Part shown: in pieces, positions 1 through 41,837 of the stretch
Layout: each line of letters begins with the position of its first letter
Position numbering within the stretch: the stretch's first letter is position 1
Assembly: GCA_964615045.1 (NCBI GenBank)
Contig: CAZTOE010000005.1
Location: 1-41,837 of the forward strand
DNA from: an uncultured Spirochaetales bacterium
GTDB taxonomy: Bacteria > Myxococcota_A > UBA9160 > PR03
Direction of reading: 5' to 3'
DNA length: 41,837 nucleotides
The notes under the pieces: model-generated
Databases searched by the model: none
What the model was told of the DNA's origin: nothing
What the model saw: only the letters and a program-made list of their open reading frames with translations
Program-made: the position numbers and the translations under genes

Positions 1-261
1 CTCCCCGCGCGAGAGATACGAGGGGCTCGCCTCGCCGATAAAGGAGAGCCAAAGCGGCTCGGTATCGACATCGAACGAGAGCCCGACAGCGACGCGGGCG
101 CCACCCGGCCACTCGCTCGGGGTGAGGTCGGGCCCCGCCCGCACCGCGTCGACGCGCTGGCGGAGCGTCTCTTCGCTCCACTGCCAGGCCGGTTCGGCGT
201 CGGCTTTCGTGACCCCTGCGGACATCAGCAACACGACGCACGCCGCCGCCGCAGCCCGCAT
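1..261 (-). CDS. Polysaccharide deacetylase family protein (PuuE/HP0310-like), 5' part, runs off window edge
   Basis: Not in ORF track. Own translation from ATG at 261: MRAAAAACVVLLMSAG...WPGGARVAVGLSFDVDTE...SPSYLSRGE. It has a signal-peptide-like N-terminus and the WPxGARxAVxLSFDxD motif. ATG overlaps the upstream stop (TGATG). Confidence 0.75.
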   Translation of the reverse strand, partial: MRAAAAACVVLLMSAGVTKADAEPAWQWSEETLRQRVDAVRAGPDLTPSEWPGGARVAVGLSFDVDTEPLWLSFIGEASPSYLSRGE

Positions 262-1067
262 CAGTCGCGCACCGATCCGTAGACCGCGCGGATCGATTCG
301 CCGCTGTCGAAGCGATCCTGGATGCGTTTCATCTGGGCAATCGCGTCGGGTGTTCCCGCAACCGCCTGGAAGCCGCGCTGCTCGTTGTGCAGCGCAAAGG
401 TTTCGCCCACATCGTCGTTGTCGTTGAGAATCTGCTTGAGCGCCGCGAGGGCGGCCGGCGGCCGGTTGGCGATGCGCTGCGCCCAGGCGAGGGAGTACAC
501 CACGGCCTGCCCGTTCGGGACCACCCGATTGACGCCGCCCAGTTCGTAGATTCGCCGCGCGGGGACGGGAGCGCCGTCGAGCACCATCTCGGCGGTGACA
601 CAACGTCCGATGAGGCGCGCCAGTCGGCTCGTGCCTCCAATTCCCGTCGTCAGACCGATCATGATCTCGGGCTGACTGAACGTGGCCTGTTCTTCGGCGA
701 CGCGCAGGTCGCAGGCCCAGCCCAGCTCGCAGCCCCCGCCCGAGGTATCGCCGGAGACGGCGGCGATCGTCACGACCGGCTGGCGGCGCAGCTCGTCGAG
801 TGCTTGGAACCAGCCTTGGATGTCCCCCGCGGTGGGCTCACCGAGGAGCGTCTTGCGAAGGTCGGTGAGCCATGCGTGTTCGAGCCAGTGTCCTGGGACA
901 TCCGAAGCCAACACCGTGACGCGCGCCCCGCCTTCGCGAGCCGCGGTGAACGCCTTGGCGAGTGCTTCGATCCCCCGCCACGACACGTGGTTGTTGATCT
1001 CGGGGTCCCGAAAGGTCACCAGGGCGACGCCCTCGTGCGGGCGCTCGAGGGTGACGTGGAGGCTCAT
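261..1067 (-). CDS. Enoyl-CoA hydratase/isomerase family protein
   Basis: C-terminal part of the 597-aa ORF, starting MSLHVTLERPHEG. Crotonase motifs GGGCELGWACDLRVA and QPEIMIGL. Confidence 0.9.
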   Translation of the reverse strand: MSLHVTLERPHEGVALVTFRDPEINNHVSWRGIEALAKAFTAAREGGARVTVLASDVPGHWLEHAWLTDLRKTLLGEPTAGDIQGWFQALDELRRQPVVTIAAVSGDTSGGGCELGWACDLRVAEEQATFSQPEIMIGLTTGIGGTSRLARLIGRCVTAEMVLDGAPVPARRIYELGGVNRVVPNGQAVVYSLAWAQRIANRPPAALAALKQILNDNDDVGETFALHNEQRGFQAVAGTPDAIAQMKRIQDRFDSGESIRAVYGSVRD

Positions 1068-1075
1068 GCCGTCTC

Positions 1076-1762
1076 CTAGCGCTTTGGGGTGATCGGGGGC
1101 TCGCTCTCTGAGAGCTCTGCTGTCACCTCGTCGTCGCTCATCTGGTAGGCCGGATGGTTCGCCGGGAACGGGATGGGGCGGACGGCCGGGTCCACCGGCG
1201 GCTGCGCGACGTTGCCATTTTGGGACACGAACGCAGGCGGGTTTTTGTAGCGCTTGAGTTCCCGGGCATCGATCCCCGCGAGCTCCAACACCTCGGGATC
1301 GATCCACGCCTCGGGATCGATGGAGCCGCCCTCGGAAGTGGCGAACTCGAGCATCAAGCCCTCGGGGCCGGCGAAATAGATCGACTTGCAGAGACCGTGG
1401 TAGAGCGGTCCCACCACGGGATAGCCGTGCGAGCGCACGCGGTCGCGCATCGCCAGGAGCTCCTCTTCGCTGTCGATGTTGAAGGCGACGTGCTGCATCG
1501 TGCCCGGGGCCACATCGCCCGCGGTCCATCCGGCGTGAGAGACGCCGATCTGGCCGTCGATCTCCTGCATGCCGGGCGATTGGCAGAAGGCGATCGATGA
1601 GCTGTCGTTGAGCTTGAGAAAGCCGTGGAACGTCTTCTCCACCCCGTGCATCCAGTAGAGTGCGACGAGCTCGCACCCGCACACCTGCGTGAAGAATTCG
1701 ATCTGTTGCTTGATGTCGCGCGTGGCGATTGCGAGATGGTGGACGCCGTTGGGAAGGCCCAT
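1076..1762 (-). CDS. VOC/glyoxalase family protein
   Basis: GVHHLAIATRD, MQHVAF and SIYFAGPEGLMLEF motifs. GGAGGAGG SD upstream. Confidence 0.88.
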   Translation of the reverse strand: MGLPNGVHHLAIATRDIKQQIEFFTQVCGCELVALYWMHGVEKTFHGFLKLNDSSSIAFCQSPGMQEIDGQIGVSHAGWTAGDVAPGTMQHVAFNIDSEEELLAMRDRVRSHGYPVVGPLYHGLCKSIYFAGPEGLMLEFATSEGGSIDPEAWIDPEVLELAGIDARELKRYKNPPAFVSQNGNVAQPPVDPAVRPIPFPANHPAYQMSDDEVTAELSESEPPITPKR

Positions 1763-2063
1763 GAGATTCCTCCTCCGCGCGGGTGATTCGGCCCCAAGGG
1801 AGGCCGTCGGATTGGCCCGCTAGCCCAAGCATAACCCAGAGCGGACCCACGCTGGCCGCTGTGGGCGGGATTCGGCTTGGCCCCCGCCCGGACGAGCCGG
1901 ACCCGGGGCGCGCCGCGTTCCTCGGCTCGTTGCGCACCACCCGCGGCGGGGTTGCGGAGTCGCCGCGCGCGAGTTGCGGCCGGCGGCTGCGGGGTGGGAT
2001 CGGGGAGCGCCGCTCCCCGGATTCCGGCATCGCCTTTTTGGCTCCCGTGGTCACTCACTCGGT

Positions 2064-3371
2064 ATGGAATCCCAGCGCGAAGCACAGGTTCACGATCTCG
2101 ATCGCGTCCGCCGCAGCCGGGTGCGCCCCGTGATGGGGGTCCGGCGGGCCGAGACCCCGGCGCAGGCGGCTCCCGGCACCGCGCGGTCACCCCGCGTCTG
2201 GGCCGTAGGGGGCGGCAAGGGAGGCATCGGAAAAACCGTTGTCGCATCGAGCCTGGCGCTCGCCTTCGCGCGCCGGGGTCGTCGCTGCGCGCTGGTCGAC
2301 GCCGATCTGGGGGCGGCGAACCTCCATACCGTGTTCGGCGTCGAGAGACCCCGCTACACGCTCTCGCACTTTCTGAGTCGCGAGGTCGCCGAGCTCCGCC
2401 AGATCGCCTGGCCTACCGGGTTCTCGAATCTCTGGTTGCTCAGCGGGGCGCGTGCGCTTCCCGGCATGGCGAACCCGAATCACGCGCAAAAGCAGAAGCT
2501 CATTCGTCAGCTTCGCCGTCTTCCGGTCGACGACGTGGTGCTCGATTTGAGCGCCGGGAGCGCCTTTACCGCGCTCGACTTCTTCCTGGCCGCCGACCGC
2601 GGAATCCTCGTTGTGGTTCCGGAACCCACTGCGATCGAAAACGCCTACCACTTCCTTCAAGTGGCGTGCTTTCGCGCGCTGCGCAACGCGGCCGCCGAAC
2701 CGCGGGTGCGCAAAGCCATCGATCAGGTCCTCGCCACCCCGGCGCGCGCCGAAGATCGTCTTCCCGCCGCGCTGATCGAGGAGGTCCGCCGGATCGATCT
2801 CGAGGCGGGCGAGCAGCTCCGCCGCGAGTTGTTTCATTTCCGCCCCACCCTGGTGCTCAACAAGACGCGCCGCGGGAGCTCCCTCGCCTGGGAGATGAAA
2901 CGCAGTTGTAGGCGCTACCTGGGTGTCGACCTCGAGATCCTCGGGGAGATGCCCTGGGACGACGGTGTGCGAGTGGCGATCGAGCGCAAGCAACCGGTGC
3001 TCGAACTCTTCCCGCAAAACCCCTTCTCCGTCGAGTTCTCGCGCATGGTCGAGAAGCATCTGCATCAACCGGCGCCTCCGGAGAACACCGGTTCGCCGTT
3101 CATTCTCGCGCCGGGCCCGTTTCTGGCGTGGTGGCGCAAACACCGGGGCAAGAGTCGGGCCGAAGTCGCCTTCGACCTGGGCATCCGCGAAGGCATGCTG
3201 GCGGCGATCGAAGAAGAAAATTTCGGCGCGCTCCCCGACGAGATCTACCTCCGGGCCTGGCTTTCGCAGTACGCTCGGCTCCTCGAGCTCTGCGATGCGG
3301 AGGCCGTGGTGACGCGATACCTGGCGCGCTTGAAATCCCGGGGTTCGGACGTGCCGCCCAGTCCCGCCTAG
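2064..3371 (+). CDS. MinD/FlhG (FleN)-like P-loop ATPase fused to C-terminal HTH (RodZ/HTH_25-like)
   Basis: Deviant Walker A GGKGGIGKT, LVDADLGAANLH, and PEPTAIENAY. C-terminal ...LAAIEEENFGALPDEIYLRAWLSQYARLL. Start at ATG 2064 is uncertain. Confidence 0.82.
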   Translation: MESQREAQVHDLDRVRRSRVRPVMGVRRAETPAQAAPGTARSPRVWAVGGGKGGIGKTVVASSLALAFARRGRRCALVDADLGAANLHTVFGVERPRYTLSHFLSREVAELRQIAWPTGFSNLWLLSGARALPGMANPNHAQKQKLIRQLRRLPVDDVVLDLSAGSAFTALDFFLAADRGILVVVPEPTAIENAYHFLQVACFRALRNAAAEPRVRKAIDQVLATPARAEDRLPAALIEEVRRIDLEAGEQLRRELFHFRPTLVLNKTRRGSSLAWEMKRSCRRYLGVDLEILGEMPWDDGVRVAIERKQPVLELFPQNPFSVEFSRMVEKHLHQPAPPENTGSPFILAPGPFLAWWRKHRGKSRAEVAFDLGIREGMLAAIEEENFGALPDEIYLRAWLSQYARLLELCDAEAVVTRYLARLKSRGSDVPPSPA

Positions 3372-4228
3372 CGCTCCTTCGCCGCGCCGGCCCAGCTCCC
3401 GCGCCGCGCCAGGTCGACACCGGCCAGCACCGTGAGTGCGCCCAGCGCCTGGAGCGCACCGAGCGCTTCTCCGAAGAAGCGCCACGCCAACAGCGCCGCA
3501 ACGACCGGCTGCACGAGCAGCGCCACCGCGCCGAAGGATGCGGGCAGTTGAGCCAAGGCGTAGGCGATCAGTCCCTGGCCGGCGACCTGCGCGACGAGTG
3601 CGAGCGCGACAAGCGGTGCGAAGGCGGCGGCCGTCGCCGGGAGCCAGTCGCTCTCGGTGGCAACGGCCAGCGGCCCCAGGACGAGCGCCGCAGCGAACGT
3701 GGCAGCTGTCATGATGTAGGGCGTTGCCAGTCGTTGTCGGAGGCGGTTGACCGTCAACAGGTACGCCCCGTAGGCGATCGCCGTCGCCACTCCCAGCAGA
3801 TCGCCTCCGAGCCGGTCGCCGCCCGCCGCGGCGCTCGTGCGCAGGAGGGCAAAGGTGCCGGCCACCGCCAGGCCCAGACCGAGGTAGAAGCTGCGGCGAA
3901 AGCGCTCGCCCCACCCCAGGTAGGCGCCGAGGGCGACGAAAATCGGCGAGAGATTCGCGAGCAGCGTTGCGTGGGCCACACTGGTTCGCCAGATGGAGGC
4001 GTGCCACAGGGCCAGGTCTGCCGCAAAAAAGACGCCGGCCCAGGCGAGCCCTGGGCCGGCGTCTCCCGACGTCGGCCCACGGTGATCTCCCCGCCCCGCC
4101 GTCCGCCAGAGCAGCAGCGCCCAGCACGGAAGGGCCAGGGCCACGCGCCAGAAGGCAGTCGCGGTCGATCCGACCGGGCTCCAGCGAACCAGGATCGGCG
4201 CCCAGCCGATTGCCACCGCGCCCATCAA
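3368..4228 (-). CDS. DMT/EamA family transporter
   Basis: About 10 hydrophobic segments; TSVAHATLLANLSPIFV and LLVQPVVAALLAW motifs. True start may lie slightly upstream. Confidence 0.88.
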   Translation of the reverse strand: MMGAVAIGWAPILVRWSPVGSTATAFWRVALALPCWALLLWRTAGRGDHRGPTSGDAGPGLAWAGVFFAADLALWHASIWRTSVAHATLLANLSPIFVALGAYLGWGERFRRSFYLGLGLAVAGTFALLRTSAAAGGDRLGGDLLGVATAIAYGAYLLTVNRLRQRLATPYIMTAATFAAALVLGPLAVATESDWLPATAAAFAPLVALALVAQVAGQGLIAYALAQLPASFGAVALLVQPVVAALLAWRFFGEALGALQALGALTVLAGVDLARRGSWAGAAKER

Positions 4229-4264
4229 CAGTGCGATGAACGCTCGCCTCTCCGGGCGCGAGAT

Positions 4265-4570
4265 CTACTCCACCACGACGTGTTCTTCGGTGAGCAGGAT
4301 CACCAGATCACCGGAACCGCTCGTGGCGCTTTGCCGGGCGCGCTGTCCCTCCGGCTTGGAGAAGATCGCGTCCATCTCCTCCCGCGTCTTGAACCACACT
4401 TCGGCGACCCCGTCGTACTGCTGATCCGGCGTCGTGCAGAGATTGATGCGGTACTCGACGAGCCCCGGCCACTGCTTGACGCGTTCGGCGTGTTCTTCGA
4501 GCCACCACTTCTTGAAGGCCTCGAAGCCCATTCCGTCGGGTCGTTTGAGGATACCGATCACCTTGTACAT
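4265..4570 (-). CDS. EthD family protein
   Basis: MYKVIGILKRPDGM...WWLEEHA...YDGVAEVWF. AGGAG SD before ATG 4570. Confidence 0.85.
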   Translation of the reverse strand: MYKVIGILKRPDGMGFEAFKKWWLEEHAERVKQWPGLVEYRINLCTTPDQQYDGVAEVWFKTREEMDAIFSKPEGQRARQSATSGSGDLVILLTEEHVVVE

Positions 4571-4592
4571 CGGGGGTCTCCTAGCTGGGCGA

Positions 4593-5819
4593 TCATTGGC
4601 CCCGCCGCACTTCGCCAAAGGCCTCGTCGGTCCGTTCGAGAACGCTGCGGATGGCGTCCGCGTCGTGGGCAGCGCACAGGAACCAGTTGTGAAACGGATG
4701 GACATAGACGCCGCGTCGCACCGCGGCGGCACACCAGGCGCGGCCGTTGGTAAACCCGGGGTCGTCGTCAAACAGCACCATGGGCATCACCTCGGGACCG
4801 GTCTGACGGAGCTTGAAGCCGTGGCTCGCGGCTTGAGCCGCGAGGCCCTGCCGCAGCGCAGTTCCCGCTTCGCGCATACGCTCGAGTGCCTTTTCCCGGC
4901 GGAGCGTTTCGAGCGTGGCGAGTGCCGCGACCATCGGCACCGCGGAGAACCAGAACGAGCCCGTCGCAAACACGCGGGTTGCGGCTTCGCGCAGCGGCTC
5001 GCCTCCGAGCACCGCGGCGATGGGATGACCGTTGCCCAGCGCCTTGCTCCAGGCGCTCAGGTCGGGCGCCACGCCCAGCCCTTCCCAGCTTCCGCCGGGC
5101 GCGATGCGAAAGCCGGTGCGCACTTCATCGAGGATCAGCGCCGCGCCGCGCTCGTTGCAGAGGCGCCGCAACCCCCGGGCGAAGTCGGGATCTACGAGCT
5201 CCTGATCGACGAAGACATCGTGCTTGTGGGGGCAAACGATGATGCCGGCGAGATCGCCACCCGCTTGCGCCGCCGCCGCAGCCGCGCTCTCGAGGTCGTT
5301 GTAGACGAAGGGCAGGAGGTTTACGCGATCCTCGTCGGTGACCCCGCCCGGGATCGGCGTGCACCAGGGCGCGGCGCCGTGGTACGAGCCGTGGGCGGTC
5401 AGAATCTTGCGGCGGCCGGTCGCAGCGCGGGCGATGGTCAAACAGAGGGTGGTGGCGTCGGTCCCGTTCTTCTGGAACATCGCCCAGTCGGCGTGGTCGA
5501 CGGTGTCGACCAGGCGTTCGGCCAGTTCGACGAAGGCCGGCGAGGGACCGTTCAGGCAGTCGCCGGTAGTGGCCTGCTTGGCGGCCGCGGCTTCGACCGC
5601 CGGATGGCGGTGGCCCAGAACTACGGGGCCGAAGCTGCACATCAGGTCGAGGTACTCGTTGCCGTCGACGTCCCACACCCGGCAGCCCTCGGCCCGTTCG
5701 AAGAACTGCGGGAAGCCGGCGGGAAGCTGCATGGCGTTGAGGTGTCCGTACATCCCGCCCGGGACGACCCGCGCGGCGCGCGCGCGAAGGGCCGCGTCGC
5801 GCGCTAGCGCCCGCGTCAC
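4593..5819 (-). CDS. Class III PLP aminotransferase (glutamate-1-semialdehyde aminomutase-like)
   Basis: VWDVDGNEYLD, LILDEVRTGFR and PDLSAWSKALGNG (PLP Lys). GTG start overlaps the aldolase stop. Confidence 0.88.
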   Translation of the reverse strand: MTRALARDAALRARAARVVPGGMYGHLNAMQLPAGFPQFFERAEGCRVWDVDGNEYLDLMCSFGPVVLGHRHPAVEAAAAKQATTGDCLNGPSPAFVELAERLVDTVDHADWAMFQKNGTDATTLCLTIARAATGRRKILTAHGSYHGAAPWCTPIPGGVTDEDRVNLLPFVYNDLESAAAAAAQAGGDLAGIIVCPHKHDVFVDQELVDPDFARGLRRLCNERGAALILDEVRTGFRIAPGGSWEGLGVAPDLSAWSKALGNGHPIAAVLGGEPLREAATRVFATGSFWFSAVPMVAALATLETLRREKALERMREAGTALRQGLAAQAASHGFKLRQTGPEVMPMVLFDDDPGFTNGRAWCAAAVRRGVYVHPFHNWFLCAAHDADAIRSVLERTDEAFGEVRRGQ

Positions 5820-6466
5820 GATGAGATCTCCGAACGCGCGCTCTCGGGCTGTCCGTAGCTCTCGAAGCGTTCCACCACCTCGCGCAACTCCGCGGGTTCG
5901 AGCAGCGTTGGGCCCCCGATCGCGAGGGTTCCCCAGTAGGTGCGCGCCAACACCTCGACCTCCCGGGCGACGCGCAGCGCCGCGTCGAGCGAAGCTCCGC
6001 AAGCGATCTGACCGTGGTTGGCGAGGAGCGTCGCCCGCCGGCCCCGCAACCCCTGCACCGCCTCCCGGGCAAGGGCGTCGCTGCCATAGGTGGCGTAGCC
6101 GACGCAGGGGATCTCGTCCGCGGCGGCCACGGCGAGCATGTAGTGGAGCGCTGGGATGCCGCGCCGCGCGCACGCGAGGATCGTCGCGTAGGGGGAGTGG
6201 CAGTGGACCACGGCGCCGGCGTCGGCGAACTCGCGGTAGATCGCGGCGTGCATCGGCCACTCGCTAGACGGCGTTCGGGATCCGCGTTCGCGCCGGCCGT
6301 CGAGGCTCAGCAACACCAGGTCCTCGCGGGCGAGCGAGACCGGAGCGATGCCGCTCGGCGTGATCCACATCCCCGCGCGGTCGCGTACCGAGAGGTTGCC
6401 CGAGGTTCCGGGATTGAGCCCTTCCCGTTCGAGCGCGCGGGCCGCGTCGATCAGCGCATGGCTCAC
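5816..6466 (-). CDS. Class II aldolase/adducin family (L-fuculose-phosphate aldolase-like)
   Basis: GTSGNLS, ITPSG, PSSEWPMH, HCHSPY and LLANHG metal-binding motifs. Confidence 0.9.
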   Translation of the reverse strand: MSHALIDAARALEREGLNPGTSGNLSVRDRAGMWITPSGIAPVSLAREDLVLLSLDGRRERGSRTPSSEWPMHAAIYREFADAGAVVHCHSPYATILACARRGIPALHYMLAVAAADEIPCVGYATYGSDALAREAVQGLRGRRATLLANHGQIACGASLDAALRVAREVEVLARTYWGTLAIGGPTLLEPAELREVVERFESYGQPESARSEISS

Positions 6467-6467
6467 A

Positions 6468-7355
6468 CTACGCGTCTTTGACCAGGCGCCGATAGCTGTG
6501 CTTCTCGCCCGTGGTGCCGCGGTTGACGCCGACCATCACACCCGCCACGTCGGTTCCGGCCACGCGACCGAAAAGGCGGGGGCCGCCGGCCATCAGTCCG
6601 CCGTCGACGGTGATCGACTCGCCGGTCACAAACTCGGCTTCGTCGCTCGCGAGAAACAGCGCTGCGTTGGCGATGTCGCTGCCTTCGCCCGCCCGCGGGT
6701 ACGGCTGGAGCTCGAGCATGGTCTGCGTCGCCCGGTCTGGATCGCCCTGGTGCATGAGCGGCGTCAGGATCCCGCCCGGGCAGATCGCATTGACGCGAAT
6801 CCGGTGGGGTCCGAGCTCCACCGCCGTCGTCTGCGACAGATTCACCACCGCCGCCTTGGCGGCCGAGTAGGCTTGCGGTCCCGCCCCGCCGCAGAGTCCC
6901 GCCACCGACGCCGTGTTGATGATCGATCCACCGTCGCCCTGTGCGATCATCGTCCGCGCGCCGTGCTTGATGCCCAGAAAGACCCCTCGCGTCAGCACCG
7001 CAAAGGTGAAATCCCAGTGTTCGACTTCGATCTCCGTGATCGGGCCGAAGGCGCCGCCGAGTCCGGCGTTGTTGAACAGGACGTCGAGGCGGCCGAAGCG
7101 TTCCGTGGCCCGCCCGATCATGCGGGCGACGTCCTCCTCGGCCGCGACGTCGGTGCGCACGAAGTCGACCCGATCCCCGAGTCCATCGCGCGCCAGTGCG
7201 TCGACCAGCTCCTTGCCATTGGTCTCGTTCAGGTCGCCCACCACGACTCGCGCGCCCTCTTCGAGAAAGCGCAGCACGCTCGCCCGCCCCATTCCGCTGG
7301 CTCCGCCCGTGACGACGGCGACCTTTCCCGCGAGCCTTCCCGAGCCCTCTGCCAT
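6468..7355 (-). CDS. SDR family oxidoreductase
   Basis: TGGASGMG, NNAG and YSAAK catalytic motifs. Confidence 0.93.
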   Translation of the reverse strand: MAEGSGRLAGKVAVVTGGASGMGRASVLRFLEEGARVVVGDLNETNGKELVDALARDGLGDRVDFVRTDVAAEEDVARMIGRATERFGRLDVLFNNAGLGGAFGPITEIEVEHWDFTFAVLTRGVFLGIKHGARTMIAQGDGGSIINTASVAGLCGGAGPQAYSAAKAAVVNLSQTTAVELGPHRIRVNAICPGGILTPLMHQGDPDRATQTMLELQPYPRAGEGSDIANAALFLASDEAEFVTGESITVDGGLMAGGPRLFGRVAGTDVAGVMVGVNRGTTGEKHSYRRLVKDA

Positions 7356-7471
7356 TGCGGTTCCCTCCTCGCAGCGCCCCGCCGAGCGGGCCGCGAACGA
7401 CTCCCATCATACCCTGAAGCGGATGCCCCGCGCCGACGCCCTTCCCGCGCGACGCGAGCGGTGGGCGCCCG

Positions 7472-8083
7472 TCAGGCCAGGAGGCCCGCCTTCCGCAGAA
7501 GCCCCGCCACAGCGATCAGCGGAAGGCCGATGATGCCCGTGTAGTCGGAACCCTCGAGTTTCTCGAAAAGCGCGATCCCGGCATCCTCGATGCGATACGA
7601 CCCGGCGCAGTCGAGGGGCTGGTACCGGTCGACATAGCGCTGGGCGTCGCTTCGGCTGAAGGCGCGCATGGTGAGGCGCTGGCGGTCGACGGCCTCGAGC
7701 GGCTCGCCCGCGCCCGGGGGCGCGACCAAAACGCCGGTTACCAGCTCGTGGGTGCGCCCCGCGAGGCGCATCAGTTGCTCGACGGCGGCTTCCGCCGAGC
7801 CCGCTTTGCCGAGTACGAGTAGCCGGCCGGACGGCTCGGCGAGGACCCCGATCTGATCGGCGGCCAGGATCCACGCCGCGGGATGGGCAGGCCGAACGCT
7901 CTCCGCCTTGCCGCGGGCCAGCGCCAGGGTGATCGCCTCCGGGTTCTCTCCTGCCGCCGCCCGCTCGGCGAGATTTTCCTCGAAGGTCGGGGCGGCGGTC
8001 GCAAAGGGCAGGTCGAGGCGCGCCAGGAGCTCGGCCCGGTAACGGGAGGTCGAGGCCAGCACCAGCTGGGGAGCTTGGCTCAC
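7472..8083 (-). CDS. maf: Maf family nucleoside triphosphate pyrophosphatase (YceF-like signature)
   Basis: LVLASTSRYR, ADQ, LGK, CAGSYRIE and IIGLP motifs. Aromatic-Q-E signature rather than R-T-Q. Confidence 0.9.
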   Translation of the reverse strand: MSQAPQLVLASTSRYRAELLARLDLPFATAAPTFEENLAERAAAGENPEAITLALARGKAESVRPAHPAAWILAADQIGVLAEPSGRLLVLGKAGSAEAAVEQLMRLAGRTHELVTGVLVAPPGAGEPLEAVDRQRLTMRAFSRSDAQRYVDRYQPLDCAGSYRIEDAGIALFEKLEGSDYTGIIGLPLIAVAGLLRKAGLLA

Positions 8084-8856
8084 GCGAGGCCGAGAACGTC
8101 GAGCGCATTGCGCGTCGTGCGCGCGAAGACTTCGGCGGGCTCCAGACCCCAGAGGGTGGCGAGGGTCTCCGCCGTATGGCGCACCAGCGCGGGCTCGTTG
8201 CGCTCACCGCGGTGGGGCGTCGGCGCGAGGAAGGGGCTGTCGGTTTCGACGACCACGTCGTCCGGACCGAGTGCCCGCGCGGCCTCGCGAATCGGGTCAC
8301 AGCTCTTGTTCTTGAAGGTGATCTGTCCGGCGAAGCTCACCTTGAAACCCAAGGCCTTCCAGCCGAGGGCTTGCTCCACACCGTCGCTGAAGCAATGCGC
8401 GAAGCCCTTCCAACCGTCGGGACAGACCTGCCGGATCAGACGCTCGCAGATCGGGAAGGCATCGCGGCTGTGGATGCAGACGGGTCGGTCGAGGGCGCGG
8501 GCGAGTTCGAGTTGGCGCACGAAGGCCCGCTCCTGCACGGCGAGGGGCGCTTCGGCCTTGACGGTGTCGATTCCCATCTCCCCGACCAGAACCATTTCGG
8601 GTTCGCGGAGCAGGGCCTCGAGGTCGGCGAGCACGGCGTCGTCGAGGAGCGCAGCGTCGTAGGGATGCACGCCGACCGAAGCGTACACGCGTCCCGGGTA
8701 TCGCCGCGCCAACGCGAGGGCCTCGCGGCCTCCCGTGGGCAGCATCCCGATGCAGACCACGCGTTCGACGCCGGCGCCGCGCGCGCGCTCGAACATCGCG
8801 TCGCGGTCGGCGTCGTAGTTCTCAAAATTGACGTGGGCGTGGGTGTCGAAGAGCAT
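8080..8856 (-). CDS. tatD: TatD family hydrolase/DNase
   Basis: FDTHAH, GVHP, VGEMGID, IHSRDA and VETDSPFLAPTPHRGERNEP motifs. Alternative GTG start at 8877. Confidence 0.92.
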   Translation of the reverse strand: MLFDTHAHVNFENYDADRDAMFERARGAGVERVVCIGMLPTGGREALALARRYPGRVYASVGVHPYDAALLDDAVLADLEALLREPEMVLVGEMGIDTVKAEAPLAVQERAFVRQLELARALDRPVCIHSRDAFPICERLIRQVCPDGWKGFAHCFSDGVEQALGWKALGFKVSFAGQITFKNKSCDPIREAARALGPDDVVVETDSPFLAPTPHRGERNEPALVRHTAETLATLWGLEPAEVFARTTRNALDVLGLA

Positions 8857-8903
8857 CGTCTCGCTGTGAAGCCGCACCGGGAAGCGGTGCCAAGCTGAAG
8901 CGC

Positions 8904-10067
8904 CTACTCGGAGCGGATCGGATGCACCGTCGCGGGTTCGCGGGGTGCCGACCCGAGCGGCACCGTCTCCACGACCTCGAGGTCGAAGCCCTCGAGACCC
9001 ACGATGCGGCGAGGGCGATTCGTCAGCAGACGCATCTTGCGGACGCCGAGATCGAGCAGGATCTGGGCTCCGACGCCGTAGTCGCGCAACTGCGGAGCGT
9101 GATTGGCGGGCGTGGGCGCAGGCGCCGGGGTCGGTGCCCCTTCCGCCATGCGTTTCAGCACATCCCCCATGCGCTCACCGCCTCCGCGGTGCCCGATCAT
9201 CACGATGACACCGCGTCCCTCCTTCTCGATGGGTCCGGTCACGGCTTCGAGGGAGGGGCTGCGCCCGAGGTAGAAGTTCAGCAGGTCGACCGCCAGATTT
9301 GCAGATTGCATCCGCACGAGCACGGGGCTGCCGTCGGCGACGTCGCCTTTGACGAGCACGTTGTGCTCGGCGTCGTCCATCTCGCTGCGATAGATGATTC
9401 CCCGGTAACGCCCAAAGGTGTAGTCGAGGTCTATCTCGCAATAGCGCTTCACGAGTTTTTCTTTGGTGCGGCGGAACGCAATCAGGTCGGCGATCGACAC
9501 GATCTTGAGGCCGTGCTGTTCGGCGATGCGGTCGAGATCGGGGCGGCGCGCCATCGAGCCGTCCTCATTCAGGATCTCGCAGATCACTGCCGCCGGACCC
9601 AGACCCGCCAGCCGCGCCAGGTCGACGGAGCCCTCGGTGTGGCCCGCGCGAACCAGCACACCGCCCTCACGCGCCACGAGCGGAAACACGTGGCCCGGCC
9701 GCGCGAGATCCCGGGCGCCGCACTGGGGGTTGACCGCGGTCGCGATCGTGGTCGCGCGGTCGGCCGCGCTGATCCCGGTGGTGACCCCGCGCCGCGCCTC
9801 GATCGAGACCGTGAAAGCGGTCTCGTGGGCCGAGGTGTTGTCGCGCACCATCATCGGGAGATCGAGTTCCGCCGCGCGTTGTTCGGTGAGCGCCAGGCAG
9901 ATCAGGCCGCGACCATACCTGGCCATGAAGTTCACCCACTCGGGGGTAATCTTTTGGGCGGCGACGACCAGGTCGCCCTCGTTTTCTCGATCTTCGTCGT
10001 CGACGAGGATAATCGCGCGACCGCGACGAATCTCGTCGATAGCCTCGCTCACGCGGGAAAGCGGCAT
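8904..10067 (-). CDS. ribB: 3,4-dihydroxy-2-butanone-4-phosphate synthase fused to degenerate GTP cyclohydrolase II-like domain (RibBX-type)
   Basis: [24 protein letters not shown] and RAGHTE in the N-domain. The C-domain keeps [10 protein letters not shown] but has no Cys. Confidence 0.92.
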
Positions 10068-10143
10068 GCGAACTCCGTCCCCCTCCGGTCTCCGGTAGAG
10101 TAACCGAGCTGCCGCGCGTGTGCCGCGGCAGTCGCGCGCGGGC

Positions 10144-11337
10144 TCAGGGGTTCCGGAACAGCGCGCCCAAGCGAGCCATCCCGCGCTCAATCGCCTCTTC
10201 GGCCAAGTAGCTGTACGCCAAGCGCAGTTGATGGCGGCCTCGACTCCGGTCGGCGTAGAACGCATTCCCCGCCACGTAGGCGACCTGATGTTGTTCGACG
10301 GCGTGCGGCAGCAACGCCGCGGCGTCGAGTCCTTCCGGGAGCGTCACCCAGGTATAGAAGCCGCCTTCGGGACGGGTCCAGTGCGTGCCCCGCGGCATCT
10401 CGGCCGCGAGGCTGGCCAGCGTCGCATCGCGACGCGTCCGGTAGAGCGCGCTCGCCTCGGCAATCTGGCGATCGACCAAGCCCGTCGCGAGAAACTCGCG
10501 CGCGACCAGCTGGCCCAACGTCGGTGAACACTGATCTTGGCCCTGTTTGCAGAGCAGAAGCGCCTCGAGCGGGTCGGCGGGCGCCGTGATCCAGCCCAGG
10601 CGAACGCTCGGGCTCATGATCTTGGAAAGGGTATTGATGTGGATGACGTGGGTCGGATCGAGAGCGGCGAGCAGGGGCGGTACCGAGCCTTCGAAGCGGA
10701 GATCTTGATAGGCCCCGTCTTCGATGACCCACACATGGTAGTGTTGAGCGAGTTCGAGAATGCGCCGCCGCCGCGCTTCGCCGAGGGTGACGCCGGCGGG
10801 GTTCTGGAAGGTCGGAACCAGATAGATCAGCTTCGGGGTCGGTGCCGCGCCGCGCAGCACCTCTTCGAGGGCATCCGGGTCCATCCCGCCTTCATCGACC
10901 TCGACGGAAAGCAGGCGCGCCTCGTAGCTGCGGAAGACGTGGAGTGCGGCCAGGTACGACGGCGCGCCCACGACGACGGAATCGCCCGGGTCGAGAAAGG
11001 CCTTGGCGACGAGATCGAGAGCCGCGATGCCCCCCGTCGTGACGAGGATTTCGTCGGGCCGGGTGGGCCTCCCGTGACGCGCCATCCAGGTTCCCAACGT
11101 TTCGCGGAAGCCCACGATCCCCGCCGTCGGTCCGTAGCCGAGCGCGGCGCGCCCCGTCTTGTGCAACACTTCGGCGTACAGCGCTTCGATCTCTTCGAGG
11201 AGGAACGCCTCCGGCGCCGGCAATCCCCCGGCGAAGGACAGCACGTCGGGACGTTCCGCGAGTCGCAGGATCGAGGCGACGTCGCTGTGCCGCATGCCCT
11301 CGAGACGGGTCGCGAACGTCGGCCGCCTCGCGCTCAT
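10144..11337 (-). CDS. PLP-dependent class I/II aminotransferase (2-aminoadipate transaminase/MocR-like)
   Basis: LSFAGGLP, PTFQNPAG and TLSKIMSPSVRLGW motifs. ATG 11337 overlaps the rraA-like stop. Confidence 0.9.
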   Translation of the reverse strand: MSARRPTFATRLEGMRHSDVASILRLAERPDVLSFAGGLPAPEAFLLEEIEALYAEVLHKTGRAALGYGPTAGIVGFRETLGTWMARHGRPTRPDEILVTTGGIAALDLVAKAFLDPGDSVVVGAPSYLAALHVFRSYEARLLSVEVDEGGMDPDALEEVLRGAAPTPKLIYLVPTFQNPAGVTLGEARRRRILELAQHYHVWVIEDGAYQDLRFEGSVPPLLAALDPTHVIHINTLSKIMSPSVRLGWITAPADPLEALLLCKQGQDQCSPTLGQLVAREFLATGLVDRQIAEASALYRTRRDATLASLAAEMPRGTHWTRPEGGFYTWVTLPEGLDAAALLPHAVEQHQVAYVAGNAFYADRSRGRHQLRLAYSYLAEEAIERGMARLGALFRNP

Positions 11338-11993
11338 GGGAGGAAGCGAAGCGAACTCGCTTCGCCGCGCTGGACGTGGCGCGCGTGTTCTTCGAAGTTG
11401 GTGAGCTCGATGAGCGAGGTCCCCACTTCGATGCGGGCGCGGATGCGCGCTTCGGTCGCCTGGATCTCGCGGGCACGGGGGAGGGCGGCGAGGAGTTCGT
11501 CCTCGCTGGCGACGATCACGCCGTCGGCGTCGCCGAAGACCAGCTCGCCCGGGGCGACGCGCACGCCACCGCATTGCACCGGAACCTGGTGGTCTCCCCA
11601 GGCCATGGCGGTGCCGGCGCGGGGCGTCGCAAACCGCGCGTAAACCGGAAGCGACAACTTCCCAATCGCCGCAGTGTCGCGGCAGCCGCCATCGATCACG
11701 ATGCCGGCGAGCCCACGACGCACCGCCTCGGTGGCGAAGAGCTCGCCTGCGACGGCGAGACGGCTTCCCTGCGTATCGACCACCAGGACGTCTCCGGCCT
11801 CCGCCTCGCGTAGGCTCCGCAACACGGCCAGGAAGTCTTCACAGCAGCGCACCGTGTGAGCGCGGCCGAGCAACGACAACCCGGGGCGTACCGGGCGTAG
11901 CCCGGGATCGAGCACGCGGATCTGGCGATCGGCGTCGGCAAGCGAGGCCGTGTCGATCTCCGCAAGCGCTTCCCGCCATTCTTCCGGTTTCAT
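11334..11993 (-). CDS. RraA family protein (HMG aldolase/RraA-like)
   Basis: AVAGELFAT, GIVIDGGCRD and PGELVFGDADGVIV motifs. GGAGG SD before ATG 11993. Confidence 0.88.
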   Translation of the reverse strand: MKPEEWREALAEIDTASLADADRQIRVLDPGLRPVRPGLSLLGRAHTVRCCEDFLAVLRSLREAEAGDVLVVDTQGSRLAVAGELFATEAVRRGLAGIVIDGGCRDTAAIGKLSLPVYARFATPRAGTAMAWGDHQVPVQCGGVRVAPGELVFGDADGVIVASEDELLAALPRAREIQATEARIRARIEVGTSLIELTNFEEHARHVQRGEASSLRFLP

Positions 11994-12076
11994 CGCGACC
12001 TCCGCTCCGGTATCTTCGCACGATCCCGGCGCCGCGTCGGCACCCACCGGCAACACGCGGCGCCCTCGGAGGCCTC

Positions 12077-12469
12077 ATGCTAATCAAGCCCGACAAGGAA
12101 GCCATCGATATCGGCGTGATCGTGAGCGATATCGCCAAGAGCCTGGCCTTCTACCGAGATCTTCTCGGAATTCCCAAGACCCAGGAGCTCCCGACACCGC
12201 TGGGAACCATCCACCGCCTCGGGTATGGACAAACCGACCTCAAACTGGTGGTTCCCAACGAAACGCCTCCGGCTGGCCGGGTCGGTCTCGATCAGCAGCT
12301 CGGCTTCCGATACATCACCTTCCGCGTGAAGAACATCTCCGAGGTCTGTGATCGATTGCGGCGCGAAGGCATCGAGTTCACCATCCCGGAGAACGAGCTG
12401 TTGCCGGGCGTGCGCATCGCGATGGTGAAAGATCCCGACGGCAATATCGTCGAGTTCGTCCAGCGCTAA
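12077..12469 (+). CDS. VOC/glyoxalase family protein
   Basis: SLAFYRDLLG and KDPDGNIVEF motifs. GGAGG SD. Confidence 0.88.
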   Translation: MLIKPDKEAIDIGVIVSDIAKSLAFYRDLLGIPKTQELPTPLGTIHRLGYGQTDLKLVVPNETPPAGRVGLDQQLGFRYITFRVKNISEVCDRLRREGIEFTIPENELLPGVRIAMVKDPDGNIVEFVQR

Positions 12470-13299
12470 GGCGTTCCCACCCCCGGGCGCGCCAAGAACT
12501 CCCCGATCACCCGCTGAACCTCCTCGCGATGGGTGCGGTTCGGGAAGTGGGGCCCTCCCTCCACGATGTGGAGCTGCGCGCCGGGGATCAGCGCCGCCAC
12601 GCGTTCGGTCATCTCCCGGGTCGGCCACCGGTCTTCGGAACCGCCCAGCACGAGCGTGGGGCAGCGGATCTCGCGGCAGCGCTCCGACCAGTCATCTCTC
12701 GAGTAGGTCTCGTCGAGCAGCGCCAGCAGTGACGCCACGCTGTGTTGGCGCAGGGGTGCGGTCAGCTCGTCATAGCGTTGCGGTCGCGCCTTGAGACGGG
12801 CGAGCGCCGCGTCGCCCATGCGGCGCCGGACGTTGGCGTCGAAGTACCCGGCAAAATCGCCCCTCTCGATCAGGGGTCGATGGGCGGCGTAGTACTCCCT
12901 TTCCTGGGCCCGCGGCGCGAAGGGCGGGCCGCTGATGGAAATCACCCCACGCACGCGCCGCGGTGCGTGGACCGCTGCCCAGAGCGCCAGCGCGCCTCCC
13001 ATCGAAACGCCGCCCCAGATCGCCTGCTCGAGCCCCAGGTGATCGAGCCAGGCGAGCAGGTCGCCGCACTTGCGGGCGTACGTGTAGGCCTCGGGGCGCT
13101 CGAACTTGGCGGAGCGGCCGTGGCCGCGGACGTCGGGATAGAGGCAGCGGAGCGCACCGAGAAAGGGCGCGAGGTCTTCGGTGACGTACGAGGAATCTTC
13201 GACGGAGCCGCCGTGGATCCACACCACGGCGGGCGCGTCTGGGCGTCCGGCCTCACGCCAATAGACCGGAACTCCTTCAGCCACGGTGCAGATCGGCAC
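12466..13299 (-). CDS. Alpha/beta fold hydrolase
   Basis: IHGG, DVRGHGRS, GVSMGG nucleophile elbow and C-terminal His (GPHFP). Confidence 0.9.
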   Translation of the reverse strand: MPICTVAEGVPVYWREAGRPDAPAVVWIHGGSVEDSSYVTEDLAPFLGALRCLYPDVRGHGRSAKFERPEAYTYARKCGDLLAWLDHLGLEQAIWGGVSMGGALALWAAVHAPRRVRGVISISGPPFAPRAQEREYYAAHRPLIERGDFAGYFDANVRRRMGDAALARLKARPQRYDELTAPLRQHSVASLLALLDETYSRDDWSERCREIRCPTLVLGGSEDRWPTREMTERVAALIPGAQLHIVEGGPHFPNRTHREEVQRVIGEFLARPGVGTP

Positions 13300-13307
13300 G
13301 GCGGCCG

Positions 13308-13313
13308 ACGATA
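13308..13313 (-). promoter_or_regulatory. Putative -10 box (TATCGT) 8 nt before SD-less GTG start
   Basis: TANNNT hexamer at the same spacing as in several other SD-less genes in this window. Confidence 0.45.
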
Positions 13314-13373
13314 GCGCCCCGGCGGCGGAGGAGTCGGGCTAGACTCTCATCCGCCTTCCAGCCAGGAGTTTCC

Positions 13374-14198
13374 ATGAGCGCCGAACGAGCCATCGACACC
13401 GGAACCGATCACCTGCTCGCCAGCGTCCGGTCCGGCGTGGCGACGCTGGTGATGAACCGCCCCGAGCGCCGCAACGCCTTCTCGAGCGAAATGCAGACCG
13501 GTCTCTCGCGAGCCCTCCACGAAGCGGAGTCCGCTTCGGACGTGCGCTGCGTGGTCCTCACCGGGGCCGGCGGCGCCTTCTGCGCGGGGGGCGACGTCAA
13601 GGAGTTCGCCAAGGGCGCCGCTACCGGGGGCGGCAGTTTCGACGAACGAGTCCACCAGCAGCGCCTCAACCAACGCGCCACGTCCGGGGCGCTGCGCGCC
13701 ATGCCCAAGCCCACCATCGCGGCCCTTCCCGGCCCCGCCGCCGGCGCGGGGCTCTCGCTGGCGCTGGCCTGTGACCTGCGCGTCGCCGCCGAGAACGCGA
13801 TTCTCACCACAGCCTTCGCCAAGGTCGGCTTTAGCGGCGACTACGGCGGCGCCTGGTTCCTGACGCGCCTCGTCGGCGAGGCCCGGGCCAAGGAGCTCTA
13901 TCTGCTGTCCGAACGCATCGACACGGAGACCGCCGAGCGGCTCGGCATCGTCAACCGAGTGTTCCCCGCGGAGACCTTCGCGAAGGAGGTCGAAGCGCTG
14001 GCCCTGTCGATCGCGTCGGGCCCGAGCATTGCGTACCGCTACATGAAAGAGAACATCAACCGCGCGGGTGGCGAGGAGCTCTTCTCCTATATGGACCGCG
14101 AGGTCACCTATCACCTGCACTGCGGGACCACCGAGGATCACCTCGAGGCCTCGAAGGCCTTCGTCGAGAAACGCTCCCCCGTCTTCCGAGGACGTTGA
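13374..14198 (+). CDS. Enoyl-CoA hydratase/isomerase family protein
   Basis: NRPERRNA, FCAGGD and AAGAGLSLALACDLR motifs; typical end PVFRGR. AGGAG SD. Confidence 0.92.
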   Translation: MSAERAIDTGTDHLLASVRSGVATLVMNRPERRNAFSSEMQTGLSRALHEAESASDVRCVVLTGAGGAFCAGGDVKEFAKGAATGGGSFDERVHQQRLNQRATSGALRAMPKPTIAALPGPAAGAGLSLALACDLRVAAENAILTTAFAKVGFSGDYGGAWFLTRLVGEARAKELYLLSERIDTETAERLGIVNRVFPAETFAKEVEALALSIASGPSIAYRYMKENINRAGGEELFSYMDREVTYHLHCGTTEDHLEASKAFVEKRSPVFRGR

Positions 14199-14201
14199 AC
14201 C

Positions 14202-15149
14202 ATGCCCAGTACGCGCCCGCCCGTGGACTACATCGAGCGCACCCGCGAACAGTATGCAGCCCTCGGCTACCCCCCCTACCAATGGGTGCACAGCGAGACG
14301 CCGCCGCCGTGGGCGCCGCTGCGCAAGCCCCTCTCCGAAGCGCGTCTCGGCCTCGTCGCTTCGGGAGGGATCTATGTCGAGGGGCAGGTCGCGTTTCACT
14401 ACAAGGACGACACGTCGTTCCGCATCGTCGACACGGCGACCCCCACCGATCGACTTCGCGCCACGCACTTCGCCTACGACCTCGCCGACGCGCGCAGTGA
14501 TCCGAATGTGGTATTTCCCCTCGATCCGCTCCGCGAGCTGGTGAAGGACGGAGTCCTCGGCGAGCTGTCGCCCCGCGCCTACACGTTCATGGGGGGCATT
14601 TATTCGTCGCGCAAAGTCCGCGAACTGCTCGCCCCCGAGATCGCGCGGCGCCTGGTCGAGGATCAGGTCGACCTCGTCCTGCTCGTTCCGGTCTGACCGG
14701 TGTGTCATCAGTCCGTGGGACTGATCGCACGCGAGATCGAGGGTCGGGGAATTCCCACCCTCTCGATGAGCAGCGCCTGGTCGATCACCGCGGCAGTCAA
14801 TCCGCCGCGCGCGCTCTATCTCGACTTTCCCCTCGGTCATACCACCGGCAAGCCCGCCGACCGTGCCTTGCAGCGCGCCATCGTGTCGGACGCCTTGCGC
14901 GGCTTCGAGCGTTTTCGAGAGCCCGGGAGCATCGAGAGGCTGCCCTATGAGTGGGCGGCGGACGACGCCTGGAAGGACCGCGTGATGCGCCCGCGTGCCG
15001 GCGAAGCAGCGGACGACGCGGATGCCTACGAAGACGACCGCGTGGAGCGGTTCGACACGCCACAGTATCAGTGCGAGCGCGATCGCGAGCTCGCCGAGGC
15101 GGCGCTCGCCGAGGGCCGCTGCGAAACCTGCGTCTGGGTCGAACCGTAG
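14202..15149 (+). CDS. Selenoprotein: glycine/sarcosine/betaine/D-proline reductase selenoprotein B family (PrdB/GrdB-like), 315 aa, Sec165 at TGA 14694-14696
   Basis: ORFs 14202-14696 and 14700-15149 are in frame. Read through, they give VDLVLLVPV-U-PVCHQSVGLIAREIE, the UxxC site of this family. N-half has KPLSEARLGLVASGG and DPNVVFPLD. SECIS-like hairpin follows. Confidence 0.88.
14700..14730 (+). promoter_or_regulatory. Putative bacterial SECIS element
   Basis: GTGTG-TC-ATCAGTCC-GTG-GGACTGAT-CGCAC: perfect 8-bp upper stem plus lower stem. The loop G lies 18 nt after the UGA. Confidence 0.8.
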
Positions 15150-15225
15150 CGGGTTTTGGTCCGAGCCAGAGCGGTCTCGCGGCGACCGCCTCGCCGCTCC
15201 GCTACCGGTCCACGCGGCGGTGCCG

Positions 15226-15723
15226 ATGCCTCGCAAGATCTACATCACGCCCGAGGGCGCCCAGAAACTCCGCGAAGAACTCGAGCGGCTTTGGAACGTC
15301 GAGCGCCGCGCGGTGACGCGCGAGGTCGCAGCCGCAGCCGCCCAGGGCGACCGCTCGGAGAACGCGGAGTACATCTATGGCAAGAAGCGGCTTCGCGAGA
15401 TCGACCGGCGGCTGCACTTTCTCCGCAAACGCCTGGACGAAGTGGTCGTGGTGAAGAGCGGCGAGGTCGGGGATCGCGAGCGCGTCTTCTTCGGTGCCTG
15501 GGTGACGCTCGAGGACGATGCTGGCGAGCGCCGCGGCTATCGGCTCGTCGGACCCGACGAGATCGACGCCGAACGGGGCTACATCAGCATTGATTCGCCA
15601 CTGGGCCGTGCCCTGGTCGGCAAGCGGTGCGGCGACGAGGTAGGCGTCGAGCGACCCTCCGGCCCCGCCAGCTACACGGTGCTCGAGGTCGCCTACGAGG
15701 GCGTTGCGACGCAGGAGCCTTGA
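15226..15723 (+). CDS. greB: Transcription elongation factor GreB
   Basis: YITPEG, AAAQGDRSENAEYIYGKKRLREIDRR and ISIDSPLGRAL motifs. Confidence 0.95.
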   Translation: MPRKIYITPEGAQKLREELERLWNVERRAVTREVAAAAAQGDRSENAEYIYGKKRLREIDRRLHFLRKRLDEVVVVKSGEVGDRERVFFGAWVTLEDDAGERRGYRLVGPDEIDAERGYISIDSPLGRALVGKRCGDEVGVERPSGPASYTVLEVAYEGVATQEP

Positions 15724-17672
15724 TGATGGGCGCGCAACCGCGGGACCTTCCGCTCGACTTGTCGCTCGATTCGCCCCTCGATCTAGACGGGGCGCTCGGC
15801 CGCTTTGGGCACGCCTGCTTCCGGGCGGGACAGCGCGAGGCGATCGAGACGCTTCTCGAGATCGGTCGGCTTCTCCTCGTGGCGCCCACGGGGGGTGGAA
15901 AGAGCCTCACATATCAGCTCCCGGCGAGCCTATTGCCGGGGACCACGCTGGTCGTCTCGCCGCTGATCGCGCTCATGCACGATCAGGTCGAGTCCCTGCA
16001 CCGGTGCGGCATCGCGGCGACTTATCTCGCGTCGACGCTCGAGGGGGAGGCGATGCGCGGGCGCATGCGCGGGGTCGCGCGGGGGGAGTATGACCTCGTC
16101 TACGTCGCGCCCGAACGGCTGGCGGCGGCGGGCTTTCGCAGCCTGCTCCGCGATCTCGACTGCCCGCTCGTCGCGGTGGACGAGGCGCATTGCATCAGTG
16201 AGTGGGGGCACGACTTCCGGCCCGAATACGGGGCGATCGGGGCGCTGCTCGAAGCGCTGCCGAAGGCCCGGATATTGGCCTGTACAGCCACCGCGACCCC
16301 CATCGTGCGCGATGAGATCCTCGCGAAGCTGGGTCTCCCGCCCGATACACCCCAGCGGATCCACGGCTTTGCCCGGCCCAACCTCGCACTGCGCGCCCGC
16401 TCGGTCGGGAGCGCGCGGGAGCGCACCGCAGCGGTGGATGACGCCCTGGCCGAGGCGCTTGGGCAACCCGGGGCGGGACGCGGGACGGCGATCCTGTACT
16501 CCCCGACCCGTAGGGGCGCAGAGGAACAGGCGGCCCGCCTCGCGAAACAGGGCTGGCGCGTGGCGTATTACCACGCGGGTTGCAGCCCCGAGTCCCGCGA
16601 GGCCAGTCAGCGCGATTTCATCGAGGGGAAGCTCGAGATCGTGGTGGCGACCAACGCATTTGGGATGGGAATCGATCGGGCCGATGTGCGGGCGGTGGTG
16701 CACCTCGGTCCACCGGGGTCCCTGGAGGCCTACTACCAGGAGGTCGGACGAGCCGGACGCGATGGTGCGCCGGCCCTCGGGTTGATGCTGCACGCGGCGG
16801 GTGATTTTCCGCTGCGCCGCAGGCTGCTCGAGCGCGGCGGCGACACGGCGCCGCCCGGCGCCGAGATTGTGGAACACAAGTGGAATCTGTTCCTCGAGTT
16901 GATGCGCTGGGCGGATGGCGGGAGCTGTCGGCACGACGCCGTCCTGCGCTACTTCGGCGACGAGGAGGAGACCATCTCCGGATGCGGCGTGTGCGATGTC
17001 TGCGTCCGCCAGCGCGAGGGGTCACAGGGCGCGCAGGATCCGGAGTACGTGACCTTGGTGGTGCGCAAGGCGCTTTCGGGTGTGGCGCGGGTCCAGGGAC
17101 GCTTCGGCTTGGGCGCCGTCGTCGCGTTGCTGCGCGGCGACGGCGACAAGCGCCTCGAGCGCGCGGGACTCGATCGCGTGTCGACCCACGGCGTGCTTGC
17201 CGAGTATCCGGCTGCGTGGCTCCAGCGGCTCCTGCTGCGCCTGGTGACCGCGGGTTGGGTGGGGTTTGCCGGAGGCGATCGGCCCGTGGTGACTCTCACG
17301 GCCGCCGGTTTCGGGGTGATGCGCGGCGAACTCCCCGCCCGGGTCGAGCTCCCGTCGCGGGGAGCCGGTCGGACCCGGGGTCCGGCCTCCCGCCCGGGTC
17401 CCGAGACCGGAAAGCGTCGCACCGTGGTGGCAGAGCTCGACGCGGCCGGCCGGGCCCTGTTTGACGCGCTCCGCGCCTGGCGTCTCGAGACGTCGCGACG
17501 GGAAGGTGTGCCGCCCTACGTGGTTGCGAGCGACCGCACGCTGCGCGATGTGGCATTGCTCCAGCCGCGGGACGCCGAGACCTTGCTGCTCTGCCACGGG
17601 ATGGGACCCCGCAAGGCCGAGCGCTACGGCGAAGCCATGCTCCAGGCGCTGGCCCGAACGCAAGGTTCCTGA
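15723..17672 (+). CDS. recQ: ATP-dependent DNA helicase RecQ family (with RQC and HRDC domains)
   Basis: PTGGGKSLTYQLP, VDEAHCISEWGHDFRPEY, ATNAFGMGID, YYQEVGRAGRDG, Zn-binding Cys residues and C-terminal VPPYVV HRDC. Confidence 0.93.
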   Translation: MMGAQPRDLPLDLSLDSPLDLDGALGRFGHACFRAGQREAIETLLEIGRLLLVAPTGGGKSLTYQLPASLLPGTTLVVSPLIALMHDQVESLHRCGIAATYLASTLEGEAMRGRMRGVARGEYDLVYVAPERLAAAGFRSLLRDLDCPLVAVDEAHCISEWGHDFRPEYGAIGALLEALPKARILACTATATPIVRDEILAKLGLPPDTPQRIHGFARPNLALRARSVGSARERTAAVDDALAEALGQPGAGRGTAILYSPTRRGAEEQAARLAKQGWRVAYYHAGCSPESREASQRDFIEGKLEIVVATNAFGMGIDRADVRAVVHLGPPGSLEAYYQEVGRAGRDGAPALGLMLHAAGDFPLRRRLLERGGDTAPPGAEIVEHKWNLFLELMRWADGGSCRHDAVLRYFGDEEETISGCGVCDVCVRQREGSQGAQDPEYVTLVVRKALSGVARVQGRFGLGAVVALLRGDGDKRLERAGLDRVSTHGVLAEYPAAWLQRLLLRLVTAGWVGFAGGDRPVVTLTAAGFGVMRGELPARVELPSRGAGRTRGPASRPGPETGKRRTVVAELDAAGRALFDALRAWRLETSRREGVPPYVVASDRTLRDVALLQPRDAETLLLCHGMGPRKAERYGEAMLQALARTQGS

Positions 17673-17706
17673 CCGGGCCGCCGTCAGCAGACCGTTCGAC
17701 GGGACC

Positions 17707-18186
17707 TCAGTCGCGCACGAGACCGAGCCGCTGGTGCCACTCCGCGATCGACTCTTCGGGGTACTCCTCGAAGCGCCGATCGCGCGGCCCGAACTCGACC
17801 GGAACCCACGGAGCTCGCGAGCCGAGCATCAGGTGGGTGCGCTCGGGGGCGGCCGGGAGCTCGGTGTCGATTGCCGATGCGAAAGGATGAATCAGGTCGG
17901 GCCAACGCGGATCCCACACCCAGAGCGCGCTGCCGCAGAGGCCGCAGAAGTTCCGTTCAGCCGGGCTCGACCGAGTGCCGTCGCCGATCCGCGCGCGATA
18001 GACGCGCAACGCCTTGCGGTCACCCACCTGAAGACTCGACGCATCGCCGCCGAGGTTGATCGCGTAGCCGCCGCCCCCGGCGGTCTTGCGACAGATCGAG
18101 CAGTAGCAGAGGTTAAAAGGGTACGGGTGAGCGGATTCCAGCGAGAAGCGCACGGCCCCACAATGACAAGAGCCTTCGAGAAGCAT
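17707..18186 (-). CDS. GFA/CENP-V family Zn protein (glutathione-dependent formaldehyde-activating-like)
   Basis: C-terminal part of the 686-aa ORF: MLLEGSCHCGAV...CYCSICRK...RNFCGLCGS. Confidence 0.9.
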   Translation of the reverse strand: MLLEGSCHCGAVRFSLESAHPYPFNLCYCSICRKTAGGGGYAINLGGDASSLQVGDRKALRVYRARIGDGTRSSPAERNFCGLCGSALWVWDPRWPDLIHPFASAIDTELPAAPERTHLMLGSRAPWVPVEFGPRDRRFEEYPEESIAEWHQRLGLVRD

Positions 18187-18782
18187 CAGGAACCCTCCCG
18201 CCGATCGATCAGTATTTCGCCCTCGCCCGGCAGCCGCCGGCAGTCGGGGAACACGCGGCCCGAGCGCGCGGTGGCGAGCATCGGCTGAAACTCGATCTCG
18301 TGGCCGCTTCCCTGATACGGCACGACGACATCCACGCAATACCCGTCGCGGTGTTCCAGCGAGACCTGTACCGCCGGGTGCGGCGAACGCTCCCCCTCGA
18401 TTTCGAAGCGCACGTCGGACACCACGGCAATCGCCTTGTACCCCTCGCGGTCGAGGGTGTCGCGCAACATGCCCTCGAGCAGCTCGACGATCTCCCGGGA
18501 GCGTTTGCCCTCGGCGTCTGGCACCTCGCTCAGGTGTTGGATTTCGCCGGCGTCCGTGAGGCCCGAGGCAAAGGGGAGGAACTCGCCGTGGCGGGCCAGG
18601 AGCAACTGTGCCAACCCCATGCTTTCGTTCAGGAGCAATTCCGCTTCGAGCTTGGCCCGCAACAGCGGGTGATCGGGGAGCGCGGGCGGCTCCGCGGGGG
18701 CACCGCCACGCATCCGCGTGGAATAGGCCCACAGCAATAGGCCGAGCGCCAGAAACAGAACGGTGTAGCGACCCATCGCCAT
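18186..18782 (-). CDS. Hypothetical protein with N-terminal membrane anchor/signal
   Basis: N-terminal hydrophobic stretch followed by a soluble domain. Fits tightly between its operon neighbours. Confidence 0.7.
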   Translation of the reverse strand: MAMGRYTVLFLALGLLLWAYSTRMRGGAPAEPPALPDHPLLRAKLEAELLLNESMGLAQLLLARHGEFLPFASGLTDAGEIQHLSEVPDAEGKRSREIVELLEGMLRDTLDREGYKAIAVVSDVRFEIEGERSPHPAVQVSLEHRDGYCVDVVVPYQGSGHEIEFQPMLATARSGRVFPDCRRLPGEGEILIDRREGS

Positions 18783-18791
18783 GGAACCCGC

Positions 18792-20009
18792 CTAGAATTT
18801 GTCGAGTTCGAGGCCCAACACGTGACGCCCCAGTTGTTCGCTCACCCGATCCTGGTGGGCGTTGATGTGGAGCGGCATGGCCTGAAAGTCGCGATAGCGG
18901 CGCTCGAAGCTCGAACCCTCGCGCAGCCCGTTGCCCCCCAGCACGCGCAGGATCAGCCGCATCGCCTCGTCGCAGTGCTGCAACGCGGCCGTGCTGTGGC
19001 CCATCTGGCGCAGATAGTCCGCCTCGCTGGGCAGCGTCGTGCAACCGATGCGGCGGTCGACCTCTTCGCACCCGGTGTACACCGACGCCCGCGCGGCCTG
19101 CACCAACCACGCGGCGCGGCCGAGGTTGAGGTGGATGGTAGGCCGTTCCACCATCTTCACGCCCAGAATACCCCGCCGCGTTTGAATGTCCGCGCACGCC
19201 TCTTCGAGGGCCGCCTGCGCCACGCCTACCGCCTGCGCGCCGAGCCACAGGTCCGACAGCCCGACCCAGTCTTCGCGATAGCGGGCATGGAGCACCGGAA
19301 ACGACGCGCGTCGAAACTGCTCGGCTCGCTGGGCACCGAACCACGGCGCCCAGCGATGGGCGGGAATTTCCGCCTCCTCGTAGTGGATCGTGTCGGTCGC
19401 CGAGGCCCGCAGGCTCATGCCGTCCCAGGTGGGCTCGACCCGCACCCCCGGGCTGTCGCGACGCACGATCGTAAAGCGCAGATCGGGCGGGTCGCCCACC
19501 CTGCCGTCGCCGCGATCCATCCCGAAGGCGACACCGATCCATTCGCCGTAGCGGGCCCCCGAGCCGAAGTGAGCTTCGCCGTGCAGGGCGATGCGGTCGC
19601 CGTCCAGGCGCCCCAAGACCCGCGTGCCCGCGCCACCGGGGAAGCACACCCACTCGTGGGCTTCCACGATCGAACGCAGCAGCTCGGCGTGCTCCGGCCC
19701 CAACGCTCCGCAATAGAGGTGGAAGACGCAGAGATGGTTCCACAGGCACCACGCCGTCGACCCACAAGCCGTCGCCACGGCTTCGAGCTCGCGGGCGATT
19801 TGCCGGATCGATTCCTCGATCCCGCCGATCTCCCGCGCCGCGGAGAGCGCCATCAGCGGTGACGCCTTGATGGCGCGGATCACCTCAGGTGCCACGTCGC
19901 GGCTGCGGTCTGCCTCCGCCGCCTGCTCGGCGATCGCCGGGAGAAGGTCGCGCGCGCAGAGCTTGCCGGCCTCTGGGTACAAGTATCCGCGCAGCGGGCC
20001 TTCGCTCAA
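18792..20009 (-). CDS. Acyl-CoA dehydrogenase-fold flavin-dependent monooxygenase (HsaA/DszC-like)
   Basis: ACGSTAWC, HFGSG, TWDGMSLRASAT and FERRYRD motifs. TTG start at 20009 overlaps the nitroreductase stop. Confidence 0.82.
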   Translation of the reverse strand: MSEGPLRGYLYPEAGKLCARDLLPAIAEQAAEADRSRDVAPEVIRAIKASPLMALSAAREIGGIEESIRQIARELEAVATACGSTAWCLWNHLCVFHLYCGALGPEHAELLRSIVEAHEWVCFPGGAGTRVLGRLDGDRIALHGEAHFGSGARYGEWIGVAFGMDRGDGRVGDPPDLRFTIVRRDSPGVRVEPTWDGMSLRASATDTIHYEEAEIPAHRWAPWFGAQRAEQFRRASFPVLHARYREDWVGLSDLWLGAQAVGVAQAALEEACADIQTRRGILGVKMVERPTIHLNLGRAAWLVQAARASVYTGCEEVDRRIGCTTLPSEADYLRQMGHSTAALQHCDEAMRLILRVLGGNGLREGSSFERRYRDFQAMPLHINAHQDRVSEQLGRHVLGLELDKF

Positions 20010-20659
20010 CCCTCCTCCCCGGCGGTGGGAAAGGCGGCGCCGTAGCGGTCGAGGAACGCGATGTCGCGCACCGGGCGGCGCGAGAGCTTTTTCGGAAAGG
20101 GCTTTTGCGGGTAGCCCACCGCGAGCGTCGCGCACACCGCGATGTCCTCGGGGATGTCGAGCAGCTTCCTCAGGGCGGGTTCTTCGTGACACATGAGAGT
20201 GGTCAGGGCCGAACCGAGTCCTTCGTTGCGGCAGGCGAGCAGTAGGTTCTGCACGGCCGGGTAGATCGATGCGCCGCCCACCACCGAGAGCCGCCCGAGC
20301 TGGTGATCGGTCGGGTGGACATCGGAGAGATCGGCGCACACTACGATCAGCGCCGGGATCTCGTCCAGGTGGCGGGCGAAGTGATCCGCCGCGCCGAGCA
20401 TGTTGCGGCTTCCCTCCGCCCGGATTTGGCCGCCGCCGAGACCCTTCACATAGGTCTCCCAGTAGGGCAGGTAGAGGTCTCGAAGCGCCCGTTTTTTGTC
20501 GCGGTCGCGCACCACCAGGAAGCGCACCGGCTGGCGGTTGCCCCCGCTCGGCGCAAAGCGCGCCGCCGAGAGGACCCGCGTCAGCACCTCGTCGGGGATC
20601 GGGTCGGGTCGGTAGTAGCGACACGTTCCGTTGCTCTGAATGAGTTCTTGAAGTTCCAT
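20006..20659 (-). CDS. Nitroreductase family protein
   Basis: CRYYRPDPIP, APSGGNRQPVRF, QNLLLACRNEGLGS and LAVGYP motifs. Confidence 0.92.
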   Translation of the reverse strand: MELQELIQSNGTCRYYRPDPIPDEVLTRVLSAARFAPSGGNRQPVRFLVVRDRDKKRALRDLYLPYWETYVKGLGGGQIRAEGSRNMLGAADHFARHLDEIPALIVVCADLSDVHPTDHQLGRLSVVGGASIYPAVQNLLLACRNEGLGSALTTLMCHEEPALRKLLDIPEDIAVCATLAVGYPQKPFPKKLSRRPVRDIAFLDRYGAAFPTAGEEG

Positions 20660-20675
20660 CGATGCTCCGTCGCGT

Positions 20676-21293
20676 TCAGGGCGTCCGCTGCAGCGGCTCG
20701 CCGCTCTCGGCGGCTTGCTGGATGCCCGCATCGAGCTCCAAGCCCAACCCATCCGCCAGCCGCGTCAGATAGTTGAAGATCCCCACGATATGGGCGACCT
20801 CGAGGCAGGCGCGATCGTCGAAGCCCATCTCGCGCAGCGGCTGCCAATCGCCCTCCACCATCCGCGTCGGTTGGGCGGAGAGCTTCTCGGCGACCTCCAG
20901 GAGCGCGCGCTCCCGCTCGCCGAGCCCGGCCACCTCGCGCCAGCGGCGCTCCGCGATCGCCCGCGAGAGTCCTCGCGATCCGCCCTCGACACGCAGAAAC
21001 TCTGCGTGGGACTGCGTTCAGTAGAAGCAATCTTGCGCGGCGGCTGCGACCCCGGCGACCATCTCCCGCTCGCGCCGGCTGAGCGTTCGCTCGGGCGCGA
21101 ACATGATCGCGTTGTAGAGCTGCATGAAGGGCGGGCCGATCTCGGGGTGACTGATGATCAAGCGCCCCATGGCCGGCACGAACCCGAAGGAGTACGGCGA
21201 TCCCGCCATGGCCGGACGGAGCTGCGCCTCGCTCGGAAGCCGAACCCACGCTCCCGGCTCGCCCTTCGCGACGCGGTTGCTGTGTACGCTCAT
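20676..21293 (-). CDS. Selenoprotein: AhpD/carboxymuconolactone-decarboxylase-like peroxidase-related protein, 205 aa, Sec92 at TGA 21020-21018
   Basis: The upstream half ends LSRREREMVAGVAAAAQDCFY-TGA and the frame continues TQSHAEFLR...NYLTRLADGLG. This gives the exact AhpD motif E-x11-C-x2-(U)-x3-H. SECIS-like hairpin follows. Confidence 0.88.
20990..21008 (-). promoter_or_regulatory. Putative bacterial SECIS element
   Basis: Minus strand CACGCAGA-GTT-TCTGCGTG: perfect 8-bp stem. The loop G lies 17 nt after the UGA. Confidence 0.78.
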
Positions 21294-21410
21294 CGGATGC
21301 CTCCCCGCGAGCGGCAGGCTCGCGCGACAATCGGAGGCCTGCCAGGGTACACTTCCCGGCCGCCGGCGCTCGACTGCGCCGCACAGCCAGCCGACGTCAA
21401 GGGAGAACCG

Positions 21411-22634
21411 ATGAGTCAAGCCATGAGTCAAGGCATTCTGAGCGGGCTTCGGGTGATCGATATGGCCACCTATATCTTCGGGCCGGCCAGCACCACGGTG
21501 ATGTCCGATTTTGGGGCCGAAGTCGTCAAGATCGAGAGCCCCGGGATCGGGGATCCCTACCGCTACACGCACCTGATGCCGCCCTTCGAACCCAACGAGC
21601 TCGACTACATGTTCCAGCTCGACAATCGCAACAAGCGAGGAATCGTGCTCGACGTGCGGGTCGATGCCGCCCGCGAGGCGTTGCTCGAGCTCGTGCGCGG
21701 CACCGACGTCTTCGTCACCAACTTTCCACCCCGGGTGCTCGAGAAGCTCCGGATTCGCTACGAGGATCTGGCGCCCCAGAACGACCGCTTGATCTACGCC
21801 CAGGTGACCGGTTACGGCGAGAACGGTGATGAGATCGACAAGCCCGGTTTTGACGCGACGGCCTACTGGGCGCGCACCGGTCTCATGGACGGCGTGCGCC
21901 CCCCGGACGCCGAACCCGCGCTCTCCGCTCCCGGGATGGGGGACCATCCCAGCGCCATGGCGCTCTTCGGCGGCATCATGCTGGCGCTCTACAAACGCGA
22001 GAAGACGGGCAAGGGGTCCAAGGTTTCGAGTTCCCTGATGGCGAACGGCGCCTGGGCGAACGGCTGCGCGATCGCGTCGGTACTCGCCGGCTGCCCGCAG
22101 ATCCGCGGCGTCCGGCGAGAAGCTCCGCCCAACGCGCTGATCAACCAATATCGGACCCGCGACGACCGTTTCTTCCTGCTCGTCGTCATCACGCCCGACA
22201 AGGACTGGGTGCGCTTCGCGCGAGCCATCGGTCGCCCCGAGCTACCCGAGGATCCACGCTTCGCGACCAAGGAGGCGCGCAGCGAGAACGCCCGCGCGTT
22301 GTTCGAGATCCTCGACGACGTTTTCAGCTCCCGGGACTTTGCGGACTGGAAGAAGATCCTGGACGACGCCCAGATTACCTTTGGCGTCGTCGAACGCACC
22401 GACGAGACGCCCCACGACAACCAGATGCGCGAGAACGATCTGTTCGTCGAGGTGTCGCACGAGGAGATGAGCAAGGTCCAGGTCGTGAACAGCCCGATCT
22501 GGCTCGGCGGGGAGTCCAAACGGCCCAGCACCCGTGCCCCCAAGCTGGGCGAACACACCGAAGAGGTGCTGGCCGAGATCGGCTACGACGCGGACCGCAT
22601 CCGGGCGCTGCGCGAAGCGGGCGGCCTGGGATAA
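21411..22634 (+). CDS. CaiB/BaiF family (class III) CoA-transferase
   Basis: LSGLRVID, GAEVVKIE, NRNKRGI and APKLGEHT motifs. GGAG SD before ATG 21411. Confidence 0.93.
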   Translation: MSQAMSQGILSGLRVIDMATYIFGPASTTVMSDFGAEVVKIESPGIGDPYRYTHLMPPFEPNELDYMFQLDNRNKRGIVLDVRVDAAREALLELVRGTDVFVTNFPPRVLEKLRIRYEDLAPQNDRLIYAQVTGYGENGDEIDKPGFDATAYWARTGLMDGVRPPDAEPALSAPGMGDHPSAMALFGGIMLALYKREKTGKGSKVSSSLMANGAWANGCAIASVLAGCPQIRGVRREAPPNALINQYRTRDDRFFLLVVITPDKDWVRFARAIGRPELPEDPRFATKEARSENARALFEILDDVFSSRDFADWKKILDDAQITFGVVERTDETPHDNQMRENDLFVEVSHEEMSKVQVVNSPIWLGGESKRPSTRAPKLGEHTEEVLAEIGYDADRIRALREAGGLG

Positions 22635-22637
22635 CAC

Positions 22638-23642
22638 TTGGCCCAGCTGCGCTTTGGGGTTGCCTACGATTTTCGCAACCCGCCCGACAGCGGGATGACC
22701 CTGCCCGAGCTCTACGCGCGCTGCCTCGCGCAAATCCGCGCTATCGACCGGTTGGGTTATGACGCGGTGTGGATCACCGAGCACCACTTTGTTGAAGATG
22801 GGTACGTCCCTTCGTTCGTCGCGGTCGCGGGCGCGATCGCGGCTGCCACCCAGCGCGTTGCGATCTCCTCCAACGTGCTGCTCATGCCCTTCGCGCACCC
22901 GGTGCGCTTGGCCGAAGACCTCGCGGTGCTCGACAACCTGAGCAACGGGCGCATGATGCTGGGCGTAGGTCTGGGCTACGCGCACCACGAGTTCCGCGCC
23001 TTTGGGGTCGATCGCCGGCATCGCGTTTCGCTGACCGAAGAGGGGATCGAGATCCTTCGCCGCGCTTGGAGCGAGGACCGCTTCGATTTTCACGGCACGC
23101 GCTTCTCCTTCGAGGGTGTGGCGGTGCGACCGCGGCCGGTACAGCCGGGCGGGCCACCGCTCTGGATCGCCGCCATGAGCGAAGCGGGGGCGCGGCGTGC
23201 GGCGCGACTCGGCGCGCACCTGCTGCCCCAGGGTCGCCGCCCAGTGGTGCTCGATCCGTGGTACGAAGAGCTCGAGGCGCGGGGCCGCCGGGTGGAGGAC
23301 TACCGTGTCGGGATCCTCCGGCCCTTCGTCGTGACCGATGATCGTGCGGCGATCTGGCCGAAGATCCGCGCTGCGGAGCGTTACCGCATTGCCGTCTACG
23401 AGCGCTGGCTCCGGGAGGCCGGGGATCAAGAGGTGCTTCAGGCTGCGCCCGAACCCAACGCGATTCCGCAGAGCTACATCGTCGGCGGACCGCAAGAGGT
23501 GGCCGATGAGATCGCGTCGTTCGCCGAGCGCTTTGGGATCACCGACCTGATCACCTGGGGCGCGCCTCCCGGTGTCGCGCCAGAGCTCATGAACGAAAGC
23601 CTCGAGCGCTTCGCCAGCGACGTCATGCCTCACTTCCGCTGA
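22638..23642 (+). CDS. LLM-class flavin-dependent oxidoreductase
   Basis: WITEHHF, HPVRLAEDLAVLDNLSNGR and RPRPVQ motifs. TTG start. Confidence 0.9.
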   Translation: MAQLRFGVAYDFRNPPDSGMTLPELYARCLAQIRAIDRLGYDAVWITEHHFVEDGYVPSFVAVAGAIAAATQRVAISSNVLLMPFAHPVRLAEDLAVLDNLSNGRMMLGVGLGYAHHEFRAFGVDRRHRVSLTEEGIEILRRAWSEDRFDFHGTRFSFEGVAVRPRPVQPGGPPLWIAAMSEAGARRAARLGAHLLPQGRRPVVLDPWYEELEARGRRVEDYRVGILRPFVVTDDRAAIWPKIRAAERYRIAVYERWLREAGDQEVLQAAPEPNAIPQSYIVGGPQEVADEIASFAERFGITDLITWGAPPGVAPELMNESLERFASDVMPHFR

Positions 23643-24882
23643 GGAGTTCGCGCGCGGACTCGGAACTGCCCGCCCACAGCAGGCAGACGAAACCCAGTAG
23701 CGTCGAGGCGGCGGCCAAGGCGAATGCCTCGGAATAGCCGCCGAAGTATGCGAAGGCGATCCCCAATAAACCGGGGCCGAGGGCATAGCCGACGGTGCTC
23801 ACGAGTTGGCTGACGGAGTAGATGCGGCCGTAGTCGCGTACCCCGAAGGCGTCCGCGAGCATGAGGGGCTGGATCATCAGCAGGTTGCCGATACTCAAGC
23901 CGAAGGCCACCACGGCGGCGATCATGGCCGGTCGGCTCTGGAGCTGGGCGAAGCCGAGGAGTGCGCTGGCCTGGAGCAGGATCAAGCCGGCCGCGATCGG
24001 CCGCGCCGGAACCACGGCCAACACAAACCCGCCGGAGAAGCGCCCGATCACGCTGGAGGCCGCGAGCACCGGGAAGATGTTTCGCGCGAACTCGGCGTCG
24101 AAGCGCAGCGACATCATCTTGTAGACGTGCACCATGGCGCCCACTTGGGCGAGCATGATCAGGACGTAGGCGGCCCCGAACCAGGCGAAGAAACGGCTGC
24201 GGATGGCCTCTCGGTAGGGCGTGCCGGTGGGCCCGCCTGCGGCGGGCGCGCCCGGCTCGTCCGCGTGGGCGCCCGAGCTCGGTGTGGCGGGTCCGTCGCG
24301 AACCAGGAGCCAGGTGAGCGGCACGGTGCCGGCTAGGTAGGCCGCTGCCAGCCAGGGCGCGACCGCCGCGAGGCCGTCGCGCTCGAGAACGCGCGCGCAG
24401 AGTGGCGTCACGACGATGCCGCCCATCGAGAGACCGGTGGAAACCACCGACATGGCGATCGAGCGTTTTCGCACGAACCAGTGCGCCACCACTGTCATGG
24501 CCGGCACGAGCGAGGTCGCGGCGAAGCCCAGCGCGAAGAGCGCATAAACGGCGTAGAGCTCCGCCAGGTTCGCCACCCGGCCGAGGGCCACGAGCGCCAG
24601 CGCCGCGACGAGTCCACCCATCGAAATGACGGAACGCGCGCCGAAGCGCTCGAGCAACAGCGAAACGCCCAGGCCCGCGACGCCGTTCACCACGAAGAAA
24701 AGCGAGTTCCCGAGCGAAACCGCATCGACGCTAAAGGTCCCGTTGGCGGTGAGTACGCCGAGCAGCACCGACAGGTTGTAGAAGCCCAGGCCCGAGGACG
24801 ACATCAGCACGATAAAAAGGGCGGCGACGACCCACCAGCGGCGGGACTCGGCCTCGCGAAAAGCGGGAAAGATGCTGCCCAT
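23623..24882 (-). CDS. MFS transporter
   Basis: About 12 TM segments, WFVRKRSIA and FGVRDYGRIYS motifs. Start set at ATG 24882. Confidence 0.88.
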   Translation of the reverse strand: MGSIFPAFREAESRRWWVVAALFIVLMSSSGLGFYNLSVLLGVLTANGTFSVDAVSLGNSLFFVVNGVAGLGVSLLLERFGARSVISMGGLVAALALVALGRVANLAELYAVYALFALGFAATSLVPAMTVVAHWFVRKRSIAMSVVSTGLSMGGIVVTPLCARVLERDGLAAVAPWLAAAYLAGTVPLTWLLVRDGPATPSSGAHADEPGAPAAGGPTGTPYREAIRSRFFAWFGAAYVLIMLAQVGAMVHVYKMMSLRFDAEFARNIFPVLAASSVIGRFSGGFVLAVVPARPIAAGLILLQASALLGFAQLQSRPAMIAAVVAFGLSIGNLLMIQPLMLADAFGVRDYGRIYSVSQLVSTVGYALGPGLLGIAFAYFGGYSEAFALAAASTLLGFVCLLWAGSSESARELLSGSEA

Positions 24883-24890
24883 GGTCGAGC

Positions 24891-24902
24891 AGGGTATAGA
24901 AT
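24891..24902. promoter_or_regulatory. Overlapping divergent -10-like boxes (TACCCT on -, TAGAAT on +)
   Basis: AT-rich patch between the divergent MFS and LLM genes. The minus-strand box is 8 nt from the MFS ATG. Confidence 0.45.
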
Positions 24903-25015
24903 GAGACTCGGTCGCGAACCGTGCCCCGAAGCAAAGAGCGGGACGATCGAAGGCCGAGAAAAAAGTGGATCGAGCGACGCGAGCGACCGGAAGGCGCACG
25001 ATCGGAGGGAGAACG

Positions 25016-26074
25016 ATGGAATTTGGTGTCGTCTTTACCTCGCGGGTCGGCGACTACGACCTGGTGAAACTTGCGGAGTCGTTGGGCTTCGACCAGGCCT
25101 GGTTCTTTGACTCGCAGATGATCTATTCTGACGTCTACGCGACGATGGCACTCGCGGCGCACGAGACGAAACGCATCCGTCTCGGTACAGGGGTGGCGGT
25201 TCCCACCACGCGCATGGCGCCGGTGATCGCGCACTCGATCGCGACGATCGGCCAGCTCGCACCCGGGCGTGTCGAGCTCGGCGTTGGAAACGGCAACACG
25301 GCGCGCCTCACGATGGGGTTACGCCCGGTTCCGCTGGGCCTGATGAAGCGCGAGATCCGCCTGATCCGAACCCTCCTGGACGGTGGCACCGGAACCCTCG
25401 AGGCCGAGAACGAGGCCCACGCCGTGCGCTTCCTGCACCCCGACCGCGGCTTTCTCAATCTCGCCGACCGGATTCCCATCACGCTCTCCGCCTTTGGACC
25501 CAAGACGTTGGCATTCTGCGGCGAAGAGGCCGACGGGCATCTGAGCTGGAACATCTCCCGCGAAGGTCTGGCGCAGGCGCGCGAGCAGCTAGGTGCGGCG
25601 GCGCGGCGCGCGAGCCGCGATCCCGCTTCGATCCCGTCCAAGGTCTTCTATCCGCTGGCGTTGCTGCGCCCCGGCGAGAACGCCGGGAGCCCCCGGGTGC
25701 AGCACAGCCTCGAGTCGTTCATGACGAACTTTTTGCACGTGCAGGTCGAGTGGGACGCGGGCTTGCTGCCCGCGCCACCCGAGCTCGCCGAAACCATCGA
25801 GCGCTACCGCAAACACGTTGCCGGGCTGCCGGCGGAGACCCGCCATCTCACGCTCCACGAGGGTCACCTGGTGTACGCGCGGGAGGAGGAGCGGGTCTTT
25901 CTCTCCGCCGCGTTGGCCGAAGCGGTGGCGATGATCGGAGAACCCGACGCCGTCGTAGAGCGCATTCGCGCCCTCGAGGCGGCGGGCCTCTCGCACTTCG
26001 CGTTTCAGGTCACGGATGACCCGGTACGCCAGATGCAGGATTTCGCGTCGAACGTGATGAGTCGCTATGCGTAG
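25016..26074 (+). CDS. LLM-class flavin-dependent oxidoreductase (Mer-like)
   Basis: AESLGFDQAWFFDSQ, TKRIRLGTGV and APGRVELGVG motifs. GGAGG SD. Confidence 0.9.
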   Translation: MEFGVVFTSRVGDYDLVKLAESLGFDQAWFFDSQMIYSDVYATMALAAHETKRIRLGTGVAVPTTRMAPVIAHSIATIGQLAPGRVELGVGNGNTARLTMGLRPVPLGLMKREIRLIRTLLDGGTGTLEAENEAHAVRFLHPDRGFLNLADRIPITLSAFGPKTLAFCGEEADGHLSWNISREGLAQAREQLGAAARRASRDPASIPSKVFYPLALLRPGENAGSPRVQHSLESFMTNFLHVQVEWDAGLLPAPPELAETIERYRKHVAGLPAETRHLTLHEGHLVYAREEERVFLSAALAEAVAMIGEPDAVVERIRALEAAGLSHFAFQVTDDPVRQMQDFASNVMSRYA

Positions 26075-26085
26075 AGGAGGGACCG

Positions 26086-26418
26086 ATGTACAAGATCGTC
26101 GCCTGCTGGGGGGCCCCGAAGCCCGCCGACGAAGCCGCCTTCGAGACGCACTACCGCGAGGTCCACGCTCCCCTCGCTGCCGCAGTGCCCGGGGTCCGCA
26201 AGCTGGTGCTGACCCGCACGAGCGACGGCCTCGAAGGAGGCGACCCCGCCTTCTTTCGGGTCGCCGAGCTCCTATTCGACAGCCCCGAGCAGATGGAAGC
26301 CTGCACAGGTTCTCCGGAGTGGCGAGCGATGCGGGAAGACGCCGGCAAGATGGTGGAACGCTTCGGCGTGGGCCTCTCGGTGGGGCTCGGCTGGGAGCAG
26401 TCGGCCGAGGAGCTCTAG
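26086..26418 (+). CDS. EthD family protein
   Basis: FETHYREVHAPLA and VAELLFDS motifs. GAGGAGG SD. Confidence 0.88.
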   Translation: MYKIVACWGAPKPADEAAFETHYREVHAPLAAAVPGVRKLVLTRTSDGLEGGDPAFFRVAELLFDSPEQMEACTGSPEWRAMREDAGKMVERFGVGLSVGLGWEQSAEEL

Positions 26419-26421
26419 GGG

Positions 26422-26856
26422 CTATGGGCCCAGGTGTGCCACGATCTCCCGCGTTCGCGCGCCGTGTCGGTGCTCCCACAAAAAGATTCCCTGCCAGGTG
26501 CCCAGGGCGAGGCGGCCGTCCAGGACCGGGATCGAGAGCGACGTCGCGGTGAGAGCGGCCTTGATGTGGGCGGGGATGTCGTCGGGACCTTCGAGGGTGT
26601 GGGTGTAGAGCGCGTCGGCTTCGGGGACGAGCCGATTCAACCACTGCTCGAGATCACGCTTGGCCGAGGGGTCGGCGTTCTCCTGAATCACGAGGCTGGC
26701 TGAGGTGTGGCAAATGAACAGCGTGCAGAGGCCCTCGGCGAGCCCCCGCTCCTCAACCCAGGTCTCGACCCGGTCGGTGATTTCGTGCAGGCCGGCGCCC
26801 GCGACGGCAATCGCGAGACGCGCAACGGACGGGAGCGAGGAGGTGGACTGCCCCAC
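26422..26856 (-). CDS. yjbQ: YjbQ/UPF0047 family (secondary thiamine-phosphate synthase-like)
   Basis: HTSASLVIQENADP, HTLEGPDDIPAHIK and LGTWQGIFLWEHR motifs. GTG 26856 preferred over TTG 26889. Confidence 0.9.
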   Translation of the reverse strand: MGQSTSSLPSVARLAIAVAGAGLHEITDRVETWVEERGLAEGLCTLFICHTSASLVIQENADPSAKRDLEQWLNRLVPEADALYTHTLEGPDDIPAHIKAALTATSLSIPVLDGRLALGTWQGIFLWEHRHGARTREIVAHLGP

Positions 26857-26865
26857 GACTGGCGA

Positions 26866-26878
26866 AGTGTAATACGCT
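26866..26878. promoter_or_regulatory. Bidirectional -10-like boxes (TACACT on -, TACGCT on +) in a 32-nt divergent gap
   Basis: The boxes lie 9 nt and 10 nt from the yjbQ and NnrU-like starts. Neither start has an SD. Confidence 0.45.
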
Positions 26879-26888
26879 TGGGGCTCCA

Positions 26889-27554
26889 ATGAAGGCGACG
26901 CTCGTCATCCTCGTGCTGTGGATCCTTTTCGCGGCGACGCACATGACGCTCTCGAGCTTGCGACCGCGGCTCGTGGCCGCCCTGGGACAACGCGGCTTTC
27001 TCAGCGTCTACTCCGTAGTCGCCTTCGCCACCTTTGTGCCGCTGGTTGCGGTCTACCTGCGAAACCGCCATCAGGGACCGCTGCTCTGGGCTCTGCCGCT
27101 CGGCGATGCCGGCCTCTGGGGGATCTACGCCTTGCAGGCGGTGGCTTGGACCCTGGTGCTCGGCGGACTCGTGGTGCCGAGCCCCGCGTCGGTGGGGCAC
27201 GTGCACGCGGGCTGGATTCCCGTCCAGGGACTCCATCGGGTGACCCGCCACGCCCTTTTCATGGGCACCGGACTCTTCGGCGCCCTCCACCTCCCGGTGA
27301 CGGGCTTCGCCTCGGACGTCGCCTTCTGGGCGGGCCTTCCGCTGTTTGCAGGGGTCGGTTGTCGACACCAGGACCGCCGCAAGCTCGCCACCGAAGACGA
27401 CGCCTTTCGGGCCTGGTTCGCCGAGACGAGCTTCGTGCCCCTGGCGAGCGCGCGCTCCTGGCGCGGGTTGCGGGGGGTGCCGCTCTGGCTCCCGGTGGCG
27501 GGTGTCGCGCTGGCCACGCTGTTGCGCTGGCTGCACGGGCCGCTGTTTCATTGA
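26889..27554 (+). CDS. NnrU family membrane protein
   Basis: LFAATHM, RPRLVAALG, YSVVAF, GLHRVTRH and HQDRRK...ETSFVP motifs. Confidence 0.8.
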   Translation: MKATLVILVLWILFAATHMTLSSLRPRLVAALGQRGFLSVYSVVAFATFVPLVAVYLRNRHQGPLLWALPLGDAGLWGIYALQAVAWTLVLGGLVVPSPASVGHVHAGWIPVQGLHRVTRHALFMGTGLFGALHLPVTGFASDVAFWAGLPLFAGVGCRHQDRRKLATEDDAFRAWFAETSFVPLASARSWRGLRGVPLWLPVAGVALATLLRWLHGPLFH

Positions 27555-27594
27555 GTGAGGGCCGCCCGCGGGCCCGCTTTCGAAAGGGAAACGG

Positions 27595-28629
27595 ATGAAG
27601 GTCTACCGTCTTGCTGAAGCCAAAGGGCTCGACGCCCTCGAGGCCGCTCAGGTCGACGATGCGCCGCTCGGCGCCCGCGACGTGCGCGTGGAGATGCGCG
27701 CCTGGTCACTCAACTACCGCGATCTTGGCATCCCGGCCGGCGGCTACCCGCGCAACGACAAGCTCCAGCGCGACCCGCCGCTCGTTCCGCTCTCCGACGG
27801 CGCGGGCGAGGTGCTCGAGGTGGGCGCGGAGGTGAGCCGCTTCAAGCCGGGCGACCGCGTCGCGACCTGTTTCTTCCAGGACTGGGACGGCGGTGAAGTC
27901 GGCGAAGCGGGCATGCGATCGGCGCTAGGCGGCGGGATCGACGGCGTCCTGGCCGAGCGGGTCGTGCTCGGCGAGAACGGCCTCGTGCATCTCCCCTCGC
28001 ACCTCTCGCTCGAGCAGGGGGCGTGTTTGCCCTGCGCCGCCGTGACGGCATGGCAGGCGTTGACCCGGGGTCCGCTCACCGCCGGTGACGCGATTCTCAC
28101 CCTCGGCACCGGAGGCGTCTCGGTCTTCGCCCTGCAGCTCGCCAAGGCGCATGGGGCGCGGGTCCTGATCACGAGCAGCAGCGACGCGAAGCTCGAGCGC
28201 GCCCGCGCGCTCGGCGCCGACGACACGATCAACTACCGGACCCACCCGGCTTGGGAGACCCGGGCTCGCGAACTCACCGGGGGAACCGGCGTTGACAATG
28301 TGATGGAGGTCGGCGGCGCCGGAACCCTCGAGAAGTCTCTCGCATCGACGCGGATCGGCGGTACCGTCAGCTTGATCGGTGTCCTCACGGGCCCCGGCGC
28401 GCCGAATCCCTCGACGCTGCTGGCGCTGTTCAACCGCATCACGATCCGGGGCATCTACGTGGGAAGTCGCGCGATGTTCGAGGCGATGAACCGCGCCCTC
28501 GAGGTCAACCGCATCGAGCCGGTGATCGACCGCAGCTTCGCCTTCGAAGAGCTCGGAGAGATCCGCGCCGCCTACGAGTATCTCCGTAGTGGCGCGCACT
28601 TCGGGAAGGTAGTGATCGCGCGCTCCTGA
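27595..28629 (+). CDS. NAD(P)-dependent medium-chain (zinc-type) alcohol dehydrogenase-like protein
   Basis: SLNYRD, PLSDGAGEV, LPCAAVTAW, GTGGVS and HFGKVVI motifs. Confidence 0.92.
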   Translation: MKVYRLAEAKGLDALEAAQVDDAPLGARDVRVEMRAWSLNYRDLGIPAGGYPRNDKLQRDPPLVPLSDGAGEVLEVGAEVSRFKPGDRVATCFFQDWDGGEVGEAGMRSALGGGIDGVLAERVVLGENGLVHLPSHLSLEQGACLPCAAVTAWQALTRGPLTAGDAILTLGTGGVSVFALQLAKAHGARVLITSSSDAKLERARALGADDTINYRTHPAWETRARELTGGTGVDNVMEVGGAGTLEKSLASTRIGGTVSLIGVLTGPGAPNPSTLLALFNRITIRGIYVGSRAMFEAMNRALEVNRIEPVIDRSFAFEELGEIRAAYEYLRSGAHFGKVVIARS

Positions 28630-28671
28630 TCGTCTGCGAGCTCGCCGACGCGGCCGCCGAGCGGGCTCGGG

Positions 28672-30201
28672 TCAGCGTCGCCAACGCAAGAGTGTTGCCA
28701 ACACGCGCTTGAGCGTCGGCGTCAATCGGGTCCGCAGGTAGGCGTTCGAGGCGGCCTTGATCGCTTCCGCCTGGGTCGGGTAGGGGAAGATCGCGCTGGC
28801 GATCGTTCCGAGCCCCACCTTGCCGGCCATGGCGATGCTGAGTGCGCCGATCAGGTCGCCGGCGTGGGCCGCGACTATTGTCGCGCCCAGGATCTCGTCG
28901 CGGCCCTTGCGGGTCACGATCTTGACGAAGCCCTCTTCCTGGCCGTCGCAGAGCGCGCGGTCGTTGGCCTCGAGATTGATCCGGTAGCTGTCGACGGCGA
29001 GCCCGCGTTCCGAAGCATCGCGCTCGTACAGACCGATATGCCCGAGCTCCGGGTCGGTGTACGTACACCAGGGCATGACGAGTCGGCTCAAGCGCTTGCG
29101 GCCGAAGAAGAACGCGTTTTGCACCGCAATCTTGGCGGCGGCGTCCGCCGCATGGGTGAACTTCCAGCCCATGGCACAATCGCCCACGGCGAAGATGCGG
29201 CGGTTGCGGGTCCGCAGAAAATCGTCCACCGTTACGCCACGGCGCTGGTCGAAGGCCACGCCAGCCGCTTCGAGGCCCAGCCCGTCGACGTTGGGGGCGC
29301 GCCCGGCCGCAACCAGGATCCCGTCCACCAGCAGCGGTTCACAGGCCCTTGTCGGGCCGCTCAGGAAGATGCGCTTGCCCTCGGCTCCGGCCTCCACCCT
29401 CTCGATGCGGATCTCCGTCTGGACGGCCACGCCGTCGCGCGTCAAGGCTCTGCGCACAAGCTCGGCGGCCTCGGGGTCTTCGCGGGGCAGGACTTGTTCG
29501 CTGGCCTCGAGGAGCGAGACTTGGCACCCGAGGCGCTGGAACGCCTGGGCGAGCTCGCAGCCGATCGGGCCGCCGCCGATCACGGCGAGGCGCGCGGGCG
29601 GCGAGGTCAACGAGAAGACCGTCTCGTTGGTCAGATAGCCGCTCTCGGCCAGCCCGGGGATCGGCGGTGCTGTGGCCCGTGCGCCCGTCGCGATCACCGC
29701 TCTGCGAAACCGCAGCTCGCTCTCCCCGACCACGACGCGGTCGGGGCCGGCGAAGCGCGCCTCGCCGAGAAACACATCGACACCGAGTTGGTGCTGGTAG
29801 CGATCGGCCGAGTCGTGGGGGCCGATGCGTGCGCGCACCTCGCGCATGCGTTGCATGGCAGCGCCGAAATCGGGCGTTTGTTCCGCGGGGAGCTTCAGGC
29901 CGAGCGAGGCGGCTGCCCGTGCCTCGGCGACTCGCCGCCCCGACGCGATCACCGCCTTTGAGGGGACGCAGCCGACATTGAGACAGTCTCCACCCAGGAA
30001 GTGGCGCTCGATCAACGCGACCCGGGCGCCGAGACCGGCCGCCACGCTGGCGGTCACCAGTCCTGCGGTCCCGGCCCCGAGGACCACCAGGTTGTAGCGG
30101 GAAGCGGGCTCTGGATGGCGCCAATCCGGGGGATGGACGTTGGCGAGGAGGCGCTGGTTGGCCTCGTCCCAGGGTTCGAGGCGGAGCGGGTTGGGCTTCA
30201 C
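28672..30201 (-). CDS. Pyridine nucleotide-disulfide oxidoreductase (mercuric-reductase-like/LPD family)
   Basis: GAGTAG FAD motif, GGDCLNVGCVPSK redox disulfide, GGGPIG and YPTQAE. No HMA domain and no C-terminal Cys-Cys. Confidence 0.9.
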   Translation of the reverse strand: MKPNPLRLEPWDEANQRLLANVHPPDWRHPEPASRYNLVVLGAGTAGLVTASVAAGLGARVALIERHFLGGDCLNVGCVPSKAVIASGRRVAEARAAASLGLKLPAEQTPDFGAAMQRMREVRARIGPHDSADRYQHQLGVDVFLGEARFAGPDRVVVGESELRFRRAVIATGARATAPPIPGLAESGYLTNETVFSLTSPPARLAVIGGGPIGCELAQAFQRLGCQVSLLEASEQVLPREDPEAAELVRRALTRDGVAVQTEIRIERVEAGAEGKRIFLSGPTRACEPLLVDGILVAAGRAPNVDGLGLEAAGVAFDQRRGVTVDDFLRTRNRRIFAVGDCAMGWKFTHAADAAAKIAVQNAFFFGRKRLSRLVMPWCTYTDPELGHIGLYERDASERGLAVDSYRINLEANDRALCDGQEEGFVKIVTRKGRDEILGATIVAAHAGDLIGALSIAMAGKVGLGTIASAIFPYPTQAEAIKAASNAYLRTRLTPTLKRVLATLLRWRR

Positions 30202-31022
30202 GAGCTTTCCTCGGGCGCAGAAGTCAGGGGCCGGGGCGCGGCGTCTTGCGTGGCTTCGCGCAAGGCGCTGCGGGCGATCCGCGTCACCCAGGTAGTGACG
30301 CCCACGGTGGCCAGGAGTCCGAGTCCCAGCACCGCGTAGTAGCCGGTGTCACGAGGCGTCTCGGCGCCGCCCGCGAGCGCGGCGACTTCGCCGGCGAGCC
30401 TGCCGTAGTAGACGTAGAGCAGCGTCCCCGGGAGCATCCCAGGTGAGGCGAGCAGGTAGTCGCGCAGCGAAATGCGCGTGAGGCCGAGCGCGTAGTTCAG
30501 AAATGTGAACGGGAAGGCTGGCGAGAGCCGCAGCAGGAACACGATGCGAGCGCCCCGCGCCGCGATGGCGCGGTCGAACGCCGCGAAACGCGCATTGCCC
30601 GCGACGCGCCGCTGCACGGCCGGACGCGCCAGGTAGCGAGCGATCACGAAGGCCAACGCCGATCCCAGCGTGGCAGCCGCGAAAACCGTGACGGTCCCGA
30701 TCCCCAAACCGAAAACGGCCCCCGCCACCAGGGTGAGCGCCGAACCCGGCACAAAAGCGGCCACGGCCACGACGTAGCCGGCGGCAAAAACCACCGGTCC
30801 CCACGCGCCGAGTTCCTGAACCCAGGTCGCGGACGCGAGCACGGCATCGCCGATCTGACGCCCGCCGGCGACGAGGACAGCGAGCCCGGCGATCAGCAGA
30901 GCACCCCGGAGCCACGAGAACCGCGAGGCCCGTTGCGGCTCGGACTCCAAGCCATCGGTGGGCGCGTCGGTACCCGCATGGGTGCCCTCGCTGGGCCTCG
31001 CGTCGGTATTCGAAACCGCCAT
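30198..31022 (-). CDS. TVP38/TMEM64 (DedA/SNARE-associated) family membrane protein
   Basis: PGSALTLVAGAVFG, LLRLSPAFPF and NYALGLT motifs. Confidence 0.9.
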   Translation of the reverse strand: MAVSNTDARPSEGTHAGTDAPTDGLESEPQRASRFSWLRGALLIAGLAVLVAGGRQIGDAVLASATWVQELGAWGPVVFAAGYVVAVAAFVPGSALTLVAGAVFGLGIGTVTVFAAATLGSALAFVIARYLARPAVQRRVAGNARFAAFDRAIAARGARIVFLLRLSPAFPFTFLNYALGLTRISLRDYLLASPGMLPGTLLYVYYGRLAGEVAALAGGAETPRDTGYYAVLGLGLLATVGVTTWVTRIARSALREATQDAAPRPLTSAPEESS

Positions 31023-31100
31023 CGAACGTCGTCTCCCGGGCGCTCCGCCCTGGTATATCGTGCAGGGATACGCCGCCCGGCCGTTTCGGTTACGCGTCGC

Positions 31101-32099
31101 TCACGAAGTCAGCGCACCGCCGCAGCTCGATCCCGAACCCGCCGTGCAGCCGAAGCAGTGGCGCGCCGTGACAATCGCCGCGCCGGTCAGCGCTGCGCAG
31201 CTCCCGAGCTCGAAGAGGTTCGAGGGGCCGTTCAGGGGAATCTGGAGCATCTGGTTGAAGTCGCAATCGTAGAGTCGCCCGTCCCAACCGACCGACACCG
31301 TGTGGCGACACATCAGCGCGGAGACCGTGGCGGGGTTGAAGTGTGCGACCAGCAGGGAGAGATACTCGGCCTCGCGACCCTCCCGGGCCAGAAAATCCGC
31401 AAAGCGTTTGATGGGCATGTTGGCGAGCGTGAGCAACTGGTTGAACTCGACGCCGAACGACTCGCGCAGCTCGCGGTGATAGCGGGCCTCGAGCTCCGCC
31501 TGGGAGGGCGGGAGCGAGGCACCGAGAGGATTGTAGACCAGGTCCAGCACGAGCCGTGGATCCCGGCCGTAGCCCAGCCGGTTGAGGGTGTGCAGGGCGT
31601 CCATGCTCTTCTGGAACACGCCGCGCCCCCGCTGCCGGTCGACGTTCTCGCGCGTGTAACAGGGCAGCGAGGCGACGATCGAGACCCGTTGTTGCGCCAG
31701 AAACTCGGCGGTGTCTTCTTGTCCCTCCTCGAAGAGCACCGTCAGGTTGCAGCGGTCGATCACCTCTTTGCCGAGGGCGCGCGCTCCGCGCACGAGCGCG
31801 CGGAAGTTCGGATTGAGCTCCGGCGCGCCGCCCGTCAGATCGACGCGCGCCACGGAAGGGCTGCGCTCGAGTAGCTCGAGCACGCGACGCGCGGTTGCCG
31901 CGTCCATCATCTCGTTTCGCTTCGGCCCCGCCTCGACGTGACAGTGGTGACACGCCTGATTGCAGCGCTTGCCCACGTTCACCTGGAGGGTGGTCGCTTC
32001 GGCGCGGCGCAGGACCGCCCAACCGTGCTGCCGCAGCGTCGCGGCGAAGCTGGGCGTCGGATCGTTCGCCACGGCAGTGGTGATGGGCTCGGCGGACAT
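31101..32099 (-). CDS. arsS: Radical SAM protein, ArsS/DUF3641 (rSAM selenodomain-associated) family, Cys form
   Basis: LQVNVGKRCNQACHHCHV (CxxxCxxC), DLTGGAPE, LYDCDFNQML and C-terminal HCFGCTAGSGSSCGGAL. Confidence 0.88.
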   Translation of the reverse strand: MSAEPITTAVANDPTPSFAATLRQHGWAVLRRAEATTLQVNVGKRCNQACHHCHVEAGPKRNEMMDAATARRVLELLERSPSVARVDLTGGAPELNPNFRALVRGARALGKEVIDRCNLTVLFEEGQEDTAEFLAQQRVSIVASLPCYTRENVDRQRGRGVFQKSMDALHTLNRLGYGRDPRLVLDLVYNPLGASLPPSQAELEARYHRELRESFGVEFNQLLTLANMPIKRFADFLAREGREAEYLSLLVAHFNPATVSALMCRHTVSVGWDGRLYDCDFNQMLQIPLNGPSNLFELGSCAALTGAAIVTARHCFGCTAGSGSSCGGALTS

Positions 32100-32172
32100 G
32101 GCTTCTCCCGGCGGCCAGCTCCCCGACCCACCTTAGGCCGGAATCCGGGTCGCGGCGAGGCGTTGAACGCGG

Positions 32173-32181
32173 TGGTAAGGT
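32173..32181 (+). promoter_or_regulatory. Putative extended -10 (TGGTAAGGT) 9 nt before ATG 32191
   Basis: TGnTAnnnT pattern with no separate SD between the box and the ATG. Confidence 0.45.
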
Positions 32182-32190
32182 GTTCCGCCA

Positions 32191-34065
32191 ATGAAGGCCG
32201 GGAGCCCGCACTTGGTCTTCGCCGCCGCCCTCGCCGCCGGGGTCGTCGGCCACCTGATCGCGCGTCACCTGCGTATTCCTTCGATCGTCCCGCTGCTCAC
32301 GATCGGAGTCATCATCGGCCCCGACGGGCTGGGCTGGATCGATCCCCGCCAGCTGGGACACGGCCTCTTCGGTGTCGTCGAGCTCGGGGTGGCCGTGATT
32401 CTCTTCGAAGGCGCCCTGAACCTCGACCTCAACCGGCTGCGCCGTGAGGGCGGGCCGATTCGAAACCTGGTGACGGTGGGCGCCCTGGTGACCGCGGCCG
32501 GCGGAGCCATCGCCGTCCGCCTCTTCATGGGTTGGTCGTGGGAGCTCTCGATCGTCTTTGGGACGCTCGTCATCGTCACCGGACCGACCGTCATCGGACC
32601 GTTGCTGCGCCATACCCCGGTGCGGCCGAGGCCCGCCACCGTGCTCGAAGCGGAGGGCATCTTGATCGACCCGGTCGGTGCCATCGTCGCCGCCGTGACG
32701 CTGCAGGTGATCGTGGGCGGACAACCGAGTGGGATCGAGAGCCTGCTGCTGCGGCTGGGCTTCGGTGCCATGGCGGGCCTGTTGTTTGGCTTCGCACTGG
32801 CGGGCTTGCTGCGGCTGCCGCGCGCGGTGCCCGAGGGGCTCGAGAACACCACCAGCCTGGCCGCTGCTCTGGTGCTCTTCGCGGGCTGCAATGCCCTGGT
32901 CTCCGACACCGGCATCCTCGCGGTGGTGGTGGCGGGTTTCGTGGTGGGAAACTTCGAGACCCGCGTGACCCGCGAGCTGCGCGAGTTTCAGGAGCACCTC
33001 ACGATCGGCTTGATCGGGCTGCTCTTTGTGCTGCTGGCGGCCGACGTGGGTGTCCGCGACGTGCTGGCTCTGGGCGCCCCCGGGCTCGCCACGGTGGCAG
33101 CTCTGGTCGCGGTGGTGCGTCCCGTCAATGTGTGGCTCTGCACGCTGGGTTCCGAACTCGACCCGCGCGAGCGCGCCTTTCTCGCCTGGGTCGCGCCGCG
33201 CGGGATCGTGGCCGCCGCGGTGGCCTCGCTTTTCGCCGCGGTGATGGAGGACGCGGGAATCGCGGGCGCTTCGGCGCTGCGGGCTTTGGTGTTTCTCACC
33301 ATCGGTGTGACCGTCGTCCTTCAAGGCGTTTCGGTCGGGCTGGTCGCGAGCCTGCTCGGGGTGCGGGCGCCGGGGCGCGAAGCGGTTGCGATCCTGGGTG
33401 CCGACGCCCTGGCGCTGACGTTGGGCGACGTGCTGAGCGCCGGCGGCAAGCGCATCGTATTCCTCGATACCAACCCCGCGCACATCCGCGCGGCCGAGGA
33501 ACGCAGTTTTCCCGCGGTCTACGGCAACGCGCTCGAGGAGCGCACGCTTTCGCGCGCTCGGCTGGAGACCGCCTGGGCGGCGATCGGCCTCACCCCCAAT
33601 GACGAGATCAACGGGATTTTCGCCCGCGAAGCCGCCGAGGATTTCTCGGTGCCCTCGACCTACGTGGCGATCAACCGGCAAACGCGCATCACCGAGAGCC
33701 GGCTCGAGCGCCAGGGGAGCCACATCCTCTTCGATCGGCCCAAAGACGTGGAGCGCTGGTCGGTGCGGGTTCGGCACGGCGATACCTCGGTCGAACGCTA
33801 TCGCCATGCGGGAACCCCGCCCGAAGGGGGAGACGAAGAGCGGGACGTCACGCTCCCCGGCCTGAACGCCGATCCCTACGTGGTGCTGGCGATCGAACGC
33901 GGCAAGCGACGCCGGCCGATGCACGCGGCCCTGGAGCTCAAAGCGGGCGACCGCGGCTACGTCCTGATCTACACCCCGGAGCGCGACTTGGCCGATTTCG
34001 AACTCCGTGCCCGGGGTTGGTTTCGGGACGCGGAGCCGGAGCGGGAGGCCGCGTCGGCGAGCTAG
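32191..34065 (+). CDS. Cation:proton antiporter (CPA1, NhaP/CvrA-like) with C-terminal TrkA/RCK-like domain
   Basis: ILFEGAL, VTGPTVIGPLL, EGILIDPVG and APRGIVAAA motifs. Cytosolic tail with VYGNAL. Confidence 0.9.
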   Translation: MKAGSPHLVFAAALAAGVVGHLIARHLRIPSIVPLLTIGVIIGPDGLGWIDPRQLGHGLFGVVELGVAVILFEGALNLDLNRLRREGGPIRNLVTVGALVTAAGGAIAVRLFMGWSWELSIVFGTLVIVTGPTVIGPLLRHTPVRPRPATVLEAEGILIDPVGAIVAAVTLQVIVGGQPSGIESLLLRLGFGAMAGLLFGFALAGLLRLPRAVPEGLENTTSLAAALVLFAGCNALVSDTGILAVVVAGFVVGNFETRVTRELREFQEHLTIGLIGLLFVLLAADVGVRDVLALGAPGLATVAALVAVVRPVNVWLCTLGSELDPRERAFLAWVAPRGIVAAAVASLFAAVMEDAGIAGASALRALVFLTIGVTVVLQGVSVGLVASLLGVRAPGREAVAILGADALALTLGDVLSAGGKRIVFLDTNPAHIRAAEERSFPAVYGNALEERTLSRARLETAWAAIGLTPNDEINGIFAREAAEDFSVPSTYVAINRQTRITESRLERQGSHILFDRPKDVERWSVRVRHGDTSVERYRHAGTPPEGGDEERDVTLPGLNADPYVVLAIERGKRRRPMHAALELKAGDRGYVLIYTPERDLADFELRARGWFRDAEPEREAASAS

Positions 34066-34676
34066 GGCGAAGCTGGCACCGCCATCCCCCGCTGGACCGC
34101 CGGGCGCTCCGCCAGGCGCCGGAGCCAGGTCACCACCGCCTCGCGTTCCAGCAGCGGCGGCGCCTCCATGGCCAGCATCGGTTGCAGCCATGGGAAATGC
34201 ATGATGTCCGCGATCGAGTACTCGCCCGCCAGGTAGGGACGGCCGTCGTGCAGAACCCGCTCGAGGACTTCGAACAGGCGCGTGACCTCATCCCCGAAGT
34301 GCTCGACCAGGTCGCGGCTGCGATCCGAGATCGGCCGTCGCAACTGGGCCAGGAGTCCCTCCAGATAGGGACCCGTGGCGCTGCTTTGGAAAAACGCATA
34401 TTGGATCGCGCGCCAGCGGTCGGCGGGAGCCGCGGGGAGCAACGCGTCGTGCTTCTCCGCGAGGTAGAGCAGGATCGTGCCGGACTCCCACAGGACGAAC
34501 CCGGCGTCGTCGATGACGGGGATCTTGTGGTTGGGTGTCAGGCGCAGAAACTCGGGATTGTGCTGTTCGCCCGACCGCAGATCCACCACGACCACCTCGT
34601 ACGGCACCGCAAGCTCCTCGAGCGCGATCGAGACCTTGCGACCGTTGGGACTCGCGGCGGTATAGAGTCGCAGCAT
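34062..34676 (-). CDS. Glutathione S-transferase (YfcG/Nu-class-like)
   Basis: SPNGRKV, PNHKIPVI, LWESGTILLYLAEK and YSIADI motifs. GAGGAG SD. Confidence 0.92.
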   Translation of the reverse strand: MLRLYTAASPNGRKVSIALEELAVPYEVVVVDLRSGEQHNPEFLRLTPNHKIPVIDDAGFVLWESGTILLYLAEKHDALLPAAPADRWRAIQYAFFQSSATGPYLEGLLAQLRRPISDRSRDLVEHFGDEVTRLFEVLERVLHDGRPYLAGEYSIADIMHFPWLQPMLAMEAPPLLEREAVVTWLRRLAERPAVQRGMAVPASP

Positions 34677-34743
34677 GGCGCTCCTCTCTTCCGGCGACGC
34701 CGCAGCCGCAGCGCAATGCGGGCTGAGTCGCTATCTAGCGCAC

Positions 34744-35631
34744 ATGGCGGCGAACCCCCGGCCGGCGTTCGAAGCGCGCGATCCCCTGGCGCGCCTCATC
34801 GAGCGACTGGCCCTCGAGCCGACTGGGCCGGGCGCCTTCCGGACGCCTCCCGGCGCCGGAAGCCGGCGCCTCTTTGGCGGGCTGATCGCCGCGCAGGCCG
34901 CGATGGCGGCACAGCGGAGCGGCGAAGTTGGGCGGCTGCATTCGTTGCACGGGTATTTCCTGCGTCCGGGACGACCCGGCGCGCCGATTCTCTTCGAGGT
35001 CGCTTCGCTGCGCGACGGTCGCAGCTTCGCGGTCCGCCAGGTCGCCGTTCGCCAACGCGATGAAGTCATCTTCGCGCTCAGCGCGAGCTTCTGTCGCTCG
35101 GACCGCGGCCCGGGCCACGATCGCGAGGAACTCGCCGGCACGCGCTTCGATCCCACTGCTGTGCCGGACCCGCTGGAGTGCCCCGATTGGGAGGAAGTGC
35201 GCGCTTCGGTCACGGGAGAAGACCCGCGCCCACCCGATGCGATTGAACTTCGCGTGGTCGACCCCGAACACGACCGGGCCGGCACCGCGGCGCCCGCCTG
35301 GCGGCGGATTTGGATCCGACCCCGAGGCACGCTGCCGGACGACCCCGCGGTCCACGCCGCCGCGTTGGTCTACGCCAGCGACCGATCGCTGTTGCGCACC
35401 GGCGCGCGGCTCCATCTCGATATGCACCGGCGCATGCCCGCGAGCCTCGACCACTCCGTGTGGCTCCACCGCCCGCCGCGTTTCGACGACTGGTTGCTCT
35501 TCGCCAGCGAGGCACCGATCGCGTCGGGGGGACGGGCCTGGGTGACAGGTCGCATGTTGCGGCGCGACGGAACCCGGGTCGCCACCATCGCCCAAGAAGG
35601 TCTGGTGCCCGCACCCGTTCGGAGGTCCTGA
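34744..35631 (+). CDS. tesB: Acyl-CoA thioesterase II
   Basis: LFGGLIAAQA, HSLHGYFLRPG, LRDGRSF, YASD, SLDHSVW and QEG motifs. Start set at ATG 34744. Confidence 0.88.
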   Translation: MAANPRPAFEARDPLARLIERLALEPTGPGAFRTPPGAGSRRLFGGLIAAQAAMAAQRSGEVGRLHSLHGYFLRPGRPGAPILFEVASLRDGRSFAVRQVAVRQRDEVIFALSASFCRSDRGPGHDREELAGTRFDPTAVPDPLECPDWEEVRASVTGEDPRPPDAIELRVVDPEHDRAGTAAPAWRRIWIRPRGTLPDDPAVHAAALVYASDRSLLRTGARLHLDMHRRMPASLDHSVWLHRPPRFDDWLLFASEAPIASGGRAWVTGRMLRRDGTRVATIAQEGLVPAPVRRS

Positions 35632-35634
35632 GCT

Positions 35635-36387
35635 ATGGGAGCCCCGAATCCGCGCGTCGCGCTCTTCGTGCCGTGCTACGTGGACCAGTTCGGCCCCGAG
35701 GTCGCCTGGGCGACGCTTCGAGTGCTCGAACGCGCGGGCTGTTCGGTCGACTACGATTCCGATCAAACCTGCTGCGGCCAACCCTTCGTGAACCTCGGCT
35801 TGAGTGCGGCTGCGCTCCCGCTCGCCCGCGCCCACCTCGCGCGCTTCGCGAGTGCCGAGGTGGTGGTGTGTCCCTCGGCGAGTTGTGTCGCGACCGTGCG
35901 CCACCACTACGGCGTGCTCGAACCGGGCGCGGAGGAGGTGCGCGCACGCACCTACGAGCTCGGTGAATTTCTCGTTCATCGACTGGGTCGCGTCGAGCTC
36001 GGCGCGAGTTTTCCCCATCGCGTCGCGCTCCTCGAGAGCTGCCACGGATTGCGCGAGCTGGGGCTCGGTCGCCCGAGCGAAGCACCCAGCGGGGCGCCCG
36101 CGGGCAGCACCGAGCAGCTGCTGCGGGCCGTCTCCGGTCTCGAGCTCGTGTTTCCCGAGCGCGATGAATGCTGCGGGTTCGGCGGGGCGTTTGCGGTGGA
36201 GTACCCCGAGGTCTCGGCTCGCATGGGTCGGGCCAAGCTCGCGCAACTCGAAGACACCGGGGCCGAGTACGTGACGGGTACCGACCTCTCCTGCCTGATC
36301 CACCTCGACGGCCTGCGCCGCCGCACGGGGCGCGGCCCGCAGCCTGTCCATCTGGCCGAAGTGCTCGCGGCGGAGGAGACGGCATGA
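35635..36387 (+). CDS. lutA: Lactate utilization protein A (CCG-domain Fe-S protein)
   Basis: QTCCGQP, SASC, SCHGLR, ECCGFGG and DLSCLIHL motifs. Confidence 0.92.
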   Translation: MGAPNPRVALFVPCYVDQFGPEVAWATLRVLERAGCSVDYDSDQTCCGQPFVNLGLSAAALPLARAHLARFASAEVVVCPSASCVATVRHHYGVLEPGAEEVRARTYELGEFLVHRLGRVELGASFPHRVALLESCHGLRELGLGRPSEAPSGAPAGSTEQLLRAVSGLELVFPERDECCGFGGAFAVEYPEVSARMGRAKLAQLEDTGAEYVTGTDLSCLIHLDGLRRRTGRGPQPVHLAEVLAAEETA

Positions 36388-37754
36388 GTTCGGCTCTCGA
36401 CGGGCGGGCCCGCCAAACCCTTCCCGACGCCGTCGCCGTCGCGCGCCACGACGCCAGTGTGTTTTCGCTGCGCGTGAAGCGGGACGCGGCCGCTGCAGCG
36501 ACCCCTGACTTCGAGGCGCTGCGCGATCGCGCGGCCGCCCTCAAGGACCACGCCCTCGACCACCTCGATCACTATCTTGAGGAGTTCGAGCGCAAGGCCC
36601 GCGACGCCGGGACCCAGGTGCACTACGCGACCGACGCCGCCGCGCTGCGGGAAATCGTGTCCGGTCTGCTGCGCGCACGGGGCGTTGCGCGGGTCGTCAA
36701 GAGCAAGTCGATGCTCACCGAGGAATGCGGCCTCAACGCCCATCTCGAGGCGCAGGGCGTGGAGGTGGTCGACACCGATCTCGGCGAGCGCATCGTCCAA
36801 CTCGGCGGGGAGCCGCCCTCCCATATCATCGTCCCCGCGATCCACCGCACCCGCGAGGAAGTGGGATCGCTCTTCCACCGCACCCTGGGCACGCCCGCCG
36901 GCGAAGCCGATCCCACCCGCTTGATGGGCCACGCGCGCCGCCATCTGCGCCAGCGCTTCTTGGGCGCCGAGGCCGGTATCACGGGCGGCAACTTCGCCAT
37001 TGCGGAGACCGGCTCGCTGGTGATCGTCACCAACGAGGGCAACGCCGATCTCGGAAGCGCGCTCCCACCGCTCCACATCGCCTGCCTGGGCATCGAAAAG
37101 CTCATCGCGCGCCTTGCCGATCTCCCGGTCTTTCTACAGCTGCTCGCACGCAGTGCGACGGGCCAGGCGTTGAGTGCGTATACCTCGCTCCTCACCGGTC
37201 CGCGCGCCGGCGCCGAGCAGCACGTAGTGTGGGTGGACAACGGACGCAGCGCGTTGTTCGCCGACTCCGGGCGCAGACGCCTGCTCCGATGTATCCGCTG
37301 TGGTGCCTGCCTCAATACGTGCCCCGTCTACCGGCGCTCGGGGGGCCATGCGTATGGCACCCCGGTCGCCGGCCCGATCGGGGCGGCCCTCGCACCCCAA
37401 CTCGCAACGGGTCCCGGCGGTCGCGAACTGCCCTTCGCCTCGTCGCTGTGCGGAAGCTGCAGCGCAGTGTGCCCGGTGCGGATTGATCTCCACACCCAAC
37501 TGCTCGCCTGGCGCCACGAACGGTCGGCGCTGCCTCCGCACGCTGCGCGCGGCGCTCGCGCGGCTGCCGCCCTGATGCGGTGGCCGCGCCTCTACCGCGG
37601 TGTCCTGCGCGCGCTCCGGGCGTCCTGGCCCTTGTGGCGTCGTCCCTTCCCCGGCAATCCGGCGAATCCGTGGTTGCGAGCGCGGGCGCTGCCCGAAGCG
37701 CCGCGCGAGAGCTTTCGCGACGCGTGGGTGCGGGCGCGAGGCCGCTCCCGATGA
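36384..37754 (+). CDS. lutB: Lactate utilization protein B (LUD + 4Fe-4S)
   Basis: KSKSMLTEE, TDLGE, PSHIIVPAIH, CIRCGACLNTCPVY and SSLCGSCSAVCPV motifs. Confidence 0.93.
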   Translation: MSSALDGRARQTLPDAVAVARHDASVFSLRVKRDAAAAATPDFEALRDRAAALKDHALDHLDHYLEEFERKARDAGTQVHYATDAAALREIVSGLLRARGVARVVKSKSMLTEECGLNAHLEAQGVEVVDTDLGERIVQLGGEPPSHIIVPAIHRTREEVGSLFHRTLGTPAGEADPTRLMGHARRHLRQRFLGAEAGITGGNFAIAETGSLVIVTNEGNADLGSALPPLHIACLGIEKLIARLADLPVFLQLLARSATGQALSAYTSLLTGPRAGAEQHVVWVDNGRSALFADSGRRRLLRCIRCGACLNTCPVYRRSGGHAYGTPVAGPIGAALAPQLATGPGGRELPFASSLCGSCSAVCPVRIDLHTQLLAWRHERSALPPHAARGARAAAALMRWPRLYRGVLRALRASWPLWRRPFPGNPANPWLRARALPEAPRESFRDAWVRARGRSR

Positions 37755-38380
37755 GCGACCGGGAAGCCATCTTTGGGGCACTGCGCCGCGTCCCGCGCCG
37801 TGGCATCGCCCACCCCGGGCGCTACACGCCTCCGTCCAGCGGGGCGAGCGCGGAACGCTTTCGCGAAGCGCTTGCAGTCGCCGGGGGCGTTTGTGAAGGG
37901 CCGTTCGCCGCGAATGCGCTGCGCGAACCGGTGGCCCGGCGCATCGCAGCCTGGCGTGCGCACGGACGCATTGTCGCGGAACCGCGCGCCGCGGCCGTCC
38001 TTGCGGGTCTCGCCGGTCTCGAGATCGAAGTGCTCGGCGAGGATGTCACGCCCGCATCTGGTGCCGACGTCGCGCTCTCCGTCGCGACCGGCCCGCTGGC
38101 CGTGGCCGAGAATGGCGCCGTCGCGGTCACGGGTGCCGATGCGCCCCACCGGGCCCATCTCGTCTTGTGTGAGTGCCTGGTGCTCCTGGTCCCGGCGGCG
38201 TCCATCGTCCCAGATCTCCACGCGGCGTTCGCAGCGCTTCCGCCCGACGCCCTCGAGCATCATCATCTCACCTGGATCGCGGGTCCTTCCAAGACCGCCG
38301 ATATCGAGCAGGCTCTGGTGTACGGGGCGCACGGCCCCCGGGAGCTCGTCGTCGTGCTGGTCGGCGAGTCGGCTAGCTAG
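37751..38380 (+). CDS. lutC: Lactate utilization protein C (LUD domain)
   Basis: AVAENGAV and IAGPSKTADIEQALVYGAHGP motifs. ATGA overlap with lutB. Confidence 0.9.
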   Translation: MSDREAIFGALRRVPRRGIAHPGRYTPPSSGASAERFREALAVAGGVCEGPFAANALREPVARRIAAWRAHGRIVAEPRAAAVLAGLAGLEIEVLGEDVTPASGADVALSVATGPLAVAENGAVAVTGADAPHRAHLVLCECLVLLVPAASIVPDLHAAFAALPPDALEHHHLTWIAGPSKTADIEQALVYGAHGPRELVVVLVGESAS

Positions 38381-39798
38381 AAATCGGCGTTGCCAGGAAC
38401 GCGAGGGAACGGAATCACGTCGCGGATGTTGGCCATGCCCGTCACGAACTGGACCAATCGCTCGAAGCCCAGGCCGAAGCCCGCGTGCGGGACCGAGCCG
38501 TAGCGGCGGAGATCCAGGTACCACCAATACGCGTCCCGCTCGAGGCCGGACTCCGCAAGGCGTGCCTCCAAAATGTCGAGGCGGTGTTCGCGTTGCGAGC
38601 CCCCGATGATCTCGCCCACCCTCGGTACCAGGACGTCCATCGCGCTCACGGTTCGGCCATCGTCGTTGGCGTACATGTAGAAGGGCTTGATCGCTCGCGG
38701 GTAGTCGGTGACGACCAGCGGCCGCCCCACATGCTCTTCGGTCAGATAGCGCTCGTGCTCGCTTTGGAGATCCTTGCCCCACACCACGGGAAAATCGAAG
38801 CTCCGCCCACTGGCCTCGAGAATGTCGATCGCCTCGCTGTAGGTGATGCGCTCAAAAGGCGACTCGACCACGTGCTCGAGAGTCTCGAGCACGGTTTTTT
38901 CGATGCGCTCCGCGAAAAAGGCGAGGTCCGTGGCGCTCTGTTCGAGTACATCGCGGCATACGGCCTTCAGGAAATCACGGGCGAGCGCGACGTCGCCGTC
39001 GAGATCGAGGAAGGCGACCTCGGGCTCCACCATCCAGAACTCGGCGAGGTGACGACTTGTGTTCGAGTTTTCGGCTCGAAAAGTGGGCCCAAAAGTATAG
39101 ACCCGCGATAGCGCGAGGGCGCCGATTTCGGCCTCGAGCTGCCCGGAGACCGTGAGGTAGGTCGGCCGACCGAAGAAGTCCCGCTCCGTTTCGGGAGGAT
39201 GAGTCCGCCCGCTCTGCAGGCCTTCGACATCCAGGGCCGTGACCCGGAACATCTCGCCCGCCCCCTCGCAGTCTGAAGCGGTGATCACCGGGGTGTGGAG
39301 TTGGACGAAGTCGCGTTCCTGAAAGAATCGATGGATCGCCTGGGCCGTCGTGTTGCGCACCCGCATCACCGCGCCGAGCGTGTTGGTGCGCATGCGCAAG
39401 TGCGCGACCTCGCGCAGGAACTCGAAGCTGTGGCGCTTCTTTTGGAGGGGGTAGCCGTCCGCGACCGCGCCCACCGCCTCGACGCGGCTCGCGTGGATCT
39501 CGAGGCGCTGCCCCTTTCCAGGTGATGCGACGAGCGCTCCTTCGGCGACGACCGCGTTCCCGGTGCCGAGCGAGCGCAGCTCCGATTCGTAATTCGAAAG
39601 CGCGGGATCGGCGACCACCTGGATTCCCGGCAGGCAGGAGCCGTCGGACAGCTCGAGGAATGAGACGCCCTTGGCGTGGCGCGCCGTCTTGAGCCAGCCC
39701 TGGACGCGCACCACCTGCCCCGCCTCCCCCCGCTCCAAGAGGTCGGCCACGCGAGTGGGGTTGGGGGCCGCTGCACTTGTGTTGGGCGAATGCGCCAT
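38377..39798 (-). CDS. asnS: Asparagine--tRNA ligase
   Basis: YPLQKKRHSFEFLRE, YLTVSGQLE, FRAENSNTSRHLAEFWM and GFGLGFER motifs. Confidence 0.96.
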   Translation of the reverse strand: MAHSPNTSAAAPNPTRVADLLERGEAGQVVRVQGWLKTARHAKGVSFLELSDGSCLPGIQVVADPALSNYESELRSLGTGNAVVAEGALVASPGKGQRLEIHASRVEAVGAVADGYPLQKKRHSFEFLREVAHLRMRTNTLGAVMRVRNTTAQAIHRFFQERDFVQLHTPVITASDCEGAGEMFRVTALDVEGLQSGRTHPPETERDFFGRPTYLTVSGQLEAEIGALALSRVYTFGPTFRAENSNTSRHLAEFWMVEPEVAFLDLDGDVALARDFLKAVCRDVLEQSATDLAFFAERIEKTVLETLEHVVESPFERITYSEAIDILEASGRSFDFPVVWGKDLQSEHERYLTEEHVGRPLVVTDYPRAIKPFYMYANDDGRTVSAMDVLVPRVGEIIGGSQREHRLDILEARLAESGLERDAYWWYLDLRRYGSVPHAGFGLGFERLVQFVTGMANIRDVIPFPRVPGNADF

Positions 39799-39821
39799 GG
39801 CGGTGAGCTCCTGTGGCGTCG

Positions 39822-40691
39822 CTAGCGTTCGAAGTCGTAGCCGACAAAGAAGGGATAGCGTCGGACGCGGCGGAGGATCGAATCGCGCAGGGCCGGCGGC
39901 CAGATGAGCTGGTCTCGGGTTCGCTGCGCCGTCCGCCAGACGACGCCGGCGCACGCCTCGAGATAATCCGCTTCGGGGACCACGCCGAGAAACTCGCACA
40001 GGCGTTTCAGTTCGCCCTGGGGGTGGGTGATCAGATCCTCGTGGCGGACGTCGACGCGCTCGTGGGGCGGGGTGCGCTGCCACAAGCGGGCAACGCCGGC
40101 CGCCATCCCGAAGTAGTGCTCGGTCAGTTCCTCGACAGAGCGGTGGGGCGAAGCCAGCGCCATGCGTGCGATGCTGTCGAACGGGTTGCGCACCACGTGC
40201 ACGAAACGGAGCGGGAGCGCCAGGCGCCGCTCGAGCTGGCCGAGGCGTTCGGGTTGGCGCACGAGCTTGCGGATCGTCGTTCCGCCGCGCTTGTCGCCCG
40301 CGACGAGGAACCGCCGAATGCGCCCCTGCCATTGCCCCGGTACGGCGTAGGAGTAGCCGGTCTGTTCGCGGCCCGAGGAGGCCGCCCGCTCGCTGTTCTC
40401 AAGCACCAGGGCGAGCAACTGGTCGCGCCCGAAGCCATACCGGGCGTAGCGGAGTACGTGGAGCTCGTGCGCGATCGCGATGTCGGGATGGGCATCGAGG
40501 AGTGCGCCGACCAGGCTGTGTCCGCTGCGCGGGTAGCCCACGAAGAGGCAGAACAGGCGGAGGTCGGCGAAGACCGCCCGTTCGGATCGGGCGCGGCGCC
40601 GGGAGCGCAGGTAGGCGGCCGGGAGCGAAGCCTTGCGCCGGAGCTGGCGGGACTGCTTGCGGAAGAAGCGCTCGACCCGGCCTCCCATCAC
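39822..40691 (-). CDS. Sulfotransferase family protein
   Basis: 5'-PAPS loop GYPRSGHSL, HVVRNPFD and RHEDLI...LCEFLGV motifs. Confidence 0.85.
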   Translation of the reverse strand: MMGGRVERFFRKQSRQLRRKASLPAAYLRSRRRARSERAVFADLRLFCLFVGYPRSGHSLVGALLDAHPDIAIAHELHVLRYARYGFGRDQLLALVLENSERAASSGREQTGYSYAVPGQWQGRIRRFLVAGDKRGGTTIRKLVRQPERLGQLERRLALPLRFVHVVRNPFDSIARMALASPHRSVEELTEHYFGMAAGVARLWQRTPPHERVDVRHEDLITHPQGELKRLCEFLGVVPEADYLEACAGVVWRTAQRTRDQLIWPPALRDSILRRVRRYPFFVGYDFER

Positions 40692-40699
40692 GGCGCGCG

Positions 40700-40719
40700 A
40701 GTATAACTTCGAGTAGAAT
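40700..40719. promoter_or_regulatory. Divergent -10 boxes (TATACT on -, TAGAAT on +)
   Basis: The minus-strand box is 8 nt before the sulfotransferase GTG. The plus-strand box precedes the repeat-rich leader. Confidence 0.5.
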
Positions 40720-40770
40720 GGAGGCCCTCGTTGTCCTGGAAGAGAACCCTCTGGGAGCCCCTCCTCCCCG

Positions 40771-40879
40771 GTTGGGAGACCCGCTTGGAGGACTCTAAGG
40801 TCCTGGTGGAAGACCCAGGTCCTGTTGGAAGACGTTGGAAGACCCGGTTGGGAGACCCGGTTGGGAGACCCGGTTGGCA
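40771..40879 (+). repeat. 13-bp direct/tandem repeat, consensus GTTGG(G/A)AGACCCG
   Basis: Full copies at 40771, 40834, 40847 and 40860. Partial or degenerate copies at 40784, 40805, 40824 and 40873. Confidence 0.85.
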
Positions 40880-41837
40880 GGTATCGTTCGCTACGGCTCT
40901 TACATCCCCTATTTCCGCCTTACGCGCGCTGCCCTGGGAGGTGGCAAGGGCGAGCGCGCCGTCGCGAGCTACGACGAAGATGCGGTCTCGATGGCGGTCG
41001 AGGCAGGACGCGAGACTGCGCGGCAAAGCGGCAGCGGCGAGACGGTCGACACCCTCCTCTACGCGACGACCCAGCCGGCCTACGCCGAAAAGCTCGACGC
41101 GGCACTACTCCACGCCGCCCTCGACCTGCCCGAATCCGTCACCGCGCTCGACCTCGGCGGCAGTACTCGAGCCGGCGTAACGGCGATACTGACGGGCCTC
41201 GACCTCGCCGCGGCCGGACGCGTCCCCATGGTCGTGGCGAGTGATCTCGTCATTGGCGCCCCCGAAGGTGCGCGCGAGCGCGAAGCGGGCGACGCCGCCG
41301 TCGCGTTTGTATTTGGCTCCGACGAGCAGGCGATCGCACTCCCGCTTGCGCGCGCGTCTCGCACCGATGAACTCCTCGACGTCTGGCGCGCGCCCGGCGA
41401 GCGTTTCGCGCGCCAGTGGGAGGAGCGCTTCGGCGCCGAGATCCTGGTTCCCCTGATGACCGAGGTTGCCAAGCAGGCCCTCACGGAGGCCGGCTTGCAG
41501 CCCGGGGATCTCAGCCAGGTGATCTTCGACAGCACCAATGCGCGGGCGTCGCGCGCGCTGCCCCGGGCGCTGGGTCTCAAACCCGAACAAGTGGCCGACC
41601 CACTGGCCGACAGCGTGGGACGGGCGGGCACTGCCCACGCGGGGCTGCTCTTGGCGCGGGCGCTCGATCGCGCCCAGCCAGGGGATCGGATCGCCGTCGT
41701 GACCGGGATCGACGGGGCCGATGCGCTGATCCTCGAGGTCACCGAGCGGATCGCCACGGCGCGACCCGCACACTCCGTCGATCGGTGGATCGAGGCCAAG
41801 CGCAACGACCTCCCCTACAACACCTATCTCAAGTGGC
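40874..41837 (+). CDS. HMG-CoA synthase/thiolase-fold family protein (likely the type fused to a DUF35 OB-fold), 5' part, runs off window
   Basis: Not in ORF track. Own translation from TTG 40874: MAGIVRYGSYIPYFRL...GERAVASYDEDAVSMAVEAG...LYATTQPAY...VVASD...GDAAVAF. Frame stays open to the window end. Confidence 0.82.
   Translation, partial: MAGIVRYGSYIPYFRLTRAALGGGKGERAVASYDEDAVSMAVEAGRETARQSGSGETVDTLLYATTQPAYAEKLDAALLHAALDLPESVTALDLGGSTRAGVTAILTGLDLAAAGRVPMVVASDLVIGAPEGAREREAGDAAVAFVFGSDEQAIALPLARASRTDELLDVWRAPGERFARQWEERFGAEILVPLMTEVAKQALTEAGLQPGDLSQVIFDSTNARASRALPRALGLKPEQVADPLADSVGRAGTAHAGLLLARALDRAQPGDRIAVVTGIDGADALILEVTERIATARPAHSVDRWIEAKRNDLPYNTYLKW

Follow-up and report, generated by a model that had tools for sequence, protein, structure and literature searches.

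An orphan PrdB-like selenoprotein with a C-terminal CxxC pair, encoded immediately downstream of an enoyl-CoA hydratase gene

Overview

The stretch of DNA analysed here, which is 41,837 nucleotides long and is referred to below as the window, carries a gene for a selenoprotein whose best-scoring family is PrdB. We favour, at a probability of roughly 0.55, the interpretation that its product acts on its own as a selenoenzyme, belongs to the GRDB (selenoprotein B) superfamily, is closest to PrdB and does not serve as a proline-reductase subunit. This interpretation draws on an in-frame UGA that encodes selenocysteine (Sec), on the absence of the partner genes that reductases of this type employ, and on a C-terminal tail with a second cysteine pair that is old within the family.

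The gene and its surroundings

The features considered in this report are given below with their coordinates in the window.

12466..13299, minus strand: divergent alpha/beta-hydrolase gene (PF00561, 78.5 bits), with a 74-nt upstream region in common; included for context only
13374..14198, plus strand: enoyl-CoA hydratase/isomerase (ECH) gene, crotonase-fold (PF00378, 189.2 bits)
14202..15149, plus strand: PrdB-like selenoprotein gene, 315 amino acids, with one TGA read through
14694..14705, plus strand: codons of the redox centre U165-P-V-C168, the Sec codon being the TGA at 14694-14696
14701..14731, plus strand: SECIS-like hairpin with 5-bp and 8-bp stems and a GUG loop (fold energy -34.9 kcal/mol, z -2.3)
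14985..15047, plus strand: acidic linker, residues 262-282, variable in length and sequence in the alignments (pLDDT 64-67)
15048..15083, plus strand: family-wide tail motif R283 ... P-Q-Y-Q290 ... D294, from the alignments (pLDDT 89-97)
15072-15074, plus strand: codon of C291, a non-conserved residue inside the family-wide tail motif
15120..15131, plus strand: C307-E-T-C310, the C-terminal CxxC
15226-15723, plus strand: GreB gene, downstream of the PrdB-like gene
15627-17672, plus strand: RecQ gene, downstream, after GreB

The TGA stop codon of the ECH gene is followed by ACC and then by the ATG of the PrdB-like gene at 14202, wherein only three nucleotides separate two genes of the same orientation. 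This adjacency is bridged by contigs from three metagenome runs (X1, X2 and X3). A preliminary description of this DNA had reported the 3-nt gap after the ECH stop codon and the presence of greB and recQ downstream, and both are seen in the coordinates. The substrate of the ECH is not assignable because no NCBIfam equivalog reaches its cut-off, with the best rows all falling below. Genes located between 5816 and 23642 were scanned one by one against Pfam, and the remainder of the window was covered by family searches of the whole genome. There are no promoter or terminator patterns across positions 12300-15800, and no Rfam family reaches its gathering score in the window, the hairpin included. 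Among 14 listed sequencing runs, none is an RNA run carrying the sequence.

The read-through product contains five Sec or Cys positions (U165, C168, C291, C307 and C310), and the context of the Sec centre is VPV-U165-PV-C168-HQS. Eight of the amino acids from 262 to 283 are Asp or Glu. The tail then reads QYQ-C291, followed by GR-C307-ETC310-VW, and hence the acidic linker, the QYQC and the GRCETCVW mentioned in the preliminary description are all present in the translation.

Decoding of the in-frame UGA

There are 75 TGA codons and four Cys codons at the Sec position among the best 80 of at least 589 public loci, and one truncated row has no recognisable site. Protein conservation in these loci runs past the TGA to the end of the frame, and the coding GC3 signal is unbroken across this codon. 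Moreover, the Cys forms are colinear with the window protein in an alignment of 23 sequences. The hairpin, which starts 7 nt after the TGA, has 90.4% of its cells paired among 73 distinct sequences, versus 31-38% for slid partners. Four of its pairs, 15-31, 18-28 and 19-27 among them, show compensatory changes, which are largely synonymous. The genome also encodes the machinery needed for Sec insertion, namely SelB (318 bits versus a cut-off of 242) and a tRNA-Sec gene located on contig C213. Contigs from four metagenome runs cover the TGA without difference, and therefore the codon is not an assembly slip.

The gene thus exhibits the hallmarks by which selenoproteins are recognised: conserved sequence past an in-frame UGA with Cys homologues, a covarying SECIS element, and both SelB and tRNA-Sec. 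Together with the reproduction of the TGA in four runs, these observations indicate that the UGA at 14694-14696 is decoded as Sec, helped by the hairpin downstream. The alternative is that the TGA is a genuine stop codon and that the region consists of two small genes or a pseudogene. Gene callers do split this region, and many database entries are N-terminal halves of 173-215 residues or the corresponding C-terminal halves. However, the reading frame, the sequence conservation and the coding GC3 all carry on across the codon, and a true stop would leave the colinear Cys forms, the covariation of the hairpin and the Sec machinery in the genome without explanation. We consider this alternative hardly credible.

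Family assignment and paralogues

The best NCBIfam match to the window protein is the PrdB equivalog TIGR04483, whose profile aligns with residues 33-253 over 222 of its 238 positions. The score of 168.9 bits is below the cut-off of 300. Similarly, the GrdB equivalog TIGR01917 yields 66.8 bits versus a cut-off of 602.2. The protein scores above the gathering cut-off of PF07355 (GRDB; 49.9 bits versus 22) and marginally above that of TIGR01918 ('various selenoprotein B'; 67.0 bits versus 65.45). The UxxC arrangement expected for PrdB is present as U165-P-V-C168.

There are four paralogues in the genome that includes the window. All have the TGA in the same position, but their motifs are distinct: UPVCHQS, UPLDHQT, UPVCHQT and UPDCCRS. 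The four also differ in their tails, and their gene neighbourhoods show no relation to one another. PrdB-like genes are found in 22 of 41 genomes of the same order (the window's own genome included). A total of 47 places are listed in these genomes, of which 44 carry one TGA, one carries three and two carry none. The family as a whole comprises several paralogous subfamilies with as many as six copies per genome. In a profile search, 3348 cluster representatives score at E <= 1e-3, 1422 at E <= 1e-10 and 206 at E <= 1e-30, and many of the sequences correspond to halves truncated at the UGA. A search for longer proteins of the window protein's subfamily that carry a fused domain found none, which is weak evidence.

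Missing reductase partners

The window's own genome (G000) is 91.7% complete and is distributed over 567 contigs. It has no match anywhere to PF09338, which represents PrdA and GrdE, or to PF04723, which represents GrdA. The best match to PrdC (TIGR04481) is located on another contig and reaches 152 bits versus a cut-off of 490. PF09338 is also absent from all four of the other genomes in the order that hold an orthologue, which are G001, G027 (2 contigs), G033 and G040. There is only one genome among the 41 of the order, G005, in which PF09338 is found, and there it resides inside a real grdE-grdB-grdA cluster. This cluster serves as a positive control for the PF09338 and PF04723 searches. 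Because the partners are absent from the window's own genome and from the four other orthologue genomes, the PrdB-like gene is a true orphan.

The preliminary description had proposed a stand-alone enzyme after observing that partner genes were absent from the window. The genome-wide searches for prdA and grdE strengthen this proposal, since PF09338 and PF04723 are missing throughout the genome, and a complete prd or grd operon, the finding that would have overturned it, was not found elsewhere in the 91.7%-complete assembly. The description had likewise reported no thioredoxin gene, and there is indeed none on the window's contig; five thioredoxin matches are located elsewhere in the genome.

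Perhaps the window protein nevertheless functions as PrdB in a true D-proline reductase (or as the corresponding subunit of a glycine or betaine reductase) whose other subunits are encoded in sequence that the assembly lacks. The identity of the best NCBIfam match, the nearly full coverage of its profile, and the incomplete and fragmented state of the assembly are all compatible with this possibility. However, the score is well short of the PrdB cut-off, the two partner families are missing from this genome and PF09338 is missing from the four other orthologue genomes as well, even though the same searches did detect the real grd cluster of G005. In addition, the gene carries a family-specific C-terminal extension of 60 residues. 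The notion of a true subunit is therefore very improbable and already close to refuted, and we continue to regard the protein as a stand-alone enzyme.

The C-terminal tail

The tail encompasses approximately 60 residues located beyond the end of the PrdB profile, which is near residue 253. Two alignments, one of 23 and one of 68 sequences, show no variation at W257, R283, Q290 or D294. Given these family-wide invariant residues and the pLDDT values of 89-97 for residues 281-315, the last ~60 residues are predicted to belong to the fold and not to form a loose appendage.

The terminal CxxC is present in all five orthologues of the order, in 58 of the 75 Sec forms among the best 80 public loci, and in 62 of the 85 rows of a tree that was built with the tail columns left out. 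Only four changes are needed to explain its distribution on this tree, versus a mean of 20.2 when the labels are shuffled, and the basal ingroup lineages carry it. The presence of the pair in the deepest ingroup lineages and the small number of changes indicate that it is an old feature that has been lost a few times and is under purifying selection. Several clade-specific forms are recognisable, such as GC-P/A-TC-V-W/F-L, CLVCAGIDY and CPVCRS. One locus (L095) has SQYQ as its tail motif instead and is counted among the bearers of the pair. The Sec forms with CxxC are labelled as Pseudomonadota, Myxococcota, Actinomycetota, Binatota, Acidobacteriota and Thermodesulfobacteriota, and the largest Sec-containing subfamily bears this second Cys pair. 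The attention that the preliminary description gave to the CxxC was thus justified, as the collection of homologues reveals conservation beyond chance. The same description had also highlighted C291 as a third Cys, which we no longer treat as a feature of the family because it is present in just five of the 76 rows where the tail motif was found.

There are 17 Sec forms among the 75 that are without CxxC, and therefore Sec chemistry does not depend on the pair. It occurs in none of the four Cys loci and in none of the 22 database forms that have Cys or Thr at the Sec site. These absences, which also follow clades, are not counted as evidence, because there are only four independent contrasts between Sec/Cys state and CxxC (sign test p = 1). 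In 40 of 45 tail-less rows, versus 24 of 62 tail-bearing rows, the core has an additional Cys at residue 129, 173 or 188, and the window protein has no Cys at any of these positions. This pattern is suggestive of complementarity between the core Cys residues and the tail, and it follows clades.

Fold and active site

An AF2 model of the protein has a mean pLDDT of 93.1 and a pTM of 0.92. Sec165 is placed after a strand (residues 158-162) and at the start of a helix (residues 166-181), and Sec165 and Cys168 are therefore predicted to lie at the helix N-terminus of a Rossmann-like alpha/beta core. A helix N-terminus is the usual setting for redox-active CxxC and UxxC pairs. There are 33 invariant columns in an alignment of 68 sequences, including H89, D69/D70, Y134/S135, H169/Q170 and R203. 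With so many polar and aromatic residues held invariant, a defined pocket for a small molecule is more plausible than a generic reductase acting on protein disulfides.

Sequence searches of solved structures with either the protein or a profile as the query returned none, and a Foldseek search of the PDB gave nothing at an E value of 1e-3 or better. A wide search with VIA-align recovered only generic Rossmann-like folds (LacI/periplasmic binding proteins and SDRs) with Z <= 9, and this arrangement is a common one.

A possible mechanism and the metal-site alternative

C-terminal Cys tails are known to recycle the active-site (seleno)sulfide in MsrA, in the R1 subunit of class Ia ribonucleotide reductase and in mammalian thioredoxin reductase. 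We lean towards an analogous role here, in which the window protein would be a thioredoxin-dependent, stand-alone selenoreductase and the CxxC of its tail would act as the recycling dithiol. The anatomy of the protein is what has been observed, and we infer each chemical step as follows. Sec165 would attack an electrophilic atom of the substrate, and Cys168 would resolve the resulting adduct to yield a selenenylsulfide. The C307/C310 dithiol might then re-reduce the Sec165-Cys168 bond by exchange, and this dithiol would in turn be reduced by the general cellular thioredoxin system, for which the five thioredoxin matches elsewhere in the genome are candidate components.

The main rival to a recycling dithiol is a metal-binding CxxC, either as a structural Zn knuckle or as part of a four-ligand Se/S centre that also involves Sec165 and Cys168. 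In favour of a metal site, the protein contains two pairs with x-x spacing, U165/C168 and C307/C310, and no others, and its only remaining Cys is not conserved. Also consistent with a metal site is the confident modelling of the CxxC, which borders a short strand (residues 310-312) instead of forming a floppy end; a pair placed next to a beta strand would suit a metal knuckle just as well, and conserved hydrophobic residues come after it (CxxC-V/I-W/F-L). However, the tail-less Sec forms keep all of the core invariants, and thus a shared metal centre would have to be dispensable. Moreover, these tail-less forms tend to gain core Cys residues, to which thiol chemistry is the better fit, and the tail has no conserved His or Cys that could partner the pair. 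These points cause us to view a metal site as unlikely and to retain the recycling dithiol as the preferred role for the pair.

Genomic neighbours and a possible link to acyl-CoA metabolism

The pairing of ECH and PrdB-like genes recurs only in a genome from the same genus, where the ECH is 78% identical. Public locus L061 and this genome have the same tail and are counted as one. A same-strand ECH gene is located upstream in just one of the best 80 public loci. The ECH partnership is a genus-level arrangement and not a family trait, and the hydratase linkage emphasised in the preliminary description is not upheld by the comparison of neighbourhoods.

The other orthologues in the order reside in different settings. 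In G033, the neighbours are a divergent thiolase-SDR-acyl-CoA ligase set and two convergent CoA-transferases (family III). In G027, an FKBP gene is found upstream and genes for an SCP-x-type thiolase and a luciferase-like monooxygenase are found downstream, and in G040 the neighbour is MlaA. Recurrent neighbour families among the best 80 public loci are CoA-transferase III (12), NUDIX (12), ACAD (10), ECH (10) and luciferase-like monooxygenase (9). There is no conserved partner, as no family exceeds 12 of these 80 loci, and the NUDIX gene is confined to Acidimicrobiia loci. The PrdB-like gene is often monocistronic or divergently placed.

One possibility is that the enzyme functions in acyl-CoA or acyl-adenylate metabolism, wherein Sec would attack the alpha or beta carbon of a thioester substrate that comes from, or is destined for, the adjoining hydratase. 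The 3-nt gap to the ECH gene, which is kept in the same-genus genome, points in this direction, as do the thiolase, SDR, acyl-CoA ligase, CoA-transferase and monooxygenase genes beside other orthologues. Of 156 immediate neighbours, 26 (17%) are acyl-CoA-type genes, versus 38 of 389 genes at positions 2-4 (10%), and 24 of the 80 loci have at least one such immediate neighbour, which amounts to a weak family-wide enrichment among loci that are related by kinship. No other clue to the substrate is stronger than this excess. Also relevant are three database proteins in which an AMP-binding (adenylate-forming) enzyme is fused to a PrdB-like domain, one of them full (P0139) and two partial (P0138 and P0140). 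However, the fusions belong to another paralogue subfamily (NCPVCHQ...GVPTNRSQR type) and not to that of the window protein. Furthermore, the genome contains about 39 ECH and 26 CoA-transferase III genes, and so chance adjacency is not rare. Given also the rarity of an upstream ECH, the small size of the enrichment and the unrelated neighbours of the three other paralogues in the same genome, we consider a role in acyl-CoA metabolism doubtful.

A more speculative idea, which we judge to be rather improbable, is that the PrdB-like orphans constitute a separate class of selenoenzymes that conduct Stickland-type reductive C-X cleavage without a pyruvoyl partner. Their substrates might have an alpha-carbon activated beforehand as a CoA thioester or acyl-adenylate, or might bear a readily displaced group, for instance a betaine-type ammonium, and the C-terminal CxxC would replace the relay provided by GrdA or PrdC. 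If so, the AMP-ligase fusions in the sister subfamily and the scattered CoA-enzyme neighbours could be traces of this Stickland-type chemistry.

Comparison with known systems

The window protein resembles the PrdB proteins of Clostridium sticklandii and Clostridioides difficile (TIGR04483) in that PrdB is its best-scoring family, the Sec of UxxC occupies the same place and the core is of similar size. Unlike these proteins, it scores below the equivalog cut-off, and its genome lacks both the PrdA pyruvoyl proprotein and PrdC. It also differs in having about 30 extra N-terminal and 60 extra C-terminal residues, the invariant residues R283, Q290 and D294, and the CxxC. Moreover, the holders of the family are labelled, for example, as Gammaproteobacteria, Myxococcota or Acidimicrobiia, and not as Stickland fermenters. 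The selenoprotein B subunits of glycine, sarcosine and betaine reductases (GrdB, GrdF and GrdH) belong to the same superfamily and have Sec at the equivalent site, but in these proteins of ~430 residues the match to the window protein is confined to the C-terminal half, and the window's own genome is without GrdA, GrdE or any other Grd partner. The likeness to MsrA, class Ia R1 and mammalian thioredoxin reductase consists of a core redox pair combined with a C-terminal Cys pair behind a variable linker. This is a functional analogy only, as there is no sequence or fold relationship between these enzymes and the window protein.

A family called 'proline reductase PrdB' and defined by pfam07355 and UxxC has been reported in metagenomic surveys by Zhang et al. 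There are 42 Sec forms and one Cys form in the Sargasso Sea survey of 2005 (PMC1088965), and 235 Sec and 110 Cys forms in the GOS survey of 2008 (PMC2398784). The survey 'PrdB' is listed among the most abundant marine selenoproteins and is abundant in oxic samples (PMC1088965, PMC2398784). Selenoproteome surveys also place 'proline reductase PrdB' in Anaeromyxobacter and Geobacter genomes, and recent reviews still assign the selenoprotein to D-proline reductase. The family studied here shares with the survey 'PrdB' the pfam07355 domain, the UxxC motif and an excess of Sec over Cys forms (75 versus 4 in our loci). From this agreement of domain and motif, it is probable that the survey 'PrdB' is the subfamily of the window protein. 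The accessible portions of the survey papers name the family as a proline reductase without discussing missing partners or a CxxC tail (PMC1088965, PMC2398784). Our literature search, with the sequence lists of the surveys outside its reach, found no paper on the orphan status or on the CxxC tail.

Thus, the suggestion in the preliminary description that this is an undescribed system was overstated, given that the family has appeared in selenoproteome surveys as 'proline reductase PrdB' since 2005. This selenoprotein family, widespread and environmental, is already known, albeit uncharacterised and under the wrong name. What is new here is how old and how widely distributed the CxxC tail is, together with its possible complementarity with core Cys residues, the expansion of paralogues and the AMP-ligase fusions. 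A systematic annotation error also becomes apparent, whereby gene models break at the UGA and the name 'D-proline reductase' is passed on. A selenoprotein family that is abundant in the ocean is named after an anaerobic enzyme of clostridia, one that the organisms carrying the family have no means to assemble, and its orphan status, its paralogous subfamilies and its ancient second Cys pair help to turn the 'PrdB' label into testable enzymology.

Phylogenetic placement and paralogues

In the 85-row tree, when compared with the PrdB-like loci L052-L060, L018 and L061, the selenoprotein falls in a starred set of 17 rows. Three other rows of this set represent its own order or a Myxococcota-labelled record, and the remaining 13 carry labels such as Pseudomonadales and Gammaproteobacteria, with one Acidobacteriota. 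This mixture of taxon labels suggests horizontal transfer of the gene. Contigs from four metagenome runs differ from the window at a single site, which is a C>T change at 14786 in the contig from run X4, located at a third-codon position within the selenoprotein gene.

There are three further PrdB-like paralogues in the same genome (locus handles L002-L004 and L132-L134), and in all three a single in-frame TGA occupies the same site:

C259:2971-3738, + strand, PrdB-like paralogue, UxxD form
C13:26396-27190, - strand, PrdB-like paralogue
C101:8206-8919, + strand, PrdB-like paralogue

The motif of the C259 paralogue is U-P-L-D-H-Q, and thus this protein is without the resolving Cys. The surroundings of the three genes are unrelated (Zn-ADH/epoxide hydrolase, NAPRTase/UPRTase and EthD/SUI1). 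Relatives carry at most six PrdB-like matches (G001), and there are five in G027.

Gene neighbourhood

Downstream of recQ lies the following block:

17707-23642, genes for a GFA-domain protein, an ACAD-like protein, a nitroreductase, a family III CoA-transferase and a luciferase-like monooxygenase

The GFA and nitroreductase genes are direct neighbours of the PrdB-like gene in the genome of the same genus, which also carries the pair of enoyl-CoA hydratase and PrdB-like genes. Because of this arrangement, greB-recQ has the look of an inserted or rearranged segment of the window. Approximately 97 nucleotides (15627-15723) of the longest RecQ ORF are shared with the end of greB, and the true recQ start is probably located further downstream than that of this ORF.

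Fusions and unusual family members

Among the profile-search matches, an AMP-binding (adenylate-forming) enzyme is naturally fused to a PrdB-like domain in P0138, P0139 and P0140. This domain is in the Cys form and belongs to the paralogue type NCPVCHQ...GVPTNRSQR, and the ligase in P0139 (805 amino acids) is complete. As predicted genes, P0167 and P0241 are candidate fusions of the PrdB-like domain with an HTH_3 DNA-binding domain and a Ser/Thr protein kinase domain, respectively. In three full-length homologues (P0003, P0011 and P0018), Thr replaces Sec/Cys (V-T-P-V-C-H-Q), a substitution with which selenol or thiol chemistry at this position would be lost. Finally, the GRDB match in P0240 is adjoined by a faint match to Pfam UGSC (PF24696, E 9e-4), which falls below the cut-off. 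This double match is a possible sign that two UxxC selenoprotein families, both abundant in the sea, are remotely related.

Relation to Stickland-type reductases

Only one Stickland-type reductase cluster was found among the 41 genomes searched, and it is in the same-family relative G005. There, three genes are adjacent at C182:2651-5671: a genuine grdE (PF09338, 458 bits), one of the GrdB type, and grdA (PF04723, 144 bits, one TGA).

Follow-up and report, generated by a model that had tools for sequence, protein, structure and literature searches.

A probable selenoprotein gene of the GrdB/PrdB superfamily with a conserved in-frame UGA codon

The locus and its reading frame

In the window analysed here, a stretch of DNA of 41,837 nucleotides with a GC content of 68.7%, two open reading frames lie in the same frame on the plus strand, one starting with an ATG and extending from 14202 to 14696 (164 aa) and the other extending from 14700 to 15149. 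The sole interruption between them in the ORF list is the TGA at 14694-14696, and the codons at 14685-14711 read GTT CCG GTC TGA CCG GTG TGT CAT CAG. Translating TGA as selenocysteine (U) gives a protein of 315 aa with the central sequence ...DLVLLVPV-U165-PVC168HQSVG..., ending at the TAG stop codon at 15147-15149. The features discussed in this work are the following.

13374..14198, plus strand: enoyl-CoA hydratase/isomerase (crotonase) gene, upstream (PF00378, E 1e-55)
14188..14192, plus strand: GAGGA, Shine-Dalgarno-like, 9 nt 5' of the ATG at 14202 (seen by eye in the sequence)
14202..15149, plus strand: predicted PrdB/GrdB-like selenoprotein coding sequence, complete, 315 aa (frame, PF07355, TIGR04483, TIGR01918, full-length homologue alignment, single compact predicted model)
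14694..14696, plus strand: predicted Sec-UGA codon, residue 165 (Cys/Thr in full-length homologues, TGA conservation, run contigs)
14700..14732, plus strand: predicted bacterial SECIS hairpin, within the coding sequence (folding, published criteria, covariation)
14703-14705, plus strand: TGT codon of Cys168, presumed resolving Cys (translated frame)

A preliminary description of this DNA had joined the two ORFs as LVPV-U-PVCHQ, and the sequence, the ORF list and the read-through translation all confirm that junction. It had also stated that the downstream ORF lacks a Shine-Dalgarno site of its own; reading the sequence, we likewise found no purine-rich Shine-Dalgarno-like stretch before the GTG at 14700. 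Third-position GC is 0.83 before the TGA and 0.81 after it, which is of the coding type on both sides. The proposal that the locus is a single 315-aa gene whose residue 165 is the Sec of a UxxC motif agrees with the comparative evidence presented below, and we consider it very probable, on the grounds of that evidence, that a single gene at 14202-15149 (+) encodes a 315-aa selenoprotein belonging to the GrdB/PrdB superfamily.

The crotonase gene ends with a TGA stop codon at 14196-14198, only 3 nt before the ATG of the selenoprotein gene, and therefore the two genes probably form one operon. A scan for TGA codons flagged this TGA as a possible in-frame Sec codon as well. We rejected it as a normal stop, because the ECH_1 match spans residues 19-273 of the 274 of the crotonase and an ATG follows 3 nt on. 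Downstream of the selenoprotein gene lie genes for GreB and then RecQ.

The UGA codon and the hairpin that follows it

A protein database search gave 369 matches, and among the 120 of these that were listed there were two groups, one made up of proteins ~280-350 aa long (43-55% identity) and the other of proteins 173-250 aa long (61-75% identity), which cover roughly the first half of the query only. We aligned 28 of those 120. In the 18 full-length homologues, column 165 is occupied by Cys (15/18) or Thr (3/18) and followed by PVCHQ or PICHQ; because of the three with Thr, a redox-active residue at the Sec column is not universal. The 10 short homologues are the closest ones (62-75% identity), and every one of them stops at ...LLVPV, exactly where a gene caller would halt at a UGA. 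The preliminary description had predicted that standard pipelines would mis-call such genes, and this was correct: dozens of database entries have 173-250 aa and correspond to about half of the query, so that mis-annotation of this kind is widespread.

At the nucleotide level, 585 stretches of genome contigs encode relatives, and the best 80 of the 585 were examined for the codon of residue 165. This codon was TGA in all 80 orthologous loci, which come from other species and in which the protein is conserved on both sides of the TGA. A sample of 201 genomes from the window's phylum contained matches in 30, and 65 out of 65 matches carried an in-frame TGA (one TGA in 63 matches, two in 1, three in 1, and zero in 0); no Cys form of the gene was present among these 65 matches from 30/201 genomes. 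In 32 out of 32 further loci (29 from the same phylum and the 3 other paralogues of the same genome), the TGA aligned to residue 165. These comparisons show that the UGA at 14694-14696 is a conserved in-frame codon at a position where homologues have Cys.

Contigs of four public runs (X1-X4), belonging to four studies, bridge positions 14694-14696 and have identical letters there, one of these runs being possibly the source sample. The only difference over the stretch in the four-run contigs is a C>T at 14786 in X4. Among the sequencing runs listed as containing the gene, none is recorded as RNA. A sequencing error at the TGA is excluded by these contigs, and with it the possibility, named in the preliminary description as one that would undo its claim, that the TGA was a misread TGC or TGT. 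The same description had asked for Cys or UGA at residue 165 in homologues and for the selenocysteine genes in the genome. The alignments gave Cys in 15 of 18 proteins, with Thr in the other three, and UGA in the 80 loci; the genome was found to encode SelB (318 bits), SelA (501.7 bits) and SelD (262.3 bits), each over its curated cut-off, and a tRNA-Sec with anticodon tca was located by ARAGORN at C213:6147-6245.

The UGA is followed by a strong hairpin, which the preliminary description had placed at 14700-14730. This hairpin is real and folds at 14700-14732, with an upper stem of 8 bp (14707-14714/14718-14725), an apical loop GUG (14715-14717) and a weaker lower stem (14700-14705/14727-14732). 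The 40 nt from 14694 to 14733 fold with -20.6 kcal/mol (z -3.2), and 0 out of 200 shuffled sequences were as stable. Published criteria for bacterial SECIS elements call for an apical loop 3-9 nt long that has a G among its two leading positions, an upper stem of 4-16 bp, a distance of 16-37 nt from the UGA to the loop and a minimum free energy of -7.5 kcal/mol or lower (PMC13188914). The hairpin found here has a 3-nt loop beginning with G-U, 8 bp in its upper stem, 18 nt from the UGA to the loop and the folding energy given above. No Rfam family was found in the whole window at gathering thresholds.

Conservation of the upper stem was assessed in 80 distinct orthologues, where 97.5% of the cells were paired, versus 2-46% when the partner strand was slid. 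Changes on both sides of a pair occurred in 18 cells versus a mean of 3.8 in shuffled alignments, a number reached by 0 out of 500 shuffles. The changes fall at synonymous positions: CAG/CAA (Gln) codons pair with CUG/UUG (Leu) codons and CAU/CAC (His) codons pair with AUC/GUC, with a C-A mismatch at the latter place in 13 sequences. Adding the paralogue subfamilies made the covariation signal much stronger than with orthologues alone. In this set of 33 sequences, with the motifs UPVCHQ, UPLDHQ, UPMCNQ, UPDCCR, UPFCCR and others, 92.4% of cells were paired versus 12-47% in slid alignments, compensatory changes were seen in 5 of the 8 pairs (34 cells), and on 4 out of 5 measures none of 500 shuffles reached the observed value. 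The lower stem is only partially conserved. By these comparisons the hairpin after the UGA fits the published bacterial SECIS model and is conserved.

Two other explanations of the TGA have to be considered. The TGA could be a real stop, arising from nonsense mutation or from faulty assembly, with the downstream frame not in the same protein, so that the locus would be a pseudogene or two genes. That standard gene callers split the locus and that many database entries are N-terminal fragments would be expected from such an arrangement; however, the TGA is found at the identical codon in all 80 species and in the 32 further loci, besides the in-frame TGA in every match from the phylum, and the downstream half shows conservation at the protein level, keeps its coding-type GC3 and is without a ribosome binding site of its own. 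The covarying hairpin, the presence of the Sec machinery, the same letters in four runs, and the predicted folding of both halves as one domain all speak against a stop as well, and this reading, already contradicted by the comparative data, has in our judgement a very small probability. Equally improbable is a reassignment of UGA to an ordinary amino acid, of the code 4 or code 25 type and without selenocysteine, in favour of which there is the open frame alone: TGA ends 18 out of 30 ORFs with coding-type GC3 in the window, including the crotonase gene just upstream, the genome has tRNA-Sec together with selA, selB and selD, and the in-frame TGAs found are single, lie at Cys-equivalent catalytic positions and have a hairpin after each. 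Selenocysteine insertion therefore stays the reading of the UGA that we carry forward. In this reading, SelB with Sec-tRNA(Sec) would bind the hairpin and selenocysteine would be incorporated at the UGA, as known from bacterial Sec decoding.

Family assignment, paralogues and neighbouring genes

Among protein families, the Pfam model GRDB (PF07355) matched the protein with 49.9 bits (cut-off 22, E 3.7e-13), aligning residues 39-162 with model positions 218-345 of 347, so that the match ends 3 residues before U165. The top NCBIfam model was PrdB (TIGR04483), with 168.9 bits and E 1.2e-49 over model positions 15-236 of 238, whereas the equivalog cut-off of this model is 300; in the genome-wide search the same model gave 163.9 bits for this gene. 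The subfamily model TIGR01918 scored 67 bits and is thus barely over its cut-off of 65.45, and the GrdB equivalog model TIGR01917 scored 66.8 bits against a cut-off of 602. More generally, the GrdB, GrdF and GrdH models, which have cut-offs of 602-800, gave 62-72 bits. The residues U165-P-V-C168 form a UxxC motif that begins with Sec. By these scores the protein is a member of the GrdB/PrdB superfamily that is nearest to PrdB and is the equivalog of no characterised enzyme. Of the earlier label of a PrdB/GrdB-like reductase, the superfamily part thus stands, given PF07355 and TIGR01918, and an assignment as true PrdB or GrdB does not, given the distance from both equivalog cut-offs.

The same genome contains three further Sec paralogues, each of which has this hairpin and a single TGA at the corresponding column.

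Paralogue on contig C101: motif UPDCC
Paralogue on contig C259: motif UPLD, without the resolving Cys
Paralogue on contig C13: motif UPVCHQT

These three genes are found in the contexts of EthD and SUI1, of NAPRTase, and of a Zn-dependent alcohol dehydrogenase with an epoxide hydrolase and a fatty-acid desaturase, and no partner gene is common to the three contexts. Across the window's order, genomes have 1-5 Sec paralogues and every copy keeps both the UGA and the hairpin. With up to five such paralogues per genome, the lineage lends itself well to studying the function of PrdB-like selenoproteins.

By tblastn, a crotonase gene was found within ~6 kb of the orthologue in 27 of the 80 loci, and it was the immediate upstream neighbour in 14 of the 80, with 13 of these divergent and 1 co-directional as at the locus studied here. 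It was also adjacent, in other orientations, in 3 out of 8 orthologue-type loci of the window's phylum. Since many of these genomes are related, the association is a lead and not a proof; most of the 27 loci belong to Pseudomonadales-type MAGs and the orientation varies, and the link may be partly inherited synteny. Clustering of the neighbours in the 80 loci gave crotonase, DUF427, acyl-CoA dehydrogenase, ferritin, Nqr subunits, an MlrC-like peptidase and DUF2799, probably reflecting mostly synteny inside one gammaproteobacterial lineage. The ORF filter in this clustering took antisense shadow ORFs over the split gene, and only the tblastn count for crotonase was used.

We could not find prdA, prdC, prdD, prdE or grdA beside the gene, and a Gly_reductase/PrdA domain was absent from the 10 flanking ORFs scanned. 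The source genome, which is 91.7% complete and in 567 contigs, gave no match to PrdA (TIGR04480), Gly_reductase (PF09338) or GrdA (PF04723), and PF09338 likewise had no match in 5 chromosome-level records that contain an orthologue. All of these genome searches were made without a positive control genome giving a match, and for this reason they do not show absence of the partner proteins.

Possible function and relation to known systems

The AlphaFold model of the 315-aa protein is single and compact, with a pLDDT of 90.7 and a pTM of 0.91, and has residue 165 between a strand (158-162) and a helix (166-181). Neither the protein alone nor a profile matched any PDB entry by sequence, and Foldseek found nothing in the PDB with E <= 0.001. 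With a wide VIA-align search the best Z was 8.3, for LacI/periplasmic-binding-like folds and SDR Rossmann folds. This is the level of a common arrangement, and consequently the fold search offers no functional lead.

As modelled, Sec165 would come directly after strand 158-162, where helix 166-181 has its N-terminal end. If PrdB/GrdB and other UxxC redox proteins are taken as analogues, Sec165 and Cys168 would constitute a selenol/thiol redox pair, in which Sec165 might be the nucleophile attacking the substrate and Cys168 might resolve the adduct with formation of a selenenylsulfide. A dithiol system, perhaps thioredoxin, would then reduce the selenenylsulfide. We infer that the protein would act without a pyruvoyl subunit. 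Given that the score lies below both equivalog cut-offs and that neither PrdA/GrdE nor GrdA was found in the searches without a positive control, the protein is unlikely to be a subunit of D-proline or glycine reductase; a stand-alone Sec-dependent reductase is more likely.

Selenoproteins with pfam07355 and a UxxC motif have been described since 2005 as a family named "Proline reductase (PrdB)" (Zhang, Fomenko and Gladyshev, PMC1088965). In the Sargasso Sea data described there it ranked third in abundance among selenoprotein families, with 42 genes, and in the GOS data it had 235 selenoproteins and 110 Cys homologues and was again among the most abundant (Zhang and Gladyshev 2008, PMC2398784). 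Anaeromyxobacter and Geobacter appear in another list as having "Proline reductase" selenoproteins (PMC1794560, Table 3), PrdB (TIGR04483, UxxC) is counted among the most widespread bacterial selenoproteins (PMC9312934; PMC13188914), and the UxxC motif is given for both the PrdB and the GrdB families (PMC13188914). As described in these sources, the metagenomic "PrdB" family is like the gene studied here in its pfam07355 domain, in a UxxC motif with Sec first, in having Cys homologues and in being abundant in non-clostridial environmental bacteria. Most probably the gene is a member of this marine-metagenome family, to which we liken it by description. It is thus a new, previously unannotated member of an already known selenoprotein family, and since that UxxC family has been known for so long, it is an ordinary gene for a specialist in selenoproteins.

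The metagenomic family was named after PrdB, and the passages on it that we draw on (PMC1088965, PMC2398784) do not discuss the missing PrdA; at the locus studied here the score stays under the equivalog cut-off and PrdA was not found. A family that is among the most abundant in environmental bacteria bears the name of a clostridial Stickland enzyme, and the Stickland partner was found neither here nor in five chromosome-level genomes with an orthologue, in searches that had no positive control. Our searches of titles and abstract openings found no literature on PrdB-like proteins without PrdA or on the clade studied here.

D-proline reductase PrdB itself is known from Clostridium sticklandii and C. 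difficile (Kabisch et al. 1999, cited in PMC13188914). The protein studied here shares with it homology over nearly the whole 238-position model as well as the Sec in UxxC. However, it is longer than that model, with residues 1-32 and 254-315 outside the match, its gene is without prdA, prdC, prdD or prdE alongside, no PrdA/GrdE was detected in the genome (in searches without a positive control), and it has several paralogues per genome in unrelated contexts. It belongs to the same superfamily as GrdB, GrdF and GrdH (PF07355, TIGR01917, NF040794, NF040795) and passes the threshold of TIGR01918, but matches only the C-terminal part of these proteins of ~430 aa, and with the low scores given above.

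The possibility of a true D-proline reductase PrdB of the Stickland type, with a gene for the pyruvoyl-bearing PrdA at another place in the genome or in sequence missing from the assembly, deserves to be weighed at this point. The top model is PrdB, matched at near full length and with the UxxC motif present, and a PrdA gene might have escaped us in a genome that is 91.7% complete in 567 contigs and was searched without a positive control. Nevertheless, the score is far under the equivalog cut-off; the neighbours are crotonase and GreB and not prdA, prdC, prdD or prdE; TIGR04480 and PF09338 were unmatched in the genome itself, and PF09338 also in the 5 chromosome-level records, with the same reservation about controls; and four paralogues lie in four unrelated contexts. 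Moreover, genes for O2-dependent enzymes, namely a luciferase-like monooxygenase and a fatty-acid desaturase, lie close by or next to a paralogue, which suggests a lifestyle that is not strictly anaerobic. Altogether we regard a Stickland-type PrdB as very unlikely.

Returning to a stand-alone reductase, the multiplication of paralogues in the order, the UxxD subfamily without a resolving Cys and the recurrent crotonase neighbour led us to consider that PrdB-like selenoproteins without a detected PrdA might form a separate family of stand-alone Sec-dependent reductases and not proline reductase subunits. We propose this tentatively, rating it at somewhat less than an even chance. Through the coupled crotonase gene the protein might be connected with acyl-CoA metabolism, which is a speculative idea; as the orthologue recurs beside crotonase, the substrate could be an acyl-CoA-derived compound. 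A GrdB-like protein has been implicated in reductive fluoroacetate defluorination in Synergistota (PMC10838667), and going by that report members of the superfamily may cleave alpha-carbon bonds other than the C-N bonds of glycine and proline, which makes another substrate plausible here as well. The Synergistota protein is from another organism and another context, and we liken it to ours by description only.

Elsewhere in the window, a minus-strand TGA junction at 31100/31101 was considered as a Sec gene and rejected, as it separates two genes. One encodes ArsS, a radical SAM protein with DUF3641 in its Cys form and with a true TGA stop (TIGR04167, 440 bits), and the other a VTT-domain membrane protein. 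The window also contains a second selenoprotein gene, AhpD-related and with a CFYUT motif. This gene, like the PrdB/GrdB-like gene and its three paralogues, is split or truncated by standard gene callers.

PrdB-like paralogues in the same genome

Beyond the PrdB/GrdB-like gene of the window, the same genome (G000) carries three further PrdB-like paralogues. All three have a single in-frame TGA, which aligns with Sec165, and the hairpin sits where the window gene has it.

PrdB-like paralogues in G000
C101:8032-8997, plus strand, motif UPDCC
C259 about 3000-3774, plus strand, motif UPLD, lacking the resolving Cys
C13:26327-27220, minus strand, motif UPVCHQT

Relatives of the same order, in a phylum sample of 201 genomes, have one to five PrdB-like copies, and TGA is found in all of them. 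In the window, the TGA stop of the upstream crotonase gene (14196-14198) shares the frame of the selenoprotein ORF, and because of this the two genes resemble a single frame with two TGAs. We take the TGA at 14196-14198 to be a true stop, followed by a restart at the ATG at 14202.

Threonine forms and selD

At the catalytic column, three full-length homologues (P0002, P0010 and P0017) have neither Cys nor Sec but Thr (V-T-PVCHQ), and one of these is the best full-length homologue among the matches listed (55% identity). Either the Thr forms are variants without a redox role, or a chalcogen at this site is not strictly required for the chemistry.

The selD match of G000 (L010, C1:32664-33581) lies within an open frame of 755 amino acids with zero internal stops. 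This SelD is a Cys or other non-Sec form, and a fusion to another domain is possible.

Other TGA codons in the window

An AhpD/CMD-family ORF on the minus strand is predicted to be a second selenoprotein gene of the window.

Features with a TGA in or between frames
about 20679-21257, minus strand, AhpD/CMD-family selenoprotein ORF (predicted), in-frame TGA 21018-21020
30198-31019, minus strand, VTT-domain membrane protein, same frame, after the ArsS gene
31101-32132, minus strand, ArsS-type radical SAM (seleno)protein in the Cys form (...GSSCGG...), 440 bits with TIGR04167

The TGA of the AhpD-related ORF falls within ...QDCFY-U-TQSH..., a CxxU motif, and an 8-bp hairpin starts 12 nt past this codon. 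The ORF hits PF02627 (E 1.6e-10), scores 123.7 bits with TIGR01926 (cut-off 81.8), and gives a partial match to NF041238, the model named 'AhpD_rel_CFYUT alkylhydroperoxidase-related (seleno)protein'. It overlaps a long plus-strand ORF (20715-22634), in which the real CoA-transferase domain begins only at residue 242.

The ArsS-type gene closes with a TGA stop; read-through across this junction into the VTT-domain frame was rejected, the two being separate genes.

Follow-up and report, generated by a model that had tools for sequence, protein, structure and literature searches.

A predicted AhpD-like CxxU selenoprotein gene with a SECIS-type hairpin in the codons of its catalytic helix

The stretch of DNA analysed here (41,837 nucleotides, referred to as the window) carries on its minus strand a gene that, judged from its sequence, is a real and ordinary selenoprotein gene, the predicted product of which belongs to the AhpD-like CxxU family (TIGR01926/COG2128, YciW). 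According to the reading that is favoured, to which a probability of about 0.9 is given, the gene is intact, the UGA at codon 92 would be read as selenocysteine (Sec) by means of SelB and a hairpin, and the product would be an AhpD-fold redox protein of YciW/COG2128, the family described by the TIGR01926 model. The window gene is a further member of an already published family, and it raises no new biological question because the family, the CxxU motif and their abundance have been in print since 2005. The main value of the analysis is a correction of the annotation, in that standard ORF calling yields the tail of a false 376-aa ORF and an 85-aa fragment, and the correct reading adds one selenoprotein to the genome. 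The gene also provides a clean example of a SECIS hairpin that appears to be constrained at synonymous sites within a catalytic helix.

The reading frame is opened by an ATG at 21293 (minus strand), ends at a terminal TGA at 20676-20678 and contains one internal TGA, codon 92 (Table 1). The codons around it read GAT TGC TTC TAC TGA ACG CAG TCC CAC, that is D-C-F-Y-(TGA)-T-Q-S-H, within the extended local reading A-A-Q-D-C-F-Y-(TGA)-T-Q-S-H-A-E-F-L-R. The initial annotation of this DNA, made from the sequence alone, had given the same residues with U at the TGA, and the frame that starts at the 21293 ATG returns exactly the same codons. It had also counted 113 further sense codons of AhpD-like sequence; this number stands, since the frame remains open until 20676-20678 and is conserved. 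In the predicted protein, the spacing of the motif is E77-x11-C89-x2-U92-x3-H96 (C89-F-Y-U92). The ORF list splits the gene in two, the N-terminal half being the tail of the 376-aa ORF (21018..22148, minus strand) and the rest being represented by the 85-aa ORF (20676..20933, minus strand), so that the earlier remark that only fragments are visible in the ORF track was correct. The Pfam CMD domain spans the UGA, and this situation is unique among the 139 in-frame TGAs of the window that were scanned because they are flanked in both directions by 48 or more open codons. The readthrough frame of the gene exceeds what is expected by chance.

Table 1. Positions in the window of the predicted selenoprotein gene, its main codons, its RNA signals and the adjoining genes.
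Feature	Position	Strand	Basis
Complete CDS of the AhpD-like selenoprotein (predicted), 205 residues plus terminal TGA	20676..21293	-	Sequence and translation
In-frame UGA, codon 92 (predicted Sec, U92)	21018..21020	-	Translation and orthologue alignment
Shine-Dalgarno-like GGGGAGG, 6 nt 5' of the ATG	21300..21306	-	Sequence; putative function
Glu77 codon, predicted proton-relay Glu, matching Glu118 of M. tuberculosis AhpD	21063..21065	-	14/14 in alignment; role as described in PMC3141380
Cys89 codon, first Cys of CxxU, predicted resolving residue, equivalent to Cys130	21027..21029	-	14/14; roles as described in PMC3141380 and PMC6626918
His96 codon, corresponding to His137; its three bases open the hairpin stem	21006..21008	-	14/14 in alignment
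SECIS-type hairpin (putative), 19 nt, 8-bp stem, loop GUU, overlapping codons H96-R101	20990..21008	-	Folding and alignment
Nitroreductase-family gene, 16 nt after the selenoprotein gene	20006-20659		PF00881, 89.6 bits
Acyl-CoA-dehydrogenase-fold gene, next after the nitroreductase gene	18792-19991		
Family III CoA-transferase gene, divergent	from about 21420	+	

The conservation of the UGA among orthologues is the first line of evidence. A TGA is found at the codon-92 column in 91 of the 91 orthologue loci that were obtained as DNA, a collection composed of the window, 5 genomes of the same class, 5 species-representative genomes and 80 metagenome loci. A search of the class (E<=1e-30) identified the gene in 6 of 225 genomes, each with one TGA, and a search of the phylum with a Cys form as the query identified it in 3 of 401 genomes, all with TGA. 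The five species-representative copies show 55-67% identity and come from genomes labelled as an Alphaproteobacteria MAG, Candidatus Binatia, Pirellulales, Chloroflexota and Dehalococcoidia; the metagenome loci, which are the best 80 of 480 matches, show 60-72%. Identity past the TGA is undiminished (55-72% across the orthologues). The initial annotation had considered the case in which close relatives would all carry TGC or TGT, and the opposite was observed. It had also placed the UGA on the second Cys of the motif E-x11-C-x2-C-x3-H and had proposed a search for homologues with Cys at column 92. Such homologues exist: when protein-database relatives were collected (102 matches at E<=1e-10), Cys occupied the Sec column in 13 of them, as it does in the PDB relatives 2oyo and 6k40. 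The rest of the collection consists of 60 C-terminal stubs that start at query residues 93-102, 5 N-terminal stubs that end exactly at residue 91, 12 other partial matches, and 12 entries in which the Sec column holds W (6), G (2) or other residues (4). Separately, the copy from a Chloroflexota MAG (L052, 3250-3260) displays a TAA two codons after the UGA, at a position where the others have CAA (Gln), and corresponds either to a broken copy or to an assembly error.

The second line of evidence comes from the RNA hairpin. It begins 9 nt 3' of the UGA, as had been noted from the start, and its 8-bp stem with the loop GUU lies at 21008-20990. Folding of the hairpin gives -11.1 kcal/mol, a stability reached by 0 of 200 dinucleotide shuffles (z -2.73). 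A longer stretch of 81 nt has an ordinary stability (z -0.56) and only the local hairpin stands out. The Rfam scan of 20600-21400 returned no matching model, its two matches being at chance level and on the other strand. For 79 distinct orthologue sequences (76 distinct rows), pairing in the helix extends to 93.1% of 608 cells; shifting the 3' partners by 1-3 columns lowers this value to 12.8-71.7%. The shuffle control of this pairing analysis is not to be taken as a probability. Changes on both sides of a pair that keep the helix occur at three pairs, all of them in the Pirellulales copy L051, where two residues of the protein change as well (E to R and L to A). At one pair, G-U replaces A-U in thirteen rows.

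Because the pairing is mostly a conservation signal, which the protein motif alone could produce, synonymous codons were compared. This comparison used 67 distinct genes with the residues H-A-E-F-L-R (median GC3 0.82) and set the codons of the stem against those used for the same amino acids elsewhere in those genes. The Ala of the stem is encoded by GCA in 55 and by GCG in 12 of the 67 genes, with no GCC or GCT, and GCA accounts for 9% of the Ala codons elsewhere. Similarly, Phe is encoded by TTT in 62/67 (14% elsewhere), Arg by CGT in 62/67 (11% elsewhere) and Leu by CTG in 67/67 (38% elsewhere); the His96 codon is CAC in all 67 genes of this type. The fixation of rare codons in the stem argues that the stem is held by selection on the RNA, which is the level at which we consider the constraint to operate on the strength of these comparisons. 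The case of an unconserved hairpin, which the initial annotation had regarded as damaging to its proposal, does not apply: most cells are paired and the rare stem codons are fixed. About 9 of the 79 distinct sequences, which form a subclade with H-T-Q/E-F/Y-L-R (loci L049, L055, L059-L061, L067, L068, L077, L117 and L126), are without an in-register helix. Alternative hairpins can be drawn for this subclade, and their folds are no better than those of shuffles; a shifted helix, or a 5-bp helix farther downstream with the loop CGUGUU, may be formed.

The assignment of the product to the AhpD-like proteins is based on profile and structure analyses of the 205-residue product, which were performed with C in place of U. 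The NCBIfam model TIGR01926 'peroxidase-related enzyme' matches with 123.5 bits (cutoff 81.8; 116 bits in a six-frame search of the genome) and Pfam CMD (PF02627) with 43.4 bits (cutoff 23). The model TIGR00778 ahpD_dom gives 26.7 bits, marginally below its cutoff of 27.8, and the spacing of the motif is nonetheless identical. The PDB relatives 2oyo and 6k40 (E about 1e-21 for both) carry the motif C-x-Y-C-x-x-S-H, which is aligned with C89...U92...H96. An AlphaFold model computed from 14 homologues (pLDDT 91.6, pTM 0.88) is all-helical, with ten helices, and its ten best Foldseek matches in the PDB are all AhpD-like chains, with 6k40 at the top (TM 0.77/0.85). E77, C89, Y91 and H96 are invariant in the 14/14 aligned homologues. 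The description of the product as an AhpD/CMD-like protein thus agrees with Pfam CMD, TIGR01926, the PDB relatives and Foldseek. Membership in NF041238 AhpD_rel_CFYUT was considered and rejected, as the score is 69 bits where 175 are required and the match is restricted to positions 210-342 of the 357-position model. A weak match of P0001 to TIGR04169 'arsenosugar biosynthesis-associated peroxidase-like' was also recorded (22.7 bits, cutoff 120).

E77, C89, Y91, U92 and H96 can be placed in a scheme, which we infer throughout, from Sec insertion and the catalytic cycle to the identity of the partner and of the reductant. SelB carrying Sec-tRNA(Sec) would be recruited by the 19-nt hairpin and would decode the UGA at codon 92 as Sec. 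The active site would then be composed of Glu77, Cys89, Tyr91, Sec92 and His96 in an all-helical AhpD fold. In M. tuberculosis AhpD, the relay is described as consisting of Glu118, Cys130, His132, Cys133 and His137, and in P. aeruginosa PA0269 Tyr replaces His132 (PMC3141380). The mixed disulfide with Cys61 of AhpC is reported to be formed by Cys133 of the M. tuberculosis protein and not by Cys130, which is partly buried (PMC6626918). Sec92 would be located at the place of this exposed attacking Cys133 and thus would occupy the attacking position, where such selenoproteins usually place Sec; CxxU is the motif listed for AhpD-like proteins in the Sargasso Sea survey (PMC1088965). From there, the target of the attack by Sec92 may be either an oxidised partner, in the form of a peroxiredoxin cysteine, or a peroxide itself; Cys89 would resolve the adduct to generate an intramolecular selenenylsulfide, and a cellular reductant would re-reduce the latter.

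The alternative that survives best accepts the gene as a true selenoprotein gene and proposes a different function for its product, namely a stand-alone selenol enzyme that takes no part in AhpC recycling and acts, for instance, directly on organic hydroperoxides or in a reductive dehalogenation of the Bmp8 type. This is a tentative possibility that we consider rather unlikely. Among solved structures, the product is closest to 'uncharacterized peroxidase-related proteins' and to DR1765 rather than to canonical AhpD, and the score of TIGR00778 falls just short of its cutoff, although the full set of AhpD proton-relay residues is invariant. The Bmp8 debrominase is similar in structure (TM 0.73), but the sequence identity with it is only about 20%. 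The nitroreductase-family gene 16 nt downstream in the window would also fit a stand-alone enzyme, but it is present near 0 of the 90 orthologue loci. Finally, ahpC is absent beside the gene both in the window and in the 24 loci the flanks of which were scanned, whereas an AhpC is encoded elsewhere in the window genome, on contig C46 (328.4 bits, cutoff 272).

The gene neighbourhood as a whole is variable. None of the four neighbours in the window recurs near the 90 orthologue loci. A conserved operon partner was sought among 140 flanking ORFs of 24 loci with Pfam and was discarded, as the neighbours are varied and none is common: a luciferase-like monooxygenase is present at 3 loci, MFS transporters at 3, and a chorismate-binding protein together with a GDPD protein at 3 closely related loci. 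Since there is no recurrent neighbour, the gene behaves as a self-contained unit. Scanning of 19900-21600 detected no promoter-like site and one terminator-like site, which falls within the nitroreductase gene, on the other strand.

A second alternative would have the UGA decoded as Trp, Gly or Cys, either because the code is reassigned or by near-cognate suppression. The observation that could favour it is the presence of W in six and G in two of the database relatives at this column (P0002, P0006, P0010, P0011, P0017, P0078, P0092 and P0094). These residues are taken to be TGAs that were printed as W or G by gene callers using genetic codes 4 and 25, respectively; if they are indeed such calls on short contigs, selenoprotein genes would be a source of false alternative-code calls. 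In the window, TGA elsewhere is an ordinary stop. The Pfam profiles of ADH_zinc_N_2, 4HBT_3C, HRDC, DUF3641, Maf and TatD end 4-8 residues before six other TGAs, and TGA also terminates the gene itself and 2-3 of its five neighbouring genes. Moreover, the same genome, a draft of 567 contigs that is 91.7% complete, encodes a dedicated machinery for Sec, with selA at 501.7, selB at 318, selD at 262.3 and tRNA-Sec at 70.2 bits, all of them above the curated cutoffs. The tRNA was identified by ARAGORN as SeC with the anticodon TCA. This result supplies the sel genes that the initial annotation had asked to be confirmed. In addition, the column corresponds to the redox Cys of CxxC, a classic site of Sec/Cys exchange (PMC1088965). 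Reading of the UGA as an amino acid other than Sec is in consequence regarded as very improbable. Even less credible is the proposal that an AhpD-like gene which once encoded Cys has acquired this TGA by nonsense mutation, and is now a pseudogene, or that the codon was misread in sequencing or assembly, for although Cys-form homologues exist (13/102), TGA is one base from TGC and TGT, the draft is fragmented into 567 contigs and broken copies such as L052 with its extra TAA occur, the same TGA is found in 91/91 independent loci from several phyla with the protein conserved beyond it, the hairpin and the rare codons are conserved and the Sec machinery of the genome is complete.

With decoding as Sec retained as the favoured reading, the distribution of the gene can be considered. 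Searches of 16 further genomes from the family to which the window belongs, among them one of the same genus that is 87% complete, did not reveal it, and it is therefore not a core gene. The distribution is patchy, with few genomes of the class and phylum carrying the gene and yet copies that are 55-67% identical in distant phyla. In a genome of the same order, the locus L026 (G017:C1:791630-791794) consists only of a 55-residue stretch that corresponds to query residues 131-185 with 64% identity and is devoid of the N-terminal half; it is possibly the remnant of a lost copy. The phylogenetic tree is a quick version, with the careful search unfinished, and its root lies on one very long outgroup branch (P0096) and is unreliable. 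In it, the window gene clusters (SH-aLRT 94) with that of genome G027, a single metagenome locus and a Cys form. Eleven ingroup Cys forms are dispersed between Sec forms; P0096, the outgroup itself, makes up the 12th Cys row. On this quick tree, 6 changes between Sec and Cys are counted over the 12 Cys rows, and at least 3 are forced by well-supported branches. No direction of change was drawn, because the root is unreliable. A broader proposal would be that the subclade is almost obligately Sec and represents a single-gene cassette moving between phyla with its SECIS inside the catalytic-helix codons His96-Arg101, that Cys forms arise from it repeatedly and that the product is a stand-alone selenol reductase or peroxidase and not a recycler of AhpC. 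This combination is speculative and appears improbable to us.

Other Sec-like loci were recorded in the course of the analysis. At 14202-15146 of the window (plus strand), a PrdB/GrdB-like gene starts directly after an enoyl-CoA-hydratase-like gene and contains a TGA (14694-14696) in the context V-P-V-U-P-V-C (UxxC). The Pfam GRDB match ends two residues before this TGA, and the readthrough product scores 67 bits with TIGR01918 (cutoff 65.45) and 168.9 with the PrdB model, below its cutoff of 300. This gene is probably the 'selenoprotein 1' of the initial annotation. At about 30891-31313 (minus strand), the C-terminus of a DUF3641 protein shows C-G-G-A-L-T-S before its TGA and corresponds to a Cys form; DUF3641 forms the C-terminal part of radical SAM proteins of the ArsS type, a group that includes selenoproteins. 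Another candidate TGA, at 4422 (plus strand, 'SYCUSG'), was rejected, as its frame resembles antisense noise and has no Pfam match. Further candidate loci were found in the genome of the window (G000) at C195:1189-1689 (minus), C288:562-1047 (plus), C3:31969-32466 (plus), C72:16620-16970 (minus) and C509:1326-1685 (plus) (see also L150, L151, L144 and L145). Those other than C3 comprise AhpD/CMD-like frames with the TGA in C-Y-L-U and C-H-L-U, a peroxiredoxin in which it lies in T-P-G-U and a Prx-like frame in which it lies in W-U-P-F-C, all of them positions classically occupied by Sec. The window genome appears to be rich in selenoproteins.

Regarding the family itself, 27 sequences of AhpD-like selenoproteins with CxxU, assigned to COG2128, were predicted from the Sargasso Sea metagenome (PMC1088965), and the Global Ocean Sampling (GOS) survey lists 299 sequences from 37 samples as 'AhpD-like 1' (PMC2398784). 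In a study of sequenced genomes, the family is entered as 'AhpD-like (COG2128)' (PMC1794560). A 2022 review tabulates an AhpD-like protein, COG2128 (YciW)/TIGR01926, with CxxU (PMC9312934), the table of a 2026 review contains the row 'AhpD-like protein, TIGR01926, CxxU' (PMC13188914), and a 2026 database paper uses the AhpD-like family as its browsing example (PMC13326102). The statement of the initial annotation that such proteins are known from metagenome surveys is thereby supported, but it understated the documentation, which includes an NCBIfam model and the 2022 and 2026 review tables. A literature search outside subscription journals retrieved no 75Se work on AhpD selenocysteine proteins, in keeping with the earlier view that the family is largely uncharacterised.

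In comparison with this AhpD-like family (COG2128/YciW, TIGR01926), the window protein shares the model, the CxxU motif with Sec predicted at the second Cys and the downstream SECIS-type hairpin, and nothing essential differs. The subclade studied here is composed almost entirely of Sec forms, which come mostly from metagenome contigs of non-marine appearance. NF041238, annotated as 'alkylhydroperoxidase-related (seleno)protein' and identified in the 2026 review as 'hypothetical protein 1' of the Sargasso Sea study (PMC13188914), has exactly the same local motif, C-F-Y-U-T, as the window protein, and the C-terminal domains of the two are related; the window protein, in contrast, is about 150 residues shorter, and the sequence and position of the hairpin differ. 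Twelve open frames of ~400 aa with N-E-C-F-Y-U-T and a TGA at the same column were also observed among the genome relatives (L028, L030, L032-L035, L038-L040 and L043-L045), and they probably represent the NF041238 family. Their hairpin has a 7-bp GC-rich stem and a 5-nt loop and lies about 20 nt after the UGA, with a compensatory pair change in one copy (G020).

The best matches in both sequence and fold are DR1765 of D. radiodurans (6k40) and 2oyo of D. geothermalis, which have the same relay residues and carry Cys at both positions, whereas the window protein has a predicted Sec at the second; the identity between DR1765 and the window protein is 30%. The DR1765 knockout is described as sensitive to H2O2 in a CxxC-dependent manner (PMC8945050, citing Zhao et al. 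2020). M. tuberculosis AhpD is a more distant relative: DR1765, the nearest solved relative of the window protein, is given as 12% identical to it (PMC8945050), and the window protein itself shows very low sequence identity with it, has Tyr in place of His132 and has no adjacent ahpC. Nevertheless, the two proteins share the E-x11-C-x2-C-x3-H spacing and the relay residues, with the predicted Sec of the window protein at the position of Cys133.
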